Assembly (NCBI GenBank): GCA_902790015.1
Contig: CADAQF010000008.1
Location: 13,920 to 77,919 of the forward strand
Direction of reading: 5' to 3'
DNA from: an uncultured Eubacteriales bacterium
GTDB lineage: Bacteria > Bacillota > Clostridia > Christensenellales > Aristaeellaceae
DNA length: 64,000 nt
Part shown: one piece after another, positions 1 through 64,000 of the stretch
Numbering within the stretch: the first letter of the stretch is position 1
How the letters are laid out: every line of letters begins with the position of its first letter
Position numbers and translations under genes: made by a program
Notes under the pieces: model-generated
Database searches by the model: none
The model's input: the letters and a program-made list of their open reading frames with translations, nothing else
What the model was told of the DNA's origin: nothing

Positions 1-228
1 CTGATGGACGACGACCCCCGCAAGATCGCCTCCGCGGTGCGGATTGCCCGCAAGTGCATCCGCATCGTCAAGGAAAATATCTGGTTTGCCATCGGGGTCA
101 AGGCGCTGTGTCTTTTGCTGGGCGCGCTGGGCGCGGCCAATATGTGGATGGCGATTTTTGCCGACGTGGGCGTGATGGTGCTGGCTGTTCTGAACGCCGT
201 GCGCATCCTGCTGATCAGAAAGTGGTGA
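1..228 (+). CDS. heavy-metal translocating P-type (P1B) ATPase, C-terminal fragment (5' end outside window)
   Basis: The reading frame is open at the window edge. The tail KIASAVRIARKCIRIVKENIWFAIGVKALCLLLGALG..MWMAIFADVGVMVLAVLNAVR matches the last two TM helices of CadA/ZntA/CopA-type pumps. Confidence 0.8.
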   Translation: MMDDDPRKIASAVRIARKCIRIVKENIWFAIGVKALCLLLGALGAANMWMAIFADVGVMVLAVLNAVRILLIRKW

Positions 229-234
229 CATAAA

Positions 235-609
235 ATGAGCGAACGGTTCGACGCGGGCGTGGAATGCTGCGAGGTGCAGGAGGTGCACGGGGATCTCGTG
301 CGCACCGTGCGGGAAAAGCTGCCGCCCGAAAACGACATGCAGGACCTGGCGGAGCTGTTCAAGCTCTTCGGGGATACCACGCGCGTCCGCATCCTGTTTG
401 TCCTTTTCGAGGTGGAGGTATGCGTGTGCGACCTGGCCGAGACTCTGGGCATGACGCAGAGCGCCATTTCCCACCAGCTGAAGCTGCTGAAGGCCGGCGG
501 CCTGGTCAAATCCCGCCGCCAGGGCAAGAGCGTCTTCTATTCCCTGGGCGACAGCCATGTCCGCACCATCATCGCCCAGGGGTGGGATCATATTACGGAA
601 GATAAATAA
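235..609 (+). CDS. ArsR/SmtB family metalloregulator, CadC-like
   Basis: 124 aa. Winged-helix signature LFKLFGDTTRVRILFVL...VCVCDLAETLGMTQSAISHQLKLLKAGGLV. It has the CVC alpha-3 metal-site cysteines plus an N-terminal CC pair. The ATG lies 7 nt after the ATPase stop. Confidence 0.85.
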   Translation: MSERFDAGVECCEVQEVHGDLVRTVREKLPPENDMQDLAELFKLFGDTTRVRILFVLFEVEVCVCDLAETLGMTQSAISHQLKLLKAGGLVKSRRQGKSVFYSLGDSHVRTIIAQGWDHITEDK

Positions 610-614
610 GATAA

Positions 615-643
615 TTGACAAACTTCGCATCCTGCGGTATCAT
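615..643 (+). promoter_or_regulatory. sigma-A type promoter for the IMPDH-family gene
   Basis: TTGACA (615-620), 17-nt spacer, TATCAT (638-643), about 30 nt upstream of the GGGAGG RBS. Confidence 0.5.
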
Positions 644-675
644 CTTGGAAATCCAGCGAAAGGGAGGAAAGCGCG

Positions 676-2181
676 TTGGCATACTATTATCAGGAGCCCT
701 GTCACACCTTCAACGAATACCTGCTGATCCCCGGATACACAGATGAAAACTGCGTTCCTCAGAACGTGACCCTGAAAGCCGCCCTGACCAAATACCGCAA
801 GGGGCAGGAAAAGCCTGCCATCGAGCTCAATATTCCTCTGGTTTCCGCCATCATGCAGTCCGTTTCGGACGATAAGCTGGCCATCGCGCTGGCCAAGGAG
901 GGCGGGATTTCTTTTATCTACGGCGCGCAGTCCATTGAGGACGAGGCCGCCATGGTGGCCCGGGTGAAGGGCTACAAGGCAGGCTTCGTGGTATCCGCCT
1001 CCAACCTGACGCCGGACGATACCCTGGCTGACGTCCTGGCCCTCAAGGAGAAAAACGGCTTTTCCACCGTGGCCGTCACGGAAGACGGCACGGCCAACGG
1101 CAGGCTTTTGGGTATCGTCACCAGCAGGGACTACCGGGTATCCCGCATGTCCACCGACGAAAAGGTCGCCGATTTCATGACCCCGCTGGACAAGATGGTC
1201 ACCGCCCCGGCGGAAACAACCCTGAAGGAAGCCAACGACATCATCTGGGACCATAAGCTGAACGCCCTCCCCATCGTGGATAAGGACGGCAGGCTCATGT
1301 ACTTCGTTTTCCGCAAGGACTATGCCTCCCATAAGGAAAATCCCCTGGAGCTGCTGGATAAAAACAAGCGCTTCCTGGTCGGCGCCGGCATCAACACCCG
1401 CGACTATGAACAGCGCATCCCGGCGCTGCTTGAGGCCGGGGCGGACGTACTGTGCATCGACTCCTCCGAGGGCTACACCGTCTGGCAGAAGCGCGTCCTT
1501 TCCTGGGTGCGCGAAAAGTACGGCGATTCCGTCAAGATAGGCGCCGGCAACGTCGTCGACCGGGACGGCTTCCTGTTCCTGGCCAGGGCCGGGGCGGACT
1601 TTGTGAAGGTCGGCATCGGCGGCGGCTCCATCTGCATCACGCGGGAGACCAAGGGCATCGGCCGCGGCCAGGCCACGGCGCTGATCGAGGTAGCCCAGGC
1701 GCGGGATGAATACTTCGCCGAAACCGGCATCTATGTGCCTATCTGCTCGGACGGCGGCATCGTCTACGATCATCATATGACCCTGGCCCTGGCCATGGGC
1801 GCGGACTTCCTGATGATGGGCCGCTATTTCGCCCGCTTTGACGAAAGCCCCGGGGCCAAGGTGACCGTCAACGGCGTCTACATGAAGGAATACTGGGGCG
1901 AGGGCAGCAACCGCGCCCGCAACTGGCAGCGCTACGACCTGGACGGCTCCGCCAAGCTGAGCTTCGAGGAAGGGGTCGACAGCTATGTGGTCTACGCCGG
2001 CTCCCTGCACGACAACGTGGAGATCAGCCTTTACAAGGTGAAATCCACCATGTGCAACTGCGGCGTGACCGACCTGGAGGCTCTCCGCAAAAACGCCAGG
2101 ATCACCCTGGTCTCCTCCACCTCCATCGTGGAGGGCGGCTATCACGACGTGACGCTGCGGTCCACCCAGCAGATGAAATAA
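676..2181 (+). CDS. IMP dehydrogenase family protein (with CBS pair)
   Basis: TTG start 8 nt after GGGAGG. 501 aa. N-terminal [11 protein letters not shown], a central CBS-pair region, the catalytic loop [15 protein letters not shown], and C-terminal [12 protein letters not shown]. Confidence 0.85.
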
Positions 2182-2193
2182 AATGGTATGACG

Positions 2194-2237
2194 CGGTCCA
2201 GCCCCGGGTTTTGCGCCCGGGGCAGGACCGGTTTTTA
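2194..2237 (+). terminator. rho-independent terminator after the IMPDH-family gene
   Basis: CGGTCCaGCCCCGGG / CCCGGGGCaGGACCG stem around loop TTTTGCG, followed by GTTTTTAT. Confidence 0.7.
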
Positions 2238-2238
2238 T

Positions 2239-2270
2239 CCCAGGCTCACGCATGAATGCGTGAGCCTGGG
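2239..2270. repeat. perfect 14-bp inverted repeat (hairpin) directly after the terminator
   Basis: CCCAGGCTCACGCA tgaa TGCGTGAGCCTGGG. No U-tract follows on either strand. Confidence 0.6.
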
Positions 2271-2382
2271 AAGGAGACTATCGTCCCCTTCCCAACCATC
2301 CCCTGAAGCTTTTCCTGTCGCCCTTTCAGGGCTCCCGGGCGGAAAAGTCGCAAGGACCTGTTTTCCTGACGGAAAACCCTTT

Positions 2383-2450
2383 CCAGGGCCTGCCGGCCCG
2401 TTCGTCGGTGAAAACGGTCCACCGGACCGTTTTCCGGGCCCTCCTCACCC
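2383..2450. repeat. 68-nt intergenic structured repeat, copy 1
   Basis: ccagggcctgccggcccgttcgtcggtgaaaacggtccaccggaccgttttccgggccctcctcaccc. Internal 11-bp hairpin GAAAACGGTCC/GGACCGTTTTC, closed by AGGGCC/GGCCCT. Confidence 0.7.
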
Positions 2451-2522
2451 GATACGATTACACACGAGGGTGTTCCCCCTCGTGCTCCCCTTGCCAGGTT
2501 CTTTCCGTCACTGCATCCCAAT

Positions 2523-2590
2523 CCAGGGCCTGCCGGCCCGTTCGTCGGTGAAATCGGCCCACTGGACCGATTTCCGGGCCCTCCTCACCC
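2523..2590. repeat. 68-nt intergenic structured repeat, copy 2
   Basis: Identical to copy 1 at 64 of 68 positions. All 4 differences lie inside the hairpin, and 2 of them form a compensatory pair (A-T to T-A). Confidence 0.7.
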
Positions 2591-2751
2591 CTACGGGTGG
2601 CTGCGCCATCCGCCGAGTAAATCGGCGGACTTTGGGATTCCGTGACTAAAAGAACAGATAGCCGTTTCTCCTCCTCAATTGTGCCATTATTTTCAATCCG
2701 CTCGCTGATTGTTCATTCATGCGTATGCCCTGGGTTTTTAAGTCGTGCCGA

Positions 2752-2781
2752 TTGTCAAGGAGGAGTTCCCTGTGCTATAAT
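2752..2781 (+). promoter_or_regulatory. candidate promoter for mnmG
   Basis: TTGTCA (2752-2757), 18-nt spacer, TGc-TATAAT (2776-2781, extended -10). Confidence 0.5.
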
Positions 2782-2824
2782 CAGGGGCCGCGATCTGACG
2801 CGGCGAAGAGGAGAGAAAAGATCC

Positions 2825-4606
2825 ATGCAGACACAAGTGGTGGTCATCGGCGCGGGGCACGCGGGATGCGAGGCGGCGCTGGCCTGCGCCCGGATGGGCC
2901 TTTCCACCGTGCTTTTGACCCTCAACCTGGAATCCATCGCGCTGATGCCCTGCAACCCGTCCATAGGCGGAACGGGGAAGGGACACCTGGTGCGGGAGGT
3001 GGATGCCCTGGGCGGCGAAATGGGCCTGGCGGCGGACGACGCCCTGATCCAGGGGCGGATGCTCAACACCGGCAAGGGCCCGGCGGTCCGTTCCCTCAGG
3101 GCGCAGGAGGACAAGCGGGCCTACCATCTCAGGATGATGCGGGCCCTTTTTGCGCAGGAGCGTCTGGAGATCATTCAGGCAGAGGCCGATGAGATCCTGA
3201 CGCGGAACGGCAGGGTCGTCGGCGTCAGGACCGATTTCGGCGATGTGATCGAATGCCGGGCGGCGGTGGTCTGCACGGGCGTATATCTCAAAAGCAGAAT
3301 CATCATCGGCTCCGACATATGGGATCAGGGGCCGCAGGGCCTGCTGCCCGCCACCCATCTGTCGGCCTCTTTGCAGAGCCTGGGGCTTACGCTTCGCCGT
3401 TTCAAGACCGGGACGCCCGCCCGGGTGGACGCCCGCAGCATCGACTTTGACAAAATGGAGTTTCAGCCCGGGGACGACCCGGTGACGCCCTTTTCGTTCC
3501 TGACCGCAGAGCCGCCGGTCAATAAGACAGGCTGCTATCTGACCTGGACCAACGAGCATACCCACGACATCATCAGGCAGAACCTGCACCGGGCGCCCAT
3601 GTACTCAGGCCTGATCCATTCCACCGGCGCGCGCTACTGTCCCTCCATCGAGGACAAGGTCACCCGCTTTGCCGACAAGGACCGCCACCAGCTGTTCGTG
3701 GAGCCGGAGGGGCTCAATTATCCGGAATGGTACATCCAGGGCATGTCCACCGGCATGCCCAGGGACGTTCAGATCAGCATGTACCGGACAATCCGGGGGC
3801 TGGAAAGGGCCGTGCTGGTGCGGCTGGCCTACGCCATCGAATACGACTGCATCGATCCTACCGCCCTGACTCCCGCCCTTCAGGTGCGGGATATCGAAGG
3901 CCTGTTCACCGCCGGGCAGATCAACGGCACCTCAGGCTACGAGGAAGCCGCCGCCCAGGGTATCCTGGCCGGCATCAACGCAGGCCAGTATCTGAAAGAG
4001 CAGGCCCCGTTCCTGCTCAAGCGGGACGAGGCCTACCTGGGCGTGATGGCCGACGACCTGACCACCAAGGGCACCGACGAGCCCTACCGGATGATGACCA
4101 GCCGCGCGGAATACCGCCTGTTTCTGCGGCAGGACAACGCCGATCTCCGCCTGACCGAAAGGGCGTGGAAGATCGGGCTGGCCACAGACGAACGGATGCG
4201 CCTGGCAGAACGCAAACAGCGGGAGACCGACGAGCTGGTGCGCCGCATAGGCGAGGCGCATATGGACGCCCGCCTGCGCCGGCCGGAAGAGCATCTGACC
4301 GTTCCGGAGGAATGGGGAGAGTATTTGCCCTCCTCTGTGGAGGAGGCGGAGCTGACCGTCAAATTCGAAGGCTACCTGGAAAAGGAGAAGGCCCGAATAC
4401 GTCAGGCCCGCGTCATGGAAGACCGGGCGCTGCCCCGGGATATCGAGTACGCCGCCATTGACGGCCTGCGCCTGGAGGCCCGCCAGAAGCTGGACAGGCA
4501 AAAGCCCCTGTCGCTGGGGCAGGCCGGACGCATTCCCGGCGTTTCCCCGGCGGATATCGCGGTGCTGACCGTGTGGCTTTACAGAAAGGAACGGGAAAAC
4601 GCATGA
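2825..4606 (+). CDS. mnmG: tRNA uridine 5-carboxymethylaminomethyl modification enzyme MnmG (GidA)
   Basis: Internal ATG at 2825 behind GAGGAGAG. MQTQVVVIGAGHAGCEAALACARMGL FAD fold, then PCNPSIGGTGKGHLVREVDALGG and GQINGTSGYEEAAAQG. The 61 upstream codons of the long ORF look non-coding. Confidence 0.95.
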   Translation: MQTQVVVIGAGHAGCEAALACARMGLSTVLLTLNLESIALMPCNPSIGGTGKGHLVREVDALGGEMGLAADDALIQGRMLNTGKGPAVRSLRAQEDKRAYHLRMMRALFAQERLEIIQAEADEILTRNGRVVGVRTDFGDVIECRAAVVCTGVYLKSRIIIGSDIWDQGPQGLLPATHLSASLQSLGLTLRRFKTGTPARVDARSIDFDKMEFQPGDDPVTPFSFLTAEPPVNKTGCYLTWTNEHTHDIIRQNLHRAPMYSGLIHSTGARYCPSIEDKVTRFADKDRHQLFVEPEGLNYPEWYIQGMSTGMPRDVQISMYRTIRGLERAVLVRLAYAIEYDCIDPTALTPALQVRDIEGLFTAGQINGTSGYEEAAAQGILAGINAGQYLKEQAPFLLKRDEAYLGVMADDLTTKGTDEPYRMMTSRAEYRLFLRQDNADLRLTERAWKIGLATDERMRLAERKQRETDELVRRIGEAHMDARLRRPEEHLTVPEEWGEYLPSSVEEAELTVKFEGYLEKEKARIRQARVMEDRALPRDIEYAAIDGLRLEARQKLDRQKPLSLGQAGRIPGVSPADIAVLTVWLYRKERENA

Positions 4607-6021
4607 ACCGGATAACTGTCGCCGCCCTGGGCCCCGGAAGCCGGGACGACCTGACGCTGGGCGTTCTCTCCGCATTGCGCAGCGCGAAAAGAGTGATCCT
4701 CAGAACGGGGGAGAACGATGCCGCCCGCTATTTAAGCGAAGAAGGCATCGCCTTTGAGACCTTGGATCCGCTGTACGACCAGGCGGAGGACTTTGACGGG
4801 CTGATCGCCCTGTGCGTTTCCCGCCTGGCTGAGGCGGCGGAGCAGGACCCGGTGCTCTACGCCGTTCCGGACCCCGCGCGTGACGAAACGGTGAAGGCCC
4901 TGAGAAATAAGGGCCTGATCGCAGGGGAGATGCCCGGCGTGCCCCTGTCCGCCCCGTACCTGGCGGCGGCCGGCTTTCCGGACGCGCGCCGCTGCGCGGC
5001 CTTTGACCTGCCCGACGCTTTGGGCGACGAGCCGCTGCTCATCGAAGAGCTGGACGACCGCCTTTTGGCTGGCGAGGTGAAGCTGCGTCTGCTTCCGGTC
5101 TTCGGGGAGCGCCAGCCGGTCCTCTTTTTCCCGCCGGAAAAGGAGCATGGCCCAGGGCCTTGTAAGAGCATTCCCTTAGAGGATCTGGACCGGCAGCCCG
5201 CCTACGGCGCTTATGCAGCCGCGCTGATCGTCCCCCGGGGCCTTAAGGACAAGGAACGTTACACCGTGCAGGACCTGGTCAGGGTGATGGACATCCTGCG
5301 GGGCGAAAACGGCTGTCCCTGGGACAGGGCGCAGGATCATCATACCCTGAGGCCGTACCTGATCGAAGAGGCCTATGAAACGGCCGCCGCCATCGATGAG
5401 GAGGACTGGGATCATGTCGCGGAGGAGCTGGGCGACGTGCTGCTGCAGGTCGTCTTTCAGGCAAACATCGGCCGGCAGTACGGCACGATGGACCTGAGCG
5501 ATATTTCGACCGCCATCTGCCGCAAGATGATCGAACGCCACCCCCACATTTTTGCTGGAACCAGGGCCGATACGCCGGAAGCCGTCACCGAAACCTGGGA
5601 GGAGCTCAAGCGAAAAAAGCGCGGGTTCAGCACCGCCGGCGAAGCCATGCGGGACGTTTCCCGCGGCCTTCCGCCGCTGATGCGGGCGGAAAAGGTGCAG
5701 CAGAAAGCGGCGACCGCGCGTTTTGACTTTCCGGACGTTCAGGCCGCGCTCGATAAGGCGGCCGAGGAAATCGGGGAAGTGCGTCAGGCGGTCCAAAACG
5801 GAGGCGATATCGCCGGGGAAATAGGGGATCTGCTGTTTGCCTGCGTGAGCGCGGCCAGGCTTACCGGGGTGGAGGCTGAAACGGCGCTCATGGGAGCCAC
5901 CGAAAAATTCATCGACCGATTCTGCCGGATGGAAACACTGATAAAAAACGATAAAAAAGATCAAAAAAGCTTGACTTTACAGGAAATGGCTGTATACTGG
6001 AACAGTAGCAAACGCGCCTGA
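4603..6021 (+). CDS. mazG: MazG-family NTP pyrophosphohydrolase with N-terminal tetrapyrrole-methylase-like domain (YabN type)
   Basis: ATGA overlap with the mnmG stop. The N-terminus NRITVAALGPGSRDDLT is methylase-like. The C-terminal half has tandem MazG motifs (CPWDRAQDHHTLRPYLIEEAYE...EELGDVLLQV and EEIGEV...GEIGDLLFA). Confidence 0.9.
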   Translation: MNRITVAALGPGSRDDLTLGVLSALRSAKRVILRTGENDAARYLSEEGIAFETLDPLYDQAEDFDGLIALCVSRLAEAAEQDPVLYAVPDPARDETVKALRNKGLIAGEMPGVPLSAPYLAAAGFPDARRCAAFDLPDALGDEPLLIEELDDRLLAGEVKLRLLPVFGERQPVLFFPPEKEHGPGPCKSIPLEDLDRQPAYGAYAAALIVPRGLKDKERYTVQDLVRVMDILRGENGCPWDRAQDHHTLRPYLIEEAYETAAAIDEEDWDHVAEELGDVLLQVVFQANIGRQYGTMDLSDISTAICRKMIERHPHIFAGTRADTPEAVTETWEELKRKKRGFSTAGEAMRDVSRGLPPLMRAEKVQQKAATARFDFPDVQAALDKAAEEIGEVRQAVQNGGDIAGEIGDLLFACVSAARLTGVEAETALMGATEKFIDRFCRMETLIKNDKKDQKSLTLQEMAVYWNSSKRA

Positions 6022-6061
6022 AACCGGGCGCTTGTGCAGCAAATTCAGGAGGTATGATAAT

Positions 6062-6334
6062 ATGAACAAGTCTGAGCTGGTCGAATCCGTCGCCAAGAAG
6101 GCCGGTATCACCAAGGACGCCGCGGCCAAGGCCGTGAACGCTTTTACCGAGACGGTTGCCGAAACCCTGAAGGCCCGCGACAAGATCGTTATCGCTGGCT
6201 TTGGCACCTTCGAAGCGAAGGAACGCGCGGAGCGGATGGCCCATAATCCTTCCACCGGCGCCGAAATGAAGATCGCCGCCACCACCGTGCCCGCTTTCAA
6301 GGCCGGCAAGACCCTCAAGGATGCCGTGAAGTAA
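6062..6334 (+). CDS. hup: DNA-binding protein HU
   Basis: 90 aa. MNKSELVESVAKKAGITKDAAAKAVNAFTETV...GFGTFEAKERAERMAHNPSTGAEMKIAATTVPAFKAGKTLKDAV. RBS AGGAGG upstream. Confidence 0.95.
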   Translation: MNKSELVESVAKKAGITKDAAAKAVNAFTETVAETLKARDKIVIAGFGTFEAKERAERMAHNPSTGAEMKIAATTVPAFKAGKTLKDAVK

Positions 6335-6356
6335 TCGATCCCGGCTCTCAGATAAC

Positions 6357-6387
6357 ACGCAGCGGACCCGTCCGCTGCGTTTTTGTT
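6357..6387 (+). terminator. rho-independent terminator after hup
   Basis: ACGCAGCGGA cccg TCCGCTGCGT followed by TTTTGTT. Confidence 0.8.
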
Positions 6388-6419
6388 AAAAACCCCGGAA
6401 AATCAGCAAAAAACATTTT

Positions 6420-6454
6420 TTGTTCAAGTATTTTTAAATATATTGTGATATACT
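6420..6454 (+). promoter_or_regulatory. candidate extended -10 promoter for the ribozyme-led operon
   Basis: AT-rich block ending in TGa-TATACT (6446-6454). No good -35 at 17 nt (TTGTTC at 6420 is too far away). Confidence 0.35.
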
Positions 6455-6565
6455 CCGTCATGGGCTTTTGCGCCGGGCAGTTTTGTCCGGCGTGAGCAGG
6501 CCAAGACACGGGAATCAGGCACACGAATAAAATCACTTTCTCCCGGGGGAGGTGCCGGGAGAGCG

Positions 6566-6710
6566 TGATAGCGCCGGGACCATCCATGGTCGACGAGGAC
6601 GGCAGTTATCGAAAGATTCGGCGGGTGCTGCCGCGGCCTTCGGGCGGGTCGAGAGGAAAACGGGAAAAAGCGGAATCAACACCGTAACAAAGCGCTTTCC
6701 GCCGCCTGAA
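6566..6710 (+). promoter_or_regulatory. glmS-class self-cleaving ribozyme / GlcN6P riboswitch
   Basis: A|GCGCC at 6570/6571, then GACGAGGACGGCAGUUAUCGAAAGAUUCGGCGGGUGCUGCC (conserved core with GGCAG/CUGCC pairing). The P3/P4 region has ..UCGAGAGG..AACAAAGCGCUUUCC. It lies in the 5' UTR of the 6742 gene. Confidence 0.85.
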
Positions 6711-6741
6711 CGAGAACGAAGCATATAAAAAGGAGCAATTT

Positions 6742-7404
6742 ATGTATACCATCAGGGATTTATATGATCTGGACCATACGCTGGCCAGGGATTATCTGAG
6801 CGGCTTTACCTATCCGTGGGAAGCGCTCAAGGGCATCAAGGAAATGATCCTGGCCCTGGGGCCCACTTTGGGCGACGACTATGAGCAGCGCGAGCCGGGC
6901 GTCTGGGTGCATAAGACCGCCAAAGTTTTCCCCTCCGCCTATCTGGGCGCGCCCTGCATCATCGGGCCGGAAACGGAGGTGCGCCACTGCGCCTTTATCC
7001 GCGGCTCCGCGCTGGTAGGGGCAAACTGCGTGGTGGGCAATTCCGTGGAGCTCAAGAACGTCATCCTCTTTGACAACGTGCAGACCCCGCATTACAACTA
7101 TGTCGGCGATTCCATCCTGGGCTACAAATCCCACATGGGCGCGGGCAGCATCACCAGCAACGTGAAGTCTGACAAAAAGCTCGTCGTCGTGCACAACGGG
7201 GAGGAGCAAATGGAAACCGGCATCAAGAAATTCGGCGCCATGCTGGGCGACTGGGTGGAGGTCGGCTGCAACTCGGTGCTGAACCCGGGCACGGTCATCG
7301 GCCGGCACAGCAACGTCTATCCCACCAGCTGCGTGCGCGGCGTGGTGCCTGAAAACAGCATCTGGAAAAACAACGGGACCATTGTGACCAAGAAGGAGGA
7401 CTGA
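6742..7404 (+). CDS. left-handed beta-helix (hexapeptide) transferase resembling the GlmU C-terminal acetyltransferase domain
   Basis: 220 aa. VELKNVILFDNVQTPHYNYVGDSILGYKSHMGAGSITSNV...GCNSVLNPGTVIG parallels the GlmU LbH domain. No N-terminal nucleotidyltransferase domain. RBS AAAGGAG. Confidence 0.85.
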   Translation: MYTIRDLYDLDHTLARDYLSGFTYPWEALKGIKEMILALGPTLGDDYEQREPGVWVHKTAKVFPSAYLGAPCIIGPETEVRHCAFIRGSALVGANCVVGNSVELKNVILFDNVQTPHYNYVGDSILGYKSHMGAGSITSNVKSDKKLVVVHNGEEQMETGIKKFGAMLGDWVEVGCNSVLNPGTVIGRHSNVYPTSCVRGVVPENSIWKNNGTIVTKKED

Positions 7405-7406
7405 CC

Positions 7407-8762
7407 ATGGGCAAATATTTCGGGACAGACGGTTTCCGCGGCGAATCCAACGTCGTGCTGACCTTTGACCACGCGGTGAAAACAGGCCGTTTCCTGGGCT
7501 GGTATTTCGGTGCCCGCATCGGCAAAAAAGCGAAGGTGGTCATCGGCAAGGATACCCGCCGGTCGTCCTATATGTATGAATACGGCCTGGTTACGGGCCT
7601 GACCGCGTCCGGGGCGGACGCGTATATCATGCACGTCACCACCACGCCCAGCGTGTCCTACATCACCCGGACGGATGATTTTGACTGCGGCATCATGATC
7701 AGCGCCTCCCATAACCCCTATTACGACAACGGCATCAAGCTGCTGAACAGCAACGGGGAAAAGATGGAGGAGGAAACGCTCCTCAAGGTAGAGGACTATC
7801 TGGACGGCAAGTTTGCCGATATCCCTCTGGCCACCCGGGAAAAGATCGGCTGCACGGTGGACTATGTGGCGGGCCGCAACCGCTATATCGGCTACCTGAT
7901 CTCCACCTCGCGCTTTTCCTTCAAGGGCAAGCGGGTCGGGCTGGACTGCGCCAACGGCGCTTCCTGGTCCATCGCCAAGGCTGTTTTTGACGCTCTCGGC
8001 GCCAAAACCTATGTGATCAACGCGGAGCCCAACGGCGTCAACATCAACCTGGACTGCGGCTCCACCCACATCGAGAGCCTGCAGCGCTTCGTGGTCGGCA
8101 ACGGGCTGGACGTGGGCTTCGCCTTTGACGGCGACGCCGACCGCTGCCTGTGCGTGGATGAAAAGGGCAACGTGATCACCGGCGACCATATCCTGTACGT
8201 ATACGGTCTGTACATGAAGGAAAGAGGCAAACTGGTCAACAACAAGATCGTCACCACGATCATGTCCAACTTTGGCCTGTATAAGGCGCTGGACGCGGTC
8301 GGCATCGAATACGAGAAGACCAAGGTCGGCGATAAATACGTCTACGAAAACATGGTGCAGAACGGCCACCGCATCGGCGGCGAGCAGTCCGGCCATATCA
8401 TCTTCACCAAATACGCCACGACCGGCGACGGCATCCTGACCGCCATCAAGATGATGGAGGTCATGCTGGCCAAGGAAAAGCCCCTGTCCGAGCTGGCCGC
8501 GCCCTGCAAATTCTACCCGCAGGTGCTCAAAAACGTCCGCGTCAAGTCCAAGCCGGACGCCAAAAACGACCCGGACGTGCAGGCCAAGATCGCCGAGGTG
8601 GAGCAGGCGCTTGGCGGCAACGGCCGCATCCTGGTGCGCGAAAGCGGCACGGAGCCGGTGCTGCGCGTGATGGTGGAGGCCGGCAGCGACGAGATCTGCG
8701 AACAGTATGTGGATGCCGTGATCAGCGTGATCAAGCAGAAGGGCCACATCGAGTACCTTTAA
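7407..8762 (+). CDS. glmM: phosphoglucosamine mutase
   Basis: MGKYFGTDGFRGESN, active-site SASHNPYYDNGIK, FDGDADRCL, GGEQSGHIIF. 451 aa. Confidence 0.95.
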   Translation: MGKYFGTDGFRGESNVVLTFDHAVKTGRFLGWYFGARIGKKAKVVIGKDTRRSSYMYEYGLVTGLTASGADAYIMHVTTTPSVSYITRTDDFDCGIMISASHNPYYDNGIKLLNSNGEKMEEETLLKVEDYLDGKFADIPLATREKIGCTVDYVAGRNRYIGYLISTSRFSFKGKRVGLDCANGASWSIAKAVFDALGAKTYVINAEPNGVNINLDCGSTHIESLQRFVVGNGLDVGFAFDGDADRCLCVDEKGNVITGDHILYVYGLYMKERGKLVNNKIVTTIMSNFGLYKALDAVGIEYEKTKVGDKYVYENMVQNGHRIGGEQSGHIIFTKYATTGDGILTAIKMMEVMLAKEKPLSELAAPCKFYPQVLKNVRVKSKPDAKNDPDVQAKIAEVEQALGGNGRILVRESGTEPVLRVMVEAGSDEICEQYVDAVISVIKQKGHIEYL

Positions 8763-8798
8763 TTCAGTATCAGACGACAGAAAGGAATCATTGCCGCC

Positions 8799-9590
8799 AT
8801 GCGCGTAGTCATTCAGGACAATTACGAGCACATGAGCCTGTGGGCCGCTCACTATATCGCAGATAAGATCAACAGCCACAGGGAAGCCCGCCCCTTCGTG
8901 CTGGGCCTGCCGACCGGCTCCTCCCCCCTGGGCGTATACAGGGAGCTGATCCGCATGAACCAGGCGGGGGAGTTAAGCTTTTCCAACGTGGTCACCTTCA
9001 ACATGGACGAATACCTGGGCCTGCCCCATGAGCATGACCAGAGTTACTGGTACTTCATGCACGACAATTTCTTCGATCACCTGACGGACATGAAGCCCGA
9101 AAACATCAACATCCTCAACGGCATGACCGACGACCCGGAGGGGGAATGCCGCCGCTACGAGGAAAAGATCGCCTCCTATGGCGGGATCGACCTGTTTATG
9201 GGCGGCATCGGGGTGGACGGCCATCTGGCCTTCAACGAGCCGTATACGTCGCTGACTTCCCGTACGGGCGTCAGGAACCTGACGACGGATACCCGCATCG
9301 TCAACAGCCGCTTCTTTGGCAACGACCCCGAAAAGGTACCGGCCCAGGCCCTGTCCGTCGGCATCGGCACGGTGACGGATTCCAAAGAGGTCCTGGTGCT
9401 GATCAGCGGCCATAATAAGGCCCGCGCCCTGGCGGCCGTGGTCGAGGGCGGCGTCAGCCAGAAATGGACCTGCAGCGCCCTGCAGCTGCACAATGGCGCC
9501 ATCATCGCCTGCGACGAGGAAGCCTGCGGCGAACTGACGGTGGACACCTACAAGTATTTCCTGGATATCGAAAAGAACGAAAGGCTGTAA
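8799..9590 (+). CDS. nagB: glucosamine-6-phosphate deaminase
   Basis: 263 aa, colinear with enterobacterial NagB: FVLGLPTGSSPLGVYRELI...VVTFNMDEYLGLPHEHDQSYWYFMHDNFFDH...GGIGVDGHLAFNEP. Confidence 0.95.
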   Translation: MRVVIQDNYEHMSLWAAHYIADKINSHREARPFVLGLPTGSSPLGVYRELIRMNQAGELSFSNVVTFNMDEYLGLPHEHDQSYWYFMHDNFFDHLTDMKPENINILNGMTDDPEGECRRYEEKIASYGGIDLFMGGIGVDGHLAFNEPYTSLTSRTGVRNLTTDTRIVNSRFFGNDPEKVPAQALSVGIGTVTDSKEVLVLISGHNKARALAAVVEGGVSQKWTCSALQLHNGAIIACDEEACGELTVDTYKYFLDIEKNERL

Positions 9591-9611
9591 AAAGCTTTAA
9601 GCCCATCATAA

Positions 9612-9659
9612 AGCGGCGCTCCGTGGTCCCTGAGGTCACGGAGCGCCGCTGTTCTTTTT
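9612..9659 (+). terminator. rho-independent terminator after nagB
   Basis: AGCGGCGCTCCGTG ...11 nt... CACGGAGCGCCGCT followed by GTTCTTTTTA. Confidence 0.8.
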
Positions 9660-9678
9660 ATATCGGGTGAACGGCCTG

Positions 9679-10392
9679 TCAGGCGTCTTCAAAAAACTCC
9701 AGCGCGTCATACCAGGTCAGCGACCGGGCGACGTCGTGGCCGAACTCTTTTTCGAGGGTCTGGTAGCACCGGGTCATGCAGGGCTCCCGGCCCTTCATGT
9801 CGTGCGTGTCGGTAGATACGTAGTCCAGCAGCTGCTCTTTGATCAGCTGCCCGAGCCACCGCCGGCGCAGGAAGGGCTGCTTGTCCACGAAGGTGTGGCA
9901 GTTGACCTGCAGACGGACGCCGAAGTCCTCCTTCATCTGGCGGACGTGCTTAAGGTTATTCATGGCCTCATAGCGCTCAATGTGGGCGAACACCGGGCGG
10001 TAGCCGGCGTTGCGGACCTTCTGGGCGGCCTCCTGCATGCGCTCGAGCTTTTCACCGGGCACGAATTCCACCAGCGTAAAATCGCTGCCGGCCAGCGTCA
10101 GCGCCCTGCCCTCCCGCAGATACCGGGAGGCCGCGTCGGTGTAGAGGATCTCATGGCCGGTGTACAATTCCATCTCCCAGCCCTGCGATTTAACAAAGGC
10201 CTGGGCCTGGGCAAAGTGGGCCTGATAGTCCTCCATGGGGAAATGGCGCTGGCTGGGGGTGATGTGGGAGGTGGAAATGAGCTTCGTGACCCCGTCCTCG
10301 TGCAGCGCGGTCAGCAGCTTTTCCATCGCTTCCTGTGTTTTGCAGCCGTCGTCCACGCCGTAGACGAAGTGGTTGTGCATGTCGATATACAT
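9679..10392 (-). CDS. PHP-family protein-tyrosine phosphatase (CpsB/YwqE type)
   Basis: MYIDMHNHFVYGVDDGCKT...LISTSHITP...FAHIERY...VSTDTHD metal-binding histidine pattern of CpsB. ATG at 10392 chosen (AAGGAG upstream). The ORF track starts at a TTG at 10419. Confidence 0.8.
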   Translation of the reverse strand: MYIDMHNHFVYGVDDGCKTQEAMEKLLTALHEDGVTKLISTSHITPSQRHFPMEDYQAHFAQAQAFVKSQGWEMELYTGHEILYTDAASRYLREGRALTLAGSDFTLVEFVPGEKLERMQEAAQKVRNAGYRPVFAHIERYEAMNNLKHVRQMKEDFGVRLQVNCHTFVDKQPFLRRRWLGQLIKEQLLDYVSTDTHDMKGREPCMTRCYQTLEKEFGHDVARSLTWYDALEFFEDA

Positions 10393-10415
10393 GAATGAAA
10401 AGGACTCCTTACCTG

Positions 10416-10859
10416 TCAATAAAAGCCCCCGGACGGGTAATCGGCGCCGGCACCGTATTTGAGCTGATTGAGGACCTTCCGGATGGCGTCGGTGGTCTGG
10501 GCGATCTTGCGGCGGGTCTCCTGGATGCGGGACTGCACTAAAAAGTCCGCCACGAAGCCGTCAAAAAAGTAGTCCGCAAAGGACAGGAAATCCCCGCCCA
10601 GCGCCCAGCCGTCCGGCATGTCTATGTCGCTGAGCTCGGTGCGGAAGCGGGCCAGATCGTCCCGCGCGTCCTCCAGATAGCGAGCGGCCTCGCTCATGCG
10701 GGAGCGCTTGATGAACGTGGTCAGCATCCCGCCGCCCAGCATATCGACAAGCCCCCAGTTCTTCGCGCTGGACAGGGACTTTTCCGCCGCGGCCAGGCTG
10801 GACAGGGCCCTTTCGCCCGCGGCGATGGCCTCGTTGACTTCTTTTTCATGGTCGTACAC
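10416..10859 (-). CDS. hypothetical soluble protein (about 147 aa)
   Basis: GTG at 10859, 8 nt after GGAGGAG. Helical, no TM segment. Contains NWGLVDMLGGGMLTTFIKRS. No family recognised. Forms an operon with the phosphatase gene. Confidence 0.55.
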   Translation of the reverse strand: MYDHEKEVNEAIAAGERALSSLAAAEKSLSSAKNWGLVDMLGGGMLTTFIKRSRMSEAARYLEDARDDLARFRTELSDIDMPDGWALGGDFLSFADYFFDGFVADFLVQSRIQETRRKIAQTTDAIRKVLNQLKYGAGADYPSGGFY

Positions 10860-10898
10860 GCTCAATTCTCCTCCTGTTCGGTCGTTCAGGACGATCCT

Positions 10899-10927
10899 AT
10901 TATAAACAATTTCGCGGCGGAGCGCAA
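10899..10927 (-). promoter_or_regulatory. candidate promoter for hypothetical-phosphatase pair
   Basis: Minus strand: TTGCGC, 17 nt, TATAAT. Confidence 0.45.
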
Positions 10928-10977
10928 GAGGCCCTGAAAATACAAGGCAGTCCGCAGCCCGCAGGAGGAGACTGACG

Positions 10978-11009
10978 AAAAAAACCCGGAGGGATCGCTT
11001 CCTCCGGGC
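10978..11009 (-). terminator. rho-independent terminator of the ABC transporter operon
   Basis: Minus strand: CCCGGAGG aagcgat CCCTCCGGG followed by TTTTTTT. Confidence 0.8.
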
Positions 11010-11038
11010 CATAGTTCTAAACAGGTTTTTTCGGTCTG

Positions 11039-12520
11039 TTATTCCTTGACGCCGCCCAGGGCCACGCCGGCGATGATGTACTTGCTGAACACAAAGTACA
11101 CGATGATCAGCGGCAGCGCCGTCAGGGTAAGGCCTAAGTAGATGGAGCCGTATTCCGTGCGGTAGATATCACCGCGCAGCTCCTGCACCATCATAGGCAG
11201 GGTCTTAAGACCCGGGTCGGTAAACAGCATCAAGGGAGTCAGATAGTTGTTCCAGGACCCGATGACAGCCATGATGCCCATGGTAGCCATCGCGGGCACC
11301 ATGATGGGCAGGATGATGCTGTTGAAGGTGCGGATCTCGCCGCAGCCGTCGATGCGCGCGGCCTCAACCAGAGACAGCTGGAGGTTGGCCTCCAGGTACT
11401 GCCGGAAGAAGAACACCGTGGAAGCGGCGGCGATGGACGGGATGATCAGCGCCAGGCGGTTGTTGACCCAGTGCAGCTGGTACATGAACATGAAGAAGCC
11501 GGTGCCGGTGACCTGGCCGGGGATCATGATGATGGCCAGCACGACCGCGTAGAGGAACTTGTTGCCCTTGAACTGGTACACCTTGAAGCCGTAGGCCGTC
11601 ATGGCGGAGAAATACACGCTCAGGATGGTGGAGCCAAAGGCGATGATCGCGCTGTTCTTGAAGCCGATGGATACGTCGAAGTTCTTGGTGGCCAGCACGT
11701 TCCAGTTATACTGCAGGTAGTTGCCGGGGATCAGGCTCACGCCCTGCTGGATGGCCTGGCTGGAGCGGGTGGCGTTGACGATCATGATCCAGAACGGGAC
11801 GATGGCCAGGGCGCTCAGGCAGGAGCAGAACACGTAGATCATGCTCCGCTTGGAGTTATGCACGCCCTGCACATGGGCCGCGAAGGAAATGATAGAGCCG
11901 GCGACGACCATCAGCACCACGGGCACATGCAGGGTGGCGTTGCCGTAGGGGAGCTTGATGGGGAAGGCGGCCAGCCGCAGGATGCTGTAGCAGGCCAGGA
12001 TGATGCCGAACAGCTGGGTGAAGGACGCGATGGTGTACAGCTTGCTGGCGTCCTTATTGCCCGCCAGCACCACCAGGCCGATGGAGATGATGAAGAGGCC
12101 CAGGGCCACCCAGACGCAGGCGTAGTACACGGGGAAGTTCCAGTTGTAAATCTTGAACTGGTTGACTACCTGCATGTCGATCTCAAGCTCAGCGGGGAGC
12201 TTGCCGGGAAGCAGGGCGTAGGAAAGGCCGTTGGCACTGTTGGCGCTTGCGGCAGCCTGCTCGGCGATCAGCGCGTCCAGTTTATCCTGTTCCTTCTGAA
12301 CCTTGTCGCGCTGCTTCTGGATGTCCGCCTCGGACTTTTTTCCGCCGGCGATCCAGCGGTCGAGCTGAGACTGCGCGCTTTCCACTTTGCCCTGCTGCTT
12401 TTCGATATCGGCGGCCATGGAAGCGGAGGAATTATCATTGAAGGTGGCGATGGGCAGGAACATGCCGATGATGGCGATGCACATGAAGACGATCACGATG
12501 ATCTTGCGTGTCTTTTTCAT
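11039..12520 (-). CDS. carbohydrate ABC transporter permease (MalG-like) with about 210-aa N-terminal extension
   Basis: The C-terminal about 280 aa has the typical CUT1 permease fold, including the EAA-type loop LVEAARIDGCGEIRTFNSIILP. The N-terminus has one TM, a coiled-coil stretch (ADIEKQQGKVESAQSQLDRW...QKQRDKVQKEQDKLDALIAEQ) and 3 more TMs. ATGA overlap with the upstream permease. Confidence 0.9.
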   Translation of the reverse strand: MKKTRKIIVIVFMCIAIIGMFLPIATFNDNSSASMAADIEKQQGKVESAQSQLDRWIAGGKKSEADIQKQRDKVQKEQDKLDALIAEQAAASANSANGLSYALLPGKLPAELEIDMQVVNQFKIYNWNFPVYYACVWVALGLFIISIGLVVLAGNKDASKLYTIASFTQLFGIILACYSILRLAAFPIKLPYGNATLHVPVVLMVVAGSIISFAAHVQGVHNSKRSMIYVFCSCLSALAIVPFWIMIVNATRSSQAIQQGVSLIPGNYLQYNWNVLATKNFDVSIGFKNSAIIAFGSTILSVYFSAMTAYGFKVYQFKGNKFLYAVVLAIIMIPGQVTGTGFFMFMYQLHWVNNRLALIIPSIAAASTVFFFRQYLEANLQLSLVEAARIDGCGEIRTFNSIILPIMVPAMATMGIMAVIGSWNNYLTPLMLFTDPGLKTLPMMVQELRGDIYRTEYGSIYLGLTLTALPLIIVYFVFSKYIIAGVALGGVKE

Positions 12521-13800
12521 ACCTTCGCCACCTTCTTTCCGGCCTTCTGCGGCTTGGGCTCATGCTCGTTCAGTACGTAGCGGATCAGCAGGGAGCCCAC
12601 GATGATGATCCCGAACAGGACGACGGAAGCGGCGGAAGCCATGTTGAAGTTGCGGCTGCCGGTGAAGCCCTGGGTGTAGATGAAGCGGGCCACGGTGTTG
12701 GTGGTCTCGTTCGGGTTGCCCTGGGTCATCATGTGCGGGATATCGAACATGGTCAGACCGCCGACCAGGGAGGTCGTCAGGTTGTAGACCAGGATGGGCT
12801 TGATCAGCGGCAGGGTGATCTTCCAGAAGGTCTGGCGGGAGGAGCAGCCGTCCACCAGCGCCGCCTCAAACAGGGAGGGGTTGATGCCCGAGATACCGGC
12901 GATCATGATGATCATGGTATTGCCGCACCACATCCACCACTGGATGAAGGAAATCAGGCCGCGGCTCCAGGCTACCGAGCGGAAGTATTCCACCGGCATA
13001 TTGGAAAGGCCGGCCGTCTGGATGAAGGTGTTTACCGGGCCCACAGGGTACGCAAAGAAGCTCATGAACAGCATACCGATGGTAGCCGCGGTGATGATGT
13101 TGGGCATGAAGATCGTGACCTTGAAGAAGCCCTGGGCCTTGAGCCTCATCCGGCTGTCGGTAAACCAGGAGGCCAGGATCAGCGCCAGACCCAGCTGGGG
13201 CACAAAGTTGAAAAACCAGATGATGATCGTGTTGCCCAGCGCGCCCCAGAATTTTGCGTACACCAGGCTGTTCGGGTCGAACAGCTGGCGGAAGTTTTCA
13301 AAGCCGATGATGTTGTTGTTCAGCACCTTTTCCCAGCCGACGGCGTCGGTCAGGGAGGTACGGAAGGTGAAGAAGATCGGATACAGCTGGAAGATCAGAA
13401 AGGTGATGAAGAAGGGCGCAATAAAGATATAGCCCCAATGGCTGTAATTAACACTTTTTGACTTTGGTTCACTAATAGCTTTCGACTTGCCAGCACTAAA
13501 AGGCTTGTAAATATATATTAACACGCCAGCAACAAAAAGGAGAATAATTCCAACAATAAGGAAAGCTACTCTATGTCTTGTGTAATATACAACAAAGTTA
13601 TTTCCAGTACCGAGCAGAGTAGCAAAGTCGATAGCAGCATCAATTTGTGCGGTTGTGAGATTAGTCTCTTTGGATGCATGTGAATACCTTACGAAGCCAT
13701 CTATTGACAATCCTACAAGCACGATGCCCAAAGCAAGAGCAATGATTATGAATGCCGTTAAGACTTTATGTGCTCTTTCTGCAATACTATGGTCTTGCAA
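12517..13800 (-). CDS. carbohydrate ABC transporter permease (MalF-like) with about 120-aa N-terminal extension
   Basis: TTG start 8 nt after AAAGGAGGA. The core from WGYIFIAPFFITFLIFQLYPIFFTF onward includes FEAALVDGCSSRQTFWKITLP. Two extra TM helices precede it, encoded by AT-rich DNA. Confidence 0.9.
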   Translation of the reverse strand: MQDHSIAERAHKVLTAFIIIALALGIVLVGLSIDGFVRYSHASKETNLTTAQIDAAIDFATLLGTGNNFVVYYTRHRVAFLIVGIILLFVAGVLIYIYKPFSAGKSKAISEPKSKSVNYSHWGYIFIAPFFITFLIFQLYPIFFTFRTSLTDAVGWEKVLNNNIIGFENFRQLFDPNSLVYAKFWGALGNTIIIWFFNFVPQLGLALILASWFTDSRMRLKAQGFFKVTIFMPNIITAATIGMLFMSFFAYPVGPVNTFIQTAGLSNMPVEYFRSVAWSRGLISFIQWWMWCGNTMIIMIAGISGINPSLFEAALVDGCSSRQTFWKITLPLIKPILVYNLTTSLVGGLTMFDIPHMMTQGNPNETTNTVARFIYTQGFTGSRNFNMASAASVVLFGIIIVGSLLIRYVLNEHEPKPQKAGKKVAKV

Positions 13801-13928
13801 AGTCAGATCCTCCTTTCTCTATGCAAACTTCTTCCCGTTTACACAGGAAACGGGGCTGCCCCCGCCGTCAGGCAAGAGACAGCCCCGCGAGGTTACCTTA
13901 CAGTAACCAGTTGACCGGGCGCAGCCGA

Positions 13929-15299
13929 TTATTCCACGGTGATGGTGGTGATGGCGGCGGCAACAGCGGTCTTGAAGTTCGCCAGAGCGGTGTCGAGGTC
14001 AACTTCGCCGCGCTCATAGGGCGTGGTCACGTTGTCGCTGAACAGGGTGTTGATGGTGCTGTCATATTCGCTCATCAGGGAGCCGTTGGCCAGAGCCGCG
14101 GCGGAAGCGAAGATGGCATAGTGATCCTGGCCGCCCAGGAAGGGGTTCGGGGTGCCGCCGTTGGCCAGGATGGTCTCCACAGCCTTGGCAGAACCGACGA
14201 AGTCGCCGCTGTCGGCAGCGTACTGCACCAGCCAGTCCTCATTCAGGGAGAAGAAGTAGATCAGGTCGTGCATAGCGGCCTTCTTGGCGTCGTCCGCCTG
14301 AGCGGCCTTCGCGGCGTTGATGCCCATCCAGGTGCCGCCCCAGCTGTAGGCCACAGGGCCGTCAACCAGACGCCAGTCACCATAGGTGCCGTTTTCAGTA
14401 GCGTTCTTGATGTTCTCTTCGGAATCGGGGTTCTCAGCATCCCAGCCGGCAACGCAGTTGGGCTTCAGGGTGTAGTGCAGACCCCAGGTGGGCAGGAAGT
14501 AGCACAGGGTCTCGTTGTCGCCGCGCATACCGGCGAACCAGATCTCGGACCAGGCGCCGCCCTTCTGGGTCAGGTCGTCTTCGTACAGAGCCTTGCACAG
14601 CTCTTCGTAGTCCAGCAGTTCGTCGTCGATGACCAGCTTGCCGTCCACGACCCAGGGCTCGCTGCGCTGATACTGATAGGCGTTCCAGACGTCGCCGGAG
14701 CCGGTGATCATCTTGCAGGCGCCTTCAGACTTTTCCTTCAGTTCCTGAGCGGTTTCAAGGAAGGTATCCCAGTCAGAAACCTTCTCCTGGAATTCTTCGG
14801 GAGAGGTGACGCCCAGGTACTTTTCAGCCAGGGAAGCACGATACATAAGAACGCCGGGGGTGGACTGCCAGCTCAGGCCCTTCTGGACGCCGGCAGCGTT
14901 CTGGCCGATCTGAGCCATGACGGGGAAAGCGGTTCCCAGTTCTTCATCGGTGAAGCCGATGCTCTTGAGGTCGCCGGTCCAGTCGGATTCGACATAGCGC
15001 TTCACGAAAGCAGCTTCCAGGGTGAAGATGTCAGGCGCTTCGGCGCTGACAGCGGCTTCCGGGACACCCAGCAGGTTGTCGACCTTGGTGACATAAGCAT
15101 CGCCGTCCGTGGGATAGATCTGGAATTCGATCTCGAGTTCGGGATGATTCGGGAGATAATACTTCTCGATCATGCCCTGCAGCTCGTTGGTGAAAGACCA
15201 GACAACCAGCTTGATCTTGCCTTCTTCAGCGCTGGCGATTCCGCCGACGCAGCCCAGTACCAGCATGATGGACAGGGCCAGAGCTACGAGTTTCTTCAT
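13929..15299 (-). CDS. ABC transporter extracellular solute-binding lipoprotein (sugar type)
   Basis: ATG at 15299 behind AAGGAGG. Signal/lipobox MKKLVALALSIMLVLGC. 456 aa SBP family-1-like. A partial hairpin follows the stop, as is usual between SBP and permease genes. Confidence 0.9.
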   Translation of the reverse strand: MKKLVALALSIMLVLGCVGGIASAEEGKIKLVVWSFTNELQGMIEKYYLPNHPELEIEFQIYPTDGDAYVTKVDNLLGVPEAAVSAEAPDIFTLEAAFVKRYVESDWTGDLKSIGFTDEELGTAFPVMAQIGQNAAGVQKGLSWQSTPGVLMYRASLAEKYLGVTSPEEFQEKVSDWDTFLETAQELKEKSEGACKMITGSGDVWNAYQYQRSEPWVVDGKLVIDDELLDYEELCKALYEDDLTQKGGAWSEIWFAGMRGDNETLCYFLPTWGLHYTLKPNCVAGWDAENPDSEENIKNATENGTYGDWRLVDGPVAYSWGGTWMGINAAKAAQADDAKKAAMHDLIYFFSLNEDWLVQYAADSGDFVGSAKAVETILANGGTPNPFLGGQDHYAIFASAAALANGSLMSEYDSTINTLFSDNVTTPYERGEVDLDTALANFKTAVAAAITTITVE

Positions 15300-15419
15300 A
15301 ATGAGAAACCTCCTTGTTTTTTTTGCGGCAGAGCCGCTATTCAAACAGCGTTGCGCTGTTCGGACCGCATTAATAGACCACACAGATCATAACGGGTATC
15401 ACCAATTTCAACCAAATAT

Positions 15420-15448
15420 ATTATATCCGAACCGGAAATCGATTGCAA
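15420..15448 (-). promoter_or_regulatory. candidate promoter of the ABC transporter operon
   Basis: Minus strand: TTGCAA, 17 nt, TATAAT, in an AT-rich spacer. Confidence 0.5.
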
Positions 15449-15544
15449 GCTGTTTTTTGTCATAATATGCCCATTTTTATCTCATTTTTTGCTCGATATG
15501 AACAAAAATGGGGACTTTGCGCCCTTATTCGGCGAATAAAAAAC

Positions 15545-15574
15545 AATAAAAAAACGCCGCGTATAAAACGCGGC
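15545..15574 (-). terminator. rho-independent terminator after rpmB
   Basis: Minus strand: GCCGCG ttttata CGCGGC followed by GTTTTTTTATTG. Confidence 0.7.
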
Positions 15575-15588
15575 ATTCGGGATCAGCT

Positions 15589-15822
15589 TTATTCTTCCGC
15601 AGCGGCTTCGGCGACCGGGGCCTTCATGGCCGGCATGGCGCGCTGCACATAGCCGCTGCGCAGGCAGCGGGTGCACACGTTGATCCGCATGGGCGTACCG
15701 CCGATGATCACGCGCACGGACTGAACATTGGGCGCCCAGATGCGGTTGGTCTTGCGGTTGGAATGGCTGACCTTATGGCCGCTCATTTTGCCCTTCGCGC
15801 AAATTTCACAATACTTTCCCAT
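15589..15822 (-). CDS. rpmB: 50S ribosomal protein L28
   Basis: MGKYCEICAKGKMSGHKVSHSNRKTNRIWAPNVQSVRV..., with a short Ala/Glu-rich C-terminal tail. Confidence 0.9.
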   Translation of the reverse strand: MGKYCEICAKGKMSGHKVSHSNRKTNRIWAPNVQSVRVIIGGTPMRINVCTRCLRSGYVQRAMPAMKAPVAEAAAEE

Positions 15823-15968
15823 TTTGAAAATCCCCTCCTGGTCATATCACGCGCTCTCGCGCGGTACGAGTCGTCTTTGACAACCACAACATATTAGCAT
15901 GTTTTCAGGCAAAAAGCAAGGGCTTTCCGGGCCGCAAAGACCGGAAAAATGCTTTTTTCGGGGAAAAA

Positions 15969-16415
15969 TTACGCCTGTGCGCTGCCGCAGCAGGGGGGCT
16001 CAGGCTTATCCCCGTTTTCCTGAGGAGCTTCTTCGGCGGCAGTTTCCCCGCTGCAGGGCGCGTCGGCTTCACAGGCGGCTTGTTCCGCCTCCCTGGTCTC
16101 CTCAGCCTCCTGCGCGGCCTTTTCCAGGTCGCAGATCAGGCTGTCCAGGCCCTCGCGGATGTCCTTGAGGGCGTCCAGGGGCATGCCGGCCATCACGGTC
16201 AGTATGTCTTCCTTCTGAAGGCCGATATCGCCGGCTTCAAAGGCCTGTTTGAGCTTTTCCACGGCGCCGCGGGTCGCCTGAGCGGCCTGCTCGTAGCTGT
16301 CCTTGCCCTTTTCGGCCAGCTGATCCAGCATCTCCTGGGATTTTTCAAGCCCGGTGCTTACGGCGCCGAAGCCGGCCATGACGATCTTTTTGAGGCTGTC
16401 CTTGATTTCACTCAT
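15969..16415 (-). CDS. phasin-like coiled-coil protein (COG3937-like) with acidic Cys-containing tail
   Basis: Internal ATG at 16415 forms an ATGA overlap with the rmuC stop. MSEIKDSLKKIVMAGFGAVSTGLEKSQEMLDQLAEKGKDSYEQ resembles phasin-family N-termini. The longer ORF upstream is Pro/Arg-rich and overlaps rmuC. Confidence 0.6.
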   Translation of the reverse strand: MSEIKDSLKKIVMAGFGAVSTGLEKSQEMLDQLAEKGKDSYEQAAQATRGAVEKLKQAFEAGDIGLQKEDILTVMAGMPLDALKDIREGLDSLICDLEKAAQEAEETREAEQAACEADAPCSGETAAEEAPQENGDKPEPPCCGSAQA

Positions 16416-17797
16416 GGGTCTTTCCTTTCCGGGGCGGACGGTGCCGGCCCCTGGTCGATGGGGGATAGGGCGGGGCTGCCGGTCAAAGAGGACGCGCCGG
16501 GTTCCGGCAGCGCCTCGGCGCTGCGCAGGCGGCTTTCGATGGTGCGGGTGGCGGCGGCCGCCCGGTCGATGCTCTCTGTAGCCTGCCGCATGCGGGCGCG
16601 GGCCGCTTCCAGCAGCTCGCAGAAGCGGGCAAAATCCTCCTGCAGGTGGTTGAGCGTCTGCCACACCTCGCGGGAGCGCTGCTCCACCTGCAGGGTGCGG
16701 AAGCCCACCTGCAGGCTGTTGAGCAGGGCGCTCAAGGTGGTGGGGCCGGCGATGATGACGCGGTATCTGGTCTGAAGCGTTTCACTGAGCCCCTGGATGC
16801 GCAGCGCCTCTGCGAAAAGCCCCTCCACAGGCAGGAACATGACCGCGAAATCGGTCGTGTGGGGCGGGCAGATGTACTTGCCGCTGATCCTTTTGCCCTC
16901 GGTCACAAGGGCATCCTCCAGGGCCTTGCGGGCGGCCCTGATCTGTTCGCGGCCGCCGTTTTCGTTTTCCTCCAGCAGCCGCTCGTAGGTGCTTAAGGGG
17001 AATTTGGAGTCGATGGGCAGGTAGACCTTTTCCCCGGTCCTGCCGGGCAGCACCACGGCGTATTCCACCCTGAGGGGGCTTTCGGGGACGACCTGGACGT
17101 TTTCTTCGTACTGCCCGGGGATCAGCACCTGGCCTATCAGCGCGCCCAGCTGCATTTCGCCCCAGATGCCGCGGGTCTTCACGTTGGTCAGCACCTTTTT
17201 AAGGTCGTCCACGCCGCCGGCCAGCGTCCGCATCTCGCCCAGGCCGCGGCTGACGGATTCCAGCTGGGAGGAAACGGCGCGGAAGCTTTCGGCCAGCCGC
17301 TTGTCAAGCGTCGTCTGCAGCTTTTCGTCCACCGTCTGCCGCATCTGGTCGAGCTGCCGGGCGTTTTCCTGCCTGAGGGCGTTCAGGGACTGATCCATGG
17401 TGTCCCGCAGCTTTTCCACCTGCGCGTCGGTCTGTGAAAGCCTTTGGGCCAGCGCCCCGGCCAGCTGGGCCGAGCGCGTTTCGCCGGCGCGGTCCAGCCG
17501 CTCTATCCGGCCGTCCATGGCGGTGAAAAGGGCCTGATGGCGGCGCTCGGTCTCGTCCGTTTCCAACGTCACCTGCCTGGACAGGTTGCCCAGCAGGCTC
17601 TGCGCCTCTTCGCGGGACATAAAGGAGCGGGCGTTTTTTTCATCCGTTTCGGCCTGCGCCCTCAAAAGCCTTTCGGATAAGGCGCGCAGCCTTCTTCTGT
17701 GGCTTATCGACTGCGCGATCACAAGCACGGTCAGCAAGGCCGTAAGCAAAACGGCGGCGGCCGCCAGATAAGGCGTCCAGGCGCTCGGATCGGCCAT
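16412..17797 (-). CDS. rmuC: DNA recombination protein RmuC
   Basis: 461 aa. N-terminal TM, a long coiled coil, then the RmuC nuclease-like core ...YICPPHTTDFAVMFLPVEGLFAEALR...VIIAGPTTLSALLNSLQVGF. Confidence 0.9.
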   Translation of the reverse strand: MADPSAWTPYLAAAAVLLTALLTVLVIAQSISHRRRLRALSERLLRAQAETDEKNARSFMSREEAQSLLGNLSRQVTLETDETERRHQALFTAMDGRIERLDRAGETRSAQLAGALAQRLSQTDAQVEKLRDTMDQSLNALRQENARQLDQMRQTVDEKLQTTLDKRLAESFRAVSSQLESVSRGLGEMRTLAGGVDDLKKVLTNVKTRGIWGEMQLGALIGQVLIPGQYEENVQVVPESPLRVEYAVVLPGRTGEKVYLPIDSKFPLSTYERLLEENENGGREQIRAARKALEDALVTEGKRISGKYICPPHTTDFAVMFLPVEGLFAEALRIQGLSETLQTRYRVIIAGPTTLSALLNSLQVGFRTLQVEQRSREVWQTLNHLQEDFARFCELLEAARARMRQATESIDRAAAATRTIESRLRSAEALPEPGASSLTGSPALSPIDQGPAPSAPERKDP

Positions 17798-17800
17798 GGG

Positions 17801-18400
17801 CTACACCTCTCTCCGGCCTTCCAGGGCCTTGGCCAGCGTCACCTCGTCGGCGTATTCCAGGTCGCTGCCCACAGGCACGCCGTGGGCGATGCGGGTCACG
17901 CGCACGCCTAAAGGCTTGATCAGCCGGGCTATGTAGGTGGCGGTGGCTTCGCCCTCTATATCCGGGTTGGTGGCCAGGATGACCTCCTGGATATCCTCCC
18001 GGGACAGGCGCTCCAACAGCTCCCGGATGCGGATGTCGTTGGGCCCCACCCCGTTCATGGGGGAAAGGGTTCCGCCCAGCACGTGATAGACGCCCCGGTA
18101 GTCCTGCATCCTTTCAAGCGCCGCCACGTCCCGCGGGTCCCTCACCACGCAGATCTGGCCGTTATGCCGGGCGTCGCTTGAGCAGATGGGGCAAAGCTCC
18201 TCTTCGGTGTAATTGCCGCAGGTCTTGCAGAAGCGCACGGCCTTTTTCCCCTGCCAGATGGCGGCGGCCAGCTCGTGCACCTGATCCTCCGGCAGGGATA
18301 CGATGTGGTAGGCCAGACGCTGGGCGGTCTTTTGGCCTATGCCGGGCAGGCGCGCCAGCTGGGCGGCCATGCGGGAAATGGGCTCGATCTGGCTGGCCAT
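17801..18400 (-). CDS. recR: recombination protein RecR
   Basis: LARLPGIGQKTAQRLAYH HhH motif, CxxC...CxxC zinc finger (CKTCGNYTEEELCPIC), Toprim region ICVVRDPRDVAALE...ATNPDIEGEATA. Confidence 0.95.
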   Translation of the reverse strand: MASQIEPISRMAAQLARLPGIGQKTAQRLAYHIVSLPEDQVHELAAAIWQGKKAVRFCKTCGNYTEEELCPICSSDARHNGQICVVRDPRDVAALERMQDYRGVYHVLGGTLSPMNGVGPNDIRIRELLERLSREDIQEVILATNPDIEGEATATYIARLIKPLGVRVTRIAHGVPVGSDLEYADEVTLAKALEGRREV

Positions 18401-18401
18401 A

Positions 18402-18737
18402 TCAGAACAGGCCGCCCATACCGGCGGGCGCCATGGAGCCCATGGTGTCCTCGCGGTCCTTGTCGGCGGCGCGCAGGGCCTCGTTGACGGCGGCCATCAC
18501 CATGTCCTGAAGCATTTCCACGTCCTCAGGGTCCACCGCCTCGGGCTGGATGGTGAGCTCCAGCAGTTCATGCTTGCCGGATACCCTGCATTTGACGGCC
18601 CCGCCGCCCGCGGCGGCCTCGTATTCCTTCTGCTCCAGGGCTTCCTGGGCCTGCGTCAGCTTTTCCTGCATTTTCTGGGCCTGGCGCATCAGCTGCTGCA
18701 TGTTGCCGCCGGGAAACCCGCCGAAATTGTTCCTCAT
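18402..18737 (-). CDS. ybaB: YbaB/EbfC family nucleoid-associated protein
   Basis: 111 aa. GNMQQLMRQAQKMQEKLTQAQEALEQKEYEAAAGGGAVKCRVSGKHELLELTIQPEAVDPEDVEMLQDMVMAAVNEAL. Confidence 0.95.
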   Translation of the reverse strand: MRNNFGGFPGGNMQQLMRQAQKMQEKLTQAQEALEQKEYEAAAGGGAVKCRVSGKHELLELTIQPEAVDPEDVEMLQDMVMAAVNEALRAADKDREDTMGSMAPAGMGGLF

Positions 18738-18869
18738 GGATATCTCCTCCTTGTGTTAACGGCCGCGCGGTCACAAGCGGCCTGATTGTCCGTTTGAACG
18801 GAGGCTTTCCTCCGTTTATGGGATTGTATCATAAAAACCGCGAAAGGAAAAGAAAAACCTTTTGGCTGA

Positions 18870-18898
18870 TTGACACAGGGGCCCCGCTGTGCTATCAT
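18870..18898 (+). promoter_or_regulatory. promoter of the FMN-riboswitch operon
   Basis: TTGACA (18870-18875), 17 nt, TATCAT (18893-18898), preceded by TGc. Confidence 0.6.
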
Positions 18899-18937
18899 GA
18901 TTTTCGGCGGGAGACCGCCGCAAACAGCATAGCCGAT

Positions 18938-19078
18938 AAAGTGTCTTTAGGGCAGGGTGAGGCCTCGGTGCCGATTCCCGACCGGCGGTATAGTCCGCGA
19001 CCCGCATCCTACATGGTGCGGCTGACCCGTGTGCAACTCCGGGACCGACAGTACAGTCTGGATGGAAGAAGACAGCCG
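18938..19078 (+). promoter_or_regulatory. FMN riboswitch (RFN element)
   Basis: GGGCAGGGUGA...AUUCCCGACCGGCGGUAUAGUCCGCGACCC...GGCUGACCCGUGUGCAACUCCGGGACCGACAGUACAGUCUGGAUGGAAGAAGAC reproduces the conserved RFN core. The closing P1 is GUCUU/AAGAC. Confidence 0.9.
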
Positions 19079-19100
19079 TGATACAATCCGGTGAATGTAT

Positions 19101-19144
19101 CCGCTCGCCTCTGAAGCACTTCTTTGGAGGCGGGCTGTATTATT
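19101..19144 (+). terminator. expression-platform hairpin of the FMN riboswitch (terminator or RBS sequestor)
   Basis: CGCTCGCCTC...GAGGCGGGC stem with inner GAAG/CTTC, followed by TGTATTATT and then the AAGGAGG RBS. Confidence 0.5.
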
Positions 19145-19161
19145 AAGGAGGTACATTCCCT

Positions 19162-19824
19162 ATGAAAAAGTATGATACCAGACGCCTGGTGACCCTGGCC
19201 ATGCTGGCGGCCATCGCCTTCGCCGCGGTGGCCTTCATCCGCATCCCCGCGGTCCAGTTCCTCAAGTACGAGCCCAAGGACGTCGTCCTCGCCATCACCG
19301 GCCTGCTGTTCGGGCCCGCGGACGCGCTGATGGTGACGGTGGTGGTTTCCCTGGTCGAAATGGTGACGATATCGGACACCGGGCTTATCGGCCTTTTGAT
19401 GAACGTCATTTCCTCCGCGTCTTTCGTGCTTGTGGCCTCCGCCCTGTACAAGAAAAACCGCACCCTCAAAGGCGCGGTCATCGGCCTGATCGCGGGCGTG
19501 CTCATCATGACGGCCGTCATGGTGCTGTGGAACTATCTGATCACGCCGATCTATCAGGGTGTGCCGCGCAGCGTCGTGGCGGGGATGCTGGTGCCCGTTT
19601 TCCTGCCCTTCAACCTGATCAAGGGCAGCCTGAACGCGGGGCTTACGATGCTTTTGTACAAGCCGGTCGTGCAGACGCTCAGAAAGGCCCATCTGGTGCC
19701 CGAAAGCGAAAAAAAGACGGCCGGCGGCCGCTCCGGCAGGGTGAGCGTTTACGTGGCGCTGGTGTCGGTGTTCGTGATTGCGACCTCCATCCTTCTTATG
19801 CTGGCGGTCGGCGGAAAGCTGTGA
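19162..19824 (+). CDS. ribU: ECF transporter S component for riboflavin (RibU-like)
   Basis: 220 aa, 5-6 TM. TRRLVTLAMLAAIAFAAVAFIRIP...KYEPKDVVLAITGLLFGP typical of ECF S components. It lies directly behind an FMN riboswitch. Confidence 0.85.
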   Translation: MKKYDTRRLVTLAMLAAIAFAAVAFIRIPAVQFLKYEPKDVVLAITGLLFGPADALMVTVVVSLVEMVTISDTGLIGLLMNVISSASFVLVASALYKKNRTLKGAVIGLIAGVLIMTAVMVLWNYLITPIYQGVPRSVVAGMLVPVFLPFNLIKGSLNAGLTMLLYKPVVQTLRKAHLVPESEKKTAGGRSGRVSVYVALVSVFVIATSILLMLAVGGKL

Positions 19825-20679
19825 TTGAACGTGCTGTATGAACTGACAGGGCCGGTGGTGCACGGCCGGGGAAAGGGCGCTGCGGCGGGCTTTCCCACGG
19901 CCAACCTGGCCCTCATGGAAGGGGAGCTTCTGCCCCCGGCCGGCGTGTACGCGACCCGCGCGGAGCTTTCCTGCGGGGTGTTTACGGGCGTGACCAACGT
20001 GGGCACCCGCCCCACGGCGGACAGCCGGGAGGACGTCACCGTGGAAACCTGGCTTCCCGGGTTTTCGGGAAACCTCTACGGGGAGCAGATCCGCCTTCAT
20101 TTCCTTCACTGGCTGCGCGGCATCAGCCGTTTTCCCGATATGGCCGCGCTCAAAAGGCAGATAGACCTGGACGCCCAGGAGGCGCAAAGCTGGGCCGGGC
20201 GCTTTCCTGACGGCATCGGCTTTTTCACCTTCTCGGCGGAGGAAACGCGCGGGCTTTCCCAAAGGCTGGCGCCGCTTCTTCCTACGGGCAGCGTCGTGGT
20301 GCTCAGGGGGGAGATGGGCGCCGGCAAGAGCGAGTTTTCCCGCGGTCTTGCCCGCGGCATGGGGATCACCGGCCCCGTGCCCAGCCCCACCTTCACCATC
20401 CTGAACGAATATGATGAAGGAAGTCTTCCTTTTTATCATTTCGACTGGTACCGGGTGTCGGACGAAGAAGAGCTGTTGGAAATAGGCGCGCCCGACTATC
20501 TGCCGGGCCGGGGGGTGACGGCGGTCGAATGGGCGGAAAGGGCAGAGTCCCTTCTGCCGGCTAAAAGGCTCGAGGTTTTCCTGCAGCCCGTCGGCGAAAA
20601 CGCCCGGCTGATCCTCTTTTCCGCCCTGGGCGGGGCGGAAAATCCCGCGCTCCGATTGAAGGAGGATTTCTCATGCTGA
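19825..20679 (+). CDS. tsaE: fusion protein: riboflavin kinase domain + tRNA t6A37 ATPase TsaE
   Basis: Residues 1 to about 125: VVHGRGKGAAAGFPTANL...GVY...NVGTRPT...VETWLPGFSGNLYGEQIRLHFLHWLR (RibF C-terminal kinase pattern). Residues from about 133 to 284: LRGEMGAGKSEF...VPSPTFTILNEY...YHFDWYRV...AVEWAE (TsaE/YjeE). Single ORF. TTG at 19825 follows the ribU stop directly (alternative GTG at 19831). Confidence 0.85.
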   Translation: MNVLYELTGPVVHGRGKGAAAGFPTANLALMEGELLPPAGVYATRAELSCGVFTGVTNVGTRPTADSREDVTVETWLPGFSGNLYGEQIRLHFLHWLRGISRFPDMAALKRQIDLDAQEAQSWAGRFPDGIGFFTFSAEETRGLSQRLAPLLPTGSVVVLRGEMGAGKSEFSRGLARGMGITGPVPSPTFTILNEYDEGSLPFYHFDWYRVSDEEELLEIGAPDYLPGRGVTAVEWAERAESLLPAKRLEVFLQPVGENARLILFSALGGAENPALRLKEDFSC

Positions 20680-21368
20680 TCTTTGCGCTGGATACCTCCG
20701 GCCCCACCGCCGGGGTGGCGCTGAACCTGGACGGCGGGACGGTCTATGAGGCCGTCGTCCGCAACAAGCTGACCCACAGCGAATCCATCATGCCCATGGC
20801 GGAGGAGGCCTTTTCCCGCGCCGGCTTTTCGGTGAAGGATACGGATTATTATGCCGTGGTCACCGGCCCCGGCTCCTTTACCGGCGTCCGCATCGGCGTG
20901 ACGGCGGTCAAGGCGATGGCGCACGCCGCGGGAAAGCCCTGCGTGGAGATCCATGCCCTGGAAGCCATGGCCAGGAGCGCCGGGTATCCCGGAGGCTTTG
21001 TCTGTCCCATGCAGGACGCCCGGGCGGGGCAGGTCTACGCCGCGCTGTTTGAAGGGGCGGAGCAAAGGCTGACTGACAGGCCGGCCGCCCTTGCCGATAT
21101 GCTGGAAACGGTTTTTGCGCAGGCCGGAAACAGGCCCGTGCTTTTCACCGGCGACGGCATGCTCGCCCACCGGGACGAAATAAAGGACCTTTACCAAGGC
21201 GTCTGCCTGCTGGCGCCGGCGGAAAGCTGCTTCCTGCGCCCCGCCGCCGCCGCGGCCCTGGCGGCGGAAAGGACGGACCGCGCCGTGCCGGACGCCAACC
21301 TTCATCCCTATTACCTGAGGCCCCCGCAGGCCGTGCGGCAAAGGAACCTGGTGGAACGCTATGGATAA
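20673..21368 (+). CDS. tsaB: tRNA t6A37 biosynthesis protein TsaB (YeaZ)
   Basis: MLIFALDTSGPTAGVAL...HSESIMPMAEEAF...YAVVTGPGSFTGVRIGVTAVKAMAHA. RBS GAAGGAGGA. Confidence 0.9.
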   Translation: MLIFALDTSGPTAGVALNLDGGTVYEAVVRNKLTHSESIMPMAEEAFSRAGFSVKDTDYYAVVTGPGSFTGVRIGVTAVKAMAHAAGKPCVEIHALEAMARSAGYPGGFVCPMQDARAGQVYAALFEGAEQRLTDRPAALADMLETVFAQAGNRPVLFTGDGMLAHRDEIKDLYQGVCLLAPAESCFLRPAAAAALAAERTDRAVPDANLHPYYLRPPQAVRQRNLVERYG

Positions 21369-21870
21369 GAAGGAAGCATCAGGCGTCCTCATCCGCCGCA
21401 TGACCCTGTCAGACGTGGACGCGGTGTTTGAAATAGAGCGCGCCACCTTTCTTACGCCCTGGTCCCGCCGGGACTTTGAGCATGAAATGACGCAGAACGT
21501 CTGCGCCAGGTATTTAGTGGCCGAAAAGAACGGAGCCATCGTGGCCTTCGCCGGGGCGCACATCATCCTGGACGAGGGCCATATCACCAACATCGCCGTC
21601 AGCGCTCCCGAAAGGGGCCTGGGCATCGGCCGGAAGATCACCTGGGCGCTGCTTCAGTACGCTTCGAACCTCGGCGCTTCCTACCTGACGCTGGAGGTGC
21701 GCGAAAATAACGAGCCCGCGAAAAACCTCTATCGCTCACTGGGCTTCGTCCGCGTCGGCATCCGGAAAAAATACTACGAGGATACCGGCGAGGACGCCTG
21801 GATCATGGTCTGCGACCGCCTGCCTCCCGCGCAGGAAGGATTCGAGGAGCCCGAAACCGTGAGGGAATGA
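21361..21870 (+). CDS. rimI: ribosomal-protein-alanine N-acetyltransferase (GNAT)
   Basis: IRRMTLSDVDAVFEIERATFLTPWSRRDFEHEM...ITNIAVSAPERGLGIGRKI...LTLEVRENNEPAKNLYRSLGF. Overlaps tsaB, the usual tsaE-tsaB-rimI context. Confidence 0.85.
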   Translation: MDKKEASGVLIRRMTLSDVDAVFEIERATFLTPWSRRDFEHEMTQNVCARYLVAEKNGAIVAFAGAHIILDEGHITNIAVSAPERGLGIGRKITWALLQYASNLGASYLTLEVRENNEPAKNLYRSLGFVRVGIRKKYYEDTGEDAWIMVCDRLPPAQEGFEEPETVRE

Positions 21871-21962
21871 TTCTTGCTCCCCCCAGCCAATTCCTGAACC
21901 GTCTGCGGCGTCATTCATGGGCGGGGCAGCTTCGGGAAACCCGCCGCCGTGCCCTCATTTTC

Positions 21963-21995
21963 CCCGCCGTCCTTCCTGACGGCGGGCTTTTCGTT
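21963..21995 (+). terminator. rho-independent terminator after rimI
   Basis: CCCGCCGTC cttcct GACGGCGGG followed by CTTTTCGTT. Confidence 0.7.
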
Positions 21996-22024
21996 CGCCT
22001 TCCGTTCATGGGCAGAAATTCCGA

Positions 22025-22053
22025 TTGACGTTTTTTCCTTAAAAAGCTATAAT
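22025..22053 (+). promoter_or_regulatory. promoter of the small-protein-secDF unit
   Basis: TTGACG, 17 nt, TATAAT. Confidence 0.6.
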
Positions 22054-22090
22054 GATACGGTATTTTTGCCGGAAAGGGGGAGGACGCGTT

Positions 22091-22429
22091 TTGAAAAAGA
22101 GCATCCTGGGGCTGTCGTTCGGCGTGCTGCTGATGCTTTTGATGTGCGCGGCCATGATCTCTCCCCCGGCACAGGAGGAAACCGCTGCGGCGCCCCGCGT
22201 GCCGGAAGGAAGGGCCATGTTCCTTCTGCCGTCCTGCCCGCCTCCCGCCGCGCAGGAAACGGAAAAGCCGAAGCAGCCGGCGCAGAAAATGCATATAGCG
22301 GCTTCTGCTTTGCAAAGCGGCCGGACGCCCGTCCGTCTGAGCGCTGACGCCAATGGCGTCCCCATCCTGGAGGTCACCTACCGCCGCTCCAATTTCCGCG
22401 CCTTCCATTTTTCGGACGAGGCCGGGTAG
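22091..22429 (+). CDS. hypothetical small secreted or membrane-anchored protein
   Basis: TTG start 7 nt after GGGGGAGG. N-terminal hydrophobic segment KKSILGLSFGVLLMLLMCAAMI, then a Pro/Ala/Gln-rich region. No family recognised. Confidence 0.5.
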   Translation: MKKSILGLSFGVLLMLLMCAAMISPPAQEETAAAPRVPEGRAMFLLPSCPPPAAQETEKPKQPAQKMHIAASALQSGRTPVRLSADANGVPILEVTYRRSNFRAFHFSDEAG

Positions 22430-22492
22430 GAGCTTCCTTCCCGCCCCGGATGAAATACCCTCAGTAATATAATGAAAGAAGGACGAGTGTTT

Positions 22493-23842
22493 ATGTCAAA
22501 GCCTCAAAAAACGCGCAAGCCGATGGCGAACAAGACCAAGGGCGCCATCGTGCTGTGCGTGATGCTGTGCATTACCGTGGTACTGGGCATCCTGTCCGTG
22601 ACAGGCATGACCCTGCCGCCGGATGGGCTGTATAAGCTCCTGCCCTGGGTGCCCACCAGCGCCGAAAAGTGGCCCGAATCCATCGACCTGGGGCTGGACC
22701 TGCAGGGCGGCGTCTTCGTTGAATACTCCGCCGCCAAGCCCGAGGATATGGACGACGGCATGTTCTCCTACCTGGTCAGCAGCACCATGGACGTCATCCG
22801 CAACCGTCTGACCGAGAAGGGCTACACCGAAGCCACCGCTTCCGCCCTGGGCGCGGACGGCATCCGTGTGGAGATCCCCTCCGTGACCGACCCCAACGCC
22901 GTGCTCGACCTGATCGGTTCCCCGGCGCTGCTGGAGTTCAAATCCCCCGAGGGCGATACCTTCATGACCGGCTCGAACGTCCGCAACGCCTACGCGACCA
23001 CCAAGCAGGAAAACAACAGCATCGCCAACAACTTCGTGGTCGCCTTTGAACTGGACGCCGAGGGCACCAAGCTGTTCGCCGATATGACCAGCGCCAACAT
23101 CGGCAAGACCATCGCCATCTACCTGGACGGCCAGCAGATCATGAACCCCACCGTCAACTCGGCCATCACCGAGGGCCGCGGCATTATCGAAGGCCAGTTC
23201 ACGCAGGAGCAGGCCCAGGCCCTGGCCATTCAGATCCAGTCCGGCGCCCTGCCGCTGACGCTGACCCAGCAGAAGGTGGACACCATCTCCGCCACCCTGG
23301 GCGTGGACGCGCTGCAGACCTCTCTGACCGCGGCCGCCATCGGCATCCTGCTGGTCATGCTGATCATGATCATCCGCTACCGCCTCAGCGGCGTCGTCGC
23401 CTCCTGGGCGCTGATCCTCTACATCATCATCCTGTTCTGGTTCGTGGCCATCCTGCCCGGCTTCCAGCTGACCCTGCCCGGCATCGCCGGCGTCATCCTG
23501 GGTATCGGCATGGCGGTCGACGCCAACGTGGTCATCTTCGAGCGCTTCGGTGAAGAGCTGGCGCTGGGCCGCAACACTAAGGCGGCCGCCCGCATGGGCT
23601 TCAAGAACGCCTTCTCCGCCATCCTGGACGCCAACGTAACCACCCTGATCGCGGCCATCGTGCTGATGATCTTCGGCACCGGCTCCGTCCGCGGCTTTGC
23701 CAACATGCTGGCCCTGAGCGTGGTCTGCTCCATGTTCACCGCCATCATCATCAGCCGTATCCTGCTTACCAACATGATCAAAGTCATCCCCGACAAGCCC
23801 GGGCTGTTCTCGGCCAAGGCTCTTAAGAAGGAGGCGCAGTAA
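22493..23842 (+). CDS. secD: protein translocase subunit SecD
   Basis: Large periplasmic domain, then the 6-TM block ...GIAGVILGIGMAVDANVVIFERF. ATG at 22493 preferred over 22472 because only it has a purine-rich RBS. Confidence 0.9.
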   Translation: MSKPQKTRKPMANKTKGAIVLCVMLCITVVLGILSVTGMTLPPDGLYKLLPWVPTSAEKWPESIDLGLDLQGGVFVEYSAAKPEDMDDGMFSYLVSSTMDVIRNRLTEKGYTEATASALGADGIRVEIPSVTDPNAVLDLIGSPALLEFKSPEGDTFMTGSNVRNAYATTKQENNSIANNFVVAFELDAEGTKLFADMTSANIGKTIAIYLDGQQIMNPTVNSAITEGRGIIEGQFTQEQAQALAIQIQSGALPLTLTQQKVDTISATLGVDALQTSLTAAAIGILLVMLIMIIRYRLSGVVASWALILYIIILFWFVAILPGFQLTLPGIAGVILGIGMAVDANVVIFERFGEELALGRNTKAAARMGFKNAFSAILDANVTTLIAAIVLMIFGTGSVRGFANMLALSVVCSMFTAIIISRILLTNMIKVIPDKPGLFSAKALKKEAQ

Positions 23843-23843
23843 C

Positions 23844-24764
23844 ATGAAATTGCAAAAACGCGCCAGAACTTGTCTGTGCATTTCCGTGGGCCTCATGCTG
23901 CTGGCCCTGATCCTTTCCATCTTCGGCCTGGGCATCAACCGCGGCATCGACTTTGAAGGCGGCCTTTCCATCGTCTACAAGATGGGCGGCGCCTTTGAAA
24001 ACGCCGATGTGGAAACGGCCCTTAAAAACGCCGGCATCTCCGAGTACCAGATCGCCAAGGCCGGCGCCGACCAGTCCGAGCTGCAGCTGCGCATCAAGGC
24101 CCTGGAGGGCGAAACGGCCGTGCATGAACTGCGCGAAAAGCTGGAAGCGGAGCTTTCCGCCAAGTACACTGAAATGAAGACCAACGAGGCCACCGTGTCC
24201 TATGTGGGCGGCGTCGCCAGCGGCACGCTGCTCAGGAACGCCATCTGGTCCGTGGTGGCTGCCGCTGCCGCGATGCTCATCTATATCGCGCTGCGCTTTG
24301 ACTTCAACATGGGCGTGGCCGCCGTATTCGGCATCGTGCACGACGTGCTGATCATGCTGTCCTTCATGGTGTTCGCCCGCTCCTTCGTGCAGATGAACTC
24401 CACCTTCATCGCCGCCATGCTGACCATCGTCGGCTATTCCATCAACAACACCATCATCATCTTCGACCGCATCCGCGAGAATCACCGCAAGGCCGCCTAC
24501 GCCAGTCTTGCCCGCGAGGAGGTCGTCACCATCTCCGTCAAGGAGAGCCTGGGCCGCACCATCAACACGACCCTCACCACCCTGGTCACCATCCTCTGCC
24601 TGTACATCCTGGGCGTGGCCAGCATCAAGGAATTCGCGCTGCCCATCATCGTCGGCATCCTGGCCGGCGTGTACAGCGCCAACCTGATCAACGGCTACAT
24701 CTGGGCCGCGCTGACTGAGCTGCGCGCCAGCCGCGCCGCGCAGAAGAAGGCCGCCAAGGCATAA
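23844..24764 (+). CDS. secF: protein translocase subunit SecF
   Basis: GIDFEGG start motif, ...IVHDVLIMLSFMVF...GYSINNTIIIFDRIREN. Follows secD by 1 nt. Confidence 0.9.
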   Translation: MKLQKRARTCLCISVGLMLLALILSIFGLGINRGIDFEGGLSIVYKMGGAFENADVETALKNAGISEYQIAKAGADQSELQLRIKALEGETAVHELREKLEAELSAKYTEMKTNEATVSYVGGVASGTLLRNAIWSVVAAAAAMLIYIALRFDFNMGVAAVFGIVHDVLIMLSFMVFARSFVQMNSTFIAAMLTIVGYSINNTIIIFDRIRENHRKAAYASLAREEVVTISVKESLGRTINTTLTTLVTILCLYILGVASIKEFALPIIVGILAGVYSANLINGYIWAALTELRASRAAQKKAAKA

Positions 24765-24780
24765 CACTTCATCCACCGGG

Positions 24781-24812
24781 GAGGCCGTCCGTAAAAAGAC
24801 GGCCTCTCTTTC
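24781..24812 (+). terminator. possible weak terminator after secF
   Basis: GAGGCCGTC cgtaaaaa GACGGCCTC followed by TCTTTCC (poor U-tract). Confidence 0.4.
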
Positions 24813-24846
24813 CATATCGATTGCCGGAAGAAAGGAGGCCTTTTTC

Positions 24847-27168
24847 ATGCAGCGGTTCCTTAAAAGAAGCGAAAACACGGATGAACTGCGTTTGCCCGGT
24901 CTGCCCGGGTGGCTCAGCGACCTTCTGATCGCCCGCGGCATGGATACGCCCGACAAGGCGCGCGCCTTCCTTTTTCCGGAAAGCCGGGGCTATAACGACC
25001 CCTTCCTGCTGCACGATATGGATAAGGCTATCCGCCTGATCCACGAGGCCAGAAGAGACGGCGTCCGCGCCGTGGTCTACGGGGATTACGATGTGGACGG
25101 CATCTGCGCGTCTGCCATCATGCATCAGACGCTGTGCGTCTTCGGACTGGACGCCGCCGTCTATATCCCCGACCGGCACGAGGAGGGCTACGGCCTGAAC
25201 GCGGACGCCGTGCGCTCCTTAAGCGAAAGGGCCGGCCTGCTGGTCACGGTGGACTGCGGGGTTACGGGAGCGGACGAGGTGCGGCTGGCCAGGGAGCTGG
25301 GCATGCGGGTGATCGTCACCGACCACCATACCCTTCCGCCCGAGCTGCCGGAAGCGGACGCCCTGGTGGACCCGCTTTTGCCTCCGTATCCTTTTCCCTC
25401 GCTGTGCGGGGCGGGCGTCGCGTTTCAGCTGTGCCGCGCCCTGCTGGGCCACGAGGCCGCCCTTTCCTGCCTGGACCTGGCGGCCCTGGCCACCGTGGCC
25501 GACCTGGTGCCCCTGGTCGATGAAAACCGCCTGATCGTCAAACAGGGCCTGGCCGCCCTGGAAAGGACGGAACGGCCCGGACTCAAGGCCCTCATGCAGG
25601 CAGCCGGCATCACCGGATCTCTGACCAGCGACCGAATCGCCTTTGGACTCGCGCCCCGTCTGAACGCCAGCGGAAGGCTTCAAAGCGCGCTGACCGCTCT
25701 TTCCCTCATCCAGGAGGGGGACAGCGACGAGGCGATGAAAAAGGCCATGCTGCTGGAACGCCTGAACGCAGAAAGGAAGGACCTGGAAAAGCAGGTGCTG
25801 GAAGACGCCGAAAGCCAGCTTTCCGCGTTCGATCTGTGCGAAGACCGCGCCATCGTCATCTGCGGCGAAGGCTATGAAAGCGGCGTCGTGGGCCTGGCGG
25901 CAGGCCGCCTGGCTGAAAAAACGGGTTATCCGACTGTCATCCTGGCCCGCCGGGAAGACCTGGCGGTGGGCAGCGCCCGCAGCGCCGGCGGGGTGGATAT
26001 CTACAAGGCCCTGTTTGCCTGCCGGCATTTTTTCCTGCGCTTCGGAGGCCACAAACAGGCGGCCGGCATGACGCTGCGCTATGAGGATGTGCCGGCCTTC
26101 CGCCGGAAACTGAGCGAGGCTGTGCGCGCCCAGCTGAACGGCAGGCCGCTGGTCCCGACCCGCTATTATGACGCGGAGCTTTCCCTGCCCGAGGTCAGCA
26201 GGGAAACGGTGGAGCAGCTAAGACTGCTGGAACCCTTCGGCATGGGAAACCCCGAGCCGGTTTTCCTTTTGAAGGATACTGAGCTGCTGAATGCCCGCAC
26301 GGTGGGAAGCGCCGGGGCTCATTTAAAGCTGCTTCTGACAGACGGTACCGTGCGCCGGGAAGCCATTGCCTTCCGCATGGGGGAATTGATGGATTCCCTG
26401 CCCCAAAGGGCGGACATTCTTTTTTCACCCACCGAAAACGCCTTCAGGGACCGTGTCAGTTACGAGTGCCGCATCAGCGCCATCCGTCCGGATATGGAAT
26501 CCGTCGCGGTTCCTCCGGAAAGAATCGCCCGGGCCGCTTTGCAGGATTTTTGCACGGAGACGGAGAATATAATACCTTCAACCCTTCTGCCCTGGTCTGA
26601 GGCCCTGGCGGAGGAATGGGCCGGCGCCGGGCAGGGGACGCTTGTTTTCTGCCGAACCCGGGATACCGCTTTTTTCTGGCACCGGCGGCATCCTCAACTG
26701 GACCTTCTGACCCTGCCCGCCGGGGATACGCGGGCTTACAGCGCCGTGATCTACGGCGTAAGCGCCAGTGACATCCGGGCGCCCTACCGCCGGGTGATCC
26801 TGGCGGACGGGGATCTGACCGGAGCGGACGCCTCCCTTTTTCCTCCGCAGACCGGGAGGGTATTCCTGATCCCGCCGGCAAGCCCTCCTCTCAAAAGACT
26901 GATGGAGGACATGAGTCCTGCGGTCGATCTTCTCAGGCAGACGTACGTGGTGCTAAAAAAAGGCCCGTCCCCCCGTTCGTCACCCGATCTTGCGGAGAAG
27001 CTTGGCGTGTCCCCCGAAAGGACGGAGGCCTTGCTGGCGGTTCTTTCCCGCATGGGACTGATCGATATTTCCTTTAAACCATTTCTGATCACGCTGCCTC
27101 CCATGAAGAAAGCAGACCCGGCGGAGGATCAGCTGTTTATCACCCTGAACGCATGGAAAGGAGGCTGA
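24847..27168 (+). CDS. recJ: single-stranded-DNA-specific exonuclease RecJ
   Basis: DHH motifs VVYGDYDVDGICASAIM, VTVDCGV, VIVTDHH, plus DHHA1 GGHKQAAG. 773 aa. RBS AAAGGAGG. Confidence 0.9.
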   Translation: MQRFLKRSENTDELRLPGLPGWLSDLLIARGMDTPDKARAFLFPESRGYNDPFLLHDMDKAIRLIHEARRDGVRAVVYGDYDVDGICASAIMHQTLCVFGLDAAVYIPDRHEEGYGLNADAVRSLSERAGLLVTVDCGVTGADEVRLARELGMRVIVTDHHTLPPELPEADALVDPLLPPYPFPSLCGAGVAFQLCRALLGHEAALSCLDLAALATVADLVPLVDENRLIVKQGLAALERTERPGLKALMQAAGITGSLTSDRIAFGLAPRLNASGRLQSALTALSLIQEGDSDEAMKKAMLLERLNAERKDLEKQVLEDAESQLSAFDLCEDRAIVICGEGYESGVVGLAAGRLAEKTGYPTVILARREDLAVGSARSAGGVDIYKALFACRHFFLRFGGHKQAAGMTLRYEDVPAFRRKLSEAVRAQLNGRPLVPTRYYDAELSLPEVSRETVEQLRLLEPFGMGNPEPVFLLKDTELLNARTVGSAGAHLKLLLTDGTVRREAIAFRMGELMDSLPQRADILFSPTENAFRDRVSYECRISAIRPDMESVAVPPERIARAALQDFCTETENIIPSTLLPWSEALAEEWAGAGQGTLVFCRTRDTAFFWHRRHPQLDLLTLPAGDTRAYSAVIYGVSASDIRAPYRRVILADGDLTGADASLFPPQTGRVFLIPPASPPLKRLMEDMSPAVDLLRQTYVVLKKGPSPRSSPDLAEKLGVSPERTEALLAVLSRMGLIDISFKPFLITLPPMKKADPAEDQLFITLNAWKGG

Positions 27169-27172
27169 GCGC

Positions 27173-29365
27173 GTGTCGTATACGGTATACAAGAGCCTGA
27201 CCATCGAGGAGATCATGGCCCGGGTGGAAAAGGCGTACGACCAGGCCGGCGCCCAGCTGTGCCAGCGCGCCTACGAGTTTGCCTGCCGGGTACACGCTTC
27301 CCAGAAACGCAAAAGCGGGGAACCCTACATCATCCACCCGGTCTACGTCGCCAGCATCCTGACCGAGATCATGATCGACCCGCCCACCATTGCAGCGGGC
27401 TTCCTGCACGACACCGTGGAGGACTGCCCCGACGTGACGCTTTCCACCATCGAAACGGAGTTCGGCGAAGAGATCGCCCAGCTGGTGGACGGCGTCACCA
27501 AGCTGGGCAAGCTCAATTTTACCGACCGCGAGGAGCAGCAGGCGGAATCCCTGCGCAAGATGATCCTCGCCATGAGCCGGGATATCCGCGTCGTGCTGAT
27601 CAAGCTGGCCGACCGGCTGCACAACATGCTGACGCTCAAGTACCAGTCGCCTGAAAAGCAGATATCCATCGCCCGGGAGACGCTGGATATTTATGCCCCC
27701 CTGGCCCACCGCCTGGGCGTATACGCCATCAAGCAGGAGCTGGAGGACCTGTCCCTTCGCTATATCGACCCGGAAGGCTACCAGGAGGTGGCCCGGCGGG
27801 TCGGCATGAAGCGGGCCGAACGGGAGGAAAGCATCCGGCTTATCAAGGAAAAGCTTTCGGAAAAGCTGACGGAGGCCCACCTGCATTTCAGCATCGACGG
27901 CCGTCCCAAGCACCTGTATTCCATCTACAACAAGATGGTCATCCGCAACAAGCCCTTTGAGGAAATATACGACCTGATCGCCGTGCGCGTGATCGTGGAG
28001 ACGGTGCCTCAGTGCTATCTGGTGCTGGGCATCGTCCATACCCTGTGGAACCAGGTGCCGGGCCGCTTCAAGGATTATATCTCAGTGCCCAAGGCCAATA
28101 TGTACCAGTCCCTGCACACCACCGTCATGGGCGGGAGGGACATTCCCTTCCCCTTCGAGGTGCAGATCCGCACCCGGGAAATGCACCGCGTGGCTGAGTA
28201 CGGCATTGCCGCGCACTGGCGCTACAAGGAAGGCAGCAAGGACGCCCAGCTGGACAAAAAGCTGTACTGGCTCAGGCAGATCCTCGACTGGCAGTCCGAA
28301 ACCAGGGACAGCCATGAGTTTATCGACAGCCTGAAGACGGATCTGTTTTCCGAGGAGGTCTTCCTCTTTACCCCCAAGGGGGACATCATCAACATGCAGC
28401 GCGGCGCGACACCTTTGGACTTTGCCTACCGCGTGCACAGCCATGTGGGCAACCAGTGCGTGGGCGCCCGCGTGAACGGGAAGATGGTGCCCCTGGATAC
28501 CGAACTCAAGACCGGCGACCGGGTGGAGATCATGACCTCCCCCAACTCCAAGGGCCCCAGCATGGACTGGCTCAAGATCGTCAAGACCCAGCAGGCCAAG
28601 GCCAAGATCCGCCAGTTCTTCAAGCGCGAGCTGCGCGGGGAAAACGTGGTGCGCGGCCATGAAATGCTGGAGCACGAGGCCAGACGCCGCGGCGTCAAGC
28701 TGACGGATTATACCAAGCCCGAATACTACGAGCCCATCCTGCGCAAATACATGTTCACGGAGCTTGACGATCTGTACGGCGCCATCGGCTACGGCGGGGT
28801 CGCCGCGGTCTACGTGATGACCCGCCTGATGGACGAAAAGGCCCGCCAGGAGGAGCCGAAGCGGACGGTCCCCGTGGTTTCTTCCCCGGAGGAGCTGCCC
28901 CAGCACAAGCCTGTCGGCAAGCCCACCCAGGGCATCTACGTGGAGGGCGAGCCGGATATGCTGGTGCGCTTCGCCCACTGCTGCAACCCCGTTCCCGGCG
29001 ACGACATCGTGGGCTACATCACCCGCGGCCGGGGCGTCACCATTCATAAGGCGGACTGCATCAACGCCCTGCATACAGAGCCCGAGCGCACCATCGGCGT
29101 TTCCTGGGCGGACGAGGAGCTGGGAGATTTCAGCGCCAACATCAATATCATCTGCTACGATCATCCCAGCCTTCTGGGCGAGATCACCGCTTTTGTGGAC
29201 GATATGAAGCTGCCCATCACCGCCGTGGCCGTCAAGGTCAACAAGAACAAGACCTGCTCGATCATCATGACCCTCAAGGTCAAAAGCCGCGCGCAGGTGG
29301 ACGAGGCCATCAAAAAGCTCCAGAAGCGCACGGACGTCATCGAGGCCTACCGAAGCGCCAAGTAA
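27173..29365 (+). CDS. relA: bifunctional (p)ppGpp synthetase/hydrolase RelA/SpoT (Rel)
   Basis: GTG start. HD domain HASQKRKSGEPYIIHPVYVASIL...HDTVED, synthetase RPKHLYSIYNKM...DLIAVRVIV...YQSLHTTV, plus TGS and ACT domains. Confidence 0.95.
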   Translation: MSYTVYKSLTIEEIMARVEKAYDQAGAQLCQRAYEFACRVHASQKRKSGEPYIIHPVYVASILTEIMIDPPTIAAGFLHDTVEDCPDVTLSTIETEFGEEIAQLVDGVTKLGKLNFTDREEQQAESLRKMILAMSRDIRVVLIKLADRLHNMLTLKYQSPEKQISIARETLDIYAPLAHRLGVYAIKQELEDLSLRYIDPEGYQEVARRVGMKRAEREESIRLIKEKLSEKLTEAHLHFSIDGRPKHLYSIYNKMVIRNKPFEEIYDLIAVRVIVETVPQCYLVLGIVHTLWNQVPGRFKDYISVPKANMYQSLHTTVMGGRDIPFPFEVQIRTREMHRVAEYGIAAHWRYKEGSKDAQLDKKLYWLRQILDWQSETRDSHEFIDSLKTDLFSEEVFLFTPKGDIINMQRGATPLDFAYRVHSHVGNQCVGARVNGKMVPLDTELKTGDRVEIMTSPNSKGPSMDWLKIVKTQQAKAKIRQFFKRELRGENVVRGHEMLEHEARRRGVKLTDYTKPEYYEPILRKYMFTELDDLYGAIGYGGVAAVYVMTRLMDEKARQEEPKRTVPVVSSPEELPQHKPVGKPTQGIYVEGEPDMLVRFAHCCNPVPGDDIVGYITRGRGVTIHKADCINALHTEPERTIGVSWADEELGDFSANINIICYDHPSLLGEITAFVDDMKLPITAVAVKVNKNKTCSIIMTLKVKSRAQVDEAIKKLQKRTDVIEAYRSAK

Positions 29366-29416
29366 ACAGATCCTGCGGGGGAATGCCCCGTCATCATACA
29401 CAAGGAGATGGTAACT

Positions 29417-29866
<450 letters not shown>

Positions 29867-29914
29867 CCTGCGGCTGCCGTTTTTACGATAACGCGAAAAG
29901 GCGGTAAATGACTG

Positions 29915-30535
29915 ATGGATGCTGCGCTGTCTGTCCGCCGGCTCACCGTAGGGCCCGCGGCGGAAAACTGTTATATCGCCTGGCGGGAGGGCGCATCGTC
30001 CGCGCTGGTGATCGATCCCGGAGATGAGGGAAAACGAATCCGTGCGCTGCTTGATTCGCTTTCTCTTAGCCCCGGCGCCGTGCTTCTGACGCACGGACAT
30101 TTTGACCACACAGGCGGTCTGGACGCTTTTTTGGACACGCCCCGCTATCTGCACGAAGAGGACCTGCCCATGCTCAACGATTCCCGTTTGAACGCGAGCT
30201 TTTTGGCCGGGGACGAGCGTCCGCGCCCCGAAGACGCCCTGCCTGTAAGGGAAGGGGACACGCTTTATCTGTGCGGGCTCAACGTATCCGTGCTTCACAC
30301 GCCCGGACATACGCGGGGAAGCGTTTGCTATTCTGTGGAGGATCAGGCGCTTTTTACCGGAGATACCCTTTTTCGGGGCAGCTGGGGCCGGACGGACCTG
30401 TATGGCGGGGACTCGACGCAGATGGCACAATCCCTGAGACGGCTTTTGACCTTTTCGCGGGATCTGCCCGTTTATCCCGGCCATGGCCCCAAAACCACGC
30501 TTTTTTCCGAGAGAGGACTTTTATGGAACTTCTGA
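29915..30535 (+). CDS. MBL-fold metallo-hydrolase (glyoxalase II-like)
   Basis: THGHFDHTGG motif, ...HTPGHTRGS..., ...GHG. 206 aa. Confidence 0.8.
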   Translation: MDAALSVRRLTVGPAAENCYIAWREGASSALVIDPGDEGKRIRALLDSLSLSPGAVLLTHGHFDHTGGLDAFLDTPRYLHEEDLPMLNDSRLNASFLAGDERPRPEDALPVREGDTLYLCGLNVSVLHTPGHTRGSVCYSVEDQALFTGDTLFRGSWGRTDLYGGDSTQMAQSLRRLLTFSRDLPVYPGHGPKTTLFSERGLLWNF

Positions 30536-31986
30536 TCGCGACGGACTGGCCGCAGTTTGCCAACGACCTGGCCGACGTGGCGCGGATATTCTACGGCGCG
30601 CTCTCCTACCGCACGGTGCCCTTTGCGGATGCTTCCCAGACGGAGCTTACGGAGGATACCCTGCTGCTGATCCATCGGGAAAGTGCAGAATCCGGCCGCG
30701 TGAAGGTGCTGCTTGAGGCGCGGGGCCGGGTGGGGGACACCGCGGCGGAGACTTATGAAAAATGCGCCGATCCTCTTTCAGAAAAGCGCCTGCATAAGCG
30801 GGCGCTCAAGCTGGCGCTGTACAGGCTTTTAAAAAATGCTTCCGGTATCACGCCTCCCTGGGGGTCGCTGACGGGCATCCGCCCTACCCGCCTGGTCTGG
30901 GCCGAAATGGAAAAGGGGCAGACGCTTGCGCAGGCGGTGGACACAGTCCGCCGGGTGTTTGATGTAAGCCCGGAAAAAGCTGCCCTGCTGCGGGAAATCG
31001 TATCCAGCCAGCAGACGCTGCCAAAGCCTTCCGGCCGGGAAACGGAAATATATGTCGGCATCCCCTTCTGCGTGACCCGCTGCGCCTACTGCAGCTTTTT
31101 GAGCGGGGAGCTGGGGGACGGCAGGCTGGTGGAGCCTTATGTGGCCGCCCTTCTTAAAGAAATTGCCTTTGTTAAGGAGATGCTTAAAGAAACCGGCCTT
31201 TCCGTGTCCACCGTCTATGTGGGCGGGGGGACGCCCACGGCGCTGCCGGCTGAAGCGCTCCGGCAGGTTCTTCTTGCGCTTGAGCCGCTGGCCGTAGGAC
31301 GTGAGTTCACCGTGGAGGCCGGCCGGCCGGACACCATCACCCGGGAAAAGCTAAAGGTCATCATGGATTCCGGAGCTTCCCGCATATCTGTAAACCCCCA
31401 GACCTTTCACGATGAAACCCTTCGCCGCATCGGCCGAGCCCATACCGCAAAGCAGACCGAAGAGGCCTTTTATCTGGCCCGGGAGATGGGCTTTCGGGAT
31501 ATCAATATGGACCTGATCGCGGGCCTTCCGGGGGAGGATCTGCCCATGTTCGAGGAGACCCTCCGCCGGCTTTCGGCCCTTCAGCCGGACAGCGTTACCG
31601 TACATACCCTTTCCATCAAGCATTCAAGCGTCCTGCATCTTTTCGGCGCCCCGCTGCCCGACGGGGAGATGGTGGCCCGGATGCAGCATCTGGGCAGGGA
31701 AGCCGCGCACGCCATGGGTCTTAAGGCGTATTACCTCTACCGGCAGAAATATATGGCCGGCGCCCTTGAAAACGTGGCCTACGCAAGGCCCGGCCTTGAA
31801 TGCCTGTACAACGTGCGCATGATGGAGGAGACCGGCCATGTGCTGGCCCTGGGCGCAGGGGGCATCTCCAAGCGCGTCTGGCCCTCCGGCGGCAGGATCG
31901 CCCGCGCCCCCAACGTGGGCAATATCGAGGAATACATCGCCCGGGTGGACGAAATGTGCGAAAGGAAACGGGCGCTTTGGGCGTAA
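30523..31986 (+). CDS. radical SAM protein, HemN/HemZ-family coproporphyrinogen dehydrogenase-like
   Basis: Internal ATG at 30523 (overlaps the MBL gene by 13 nt). CVTRCAYCSF CxxxCxxC cluster motif, GGGTPT, and a HemN-type C-terminal region. Confidence 0.8.
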   Translation: MELLIATDWPQFANDLADVARIFYGALSYRTVPFADASQTELTEDTLLLIHRESAESGRVKVLLEARGRVGDTAAETYEKCADPLSEKRLHKRALKLALYRLLKNASGITPPWGSLTGIRPTRLVWAEMEKGQTLAQAVDTVRRVFDVSPEKAALLREIVSSQQTLPKPSGRETEIYVGIPFCVTRCAYCSFLSGELGDGRLVEPYVAALLKEIAFVKEMLKETGLSVSTVYVGGGTPTALPAEALRQVLLALEPLAVGREFTVEAGRPDTITREKLKVIMDSGASRISVNPQTFHDETLRRIGRAHTAKQTEEAFYLAREMGFRDINMDLIAGLPGEDLPMFEETLRRLSALQPDSVTVHTLSIKHSSVLHLFGAPLPDGEMVARMQHLGREAAHAMGLKAYYLYRQKYMAGALENVAYARPGLECLYNVRMMEETGHVLALGAGGISKRVWPSGGRIARAPNVGNIEEYIARVDEMCERKRALWA

Positions 31987-32007
31987 AGTTTCTGCCACAT
32001 TTTCTTC

Positions 32008-32036
32008 TTGCCAAGAAACTCAAAAAAAGATACAAT
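32008..32036 (+). promoter_or_regulatory. promoter of the frr-uppS-cdsA-dxr-rseP unit
   Basis: TTGCCA, 17 nt, TACAAT. Confidence 0.55.
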
Positions 32037-32077
32037 ATAGCCAATGAAATCCCGGATCTGAACAAGGAGGCAAGGAT

Positions 32078-32638
32078 ATGACTATCGATGAAATCATGAG
32101 CCAGGCCAAGGAAAAAATGACCAAGACCAAGGAATACTTTCAGAAGGACATGCAGTCCCTTCGCGCCGGCCGCGCCAACCCCCAGATTCTGGACAAGATC
32201 GTGGTGGATTATTACGGCGCTCAGACGCCCCTGAGGCAGCTGGGCAACGTGATGGCCCCCGAACCCAGGCTTCTGACCATTTCCCTGTACGATCCCAAGG
32301 CCATCTCCCTGGTGGAAAAGGCCATCCAGAAGAGCGACCTGGGCCTCAACCCCTCCAATGACGGCAAGATCATCCGCTTGGTGGTGCCCGAGCTCAACGA
32401 GGAACGCCGCAGGGATCTGACCAAGGTGGTCAGGAAGGGCGCGGAGGAGACCAAGGTGGCCGTCCGCAACACCCGCAGGGACGCCATGGAGTCCATCAAG
32501 AAGCTCAAGAAGAACAGTGAGATCACCGAGGACGATCAGTCCAAGGCCGAAAAGGACCTGCAGAAGCTGACCGACAACTTCATCAAGGAAGTGGACAAGA
32601 TCGCGGCGGACAAGGAAAAGGAGATCATGGAGGTCTGA
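32078..32638 (+). CDS. frr: ribosome recycling factor
   Basis: 186 aa. ...LRAGRANPQILDKIVVDYYGAQTPLRQLGNVMAPEPRLLTISLYD...NPSNDGKIIRLVVPELNEERRRDL. Confidence 0.95.
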   Translation: MTIDEIMSQAKEKMTKTKEYFQKDMQSLRAGRANPQILDKIVVDYYGAQTPLRQLGNVMAPEPRLLTISLYDPKAISLVEKAIQKSDLGLNPSNDGKIIRLVVPELNEERRRDLTKVVRKGAEETKVAVRNTRRDAMESIKKLKKNSEITEDDQSKAEKDLQKLTDNFIKEVDKIAADKEKEIMEV

Positions 32639-32868
32639 TGCGGGATCAGGTGCTTACCGGCCTGCCGCTGGATGAAACGCTGGAGCGGATGCGGGAAAAC
32701 GGCCTTCATCCCTCCGCGGTTTTGACTGCCGCCCCCCGCCGGACGGACGCCCCGCCCTTCATGGAGGACGGCCGCGTTCCCTTCACCGTGCTGGTCCGGG
32801 GCGGCGAAGCGCTTTATGCCCGTTTTCTCGTACCGGACCCGGCAAAGGAGTCCTCATCCGATGAATGA
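32638..32868 (+). CDS. hypothetical 76-aa protein between frr and uppS
   Basis: TGATG overlap with the frr stop and an 8-nt overlap with the uppS start. No recognisable family. Coding status uncertain. Confidence 0.4.
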   Translation: MRDQVLTGLPLDETLERMRENGLHPSAVLTAAPRRTDAPPFMEDGRVPFTVLVRGGEALYARFLVPDPAKESSSDE

Positions 32869-33586
32869 TAAAGCCCTGCCCCGGCACGTCGCCATCATCA
32901 TGGACGGCAACGGCCGCTGGGCCAAACAGCATATGCTCAAGGTGGCGCTGGGCCACCGCGCCGGGGTGGAAGCCCTGCGCGCGATCATCAGGGAGAGCAG
33001 CGATCTGAATATTGATACGCTCTCCCTTTTTGCGTTTTCCACGGAAAACTGGCGCCGCAGCGAGACCGAGGTCGCGGCGCTGATGCAGCTGCTGCTGGAG
33101 TATTTCATGTCCGAGATCGACGAGCTGGACGAAAACAACGTCCGCATCCGCATCCTGGGCGAAAAGGACGGCCTGCCCGCCCCCCAGCGCCGGGCCCTGG
33201 AGGCAGCCGAAGAAAGGACCAAAGGCAATACGGGCCTTAACCTCTGCATCGCCATCAATTACGGCGGCCGGCAGGAGATCATTCGCGCCGCCCGCATGCT
33301 GGCCCAAAAAGCCCTGTCCGGGGAGCTTTCCCCGGAACAGATCGATGAAAAGGCCTTTTCTGACTGTCTGTACACCGCCGGGCTTCCGGATGTGGATCTG
33401 CTGATCCGCACCAGCGGGGAAATGCGGCTGAGCGGCTTTCTGCTGTATCAGTGCGCCTACGCCGAGTTCCTGTTTCCGGAGACCCTGTGGCCGGATTTCA
33501 CCCTGGAGGACTATCACCGCGCGCTGGAGGCCTATGCCGCGCGCGACAGAAGGTTTGGAGGAAGAACGTGGTCAAACGAGTCTTGA
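32861..33586 (+). CDS. uppS: di-trans,poly-cis-undecaprenyl-diphosphate synthase
   Basis: LPRHVAIIMDGNGRWAK...LFAFSTENWRRSETEV...IRTSGEMRLSGFLLYQCAYAEF. ATG at 32861 behind AAAGGAG. Confidence 0.95.
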   Translation: MNDKALPRHVAIIMDGNGRWAKQHMLKVALGHRAGVEALRAIIRESSDLNIDTLSLFAFSTENWRRSETEVAALMQLLLEYFMSEIDELDENNVRIRILGEKDGLPAPQRRALEAAEERTKGNTGLNLCIAINYGGRQEIIRAARMLAQKALSGELSPEQIDEKAFSDCLYTAGLPDVDLLIRTSGEMRLSGFLLYQCAYAEFLFPETLWPDFTLEDYHRALEAYAARDRRFGGRTWSNES

Positions 33587-34377
33587 CGGGTCTGGGCCTG
33601 CTGGGGCTGCTCGCCTTTGCGGTGGCGATGGGCGGGTGGGTGTTCAGCGTGCTGTTCATGGCTTCCATCTGCCTGTGCGTCTTCGAGTTTTTCCGGGCGC
33701 TAAAAAACGCGGGCAACCGCCCGGTGGAATGGCCGGTGTGGGTCTGCGTGGCGGTAAGCATCCCCACCCTGCTCCTGACGGACCGGATGTACCTGATGAT
33801 GCTTCTGATCGGCACGGCCTGCATGCTGACCTGCGGAAACGTCATTTTCCGAAAAACGCCCAGGCTGGAGGACCTGGTCTATTCCTGCCTGCCTTTGTTT
33901 TCCGTGCTGCTTCCGGGCCTGTGCATGCTGAGCTTCCAGCAGCACCTGACCCGTGAAATGGAAATATACTTTATCCTCATTTCGTTCGGCATCCCTTTGC
34001 TGGGAGATACGCTGGCCCTTTTCGGCGGCCGCCGCTTTGGGAGGCTTGCCCTGTGTCCGGAGGTCAGCCCTAAAAAAACCGTGGAGGGCGCGCTGTTTGG
34101 GCTGCTGGGCAGCGTCCTGTTCGCGCTCATCATCACCCTGATCTACCAGACCTTCACCACCCCGCCGCCGCTTTGGCATATGCTGCTTCTGAGCCTGGTG
34201 GGCGGCATGGCCGGCCAGGTGGGCGACCTGTTTGCCTCCCTGGTCAAGCGCCACTGCGATATCAAGGATTTCGGAAAGATATTCCCCGGCCACGGCGGCA
34301 TGATGGACCGCCTGGACAGCGTTTTTTTCGCCACCATCATCGTCTACGTCTATTACGTCTTCTCCATCGGCGTCTGA
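33568..34377 (+). CDS. cdsA: phosphatidate cytidylyltransferase
   Basis: GTG at 33568, 5 nt after GGAGGA. Multi-TM. C-terminal signature SLVKRHCDIKDFGKIFPGHGGMMDRLDS. Confidence 0.9.
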   Translation: MVKRVLTGLGLLGLLAFAVAMGGWVFSVLFMASICLCVFEFFRALKNAGNRPVEWPVWVCVAVSIPTLLLTDRMYLMMLLIGTACMLTCGNVIFRKTPRLEDLVYSCLPLFSVLLPGLCMLSFQQHLTREMEIYFILISFGIPLLGDTLALFGGRRFGRLALCPEVSPKKTVEGALFGLLGSVLFALIITLIYQTFTTPPPLWHMLLLSLVGGMAGQVGDLFASLVKRHCDIKDFGKIFPGHGGMMDRLDSVFFATIIVYVYYVFSIGV

Positions 34378-34401
34378 TGGGTTTTTTATGAGGGATCCTT
34401 A

Positions 34402-35559
34402 ATGAAACAGATCGCTGTATTCGGTTCCACCGGTTCCATCGGCACCCAGACGCTGGACGAGGTCCGCCGTCACCCAGAGGACTTTTCCGTCTGCGCCCTG
34501 TCCGCGCATACCAACCGGTGGCTTTTTTTCGAGCAGATCCGGGAATTCCGCCCCCGCTGCGCGCTTCTGAGCGGCACGGACCTGGGGGAGGTGCCGGAGG
34601 ACCTGCGCTTCTGCCAGTTCTACCGTGCGGACGAACTTTCCCTGATGGCGCGGGAATGCGGGGCGGATCAGGTGATGGTCTGCGTATCCGGCGTCGCCGG
34701 GCTGGACATCACCCTGGCTGCCCGTCAGGCCGGCAAGACGATCCTCCTGGCCAACAAGGAAACCCTGGTGGCCGGGGGCGAGCTGGTCATGCAAGCCTGC
34801 CCCGAAGAAAAGGGCCTTCCCACCCTCCTGCCGGTGGACAGCGAGCACAGCGCCATTTTTCAGTGCCTGCAGGGCCGGGCGGGCAACCCGGTCAGCCGCA
34901 TTTTCCTGACGGCCTCGGGCGGCCCCTTCCGCACCTGGCCCAGGGAAAAAATAGCCCTTGCCACCCGGGAGGAGGCGCTGAACCATCCCACCTGGCATAT
35001 GGGAAGGAAAATTACCGTGGACTCGGCCTCCATGTTCAACAAGGCCCTGGAGATCATCGAGGCCCGGTGGCTTTTTTCGGTCGCTCCGGAACAGATCGAG
35101 GTCGTCGTCCATCCCCAGAGCATCATCCATTCCATGGTGGGCTTTGCGGACGGCGCGGTGCTCGCCCAGCTGGGCGTGGCGGATATGCGGGTGCCCATCC
35201 TTTACGCCATGACCTATCCGGGCCGCATGGACAGCGGCGTTCCCTTCCCGGATTTCGCCGCCCTGGGCCAGATGACCTTTGAAAAGGCCGACGCCGAGCG
35301 TTTTCCCGCCCTGCGCCTGGCATACGAGGCCCTGCGCGCCGGCGGAGCCGCCTGCTGCGAGCTGAACGCGGCCAACGAGGTGGCCGTGTACGCCTTCCTG
35401 CAGGGCTGGATGCCGTTTGGCAGGATCTATGAGTGCGTGGAGGAGACCCTTTCCCGTCTTGGCGCCCTGCCCGCCGCCACCCTGGACGACATCCACCAGG
35501 CGGACTTCAGGGCCCGCCGCACGGCCATGGAGCTGCTCCATATCGATTACATCAGATAA
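34402..35559 (+). CDS. dxr: 1-deoxy-D-xylulose 5-phosphate reductoisomerase
   Basis: MKQIAVFGSTGSIGTQTLDEV, LANKETLV, PVDSEHSAIFQCL, NKALEIIEA. Confidence 0.95.
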   Translation: MKQIAVFGSTGSIGTQTLDEVRRHPEDFSVCALSAHTNRWLFFEQIREFRPRCALLSGTDLGEVPEDLRFCQFYRADELSLMARECGADQVMVCVSGVAGLDITLAARQAGKTILLANKETLVAGGELVMQACPEEKGLPTLLPVDSEHSAIFQCLQGRAGNPVSRIFLTASGGPFRTWPREKIALATREEALNHPTWHMGRKITVDSASMFNKALEIIEARWLFSVAPEQIEVVVHPQSIIHSMVGFADGAVLAQLGVADMRVPILYAMTYPGRMDSGVPFPDFAALGQMTFEKADAERFPALRLAYEALRAGGAACCELNAANEVAVYAFLQGWMPFGRIYECVEETLSRLGALPAATLDDIHQADFRARRTAMELLHIDYIR

Positions 35560-35575
35560 CGAGGTTTATTTCACA

Positions 35576-36676
35576 ATGATCTTGTATGTTCTCCTGGCGC
35601 TGCTCATGCTGGGTATCCTGATCACCGTGCATGAGTGGGGCCATTTTGCCGCCGCCCGTCTGACCGGCATCCCCGTGCGGGAATTCGCCATCGGCTTTGG
35701 GCCCGGGATCGCCAAATGGAAAAGCAAAAAGCATGAGACGGAGTTTGCCCTCAGGGCTATCCCCGCCGGCGGCTACTGCGCCTTCTACGGGGAAAACAGC
35801 CCGGACGAAAAGGCCGACGAGGATCCCCGCGCCATGCGGGGCTTCCCGGTGTGGAAAAGGCTCATCGTCGTGCTGGCAGGCCCCTTCATGAACTTCGTGC
35901 TGGCCTTCACGGTGGCGTTTTTCTTTTACTGGGCTTCCGGCATCCCCACCGCCACGGAGTTCGGCTACATGACGGTGGACAGTGTGACCGCCGGCTCCGC
36001 CGCCGAAGAGGCCGGGCTCAAGATCGGAGACGTCATCTTTTCGGTAAACGGGGAGGATGCCGCGGGCGTCGCCGCCGACGGGACCACCTACAGGCTGATC
36101 GAGCTCACCAACCGCTATCAGGCCGGAGACGCCCCGCTTGCCCTTTCCGTAAAGCGCGGGGAGGAAACATTGTCCTTATCCGTGACCCCGGCCTATTCCC
36201 AGGCGGAGGGCAGGATGCTGATGGGCATCTCCATCCGGCCCGAGGTGCTTAAGGAAACTGTTGTCCGCCTGACCCTGCCGCAGGCCGCCTCCTACGCCTT
36301 TGACCTGTGCGTGCGCGAAGGAAAGGCCATCGCCGAATCGCTCTACCAGATGATCCACACCGGTCAGAATTTAGACCAGATGTCCGGCACGGTGGGCGTC
36401 ATCCGCATCGTGGCGGAAACCACGCGGGATTATCAGCTGGAGGGTTTTTTGTCCCTCCTGGTCATGATCTCGGTCAACCTGGGGCTGGTCAACCTTTTGC
36501 CCATCCCGGGGCTGGACGGCAGCCAGGCGGTGCTCCTGGTGATCGAGGCCATCCGGCGCAAGCCGCTTTCCCGCAAGGTGGAAAGCTATATCACCATGGC
36601 CGGTTTCGCGCTGCTGATGACCCTGTTCGTCGTGCTGACGTATCAAGATATTTCAAATATTATCATGGGCAGATGA
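35576..36676 (+). CDS. rseP: RIP site-2 metalloprotease RseP/RasP
   Basis: ATG at 35576. HEWGHFAAARL HExxH motif in TM1, a central PDZ domain, C-terminal LGLVNLLPIPGLDG. Confidence 0.9.
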   Translation: MILYVLLALLMLGILITVHEWGHFAAARLTGIPVREFAIGFGPGIAKWKSKKHETEFALRAIPAGGYCAFYGENSPDEKADEDPRAMRGFPVWKRLIVVLAGPFMNFVLAFTVAFFFYWASGIPTATEFGYMTVDSVTAGSAAEEAGLKIGDVIFSVNGEDAAGVAADGTTYRLIELTNRYQAGDAPLALSVKRGEETLSLSVTPAYSQAEGRMLMGISIRPEVLKETVVRLTLPQAASYAFDLCVREGKAIAESLYQMIHTGQNLDQMSGTVGVIRIVAETTRDYQLEGFLSLLVMISVNLGLVNLLPIPGLDGSQAVLLVIEAIRRKPLSRKVESYITMAGFALLMTLFVVLTYQDISNIIMGR

Positions 36677-36743
36677 TCGGCAGCTTTTCTGCCTTCCAAT
36701 GATATGTTCCTATGCCAAACCCGACAATCCATAAGGTGGTACG

Positions 36744-37760
36744 ATGTCCGATATCAGTCATCCTTCCATTCCGGATATTTATACAGAAATTCGTGAGACG
36801 CTGCTCACATCCCGCAGGAAGGCGTATACTGCGGTGAACTTTGCCATGGTGCAGGCATATTGGCAGATCGGCCGCATCATCGTGGAGCATGAGCAGAACG
36901 GCAGCTTACGCGCGGAATACGGCAAAGGAGTTCTTCGGGATGTTTCGGAAAGGCTGACCGAAGAATTTGGTAAAGGCTTTGATATACGGAATCTGCGGAA
37001 CATGCGTTCATTTTATACAGCCTTTCCAAATCGGAACGCACTGCGTACCGAATTGACCTGGACGCATTACAGAACTCTTCTTCAGGTAGAAAATCCTGAT
37101 GCGCGAAGCTGGTACATGGAAGAGTCAGTACGGGCCGGATGGTCGAGTCGTCAGTTGGAAAGACAGATTGCAACGATGTACTATGACCGTCTGTTGGCCA
37201 GCAGAGATCAGATGCCGGTAATCCAGGAGGCGGAGAAAAAACTCCTGCCGATGAAAGCGGAAAGTTTCATCAAAGATCCCTATGTTTTGGAATTTTTGGA
37301 TTTGAAGAATTATCCTGCGCTGCGGGAATCAGATCTGGAACAGGCGCTGATTGATAGATTACAGGGCTTTCTGCTGGAACTTGGACGCGGTTTTTGCTTT
37401 GTTGCCCGGCAAAAGCTGATGCGGTTTGAGAATGAGGATTTTTATCTTGATCTTGTGTTCTATCACAGCGTTCTCAAGTGTTATGTACTGATTGATCTGA
37501 AGATCGGCAAATTAACCCACGGCGATGTTGGACAGATGGACAGCTATATCCGAATGTTTGACGCATTGTACAAAAATCTTGATGACAATCCGACAATAGG
37601 GATTATTCTCTGTTCTCAGAAAAACGAAGCCATTGTCCGGTATTCTGTGCTGAATGAAGCGAAACAGATATTTGCCTCGCGGTATCAATTGACCCTGCCA
37701 ACGGCAGAAGAATTACAGCGGGAAATCGAAAAGGAACGGCGGGCGATCGAGGAAGGATAA
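36744..37760 (+). CDS. PD-(D/E)xK nuclease domain protein, DUF1016/YhcG family
   Basis: 338 aa. N-terminal helical domain (YWQIGRIIVE...NLRNMRSFY...WTHYRTLL) and a C-terminal nuclease core ...DFYLDLVFYHSVLKCYVLIDLKIGKLTHGDVGQM (D...D-L-K). GC is clearly below the flanks. Confidence 0.85.
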   Translation: MSDISHPSIPDIYTEIRETLLTSRRKAYTAVNFAMVQAYWQIGRIIVEHEQNGSLRAEYGKGVLRDVSERLTEEFGKGFDIRNLRNMRSFYTAFPNRNALRTELTWTHYRTLLQVENPDARSWYMEESVRAGWSSRQLERQIATMYYDRLLASRDQMPVIQEAEKKLLPMKAESFIKDPYVLEFLDLKNYPALRESDLEQALIDRLQGFLLELGRGFCFVARQKLMRFENEDFYLDLVFYHSVLKCYVLIDLKIGKLTHGDVGQMDSYIRMFDALYKNLDDNPTIGIILCSQKNEAIVRYSVLNEAKQIFASRYQLTLPTAEELQREIEKERRAIEEG

Positions 37761-37884
37761 GAGATAGCCCTTGCCAGACTTCAGAGGATCTTCATGAAGC
37801 CGGCTATGCTCGTGTTGCTATATGTATTTAAGGGCTGAGAGATTCGTAGCATAGTTCTGTAAAAAACCATGGGAAGGATTTATA

Positions 37885-38799
37885 ATGAAGATGGGACAGG
37901 GAAATGGACACGAATTGGTTCCGTTTTCGACTGTGGAGACAGTTTCCGATCCTGATTACGAGTATGGCAATTTCGGGTTCAAAGATGAAAACGGGAATAT
38001 CGTGATAGAGCCAAAATATGTTTCTTGTATTGGGTTTTCATATGGTCTTTGTCCTGTGGCGATTCATGCTAATGATTATGAAAATGGATCAAATCCTTAT
38101 GATGATTTACGTTGGGGTTATATTGGTGAAACCGGCACCACAGTGATTCCATTCAGATATCGGCAAGCCAGTATTTTCAATAAATACGGAATAGCAGTCG
38201 TACAGGATGAATACGGTGAGAATTCTTATCTGATCAATAGGAAAGGCAAAGCTGTTTTCCGTGAAAACAATCTGGATTTTTGTCCGTGCTATGATGCTGA
38301 TGACCGGTTTCTGGAGTTCTCTGCAGGGAAATACTATGATGCTGATTTTAATATCGGAGCATATGATACAAAACTAAGGAGGATACTTCTTGAACCGGTT
38401 ACTGATGGTATCATTGAATGGTCGGAAGATGAAGTAGAAGTTTATGAAAAAGGCAAGGCAAATTTCGAAGCTGATTTCAGGCAGCACTATATCAACAGCA
38501 GAGGCGAAGAACTGTATCCGGGCCTTGCTGGAAAAGGATTCAATATCGTAGAGAGGCCTAATGCATCCGGGTATGTGATCATTTGCTTTTTCCAGTGGGA
38601 AGAAATAAGCGAGCCATGCGGATCGTCTTATTTTCTGAATCTGAAAGATAACAAGAAATATCATCGCATAGAACATTATGGTGTTGCCAATCTGCAGGGA
38701 GAACTGGTTATTCCTGCGGAGTATGACAAAATAATGGATAACAAAGACGGCTCGTTCCTGTGCGTCAAAGAGGATCAGGAAACAAAAATTATATTGTAA
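37885..38799 (+). CDS. WG-repeat (KWG-type beta-strand repeat) protein, no signal peptide
   Basis: 304 aa. Repeated units such as FKDENGNIVIEPKY, WGYIGETGTTVIPFRYRQASIFNKYGIAVV, YLINRKGKAVF, HYINSRGEELYP and GVANLQGELVIPAEYDKI. A 60-nt sample (38221-38280) has 20 G+C. Confidence 0.8.
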   Translation: MKMGQGNGHELVPFSTVETVSDPDYEYGNFGFKDENGNIVIEPKYVSCIGFSYGLCPVAIHANDYENGSNPYDDLRWGYIGETGTTVIPFRYRQASIFNKYGIAVVQDEYGENSYLINRKGKAVFRENNLDFCPCYDADDRFLEFSAGKYYDADFNIGAYDTKLRRILLEPVTDGIIEWSEDEVEVYEKGKANFEADFRQHYINSRGEELYPGLAGKGFNIVERPNASGYVIICFFQWEEISEPCGSSYFLNLKDNKKYHRIEHYGVANLQGELVIPAEYDKIMDNKDGSFLCVKEDQETKIIL

Positions 38800-38906
38800 A
38801 TGACTTATTCGGTCGGATCCGACTCGGATGAAACCAAGTAAAGCAAACGCAACCAGGATAAGTGAACCCCGGGTGTGGACAGGATCAGCACGGAGGATAA
38901 AAGCAA

Positions 38907-39995
38907 ATGAAAAAATCAGTATTTGCCGGCTCCCTCCCCATCGGGGGAGACGCGCCGGTATCCGTTCAGTCCATGACCAATACCCGCACAGAGGACGTGC
39001 CCGCTACCCTGGCCCAGATCAGGGCGCTGGCCAAAGCGGGCTGTCAGCTGGTGCGCGTTTCGGTCTATAACGAGGACTGCGTCCGCGCCGTGCGGGAGCT
39101 TAAGGATAAAAGCCCCGTGCCACTGTGCGCCGACATCCATTTTGACTACCGCCTGGCCATCGGCGCCGCCGAAAACGGCATAGACAAGGTGCGCATCAAC
39201 CCCGGCAACATAGGCGGGCAGGATAAGGTGCGCCTGGTGGCGGACTGTCTGAAGGCCCACCATATCCCCGTGCGCATCGGGGTGAACGCCGGCTCTCTGG
39301 AAAAGGATATTCTGAACAGATACGGCGGCGTGACGCCGCAGGGCCTGTGCGACAGCGCCCTGGGGCACGCGAGGCTGCTTGAAAAATGCGGGTTTGACGA
39401 TATCGTCATCTCCCTTAAGTGCAGCGACGTGGCCCTGTCCGTGGCCGCCTGCCGGCTGCTTGACAAAGCCTCCGGCTATCCCCAGCACATCGGCATGACC
39501 GAGGCCGGCCTTCCCGGCAGCGGCACCATCAAATCGGCCATAGGCATAGGCGCCCTGCTGCTGGACGGCATCGGGAATACCGTGCGCGTGTCCCTTACCG
39601 GCGACCCGGTCAGGGAGGTTTACGCCGCACTGGACATTCTGAAAGCAGTAGGTCTGCGGGGCGGCATCCGCTTCACCTCCTGTCCCACCTGCGGCAGGAC
39701 CCGCATCGACGTGGAATCCATCGCCAGGAGGCTGGAAAAGGAATTCGGCGCGTCGGACAGAGACCTGTCCGTGGCGGTAATGGGCTGCGTGGTGAACGGC
39801 CCCGGCGAGGCCAGGGACAAGGATATCGCCCTGTGCGGAGGCGACGGCGTGGGCGCGCTGTTTAAAAAGGGCGTGTTCATCCGCAGGCTCGAGGGAAACC
39901 TGGAAGAAGAAATGATCAAGGCGGTAAGGGAAGAACTGGAGCATGACCAAATCGGAAGTACTGGAGAAGATCGGCCGCAAGGCGCCCCGGCTTAA
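38907..39995 (+). CDS. ispG: 4-hydroxy-3-methylbut-2-en-1-yl diphosphate synthase (flavodoxin)
   Basis: PIGGDAPVSVQSMTNT, VRVSV, RINPGNIG, FTSCPTCGRT...MGCVVNGPGEA cluster ligands. Confidence 0.95.
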   Translation: MKKSVFAGSLPIGGDAPVSVQSMTNTRTEDVPATLAQIRALAKAGCQLVRVSVYNEDCVRAVRELKDKSPVPLCADIHFDYRLAIGAAENGIDKVRINPGNIGGQDKVRLVADCLKAHHIPVRIGVNAGSLEKDILNRYGGVTPQGLCDSALGHARLLEKCGFDDIVISLKCSDVALSVAACRLLDKASGYPQHIGMTEAGLPGSGTIKSAIGIGALLLDGIGNTVRVSLTGDPVREVYAALDILKAVGLRGGIRFTSCPTCGRTRIDVESIARRLEKEFGASDRDLSVAVMGCVVNGPGEARDKDIALCGGDGVGALFKKGVFIRRLEGNLEEEMIKAVREELEHDQIGSTGEDRPQGAPA

Positions 39996-42900
39996 GGAAA
40001 CGCTTTCCTTTGACAGGGTCTATTTCAACCGCGCTGAAAACCACGCGGTATTCAGCTTTTTGTCCTCCGCTCTCATAGGGCAGGAGGACTTCCGCCTGAT
40101 CAAGGCGGTGCTTTTTGAATGTTTCCCGGATATGCGGGTATCCGTGCGTGTGGCCTCCCCGGCGCTGGGCGGGGCCTTTTTGAGCGATCCTGCGCCTTTT
40201 CAGGAGCCCGTGATAGATTTCCTTTGCCGCCGCTACCCTATAGCCAACGGCTGGCGCAAATGGCTCAGGCTCGCGCCCAAAAACGGCCATATCGACCTGG
40301 AGACGACGGACGCCCTGTCCGCCTCGTTTCTGGGCAAGCCCGAGGTCAAGGAAGCCCTGGCCCAGGCGATCCGGGATATTTTCCGGGTGGATACGGAGGT
40401 CACCGTGTCCGTCCGGGGCGACGCCGAGGCGCTTTTGCAAAAGGAAATGACCCAGCGGGTCAAGGAAGACGAGCTACTTGCGCAGGCCAAGCCCGTCAGG
40501 GAGGAAGCGCCCAAACAGCGTTCCCGCCAGATCCGCGGCCGCGAGATCGCCACCGAGCCCGTGCCCATCACGGAAATCAACGCTGAAAGCGGCCGCGTCA
40601 CCGTCCGCGGCAAGGTGCTCAGCGTAGAGACCCGGGAATCCCGGGACGGAAGCCTGCTGATCCTCAACTTCGCCGTGACGGACCTGACCAGCAGCATCCG
40701 CTGTGTCGCCTTCCTGCGCTACCGCGCCTCCTTCCGCCGCGGTGCCCCCCAGGAGGAGGAAGCGCCCGTCACGCCGGAAGAAAAGCAGGCCGTGCAGGAT
40801 ATCGTTTCCCGCATCAAGCCGGGCCGCGGCATCCTCGTGCGCGGCAAGGCCCAGTATGACAATTTCCATAAGGAGGTCACCGTCACCGCCGACGATATCG
40901 CCGAGGCGGATCTTCCTGAGCGCATGGACGATGCGGAGGAAAAGCGCGTGGAGCTCCATCTGCACACCAATATGAGCACCATGGACGCCGTTTCCTCCGT
41001 CTCCGCCCTCATGGAGCGGGCGGCCAAATGGGGCCACAAGGCCGTCGCCGTGACGGACCACGGGGTCGTCCAGTCCTACCCGGAGGCCTTCGGAGCGGCG
41101 AAAAAATACAATATCAAGCTGATCCCCGGGGTGGAGGCCTATCTGACAGACGACGAAAGCATCGTGGAGGACGCGGACGATACCGCCCTGGACGAGCCGA
41201 TCATCGTACTGGACTTTGAAACCACCGGCCTCAATACCCGCAAGGACCGCATGATCGAGTTCGGCGGTGTCAAGCTGTCCCACGGCCAGGTGGTGGATTC
41301 CATCGACATCCTGGTGGATCCCGGCTTTCCTCTGCCGCAGAAGATCACTGAGCTCACCCATATCACCGACCAGATGCTGGCCGGCCAGCCCACCGCCGCC
41401 GAGGCCCTGCCCCGGATCATGAAGTTCATAGGCGACTGTCCCATCGCCGCGCATAACGCGAAGTTTGACTGCGCCATCCTGGCCAACGAGCTTAAGCGGG
41501 TGGGGCAAAGCTATAAGTGCCCGAAGCTGGATACCCTGTCCTTCGCGCGCAAGCTCTACCCGGAGATGAAATCCCACAAGCTGGGTTCGGTGTGCAAAAA
41601 GCTGGGCGTGTCGCTCAAGGACGCCCACCGCGCGGTCAACGACGCCATGGCGACCGCCCACTGCCTGGCCCGCATGCTGGACGAGGCGAAAAAGAAGGGC
41701 TGCCGCACTTTGGCGGACCTTAACGATATGTCCCATGAATGCACCCTGGGCTCCAGCACCCATATCGTGCTGCTGGCGGCCACGCAGAAGGGCGTGGAAA
41801 ACATCAACCACATCGTCTCCGAGTCCCATTTAAACTACTTCAAGCGCCGCCCCCTCGTGCCCAGGGCCATCCTGCAAAAATACCGCGAGGGGCTGATCGT
41901 GGGCTCGGCCTGTATCGAAGGGGAGCTCATGCAGGCGGTCGTCGACGGCGAAAGCGACGACCGGCTCAAAAAGATCGCCCGGTTTTATGATTACCTGGAG
42001 ATCCAGCCGACGGGCAACAACGCTTTCATGCTGCGCGAGGGCCGGGCCGAGGACGAAGAGACCCTGCGCGACTGGAACCGCAAGGTCGTATGGCTGGGGG
42101 AGACGCTGGGCATACCCGTCTGCGCCACCGGCGACGTTCATTTTCTCGACCCCGAGGACGCCGTTTTCCGCGCCATCATTCAGAACGCCCAGGGCTTCAA
42201 GGACTGTGACGACCAGCCGCCTTTGTATCTGAAGACCACAAAGGAAATGCTGGAGGACTTTGCCTATCTGGGCAGGGAAAAGGCCCGGGAGGTCGTCATC
42301 GTCAACCCCAACCGCATCGCAGACCGGGTGGAAAAGCTTTTCTGGCATATTCCCCATCCCGAAGGGAAGGAAACCTTCTCGCCCTTCTGGGAGGAGGCCG
42401 CCCACGACATTCAGACCATGAGCTGGAACACCGCCCATGAAATGTACGGGGACGACCTGCCGGAGATCATTCAGAAACGGCTCGAAAAGGAGCTCAATTC
42501 AATCATCGGCTACGGCTACGCCACGCTTTATTCCATTGCCAACAAGCTCGTGCAGAAATCCCTCAGGGACGGCTATCTGGTCGGCTCCCGCGGCAGCGTC
42601 GGCTCCTCCTTCGTGGCCTGCATGAGCGGCATCACCGAGGTCAACGCCCTGCCGCCCCATTACCGCTGCGCCAAATGCCGCAAAGGCTATTTCGATATTC
42701 CCAAGGGCTATACTGTCGGCGTCGACCTGCCCGACAAGAACTGTCCGGTCTGCGGCGAGCCGCTGCGCAAGGAGGGCTTCGATATCCCCTTTGAGGTCTT
42801 CCTGGGCTTCAAGGGAGACAAGGTGCCCGATATCGACCTTAACTTTTCCGGCGAATACCAGCCCCGCGCCCATGCCTACATCGAGGAGCTCTTCGGCAAG

Positions 42901-44253
42901 GGCTCGGTCTACCGCGCCGGCACCATCGGCACCCTGGCCGAAAAAACGGCCTACGGCTACGTCCTCAAATACCTGGAGGAGCGCGGCAAAACGGTGACGG
43001 ACGCCGAAAAGGACCGTCTGGCCGCCGGCTGCGTGGGCGTCAAGCGCACCACCGGCCAGCACCCAGGCGGCATCGTCGTGCTGCCCAAGAATTACGACAT
43101 CTGCCAGTTCACCGCCGTCCAGCATCCGGCGGACGACCTGGAGTGCGGCATCACCACCACCCATTTTGATTTCAACTCCATGCACGACGTCCTGGTCAAG
43201 CTGGACTGTCTGGGCCACGACGACCCGACCATGATGCACATGCTGGGCGAGCTGACCGGGGTCGATTACAAGACCATCCCCCTGGACGACAAGAAGGTCA
43301 TGAGCCTTTTTTCCTCCCCCGAGGCCCTGGGCGTCACGCAGCAGGATATCGACTGCACCACCGGCACTCTGGGCGTGCCCGAGTTCGGCACCCCCTTCGT
43401 GCGCGGCATGCTGGACGAGACCCATCCCACCACCATGGAGGAGCTCATCCGCATCTCCGGCCTCTCCCACGGCACGGACGTGTGGCTGGGCAACGCCCAC
43501 GACCTGATCCTGAACGGCACCGCCCATCTGAAGGACTGCATCTGCACCCGAGACGACATCATGAACGCCCTGATCGGCTACGGGGTGGAAAGCAAGATGT
43601 CCTTCACCACCATGGAGTCCGTCCGGAAGGGAAAGGGCCTCAAGCCCGAAATGGAACAGGCCATGGTCGAGCATCACGTCCCCGCCTGGTTCATCGACAG
43701 CTGCAAGAAAATCAAGTATATGTTCCCCAAAGGCCACGCCGTGGCGTACGTGACCATGGCCCTCAGGGTGGCGTGGTATAAGGTCTATTATCCCCAGGCC
43801 TATTACAGCGCCTATTTTACCATCCGGGGCGACGGCTTCGACGCCTGCACCATGCTTCTGCCGCTCGACCAGCTGAACGCCCGCATCAGCGAGTTCCGTG
43901 TGCTGGACCAGGAAAAAAAGCTCTCCGCCAAGGAGCAGACGGAAATCACCGCCATGGAGATGGTGCGGGAAATGATGGCCCGGGGCTATCATTTCCTGCC
44001 GGCTGATCTGTATAAATCCGACGCCGTCCGCTTCCTGCCCGAGGGCGACAGGGACCTGCGCGTACCCTTCACCGCCCTGGGCGGGCTGGGCCTGTCCGCC
44101 GCCGAAAGCATCGTCGAGGCCAGGAAGCAGCCCTTTGTTTCCGTGGAGGACCTTAAAAACCGCGGCAAGGTTTCAAGCGCCGTCATAGAGCTTCTTCGCG
44201 GACAGGGCTGTCTGAATCACCTGAGCGAAACCAGCCAGGTCTCCATGTTCTGA
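39943..44253 (+). CDS. polC: DNA polymerase III PolC-type (Gram-positive alpha subunit with built-in exonuclease)
   Basis: 1436 aa. PHP VELHLHTNMSTMD, exonuclease IVLDFETTGL...HNAKFDCAIL..AHRAVNDA, zinc-finger CAKC...CPVCG, polymerase core GGIVVLP. Overlaps the ispG 3' end by 53 nt. Confidence 0.95.
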   Translation: MTKSEVLEKIGRKAPRLKETLSFDRVYFNRAENHAVFSFLSSALIGQEDFRLIKAVLFECFPDMRVSVRVASPALGGAFLSDPAPFQEPVIDFLCRRYPIANGWRKWLRLAPKNGHIDLETTDALSASFLGKPEVKEALAQAIRDIFRVDTEVTVSVRGDAEALLQKEMTQRVKEDELLAQAKPVREEAPKQRSRQIRGREIATEPVPITEINAESGRVTVRGKVLSVETRESRDGSLLILNFAVTDLTSSIRCVAFLRYRASFRRGAPQEEEAPVTPEEKQAVQDIVSRIKPGRGILVRGKAQYDNFHKEVTVTADDIAEADLPERMDDAEEKRVELHLHTNMSTMDAVSSVSALMERAAKWGHKAVAVTDHGVVQSYPEAFGAAKKYNIKLIPGVEAYLTDDESIVEDADDTALDEPIIVLDFETTGLNTRKDRMIEFGGVKLSHGQVVDSIDILVDPGFPLPQKITELTHITDQMLAGQPTAAEALPRIMKFIGDCPIAAHNAKFDCAILANELKRVGQSYKCPKLDTLSFARKLYPEMKSHKLGSVCKKLGVSLKDAHRAVNDAMATAHCLARMLDEAKKKGCRTLADLNDMSHECTLGSSTHIVLLAATQKGVENINHIVSESHLNYFKRRPLVPRAILQKYREGLIVGSACIEGELMQAVVDGESDDRLKKIARFYDYLEIQPTGNNAFMLREGRAEDEETLRDWNRKVVWLGETLGIPVCATGDVHFLDPEDAVFRAIIQNAQGFKDCDDQPPLYLKTTKEMLEDFAYLGREKAREVVIVNPNRIADRVEKLFWHIPHPEGKETFSPFWEEAAHDIQTMSWNTAHEMYGDDLPEIIQKRLEKELNSIIGYGYATLYSIANKLVQKSLRDGYLVGSRGSVGSSFVACMSGITEVNALPPHYRCAKCRKGYFDIPKGYTVGVDLPDKNCPVCGEPLRKEGFDIPFEVFLGFKGDKVPDIDLNFSGEYQPRAHAYIEELFGKGSVYRAGTIGTLAEKTAYGYVLKYLEERGKTVTDAEKDRLAAGCVGVKRTTGQHPGGIVVLPKNYDICQFTAVQHPADDLECGITTTHFDFNSMHDVLVKLDCLGHDDPTMMHMLGELTGVDYKTIPLDDKKVMSLFSSPEALGVTQQDIDCTTGTLGVPEFGTPFVRGMLDETHPTTMEELIRISGLSHGTDVWLGNAHDLILNGTAHLKDCICTRDDIMNALIGYGVESKMSFTTMESVRKGKGLKPEMEQAMVEHHVPAWFIDSCKKIKYMFPKGHAVAYVTMALRVAWYKVYYPQAYYSAYFTIRGDGFDACTMLLPLDQLNARISEFRVLDQEKKLSAKEQTEITAMEMVREMMARGYHFLPADLYKSDAVRFLPEGDRDLRVPFTALGGLGLSAAESIVEARKQPFVSVEDLKNRGKVSSAVIELLRGQGCLNHLSETSQVSMF

Positions 44254-44371
44254 AACGGGAAAGGATCATAAGCCTGCCGCCCGGCGCCCTGAAACGGGAG
44301 CAGCAGGCCTTCCCACGGCCGCGAAAAGCACATTTTTTTGCGTTTTACCCCTCAAAACCCGAAGAAAACGC

Positions 44372-44400
44372 TTGTAATCGGGAAAAGGTTATGGTATACT
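44372..44400 (+). promoter_or_regulatory. candidate promoter of the rimP-nusA-infB operon
   Basis: TTGTAA, 17 nt, TATACT. Confidence 0.5.
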
Positions 44401-44510
44401 TCTCATGTTTCCGGCGTTTCAAGGATCGGATCAGAAAGAGGGTTTTAACGAAGAGTGGAAGCTGCTGTGTTTGGGATGCATACGCTCTGTCGGTGTATCA
44501 TTCCATCCGT

Positions 44511-44548
44511 GGCGGAACAGGTCCGCTCTTTTTTTCTGTAAAAAGAGG
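44511..44548 (+). promoter_or_regulatory. leader hairpin(s) with U-tract upstream of rimP (possible attenuator)
   Basis: GCGGA acagg TCCGC followed by TCTTTTTTTCTG. Overlapping alternative CTCTTTTT ttctgt AAAAAGAG reaches into the RBS. Confidence 0.35.
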
Positions 44549-44553
44549 GTCGT

Positions 44554-45096
44554 ATGGCGCAAAAGCAATCGTTTGTCAAAATCATTCAGCCCCAGCTGGA
44601 AAAGCTCGCGCAGAGCATGGGCCTTTCCCTGTACGACGTCTCCCTGGACCGGGAGCCCGCCGGCCTTTACCTGCGCATCTATCTTGACGCCGAGGGCGGC
44701 CTTACGCTGGATCAGTGCGAAGCCTATCACCGTGCCGTCCAGCCCCGGGTCGAAAAATACGATTACGACTTCCTGGAGGTCGGCTCCCCGGGGATCGACC
44801 GCCCGGTCCGCACCGAAAAGGACATTGAGCGCGCCCTGAACACCACGGTCTCCGTTCACCTGTTCAAGGCGGTGGACGGCCGGAAGGACTTTGAAGGGAC
44901 GCTCCTTCAGATGGACGGGGACGCGGTCCGGATCAGCGAAAACGGGCAGGAGCTCTCTTTTTCCCGAAAGCTCGTGTCCCTGGTCCGCATGGTGCCCGAC
45001 CTGAGCGCCCTGGAGGACGAAAGCGCCGACGCCGTGGAAATACTGGACTCCCCCTTAAGCGACGCGCCTTATACTTCAGATGAACCGGAAGCCTGA
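44554..45096 (+). CDS. rimP: ribosome maturation factor RimP
   Basis: 180 aa. ...MGLSLYDVSLDREPAGLYLRIYLD...LDQCEAYHRAV...YDFLEVGSPGIDRPV. Confidence 0.9.
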   Translation: MAQKQSFVKIIQPQLEKLAQSMGLSLYDVSLDREPAGLYLRIYLDAEGGLTLDQCEAYHRAVQPRVEKYDYDFLEVGSPGIDRPVRTEKDIERALNTTVSVHLFKAVDGRKDFEGTLLQMDGDAVRISENGQELSFSRKLVSLVRMVPDLSALEDESADAVEILDSPLSDAPYTSDEPEA

Positions 45097-45137
45097 GCGC
45101 TTCCTCCCCATACAGCGACTACGGAAGGACGATGAAA

Positions 45138-46343
45138 ATGGCAGCAACCAGAAAGAACACAGCACAGGCCCCGGCCAAGTCCGATATCCTGGACGCGGTG
45201 GTCATGCTGGCCCGTGAAAAGGATATCAGCGAGGACCTAATCATCAGCGCCATCGAGGAGGCCTGCAAGGCCGCCTACCGCAAATCCATCAAAAAAGGCA
45301 GCGCGCCGGCCAATCTGGCCGTCAGCCTCACCAGGCAGAAGGGCGTCCAGGTGTTCGCCCGCAAGCTCGTCGTGGACGAGGTGGAGGACGAAGCCAACCA
45401 GATCTCCCTGGACGACGCCCGCCGGATCGCTCCCTCCTGCCAGATCGACGATATCGTGGAGATGGACGTGACCCCCTCTGATTTCGGCCGCGTCGCCGCC
45501 ATGAGCGCCAAGCAGGTCATCATGCAGCGTCTGCGCGAGGCCGAGCACGGCCGCGTCTATGACGAAATGGTCGACAAGGAAAACGAGATCCTGACCGGCA
45601 TCGTTCTCAAGGCGGACGCCCGTTCGGTTCTGCTGGAGCTGGGCCGCACCCAGGGCATCATGGAAGCGGGCGATTTCATGCCCGGCGAGGAATACCACGA
45701 GGGTGATCACCTGAAGGTCTATGTCCTGCAGGTCCCGCCGCCCAGCCGCACCGGCGCCGCCGCGCAGATCCGCGTTTCCCGCTGCCACACGGGGCTGGTC
45801 AAGCGCCTGTTTGAAATGGAAGTGCCCGAGATCGCGGCCGGCGTGGTGCTGATCAAGTCCATCGCCCGGGAAGCCGGCAGCCGCACCAAGATTGCCGTCC
45901 ACTCCGTGGACCCCAACATCGACCCGGTCGGCGCCTGCGTCGGTCCGCGCGGCAGCCGCGTGGACAGGGTGGTGCAGGAACTCAGGAACGAAAAGATCGA
46001 CATTATCAAATGGTCCTCCGAGCCGGCCGAGTTCGTGGCCAACGCCCTGAACCCCGCCCATGTGACCAGCGTGTTTGTTTCCGACGCCGAAAAGATCTGC
46101 CGCGTGGTCGTGCCGGACAGCCAGCTTTCCCTGGCCATCGGCAAGGAAGGGCAGAACGCCCGCCTGGCCGCCAAGCTCACCACCTGGAAGATCGACATCA
46201 AGTCCCAGACCCAGGTGTCCGAGCTCATTCAGCTCCAGCAGCAGAGCGGCGTGGGCATGCCGGAAACCACCGGCTCCGTCGTTCCGGACGACGAGGAGGA
46301 TTACGAACTTCCCTCCCTGCCGGAGGATGACGACATCCTGTAA
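45138..46343 (+). CDS. nusA: transcription termination/antitermination factor NusA
   Basis: S1 domain (GIVLKADARSVLLELG...), KH1/KH2 (...REAGSRTKIAVHS...DPVGACVGPRGSRV...AIGKEGQNARLAAKLTTWKIDI). ATG at 45138 has better RBS spacing than 45132. Confidence 0.95.
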   Translation: MAATRKNTAQAPAKSDILDAVVMLAREKDISEDLIISAIEEACKAAYRKSIKKGSAPANLAVSLTRQKGVQVFARKLVVDEVEDEANQISLDDARRIAPSCQIDDIVEMDVTPSDFGRVAAMSAKQVIMQRLREAEHGRVYDEMVDKENEILTGIVLKADARSVLLELGRTQGIMEAGDFMPGEEYHEGDHLKVYVLQVPPPSRTGAAAQIRVSRCHTGLVKRLFEMEVPEIAAGVVLIKSIAREAGSRTKIAVHSVDPNIDPVGACVGPRGSRVDRVVQELRNEKIDIIKWSSEPAEFVANALNPAHVTSVFVSDAEKICRVVVPDSQLSLAIGKEGQNARLAAKLTTWKIDIKSQTQVSELIQLQQQSGVGMPETTGSVVPDDEEDYELPSLPEDDDIL

Positions 46344-46355
46344 GGAGTTTCCCCA

Positions 46356-46637
46356 ATGAAGACCAAGAAGGTCCCGCTGCGGATGTGCCTGGGCTGCCGC
46401 GAAATGAAACCCAAAAAGGAACTGATCCGCGTGGTGCACGGGCCGGACGGCTCCGTCTCGGTGGATCTGACCGGCCGCAAGGCGGGCCGGGGCGCGTATC
46501 TGTGCCCCCGGGAAGACTGCCTTGCCCGCGCACTCAAACAAAAGCAGATCGAACGCGCTTTTTCCTGCCGGCTGAGTCCGGAAACGGAAGAGGACCTGCG
46601 TCAGGCCGTGGCCGGACTTCAGGAGCCTACGGCATGA
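46356..46637 (+). CDS. ylxR: YlxR/RnpM family RNA-binding protein (DUF448)
   Basis: VPLRMCLGCREMKPKKELIRVV...GRGAYLCP signature. Confidence 0.9.
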   Translation: MKTKKVPLRMCLGCREMKPKKELIRVVHGPDGSVSVDLTGRKAGRGAYLCPREDCLARALKQKQIERAFSCRLSPETEEDLRQAVAGLQEPTA

Positions 46638-46945
46638 ACCGCGCGCAGGTGAAGGGCCTGCTGGGCCTGTGCGCGCGGGCCGGGCAGATCGTTCTGGGCA
46701 CGGATCAGGCGCTGAAGCTTGTCCGCAGGGGAGGGGCCGCCTGCCTGCTGGTGGACGGCCAGGCCGCGGAAAACACCAAAAAGAAGCTGCGGGACGCTTC
46801 CCTTTCCCACGCGTCGCCGCTGTATGAACTGCCCGCCGGGCTTCTGGACGAGGCCTGCGGTCAATCCGGCCGCATGGGGGCCGCCCTCAGGGAGGGCACG
46901 CTTTCCCGGCAGCTGATAACGCTTTTAGAACCGGCAAACCAATAA
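46634..46945 (+). CDS. L7Ae-family ribosomal-protein-like protein (YlxQ type)
   Basis: ATGA overlap with ylxR. GLLGLCARAGQIVLGTDQALKLVRRGGAACLLVDGQAAENTKKKL. Canonical position between ylxR and infB. Confidence 0.85.
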   Translation: MNRAQVKGLLGLCARAGQIVLGTDQALKLVRRGGAACLLVDGQAAENTKKKLRDASLSHASPLYELPAGLLDEACGQSGRMGAALREGTLSRQLITLLEPANQ

Positions 46946-46990
46946 AGATCCCAATTACTTCAACGCTATGTGCGGGGGTGCAGACGTCGA

Positions 46991-49897
46991 ATGGCGACCA
47001 AATTAAAACTGGCGGAAGCCACCAAGGAGCTCAGCCAAAAGGCTGAATCAATGCTGGAGAATGCCGGCAGGGTCCGCAGGAACCTGGACGGCGTGATCCA
47101 GGGGCTCCGCAAGAAAAAGAACCTCTTCATGCGCCAGGAGGCGGAGGAGCAGGCACGCAAAAAGCTGGAGGAGCAGCAGCTGCTGATGAGCCAGCACACC
47201 AAGGCATGGGTGATGATGGACGACGAGCAGCAGGCTGCCCTGGAAACCGCCAGGCAGGAAGCGGCCGCCGCCGCTGCGGCCGCAGAGGCCGCCCGGCCCG
47301 TTGCGCCCGAGCCTGAACCCGTGCAGCCGGAAAAGCCCGCGCCTGAGGCGCAGCCGGTCCCGGCTGCGGCGGCCCCCGCCGAGGAAAAACCTGCCCCGGC
47401 CCCCGCTGAGGAAAAGCCCGCTGCCGGCCCCGCCGAGGCCGCGCCGGAAAAGCCCGCGCCCAAGCCCGCCCAGCAGCGTGCGCCCGAAAAGGCGCCTGCT
47501 ACGCCCGCGGCCAGGCCGGCGCAGCGCCAGCAGCCCACCGGCGTGTTCGCCAACAAGCCCCAGCAGGCTACCGGCGTTTTTGCCAATAAGCAGCAGCCGA
47601 CAGGCGTTTTTGCCAACAAGCAGCAGCCCACCGGCGTGTTCGCCCGCGGCGGCAGCCTGAACCGCGGCGGCCAGGGCCAGGGCGGCTACGGCGCACGTCC
47701 CCAGGGTCAGGGCGGCATGAACCGCGGCCAGGGCCAGGGCGGCTTTGGCGCGCGTCCCCAGGGTCAGGGCGGCATGAACCGCGGCCAGGGCCAGGGCGGC
47801 TACGGCGCGCGTCCCCAGGGTCAGGGCGGCGGCATGAACCGCGGCCAGGGCCAGGGCGGCTTTGGCGCTCGTCCTCAGGGCCAGGGCGGCCCCCGTTCGC
47901 AGGGCGGGCGTTCCCGCGCTGCCGCGCCGGATCTGACGCCCACCATGGAAAAGGAACGCGTCAGCAATTACGATCCCAACAAGAAACAGTACCAGCGCCA
48001 GCACGATCCGGAGCATGTGGCCAAAAACCGCAAGCAGCTCCAGCGTGAAAGCTTCAACGGTCTGGATGACGATATGGTGCGCGGCGGCAAGCGCTCCCGC
48101 GCGACCCGCAAGCCCTCCGCCCAGCAGATGATGGCCCCCATCAAGATCGACAAGGCCTACATGACTGCGGACACCATCACCGTCAAGGACCTGACCGAGC
48201 GTATCGGCAAGCCCGCCGGCGAGATCCTCAAAAAGCTGCTCATGCTGGGCATCATGTCCAACATCAACAGCGAGCTCGATTTTGACACCGCTTCCCTGGT
48301 CTGCGCCGAGTTTGGCGTCACCCTGGAAATGAAGCAGGAAAAGACCGCCGAGGACGTCCTGAGCGACACCAACGTGGAAGACCGCGAGGAAGATCTGAAG
48401 TCCCGTCCGCCGGTGGTCACCATCATGGGCCACGTCGACCACGGCAAGACGACGCTTCTGGACTATATCCGCAAATCCAAGGTGGCCGCAGGCGAAGCGG
48501 GCGGCATCACCCAGCATATCGGCGCGTACACCGTCAAGCTCAACGGCCGTCAGATCACCTTCCTGGACACCCCCGGCCACGAGGCCTTCACCGCCATGCG
48601 TCTGCGCGGCGCGCAGGCTACGGATATCGCCATCCTGGTCGTCGCCGCGGACGACGGCGTAATGCCCCAGACGGTCGAAGCCATCAACCACGCCAAGGCC
48701 GCCAACGTGCCGGTCATCGTCGCCATCAACAAGATGGACAAGGCCGGCGCCAACCCCGACCGCGTCATGCAGGACCTGACCAAGTACGGCCTGGTACCTG
48801 AGGACTGGGGCGGGGAAACCATCATGGTCCCCGTCAGCGCCCTGACCGGCGACGGCGTGGACGATCTGCTGGAAATGGTCCTTTTGCAGGCGGACGTGCT
48901 GAACCTCCGCGCCAATCCGGACCGTATGGCGGTCGGCGTCATCATCGAGGCCAAGCTGGATAAGTCCCGCGGCCCGCTGGCCACGGTGCTGCTCAAAAAC
49001 GGTACCCTCCGCGTGGGCGACAATATCGTCGCCGGCATGGCCGCCGGCCGCGTGCGCGCCCTGATGAACGACCGGGGCGAACGCGTCAAGTCCGCCGGTC
49101 CCTCCATGCCTGTGGAAATCGCCGGCTTTGAAGACGTTCCCGTCGCCGGCGAGGAAATGATCGCCGTCGAGGACGACCGTCTGTCCCGCCAGGTCGCGCA
49201 GGAACGCCGCGACAAGCAGAAGGCCTCCCGCCAGGCATCCGCCAAGGTCTCGCTGGAAAACCTGTTCGCGGGCATCTCCGAGGGCAAGGTGCAAAACCTC
49301 AACGTCATCATCAAGGCCGACGTGCAGGGCTCCGTGGAGGCCGTCAAGCAGTCTTTGGAAAAGCTTTCCAACGACCAGGTCAAGGTGCACGTCCTGCACA
49401 GCGCCGTAGGCGCCATCTCGCAGGATGACGTCAACCTCGCCTCTGCTTTCAACGCCATCATCATCGGCTTCAATATCCGTCCCGACGCCGCGGCCCGCGC
49501 CTCCGCCGAAAAGGAAGGCATCGACATCCGGCTCTACCGCATCATCTACCAGGCCATCGAGGATATCGAGAAGGCCATGAAGGGCATGCTCGCGCCGGAG
49601 TTCAGGGAAGTCATCCTGGGCCACGCGCAGGTGCGCAATGTGTTCCATATCACCGGTGCCGGCACCATCGCCGGCGGCTACGTGACCGACGGCAAGCTGA
49701 CCCGCAACGCCAGCGTCCGCCTGCTGCGCGACAACGTGGTGGTGTTCGAGGGCAAGCTGTCCTCCCTGCGCCGCTTCAAGGACGACGTGCACGATGTGGC
49801 CACCGGCTACGAATGCGGCATCAGCCTCGAAAAATACAGCGACATCAAGGAAAACGACATCATCGAATGCTTCGACATGGAAAAGGTGGAGGCGTGA
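46991..49897 (+). CDS. infB: translation initiation factor IF-2
   Basis: GTPase core [20 protein letters not shown]...[12 protein letters not shown]...AINKMD. Long repetitive N-terminal region. ATG at 46991 chosen. Confidence 0.95.
47528..47647 (+). repeat. in-frame tandem repeat (about 30-33 nt x4) inside infB
   Basis: Encodes [10 protein letters not shown] / [11 protein letters not shown] / [10 protein letters not shown] / QQPTGVFAR. The copies differ mostly at synonymous sites. Confidence 0.85.
47660..47890 (+). repeat. in-frame tandem repeat (about 57-60 nt x4) inside infB
   Basis: Encodes [20 protein letters not shown]-type units (alternating Y/F). Confidence 0.85.
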
Positions 49898-50092
49898 TTC
49901 CACTCAGTTTCCGCCGGGCATCCGCTGAATAATTCCCCGGGCCGGCAGGCTCTGAGTAGTTGTCAGCGAAGGAAGGGCCGGCTGGCCCCCGGGTTCCCGC
50001 CGGAATCGACTGCTTCGGCGAAACAGGCTTTTTGCCAGGCAGGATGAGGTTTTGCACTGCATCTGATCATCATCATTTCATAAGGAGTACAA

Positions 50093-50455
50093 GTGGCAAG
50101 CTTTCGCATCGACAGGATCTCCGAGGAGGTCCGCACGGCAGTGGACAACGCGATCCGCTCCATGAACGACCCCCGTGTCACCGGTACCTATTCGGTGACC
50201 CGCGCGGATGTCACGCGGGACCTCAGGTACGCCAAAGTCTACGTGAGTGTCCTGGAGGAGGATAAGGCGGCCGATCTGCTCAAGGCCCTTAAAAGCGCCT
50301 CGGGCTATCTGCGCCGTGAGCTGGGCCGTCAGGTGGATCTGCGCTACACGCCGGAGCTTCTCTTCGAGCTGGACCGCAATATCGCCTACGGCGCCCATAT
50401 TTCGGAAATTCTCAACCGCATCGCCCCGGAAAGCCGGGAAAAGGAACAGGAATGA
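50093..50455 (+). CDS. rbfA: ribosome-binding factor A
   Basis: GTG start after AAGGAG. RIDRISEEVRTAVDNAI...DPRVTGTYSVTRADVTRDLRYAKVYVSV...LRYTPELLFELD. Confidence 0.9.
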   Translation: MASFRIDRISEEVRTAVDNAIRSMNDPRVTGTYSVTRADVTRDLRYAKVYVSVLEEDKAADLLKALKSASGYLRRELGRQVDLRYTPELLFELDRNIAYGAHISEILNRIAPESREKEQE

Positions 50456-51432
50456 AATCCTTTCAGAATCAGGAGCTGCTGTCCGCGCTCAAGGGCGCGA
50501 ACAGCCTCTTCTTATGTACGCATATCATGCCGGACGGCGACGCCATAGGTTCCATGCTGGCCGCGGGCCTCATCCTGGAAAAGCTGGGCAAGCGGGTCGT
50601 CCTGTCCTGCGCGGACGAGGTGCCCGCCCGTTACCGTTTTCTCCCCGGGGCGGACAGGATCGTTCCTCCCCAGGGCCTTGATCCCGCCTCCTTTGACGCA
50701 GCCCTGAGCCTGGACGCCGCCGACGGCGACCGGGTCGGCGCGTGCGCCGGGATCTGCCGGCAGATCCCCCTGACCCTTCAGGTGGATCATCACGGTACCA
50801 ACCCGCTGTACGCCGCTCTCAACGAAGTGGACGCTTCGGCCCCCGCGGCAGGCGTCATCGTCGCCCGTATGGCGCAGGCCCTCTCCGTCCCGCTGGACCG
50901 GGACATCGCGGTCTGCCTGTATACCGCCATCAGCACGGATACCGGCAATTTCTGCTTCTCCGGGGTGGACGGCGAGACTTTTGAGATCATGGGCCGTCTG
51001 ATGGACACGGGGATGGACATCGTCGCCCCCGCCCGGCAGGTGCATCTGATGCGCAGCCGGGAATATCTGGGGCTGCTTGGCCGCGCGCTGGAGGGAATGA
51101 CCTTCCTTTTCGGCGGTCAGGCCACGCTGACCCGGGTCTCCGCCCGGGATTTTGCCGATTTTAACGCCCTTCCCGAGCACAGTGACGGCATCGTCAACTA
51201 CGGCCTTTACATTCCCGGCATCCGCCTGACGGTCTTTATGGATGCCCATTTGCCCGATCAGACCAAGTTCAGCATCCGCTCCATCGCCCCGGTCAGCGCG
51301 CAGAATATCGCCAAGGCCCTGGGCGGCGGCGGTCATATCGCGGCGGCCGGCTGCACGATGAACATCCCGGCGGACCGGGCGCTGCCCCTGATGCTGGCCG
51401 AAATGGAAAAGGAACTGAAAAGACACGCATGA
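50452..51432 (+). CDS. nrnA: DHH/DHHA1 phosphoesterase (NrnA-like oligoribonuclease/pAp phosphatase)
   Basis: LCTHIMPDGDAIGS, ...DHHGTN..., ...ISTDTGNF..., C-terminal GGGGHIAAAG. Confidence 0.85.
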   Translation: MKSFQNQELLSALKGANSLFLCTHIMPDGDAIGSMLAAGLILEKLGKRVVLSCADEVPARYRFLPGADRIVPPQGLDPASFDAALSLDAADGDRVGACAGICRQIPLTLQVDHHGTNPLYAALNEVDASAPAAGVIVARMAQALSVPLDRDIAVCLYTAISTDTGNFCFSGVDGETFEIMGRLMDTGMDIVAPARQVHLMRSREYLGLLGRALEGMTFLFGGQATLTRVSARDFADFNALPEHSDGIVNYGLYIPGIRLTVFMDAHLPDQTKFSIRSIAPVSAQNIAKALGGGGHIAAAGCTMNIPADRALPLMLAEMEKELKRHA

Positions 51433-52358
51433 ACGGTTTTCTGAACCTTCTGAAGCCGCCGGGCATGTCCTCCGCCGCCGCGGTAGGGCTGGTCAAAAGG
51501 CTGTCCGGCGCCAGGGTCGGCCATGCCGGCACATTGGACCCGGAGGCCTGCGGCGTTCTGCCCGTGATGGTCGGCAAGGCCACCCGCCTCCTTCCTTATT
51601 TCGAGGACAAGGGCAAGGAATACATCGCCCAGATCTGCTTTTCCTGCGCGACGGACACGCAGGACGCCCAGGGCCGCATGACCGAGCCCGGCCGCGGCAT
51701 GCCCTCTGAAGACGAGCTGCTGGCCGTCCTTCCGGAGTTCATGGGGGACATCCTGCAGCGTCCTCCGGCCTATTCCGCCCTCAAGCGGGACGGGCAGCCT
51801 CTTTATGCCCTGGCCCGCCAGGGAAAGACCGTTGAAACGGAGCCCCGTCCCGTCCGAGTGGATGAAATCGAGCTGCTCCATCTGCTCGCGCCGCTTACGG
51901 CCGTCCTCCGCGTCCGCTGCGGCGGCGGCACCTACATCAGGACCCTCTGCCACGACATCGGCCAGCGCCTGGGCCGCCCGGCCCATATGCGCCTGCTCAT
52001 CCGCACCCGTTCGGGCTGTTTTGCCCTGGCGGCCAGCCACACCGTGGAGGAGGTTCAGCGCGCCGCCGAAGCCGGCGCTCTTTCCTCCCTGCTCGCGCCG
52101 ATGGACACCCCCGTGGCCTCCCTCCGCGCGGTATCCCTTTCGGGCAAGGCTCTCCGCCGGGTCCTCAACGGCGTGCGTCTTCCCCTGTCCTCCTTCCCGG
52201 TCGCCGAGGGCGAACGCGTCCGCCTGCTGGGCGACGGGGAACTGATCGGCCTTGGCGAAGGCCGGAATGGTCTGCTTGGCCTCCCTCTCCTCCTGACCGA
52301 CCAGGTGGATTTTCTCTCCCGCCACCCTCACCCTTCCGCCCCCGCAAACGCCGAATGA
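51429..52358 (+). CDS. truB: tRNA pseudouridine(55) synthase
   Basis: NGFLNLLKPPGMSS...VGHAGTLDPEACGVLPVMVGKATRL, ...PPAYSALK..G..LY..AR. ATGA overlap with nrnA. Confidence 0.95.
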   Translation: MNGFLNLLKPPGMSSAAAVGLVKRLSGARVGHAGTLDPEACGVLPVMVGKATRLLPYFEDKGKEYIAQICFSCATDTQDAQGRMTEPGRGMPSEDELLAVLPEFMGDILQRPPAYSALKRDGQPLYALARQGKTVETEPRPVRVDEIELLHLLAPLTAVLRVRCGGGTYIRTLCHDIGQRLGRPAHMRLLIRTRSGCFALAASHTVEEVQRAAEAGALSSLLAPMDTPVASLRAVSLSGKALRRVLNGVRLPLSSFPVAEGERVRLLGDGELIGLGEGRNGLLGLPLLLTDQVDFLSRHPHPSAPANAE

Positions 52359-52551
52359 CCGCCTTGATACCGAGGGAGTGTGCGATGGCAACACCTTTCG
52401 CCCCCCGGAAACGCTGTACGTCCCTCCCCGGCCCTGATCCCGCTGTGCTCCCGCTTAAATGCATTCGTGTCTTTTTGTCTTTCGGATTTCCAGCTTTTCA
52501 GCTTTTCTGCAATTCAGACGACCCATTTGTCATACTTTACAAAAAAAGTGC

Positions 52552-52580
52552 TTGACACTTTGGTCATTCTGTGTTAGAAT
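52552..52580 (+). promoter_or_regulatory. promoter of tRNA-Thr
   Basis: TTGACA, 17 nt, TAGAAT, 13 nt upstream of the mature 5' end. Confidence 0.65.
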
Positions 52581-52593
52581 TCCATCGTTGTCC

Positions 52594-52669
<76 letters not shown>

Positions 52670-52677
52670 GACGAAAG

Positions 52678-52712
52678 CCCCTGATTCCACAAGAGAATCA
52701 GGGGTTTTCTTT
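52678..52712 (+). terminator. rho-independent terminator after tRNA-Thr
   Basis: CCCCTGATTC cacaaga GAATCAGGGG followed by TTTTCTTT. Confidence 0.85.
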
Positions 52713-52922
52713 ATGCCTTGAGCCATGAAATCCTGTGCGTCATTTTAGAAGAAACCATTACCAAAACCCACACCGGCATAAAAAGTATTGAGCAAAGTAT
52801 TGAGCACCCCTTTTTTCCTCACGCTGCGCTGCCGCCTCCTCGCGCGCGTGAGGAATAACTGTGCGCATTCCGGGCGGATTCCACATCTGCACCATGTGCA
52901 AAACCGAAAAGATAAAACCTTT

Positions 52923-54791
<1,869 letters not shown>

Positions 54792-54895
54792 GGCTCCCTT
54801 GCCTCCTGTCAGCGGTTTTGCAGCAAAATGATTTTTGAATTATGCGGCCTCACATTCAAAAAGTCAATGCTTCCGCTGTTCAAAAACCGTTTTTT

Positions 54896-56296
54896 TCATC
54901 GCAGAAAAGCGAGGATTTCCCGGGCCGCCGCTCTTCCGTCAGCCAATGCTTTTACCACCAGTGACTGGCCGTTTCGCATATCACCGGCGGAAAAGAGGTT
55001 GCCGCCCAGATGGTGGGACCCATCCGGGGGCAGGAGCCGTCCCCGGCTGTCGGCTGAGAGGGAAAAGCCGTCAAGTGTTTCATTTTCACAGCCGATAAAA
55101 CCGGCGGCGATCAGAAGCAATCCGCAGGGCATGGTCTTTTCCGACCCCGGGACAGGCAGGAGCTTTCCGTCAGCCTGCTTTTTGAGGCGCACTGTCTTCA
55201 GCGCCGTGATACGGTTTTCTGCGTCCGTCTGGATGCTTTGAACGGTGGTTTCATAGACCCGGGGGTCCACTCCCTGTAAAGCCGCGGCTTCCACCTGGCC
55301 GTAATCGGTGCGAAGGACACGGGGCCATTCGGGCCAGGGGTTCCCGGCGGCGCGCTTTTCAGGGGCCTTCGGCATCATTTCAAGCTGGGTGACGCTCTGG
55401 CAGCCCTGACGCAGCGCGGTGCCCACACAGTCGTTGCCCGTGTCCCCGCCGCCCACCACGACTACATGCTTTCCCCGGGCGGTGATCTCAGGCCCGGCCT
55501 TGGACAGGATGCCCCGGGTAGCAGCGGTGAGATAATCCACGGCAAAATGCACCCCTGCGGCATCCATGTGCTCTACATGGAGGGAACGGGGCTTGCGGGA
55601 GCCGCAGCACAAAAGCACCGCATCGTATGCGCTTAGCAGATCGGGCGCCGCGGAGGTGTTCAGCAGGAAGGAAACGCCTTCTTCTTCCATCAGGCGAATA
55701 CGCCGCGCAATGACCTCCTTGGGCAGCTTCATATTGGGAATACCGTACATGAGCAGCCCGCCGGGACGGTCTGCCCGCTCGATCACAGTGACAAAGTTGC
55801 CTGCCTGGTTCAGCAGGTCTGCCGCTGCCAGTCCCGAGGGCCCGCTGCCCACGACAGCCACCCTTTTTCCTGTGCGGGCCAAAGGGCGGCGGGGCCGGAT
55901 CCAGCCTTTTTCAAACCCGGTCTCGATCAGGTACAGCTCGTTGTCCCGGTTGGTCACGCCATCGTCGGCCAGGTTGCAGGCCTTTTCGCACAGCGCCGGG
56001 CACACCCGGCCGGTAAATTCGGGGAAGGGGGCCGTCATCAGAAGGCGGCTCAGCGCTTCCCGTTCCTGGCCCTGATAAAGCAGGTCGTTCCATTCCGGGA
56101 TCAGGTTGTGCAGGGGACACCCGAAATCCGACTGGCAGAAGGGCACGCCGCAGTCCATGCAGCGCCCCGCCTGGCAGCGCCTTACGTCTATGGGCTGAGG
56201 CGTATGCAGATTGTCAAAATCCCGCAGCCGCTCCAGCGCATCGCGGAAGCGGTTTTCCGTCCGGGGATATTCCATGAATCCTGTGGTCTTGCCCAT
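54896..56296 (-). CDS. gltD: glutamate synthase small subunit (NADPH, GltD type)
   Basis: N-terminal Fe-S region CMDCGVPFCQ...GCPLHNLIPEWN, VAVVGSGPSGLAAA dinucleotide fold, second VVVVGGGDTGNDC. Confidence 0.9.
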   Translation of the reverse strand: MGKTTGFMEYPRTENRFRDALERLRDFDNLHTPQPIDVRRCQAGRCMDCGVPFCQSDFGCPLHNLIPEWNDLLYQGQEREALSRLLMTAPFPEFTGRVCPALCEKACNLADDGVTNRDNELYLIETGFEKGWIRPRRPLARTGKRVAVVGSGPSGLAAADLLNQAGNFVTVIERADRPGGLLMYGIPNMKLPKEVIARRIRLMEEEGVSFLLNTSAAPDLLSAYDAVLLCCGSRKPRSLHVEHMDAAGVHFAVDYLTAATRGILSKAGPEITARGKHVVVVGGGDTGNDCVGTALRQGCQSVTQLEMMPKAPEKRAAGNPWPEWPRVLRTDYGQVEAAALQGVDPRVYETTVQSIQTDAENRITALKTVRLKKQADGKLLPVPGSEKTMPCGLLLIAAGFIGCENETLDGFSLSADSRGRLLPPDGSHHLGGNLFSAGDMRNGQSLVVKALADGRAAAREILAFLR

Positions 56297-56300
56297 ACCG

Positions 56301-60619
<4,319 letters not shown>

Positions 60620-60623
<4 letters not shown>

Positions 60624-61162
60624 TCCTCCGTCCCCTTTGACGATTTCAGGATTTGCGCCGCGTAATCGGCCATTCTGACGCCGTGGTTCATGGCGTACTG
60701 CTGAAGTGTCCGATGGGCTTCGGGCTCGGTGATGCCGTGTTGCTTCATAAGCAGCCGCTTAGCCCGCTCTACCATTTCTTTTTCCGTCCCTGCCCGCCTG
60801 GGCAGCCGCATCTGGTGAAGCTGGGAAAGCATCTGCACTGCTCCTACCAGCGCCTGGGAAGACAGGGGCAGCGGAAGACGGAAAATCTCCGGCGCTTCGC
60901 AGCTTTCCAGCACCAGGGGCTTGGCGATCAGCAGGATCTGGATGCGGTCCCCATAGTCCCACTGAAGCTCGTCCGGCTTACAGCCGGGCAGCAAGCCCAT
61001 CAGCACCACGACGCCATCCTCGCATTCGTTGATGGTGCGCCTGAGCTCGCTCCCGGAAGCGCAGCATCGAAAAACGGCAAAACCGGAGGAAGCCAGCAGC
61101 TGGGAAAGCTTCTCCCTGCTTTCTTCCGCAGCGCTGGCGACGACGATCCTTGCCACTGGCAT
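60620..61162 (-). CDS. ANTAR-domain RNA-binding regulator with degenerate receiver domain
   Basis: C-terminal ERAKRLLMKQHGITEPEAHRTLQQYAMNHGVRMADYAAQIL is an ANTAR motif. The N-terminal CheY-like fold lacks the acidic pair (VVASAAEES) and the phospho-Asp position (VVVLMGLLPG). The stop overlaps the gltB start. Confidence 0.85.
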
Positions 61163-61178
61163 AACCTCCTTTCCGGGC

Positions 61179-61262
61179 GCGGAGTGTGGAGAGCTGAGCT
61201 ATGACTGACGGTGCGATATCTTTTTTCTGTTTGAAATATGACTGTGTTTCTCCACACTCCGC
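61179..61262. repeat. 14-bp perfect inverted repeat spanning the glnA-ANTAR spacer
   Basis: GCGGAGTGTGGAGA (61179-61192) and TCTCCACACTCCGC (61249-61262), 56 nt apart. The loop carries a direct repeat TATGACTG x2. Confidence 0.6.
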
Positions 61263-61278
61263 ATTTTGGTTCACATGG

Positions 61279-62610
61279 TCAGTACATGACAATATACCGG
61301 TCGATCTCCCACTGGCTTACGTGGGTGCGGTAGGCGTCCCATTCCTTTTCCTTGCCCTCCACATACTGGGAAAGCACGTGCTCGCCCAATGCGCTGCAGA
61401 TGACGTCGTCCGCCTTCAGGCAGTCGATGGCTTCGCGGAGCGTCCCGGGCAGGGAATGAATGCCCTTTGCCTTCCGGGTTTCCCCGTCCATGGCGAAGAT
61501 GTTCTCGGTGATTTCATCCGGGGGTGTCAGGCCCTTTTCAATGCCGTCCAGGCCCGCGGCCAGGCACACCGCCATGTTCAGGTACGGGTTGCAGCTGGGA
61601 TCGGGGCAGCGAAGCTCCACGCGGGTGCCCATGCCCCGGGAGGCGGGGATGCGGATAAGGGCACTTCGGTTGCTGGCGCTCCAGGCCAGATAGCAGGGGG
61701 CTTCATAGCCCGGCACCAGGCGTTTGTAGCTGTTGACCAGGGGATTGGTGACGGCCGCCATGCCCCGTACGTGGGCAAGGATACCGGCGATGAAGGCGTA
61801 AGCTTCTTTGGAAAGGCCCCGCTTGTCAGAAGGATCGGCGAATACGTTTTTCCCATCCTTGAACAGGCTCATGTTGGTGTGCATGCCGCTGCCGTTGATG
61901 CCGAACACCGGCTTGGGCATAAAGGTGGCGTGCAGGCCGTTCTTCTGGGCCAGAGTCTTTACGGCCAGCTTGAAGGTCATGATGTTGTCGGCGGAGGTCA
62001 GCGCGTCTGTATACTTGAAGTCGATCTCGTGCTGACCCGCTGCCACCTCGTGATGGCTGGCTTCGATCTCAAACCCCATCTGTTCAAGCGTCATGCAGAT
62101 TTCGCGGCGGGTACTCTCCCCGTGGTCCAGGGGGCCTAAGTCAAAGTAGCCCGCTTCGTCGCCGGTGGTGGTCGTGGGGCGGCCCTGATCGTCCGTCTGG
62201 AAGAGGAAAAACTCCATCTCCGGCCCTACGTTGAAGGAATACCCCATGTCCGAGGCCTTTTTAAGCTCCTTTTTCAATACGCCCCGGGGATCGCCGGCAA
62301 AGGGCGTGCCGTCCGGGTTGTACACGTCGCAGATGAGCCTGGCCACCTTTCCGTGCTGGGGCCGCCAGGGCAAAATGGCGTAGGTATCCAGGTCGGGCCG
62401 CAGGTACTGGTCGCTTTCGTTGATGCGCACGAAGCCCTCGATGCTGCTTCCGTCGATCATGATCTGGTCGTTGACGGCCTTTTCGATCTGGCTGGCGGTA
62501 ATGGCCACGTTTTTCAGCTGGCCGAAGATATCGGTGAACTGCATCCGGATAAACTCCACATCATCTTCCCGCACCATGCGGATGATGTCTTCCTTGCTGT
62601 ACTTGCTCAT
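61279..62610 (-). CDS. glnA: glutamine synthetase, type I
   Basis: 443 aa. [18 protein letters not shown]...DGSSIEGF...PWRP...[10 protein letters not shown]...[15 protein letters not shown]...MPKP..G.NGSGMH.N.SL...[13 protein letters not shown]. Confidence 0.95.
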
Positions 62611-62627
62611 GAAAAGGCCTCCTTCAC

Positions 62628-62672
62628 AAAATAAAAAGGGCAGGGGAACCCGAACAACTTGGCTCCCTTGCC
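62628..62672 (-). terminator. terminator-like hairpin + U-tract in the very short glnA leader
   Basis: Minus strand: GGCAAGGGAGCC aaguuguuc GGGUUCCCCUGCC (11 pairs, 1 mismatch, 1 G-U) followed by CUUUUUAUUUU, then the GAAGGAGG RBS. Confidence 0.55.
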
Positions 62673-62684
62673 TTGCATGCGCAA

Positions 62685-62713
62685 ATTGTACAGCCGGTTT
62701 TTTCCAAAGTCAA
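62685..62713 (-). promoter_or_regulatory. candidate glnA promoter
   Basis: Minus strand: TTGACT, 17 nt, TACAAT. Confidence 0.45.
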
Positions 62714-62773
62714 GGGGGCGGATTGTATTCCTGATGTATTTCGTGCGCCGCTGTTTTTTGGCTGTATTCCGTC

Positions 62774-62803
62774 TTGACAAGGCGGCGGTCCCGGTGCTAC
62801 AAT
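62774..62803 (+). promoter_or_regulatory. promoter of the T-box-asnB unit
   Basis: TTGACA, 18 nt, TGc-TACAAT (extended -10). Confidence 0.6.
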
Positions 62804-62825
62804 GCCCGCAAATTTCACATTCCAA

Positions 62826-63095
62826 AGCGATGCGGAAGCAAAGTACCCGGGGAGCGCGGCATGAAAGAGAGCGGTAGTTGGTGAAAATCCCGTATGAGCG
62901 TCCCGGCGAAGAACCCTTCCAAGCCCAAGCCGAAAAGCGTTGTGCTCAGTAGGGGAGGCGGGGCGGACGGCCCGTTACAGCCGTCAGGGCTTGGCGGAAG
63001 CATGGGGTCTTCCAAGAGCCTGACAAAGAAGCAAATCAGGTGGCACCACGGAGCGGCGGCCTTCGTCCTGAAATATCAGAGACGAAAGCCGCCCA
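62826..63095 (+). promoter_or_regulatory. T-box leader, probable Asn (AAC) specifier
   Basis: Stem I elements GCGAUG..GAAG..AGUA, AGAGAG and GGUGAAAAUCC. Specifier-loop GAAGAACCC (AAC at 62912-62914). Stem II AGUAGG, F-box CCGUUA (62972-62977). T-box AAAUCAGGUGGCACCACGG (63033-63051). Terminator helix GGCGGCCUUCGUC/GACGAAAGCCGCC. Confidence 0.85.
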
Positions 63096-63114
63096 ATAAA
63101 CGGAGGTGCCTTTC

Positions 63115-64000
63115 ATGTGTTCCATTTTCGGCGTGACTTCGAGATCCATCCCGGTGGAAGCCCTGAAGCAGTGTTTTGACCACACGATTTCAAGAGGCCC
63201 GGACATGAGCCGCTTTGAGCAAATCCCCGTCGGTTACCTGGGTTTTCACCGCCTGGCCATCATGGGCCTGGATGAACGGGGCATGCAGCCCTTTCATCTG
63301 AACGGGGACGCCGTGGTGTGCAACGGGGAACTGTACGGCTTCCGCCCCCTGCGGGACCGGCTGCTGGCCAGATACGAGCTTCAAAGCCAGTCCGACTGCG
63401 AGATCCTGCTGCCGCTGTATCACGAGTACGGCGTGGAAATGTTCAAGACCCTGGACGCGGAGTTTGCCCTGATCCTGTGGGATGATGAACAGCAAAAGCT
63501 CATCGCCGCCAGGGATCCCATCGGCATCCGGCCGCTTTATTACGGCAGGCTTTCCGACGGGGAATGGGCCTTTGCCAGCGAGCCCAAGAACCTGATGGGT
63601 CTGTGCGAACAGATCCTGCCTTTCCCGCCGGGCCACTACTGGATGGACGGGCAGTTCATCCAGTACGCCGATCCGGCTTACGTGGGCTATTTCACCATGA
63701 AGACCGAGGAGGAGGTGTGCGCAAAGCTCCGCCGCCTGCTGATGGACGGGGTGCAAAAGCGGCTGGACGCCGACGCGCCCATAGGCTTCCTGCTCTCCGG
63801 CGGGCTGGATTCCTCCCTTGTCTGCGCCATCGCCCAGCGGATGACGCCCCATCCCATCCGCACCTTCGCCATCGGCATGGACGTGGACGCCATCGACTTA
63901 AAATACGCCCGCCTCGCGGCCGACTATATCGGCAGCGACCATACCGAGGTCATCATTTCCGAGAAGGATGTACTCGATACCCTGCCCGCCGTCGTGGAGT
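63115..64000 (+). CDS. asnB: asparagine synthase (glutamine-hydrolysing), N-terminal part (3' end outside window)
   Basis: MCSIFGV Ntn-Cys start 6 nt after GGAGGTG. ...HRLAIMGLDERGMQP...CNGELYGF...EFALILWD...RDPIGIRPLYY..., then the PP-loop FLLSGGLDSS. The frame is open to the window end. Confidence 0.9.
   Translation, partial: MCSIFGVTSRSIPVEALKQCFDHTISRGPDMSRFEQIPVGYLGFHRLAIMGLDERGMQPFHLNGDAVVCNGELYGFRPLRDRLLARYELQSQSDCEILLPLYHEYGVEMFKTLDAEFALILWDDEQQKLIAARDPIGIRPLYYGRLSDGEWAFASEPKNLMGLCEQILPFPPGHYWMDGQFIQYADPAYVGYFTMKTEEEVCAKLRRLLMDGVQKRLDADAPIGFLLSGGLDSSLVCAIAQRMTPHPIRTFAIGMDVDAIDLKYARLAADYIGSDHTEVIISEKDVLDTLPAVVE

Follow-up and report, generated by a model that had tools for sequence, protein, structure and literature searches.

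A glmS-class ribozyme at the head of an LbH-glmM-nagB operon in rumen and gut Clostridia

Background

The glmS ribozyme is a textbook metabolite-dependent ribozyme, and to our knowledge it has always been described as a feedback device of GlcN6P synthase. In Bacillus subtilis, the 5'-OH glmS fragment that is left after self-cleavage is degraded by RNase J. The gene nagB usually counts as catabolic, acting opposite to glmS. Another kind of leader element, the STAB-SD 5' mRNA stabiliser of Gram-positives, was reportedly described for the cryIIIA leader by Agaisse and Lereclus in 1996. A NagB working in the anabolic direction, as a GlcN6P isomerase, is known in Giardia and Entamoeba, which have no GlcN6P synthase (PMC4281351), and an RNA-regulon survey lists glmS merely as a motif (PMC3766115).

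Here we analysed a stretch of 64,000 nucleotides (the window), in which a ribozyme of this class leads an operon of an LbH protein gene, glmM and nagB. The ribozyme class is known; its regulatory wiring is new. In the full-text literature that we searched there is no report of a ribozyme-nagB or ribozyme-glmM association, and a prior mention is possible in the main distribution surveys of the class, which lay outside this search.

Results

Identity and conservation of the ribozyme

A preliminary description of the window had proposed a glmS-class ribozyme. The Rfam model RF00234 (glmS ribozyme) matches here over its full length (1-167 of 167) with 71.6 bits and an E-value of 1.8e-14, compared with a gathering score of 37 bits, and all strongly conserved consensus positions of the family are intact in the window copy. 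Every sequence statement of that description holds, namely P1, the core, a P2 of GGCAG/CUGCC and the AACAAAG segment, and the cleavage context A/GCGCC (the slash marks the scissile bond) is borne out at 6570/6571 by the sequence as well as by the Rfam alignment. The core GACGAGG...GUUAUCGAA...UUCGGCGG spans 6592-6624 (Table 1).

By covariance-model score, the element belongs to the same family as the RF00234 members of Bacillus, Thermoanaerobacter, Staphylococcus and Clostridioides. It shares with the glmS leaders the A/GCGCC site, the core blocks GACGAGG, UUAUCGAA and UCGGCGG, the helices P1-P4.1, the P3.1 pseudoknot and a 5' leader position on the coding strand; the ligand GlcN6P is presumably the same, and mRNA decay is most likely the same consequence. 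However, P2 departs from the GGAGG/CCUCC of those leaders, an extra conserved hairpin (P0), with GGAGG in its loop, lies directly against the cleavage site, and the own glmS of this genome has no ribozyme. The genes downstream are LbH, glmM and nagB (nagB comes first in most relatives), not the glmS whose 5' UTR gave the class its name. The RNA is still filed under RF00234, because a missing glmS neighbour is a contextual and not a structural feature. Scores in the clade are modest (57-72 bits in six members scanned with Rfam) compared with 107 bits for a copy from an unrelated lineage (L144).

Among 37 species-level loci, every variable helix of the ribozyme shows compensatory changes. In 38 copies (37 related loci), 96.1% of the helix cells are paired, compared with 35-51% when the partners are slid, and changes on both sides occur in 20 of 32 pairs; none of 500 shuffles reached the observed values, which come from an alignment fitted to a model containing most of the tested helices and therefore somewhat favour those helices. 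All four pairs of P3.1 covary, although this pseudoknot is absent from the search model. The P2.1 complementarity is present but invariant, so covariation is uninformative about it. The A/GCGCC site and the core blocks are invariant or nearly so across 38 clade sequences, and the scissile context is unchanged in all 37 in which it can be located. Covariation and pairing across the clade indicate that the element is under selection and exclude a chance match. The window element is best explained as a functional, GlcN6P-dependent self-cleaving ribozyme of the glmS class, in which cleavage is predicted at the conserved site.

Table 1 Predicted features of the operon, its leader and the glmS region in the window
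Feature	Coordinates	Strand	Basis or remark
Terminator after upstream HU gene	6357-6380	+	terminator scan
Extended -10 element TGaTATACT	6446-6454	+	candidate, read from sequence
TAAAAT	6528-6533	+	precedes P0
P0 hairpin	6532-6569	+	directly 5' of cleavage site; folding and clade conservation
P0 stems	outer 6532-6536/6565-6569; inner 6540-6546/6555-6561	+	predicted fold
P0 loop	6547-6554	+	SD-like GGAGG at 6548-6552
glmS-class ribozyme	6559-6710	+	RF00234 score and covariation
Predicted scissile bond	A(-1)6570 / G(+1)6571	+	aligned with invariant A/GCGCC of RF00234
A/GCGCC	6570-6575	+	
P2.1 complementarity	CGCC 6572-6575 with GGCG 6620-6623	+	present but invariant
P1	6578-6581/6588-6591	+	ribozyme helix
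GACGAGG	6592-6598	+	conserved block
P2	6600-6604/6629-6633	+	GGCAG/CUGCC; consensus GGAGG/CCUCC
UUAUCGA	6606-6612	+	conserved block
P2a	6609-6612/6618-6621	+	ribozyme helix
UCGGCGG	6618-6624	+	conserved block
P3	6634-6637/6648-6651	+	ribozyme helix
P3.1 pseudoknot	6643-6646/6703-6706	+	ribozyme helix
P4	6655-6661/6694-6700	+	ribozyme helix
P4.1	6670-6673/6682-6685	+	ribozyme helix
AACAAAG	6686-6692	+	conserved block ACAAAG at 6687-6692
RBS AAAGGAG	6729-6735	+	first gene of operon; read from sequence
LbH protein, stand-alone, 220 aa	6742-7404	+	GlmU C-terminal / ST0452 type
glmM, phosphoglucosamine mutase, 451 aa	7407-8762	+	TIGR01455 528.2 bits, cutoff 447.6
nagB, glucosamine-6-phosphate deaminase/isomerase, 263 aa	8799-9590	+	TIGR00502 377.8 bits, cutoff 236.9
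Intrinsic terminator closing operon	9612-9660 including T-run	+	17-bp stem, 12 G-C pairs
glmS terminator	52704-52678	-	terminator scan
glmS, 622 aa, starts MCGIVG	52923-54791	-	TIGR01135 737.5 bits, cutoff 418
Promoter-like site of glmS	54867-54839	-	promoter scan
gltD	54896-56296		upstream of glmS
gltB	56301-60623		upstream of glmS
ANTAR regulator	60620-61162		upstream of glmS; PF03861
glnA	61279-62610		upstream of glmS

The leader and the P0 hairpin

The candidate extended -10 element would place the transcript start near 6461. It is unlisted by the consensus promoter scan because a good -35 hexamer is missing; clear TTGACA-17-TATAAT promoters stand at the equivalent position in related loci. 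The P0 hairpin lies outside the Rfam model. Its predicted energy in the window is -24 kcal/mol, and the mean MFE z-score of 42 clade sequences is -2.9; the 3' strand occurs as 29 different 6-mers, with a complementary partner in 41 of the 42. In 26 of 37 loci, GGAGG lies between -19 and -26, compared with 7% of random 55-mers. A conserved, structured leader of 110 nt including P0 would be lost upon cleavage. Behind the ribozyme, the Rfam match ends at 6710, and the RBS (6729-6735) and the ATG (6742) follow.

Like the STAB-SD elements, this leader carries an SD-like motif (GAAAGGAGG, with GGAGG) that has no start codon behind it, and the leader of one relative (L001) contains the identical nonamer GAAAGGAGG. 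Here, however, the motif sits in a hairpin loop just upstream of the cleavage site and would be detached by cleavage, and similar motifs occur less frequently in ordinary glmS leaders. Upstream of the cleavage site in those leaders, GGAGG is present in 10 of 47 and a 4-mer core in 30 of 47. P0 with its GGAGG was therefore rejected as a signature unique to the clade, SD-like motifs being frequent before ordinary glmS-linked ribozymes. A small upstream ORF in the leader was also rejected, since the start codon is not consistently present.

The operon and its products

Gene profiles and terminator positions agree with the earlier proposal that the ribozyme leads an LbH-glmM-nagB unit and does not stand before glmS. 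The single strong terminator that had been seen after nagB corresponds to a 17-bp stem at 9612-9650 with a T-run behind it, and no plus-strand terminator was found between 6357-6380 and 9612-9660.

The LbH protein best matches archaeal-type GlmU, in its C-terminal acetyltransferase half. It scores 139.8 bits with TIGR03992 (profile 215-393 of 393; cutoff 292) and 53.8 bits with TIGR01173 (cutoff 367), both below cutoff, as expected for a protein that extends over no more than the C-terminal half of either bifunctional model. It also matches Pfam Hexapep (43.6 bits against 27) and LbH_EIF2B (46.5 bits). Its best PDB match is ST0452 of Sulfolobus tokodaii (residues 242-390; E 4e-21), and the LbH fold and the PHxxYVGD motif are shared with ST0452 and the GlmU C-domain, gap-free over about 150 residues. 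In the gap-free 2ggo/5z09 alignment, H117, Y120, N140 and K146 of the window protein fall on His308, Tyr311, Asn331 and Lys337 of ST0452, which we take to have catalytic roles. These features point to a probable amino-sugar-1-phosphate N-acetyltransferase, of provisional family membership. The position of its gene next to glmM also belongs to the similarities. In contrast to ST0452 and GlmU, the protein stands alone without a nucleotidyltransferase domain. We dropped the idea that it replaces a missing GlmU acetyltransferase domain, because in one related locus (L013) it coexists with a complete canonical GlmU 1.5 kb downstream. In GlmM, all four PGM/PMM domains were found.

A canonical glmS without a ribozyme

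The preliminary description overlooked a canonical glmS in the same window, 46 kb from the ribozyme, whose product has the Pfam GATase and SIS domains. Between 54500 and 56500, scanning with Rfam at E<=10 gave no glmS ribozyme before this gene and nothing else relevant, so a hidden ribozyme was rejected; the gap 5' of glmS is only 104 nt. The gene belongs to a nitrogen-assimilation cluster (glnA / ANTAR / gltBD), where it follows the genes for glutamate synthase. This position beside glnA, gltB and gltD suggests that the glutamine-dependent route, lacking the ribozyme, may be under nitrogen control.

Distribution in relatives and metagenomes

The linkage of the ribozyme with glmM and nagB that had been noticed in the window turned out to be clade-wide. 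Among 80 related loci with an LbH homologue, 37 contain the ribozyme, in every case upstream, on the same strand and at the head of the cluster. Of the 20 closest relatives, 19 have it. Most often the order is ribozyme-nagB-LbH-glmM, and the ribozyme stands immediately before nagB in about 24 of the 37. Nearly all of the 80 loci share LbH-glmM as the unchanging core of the cluster. The gene nagB, in contrast, occurs in 35 of the 37 loci with the ribozyme but only about 18 of the 43 without it, so that the ribozyme tracks nagB. Two loci (L046 and L050) have the order ribozyme-LbH-glmM with nagB missing. In another (L004), the order is ribozyme-LbH-nagB-glmM-glmS, uninterrupted by a terminator. 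When 10 nagB-bearing relatives listed as ribozyme-less were scanned by cmsearch with the filters off, no ribozyme was found, and a filter artefact was rejected as the cause.

In the metagenome sample, 80 pattern matches were obtained; 12 of them had no Rfam hit, were regarded as chance and were left out of the counts. About 57 ribozymes were confirmed, and 6 of these precede nagB. One of these six is the independent case L144, in the unrelated lineage, where the ribozyme is followed first by nagB, which encodes a monomer-type NagB with 43% identity, and then by further genes on the same strand. The association between the ribozyme and nagB is systematic and clade-wide in rumen and gut Clostridia, not a one-off.

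NagB and the direction of its reaction

The window NagB is of the long, hexamer-type form and is 54% identical to E. coli NagB, and the catalytic residues Asp72, His143, Glu148, Arg172 and Lys208 are all conserved. At the positions of the GlcNAc6P site (Tyr121, Asp141, Glu148, Ser151, Arg158, Lys160 and Tyr254; PMC4281351), it has Y, D, E, T, G, R and Y. Arg158 is replaced by Gly in 52 of 52 clade NagBs, and the window protein retains the other six or has conservative replacements there, so GlcNAc6P control is not necessarily lost. Lost allostery as a sign of an anabolic NagB was downgraded, since the only radical change is at Arg158.

In the 37 ribozyme loci, no nagA was found within 6 kb, which speaks against a catabolic NagB, and no amino-sugar uptake gene stands beside the cluster except one PTS gene (L026). 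The clustering of nagB with glmM, the LbH gene and sometimes glmS suggests a biosynthetic rather than a catabolic context. The preliminary description had noted that repression would be logical with an aminating NagB. On comparative grounds, namely the ribozyme directly before nagB in most related loci and in L144, the missing nagA and the repressing sign suggested by L004, the aminating direction is now the favoured reading. Since the genome has GlmS, an anabolic NagB is not required. The proposal shared with Giardia and Entamoeba is that GlcN6P for cell-wall precursors would be made from Fru6P and ammonium, with an altered allosteric GlcNAc6P site; the enzyme here is, however, bacterial and of the long hexamer type, coexists with GlmS, and is radically changed at only one of seven allosteric residues. 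Published enzymes differ in this respect: the Km for NH4+ is 3.7 mM in the bovine enzyme and about 31 mM in E. coli NagB (PMC11593775), and Akkermansia NagB is unable to aminate Fru6P under physiological conditions (PMC5902328).

Discussion

The reading that we favour, at about an even chance, is that the ribozyme serves as an OFF switch for a hexosamine module independent of glutamine, with Fru6P aminated by NagB. When GlcN6P is abundant, the RNA would cleave itself between A6570 and G6571 and part the coding mRNA from its 5'-triphosphate end and from P0. We conjecture that P0, with its SD-like GGAGG, is a 5' stabiliser of the STAB-SD type that is detached in this way. For the downstream fragment with its 5'-OH, decay through RNase J is probable, by analogy with Bacillus subtilis, and the operon would be switched off. 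In the ammonia-rich rumen, where ammonium stands at about 5-25 mM, NagB might form GlcN6P from Fru6P and NH4+, GlmM and the LbH enzyme would take it onward to GlcNAc-1-P, and GlcN6P would feed back on its own synthesis by the same logic as at glmS. Cleavage itself, its OFF sign, decay through RNase J, P0 as a stabiliser and an anabolic NagB are all inferred, whereas the analysis shows which family the ribozyme belongs to, that it is conserved and covaries, how the operon is built, that the association runs through the clade and that glmS lacks the ribozyme. The OFF sign is supported by L004, since glmS lies behind the same ribozyme there and a glmS activated by GlcN6P would make no sense; the SD-like hairpin, being removable by cleavage, was also counted for this sign. 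Against this reading, deamination is the preferred direction of the reaction, repression of GlmM at high GlcN6P would be hard to understand where GlmS or uptake is the source of GlcN6P, and L046 and L050 have the ribozyme without nagB.

These two loci fit better with an OFF switch aimed at LbH-glmM, in which nagB is a passenger or a bidirectional buffer between GlcN6P and Fru6P. NagB would then be neither the principal synthase nor an enzyme devoted to catabolism, and the feedback would act at pathway level on the enzymes for the UDP-GlcNAc precursor. The presence of GlmS in the genome and the near invariance of the LbH-glmM pair, with nagB missing from many ribozyme-less loci, also speak for it. 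We consider it unlikely, however, as nagB lies directly behind the ribozyme in most ribozyme loci and in L144, where further genes follow it, and as nagB is so unevenly distributed between loci with and without the ribozyme. Furthermore, less GlmM under substrate excess would not be stabilising unless the source was also lowered. Hardly credible is an inactive relic of a former glmS leader left by gene rearrangement. It would agree with a glmS that is not downstream but 46 kb away; the full-length, high-scoring match with its conserved positions intact, the constant position as first element of this operon and the compensatory changes that all variable helices and the pseudoknot show across 37 species-level loci stand against it, and covariation effectively refutes it.

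The opposite sign, an ON switch by which cleavage raises the expression of a GlcN6P-disposal operon with NagB as deaminase, is distinctly improbable in our view. Cleavage would remove an inhibitory or unstable leader, namely the conserved structured 110 nt with P0, and leave a compact, protected 5' end; high GlcN6P would induce its own disposal, with the producer GlmS under nitrogen status. It is in favour of this that cleaved glmS RNA is reportedly stable in hosts without RNase J (Collins et al. 2007), but RNase J is generally encoded by Clostridia, and we know of no glmS ribozyme that activates expression. NagB would deaminate GlcN6P, GlmM would isomerise it and the LbH enzyme would draw off the product, a coherent set of consumers of GlcN6P or its product, and glmS is regulated elsewhere in the genome; yet the ribozyme-led unit of L004, with glmS and no internal terminator, would become a runaway loop. 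Complementarity between leader and RBS was not seen, and RBS sequestration by the P0 loop was rejected because this loop is purine-rich like the RBS, without complementarity to it. Deamination is the thermodynamically favoured direction and that of most studied NagBs (PMC11593775, PMC5902328), but nagA is absent from the surroundings of all 37 ribozyme loci and a single PTS gene is found there.

An intact ribozyme under selection has moved, across a clade of rumen and gut Clostridia, to an operon headed mostly by nagB, and the real glmS would be left to nitrogen-linked control. If the ribozyme represses, it would in effect mark NagB as a GlcN6P producer, and anaerobes in ammonia-rich habitats would have a route to the amino sugars of the cell wall that depends on ammonium and spares glutamine, much as nitrogen assimilation is split between GDH and GS-GOGAT. 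If it activates, no earlier glmS ribozyme would be known to raise expression by its cleavage, and this would be a new regulatory mode in which one ribozyme class has opposite signs depending on the leader. The arrangement also bears on the annotation of nagB in metabolic models of rumen microbes, and on antibacterials directed at the glmS ribozyme, which assume glmS as the target gene.

The related loci come mostly from rumen and gut MAGs. Exact copies of the window NagB are found on ENA metagenome contigs, one of which is labelled STEW19, presumably a rumen series.

Ribozyme, operon and glmS in the window

In an Rfam scan of the whole 64-kb window, the RNA in front of the LbH-glmM-nagB genes scored 71.6 bits against RF00234 (gathering score 37; E 1.8e-14), so that the proposed covariance-model check supports the class assignment. 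The elements listed in the preliminary description are all present: the cleavage context A|GCGCC at 6570/6571, a short P1 (6578-6581/6588-6591), the core GACGAGG...GUUAUCGAA...UUCGGCGG, a P2 formed as GGCAG/CUGCC where the consensus is GGAGG/CCUCC, and AACAAAG in the P4 region. The RNA shares every structural trait of the glmS ribozyme family that was tested but lacks the position before glmS that gives the class its name; it is a member of the family, and the absent position is the finding. A working, catalytic ribozyme is predicted with near certainty.

The Rfam match stops 31 nt short of the ATG at 6742 (good RBS at 6729-6735), close to the earlier estimate of about 30 nt. The first gene encodes a left-handed beta-helix (LbH) protein, and the family it matches best is archaeal-type GlmU, in the C-terminal acetyltransferase half, as its described likeness to GlmU would have it; glmM and nagB follow as named before, both above the family cutoffs, with the expected single strong terminator behind nagB. 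Between this terminator and the one behind the upstream HU gene, the terminator scan found none on the + strand, and LbH, glmM and nagB therefore look like one ribozyme-led transcription unit. An extended -10 element is a plausible promoter; transcripts from it would carry about 110 nt of leader ahead of the cleavage site.

The ribozyme was rightly said not to precede glmS. A canonical glmS, overlooked in the preliminary description, is located elsewhere in the window, and an Rfam scan of 54500-56500 (E<=10) gave nothing glmS-like before it. The cluster with glnA, an ANTAR-domain regulator, gltB and gltD suggests nitrogen-linked control of glmS; the gltD-glmS gap (104 nt) holds a promoter-like sequence, and no terminator was found between the two genes. 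In the window organism, GlmS is thus encoded without a ribozyme among nitrogen-assimilation genes, and it is the LbH-glmM-nagB operon that carries the ribozyme. A tRNA gene (52594-52666, +, 74.3 bits) with a near-consensus promoter (TTGACA-17-TAGAAT, 52552-52580, +) is convergent with the end of glmS.

Coordinates of the features in the window and in three other loci
Feature	Position	Strand	Remarks
Terminator behind upstream HU gene	6357-6380
Candidate promoter, extended -10 TGaTATACT	6446-6454		from sequence alone
P0 region	6528-6569		not in Rfam model; equivalents in L001-L050, L085, L093, L133, L147, L156
P0 outer stem	6532-6536/6565-6569
P0 inner stem	6540-6546/6555-6561		loop GGGAGGUG
glmS ribozyme, RF00234 match	6559-6710	+	model covered first to last position
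LbH protein gene, 220 aa	6742-7404	+	TIGR03992, profile positions 215-393 of 393
glmM	7407-8762	+	TIGR01455, 528 bits
nagB	8799-9590	+	TIGR00502, 378 bits
Strong terminator behind nagB	9612-9650
glmS without ribozyme	52923-54791	-	starts MCGIVG; TIGR01135, 737.5 bits (cutoff 418)
Promoter-like TTGACT-17-CATAAT of glmS	54867-54839	-	in gltD-glmS gap
gltD (glutamate synthase)	54896-56296	-	directly upstream of glmS
gltB (glutamate synthase)	56301-60623	-	upstream of gltD
ANTAR-domain regulator	60620-61162	-	upstream of gltB
glnA	61279-62610	-	upstream of ANTAR regulator gene
L004 ribozyme-LbH-nagB-glmM-glmS	3202-8243	+
L117 ribozyme, type III glutamine synthetase, glmS	6016-10195	+	ribozyme 60.7 bits
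L144 ribozyme and nagB	5929-6834	-	RF00234, 106.8 bits

Distribution and gene order

Among species-representative genomes, relatives of the LbH protein number more than 593, and the best 80 of them (loci L001-L080; 76-91% identical) come nearly all from rumen or gut MAGs. A survey of the ribozyme-glmM/nagB linkage in related genomes had been proposed; with a clade covariance model built from six Rfam-confirmed copies, the ribozyme was detected in 37 of these 80 loci, where it invariably precedes the cluster on the same strand, and the linkage is a feature of the clade (rumen and gut Clostridia related to the window organism). Its presence tracks similarity to the window: among the loci ranked 1-20 it was found in 19, among those ranked 21-40 in 14, among those ranked 41-50 in 4, and among those ranked 51-80 in none. 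Ten nagB-bearing loci without a match stayed without one when searched with the filter off. Close nagB/LbH/glmM clusters without ribozyme occur in L022, L027, L039, L041, L045, L051, L053, L059 and L060, and no other Rfam element was found upstream of those scanned.

Generally, nagB accompanies the ribozyme (35 of 37 ribozyme loci vs about 18 of 43 ribozyme-less loci). The order is ribozyme-nagB-LbH-glmM in about 24 of the 37, ribozyme-LbH-nagB-glmM in about 9, and ribozyme-LbH-glmM-nagB in the window and 3 other loci, while two (L046 and L050) have ribozyme-LbH-glmM without nagB. The LbH gene nearly always adjoins glmM throughout L001-L080. In L004, where glmS is the last gene of the cluster and no internal + strand terminator was found, nagB and glmS are predicted to be co-transcribed behind one ribozyme; the ribozyme match in this locus is 240 nt long owing to a large insertion, as in L008 and L029. 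Ribozyme-less relatives show the orders glmS-LbH-glmM, glmS-nagB-LbH-glmM, LbH-glmM-glmS and nagB-LbH-glmM-glmS, so the cluster keeps biosynthetic company. No ribozyme locus has the catabolic gene nagA within 6 kb (0 of 37), and only 1 of all 80 loci does; a GlcNAc PTS gene is near the cluster at one locus only.

As an independent sample, metagenome contigs were scanned with the ribozyme core pattern, giving 80 loci, of which 11 were too short to classify and 12 were chance matches without Rfam hit. The ribozyme is followed by glmS in 50 loci, by nagB in six, and in one (L117) by the gene of a type III glutamine synthetase (698 aa) with glmS behind it; there the ribozyme would also control amino-donor supply. 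Of the six loci with nagB, five are from the window's clade. In the sixth, L144, the ribozyme directly precedes a 241-aa monomer-type NagB only 43% identical to that of the window, with AmmeMemoRadiSam genes, cdaA, a YbbR/CdaR-like gene and glmM downstream and cwlD upstream; the context cwlD ... cdaA-cdaR-glmM is typical of spore-forming Firmicutes. Since L144 is outside the clade, at least two lineages have gained or retained the ribozyme-nagB link. No published association of the ribozyme with nagB or glmM was found in the part of the searchable literature that our search reached; as about one in ten sampled ribozymes has the nagB wiring, earlier alignments may well have shown it.

Selection on the RNA and a hairpin at the cleavage site

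We compared 38 aligned copies with the canonical helices and the P3.1 pseudoknot. Standard pairs fill 96.1% of cells, vs 35-51% when partners are displaced by 1-3 columns; changes on both sides are seen in 20 of 32 pairs, and none of 500 shuffles reached the observed values. All four pairs of P3.1 covary, a pairing absent from the search model, and the P2a and P2.1 partners are invariant, hence uninformative. The RNA is under selection, and this covariation excludes an inactive, decaying relic.

An extra hairpin, P0, abuts the cleavage site in the clade. It forms between nucleotides -2 to about -7 and a stretch some 35-45 nt upstream that directly follows a conserved TAAAAYAG. Its 3' strand has 29 different 6-mer sequences among 42, and a complementary partner exists in 41 of 42 (33.7 +/- 2.2 in shuffles); the mean MFE z-score across the clade is -2.9. 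The apical part (-19 to -26) carries an SD-like GGAGG in 26 of 37 loci vs 7% of random 55-mers, and 36 of 37 loci contain a 4-mer core, vs 46%. No start codon was found at a consistent place behind the motif across the clade, and no complementarity of the P0 loop to the RBS was seen. The L001 leader carries GAAAGGAGG, which we take to be the STAB-SD stabiliser of the cryIIIA leader. P0 may be a STAB-SD-type 5' stabiliser removed by cleavage: its motif would shield uncleaved mRNA from 5' exonuclease, and the ribozyme would sever it from the mRNA. Upstream of ordinary glmS-linked ribozymes such motifs are rarer than in the clade (GGAGG in 10 of 47, 4-mer core in 30 of 47) and still common, so the trait may be a general, overlooked one of glmS leaders.

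LbH protein and NagB

Over about 150 residues, the LbH protein gives a gap-free alignment with the acetyltransferase domain of Sulfolobus tokodaii ST0452 (2ggo/5z09; E 4e-21), keeping the PHxxYVGD motif as well as an Asn and a Lys that are presumably catalytic. Its conservation is unusually high (76-91% identity vs 64-83% for the adjacent GlmM, in the best 80 loci, from MAGs labelled as different families). A role as stand-in for a lost GlmU domain was rejected, because a complete GlmU is encoded together with it in L013 (9504-10967).

The window NagB is 54% identical to E. coli NagB, with all catalytic residues kept. Of the seven GlcNAc6P-site residues given for E. coli NagB in PMC4281351, Tyr121, Asp141, Glu148 and Tyr254 are identical, Ser151 is Thr and Lys160 is Arg, while Arg158 is Gly (window residue 157) in all 52 clade NagBs (SRTG[VLI]R[DN]LT vs SRTRIKTLT in E. 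coli), at most a hint of altered allostery.

Possible function of the wiring

In the account of Collins et al. (2007) given in PMC5473149, GlcN6P-dependent self-cleavage in B. subtilis glmS leads to a 5'-OH, fast decay of the downstream mRNA and repression. By this established class mechanism, levels of NagB, GlmM and the LbH enzyme would fall when GlcN6P is high. That the ribozyme represses the operon is probable, since glmS in L004 is under the same ribozyme and activation by GlcN6P would be absurd there. Such repression is stabilising only if the operon is a GlcN6P source, that is, if NagB runs Fru6P + NH4+ to GlcN6P. The preliminary description had reasoned, with a hedge, along this line; so far as testable its logic is supported, with repression a plausible mechanism and amination by NagB its condition. 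The aminating direction is favoured because the ribozyme tracks nagB, usually abutting it, and because nagB keeps biosynthetic, not catabolic, company. Moreover, the ammonia-rich habitat and the place of GlmS among GS-GOGAT genes suggest a division of labour between NagB and GlmS resembling that of GDH and GS-GOGAT. Anabolic NagB has precedents in Giardia and Entamoeba (PMC4281351), and for one mammalian enzyme the Km for NH4+ is 3.7 mM (PMC11593775). However, the Km of E. coli NagB is near 31 mM (PMC11593775), Akkermansia NagB is without amination under physiological conditions (PMC5902328), the reaction favours deamination, and with GlmS in the genome an anabolic NagB is not required. The mechanism overall is plausible; for working ribozyme, repression and anabolic NagB taken together, we see the chances as evenly balanced.

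An ON switch for an operon disposing of GlcN6P would be coherent with the gene content and agree with NagB thermodynamics, but it is without precedent and contradicted by L004, which leaves it quite improbable. We also regard as unlikely an OFF switch whose target is LbH-glmM, nagB being a passenger or buffer; this reading fits L046 and L050 but misfits both the adjacency of ribozyme and nagB and the L144 locus. The ribozyme-nagB wiring itself is solid and widespread. It is a pointer to a hexosamine route that depends on ammonium and would so far have gone unrecognised, with an activating ribozyme as the less likely alternative.

Another regulatory RNA of the window, an FMN riboswitch (RF00050, 93.3 bits), opens a riboflavin stretch (18939-20679, +) with the S component of an ECF riboflavin transporter (19162-19824, +) and, behind it, an ORF in which a riboflavin kinase domain is fused to a TsaE domain (19825-20679, +).
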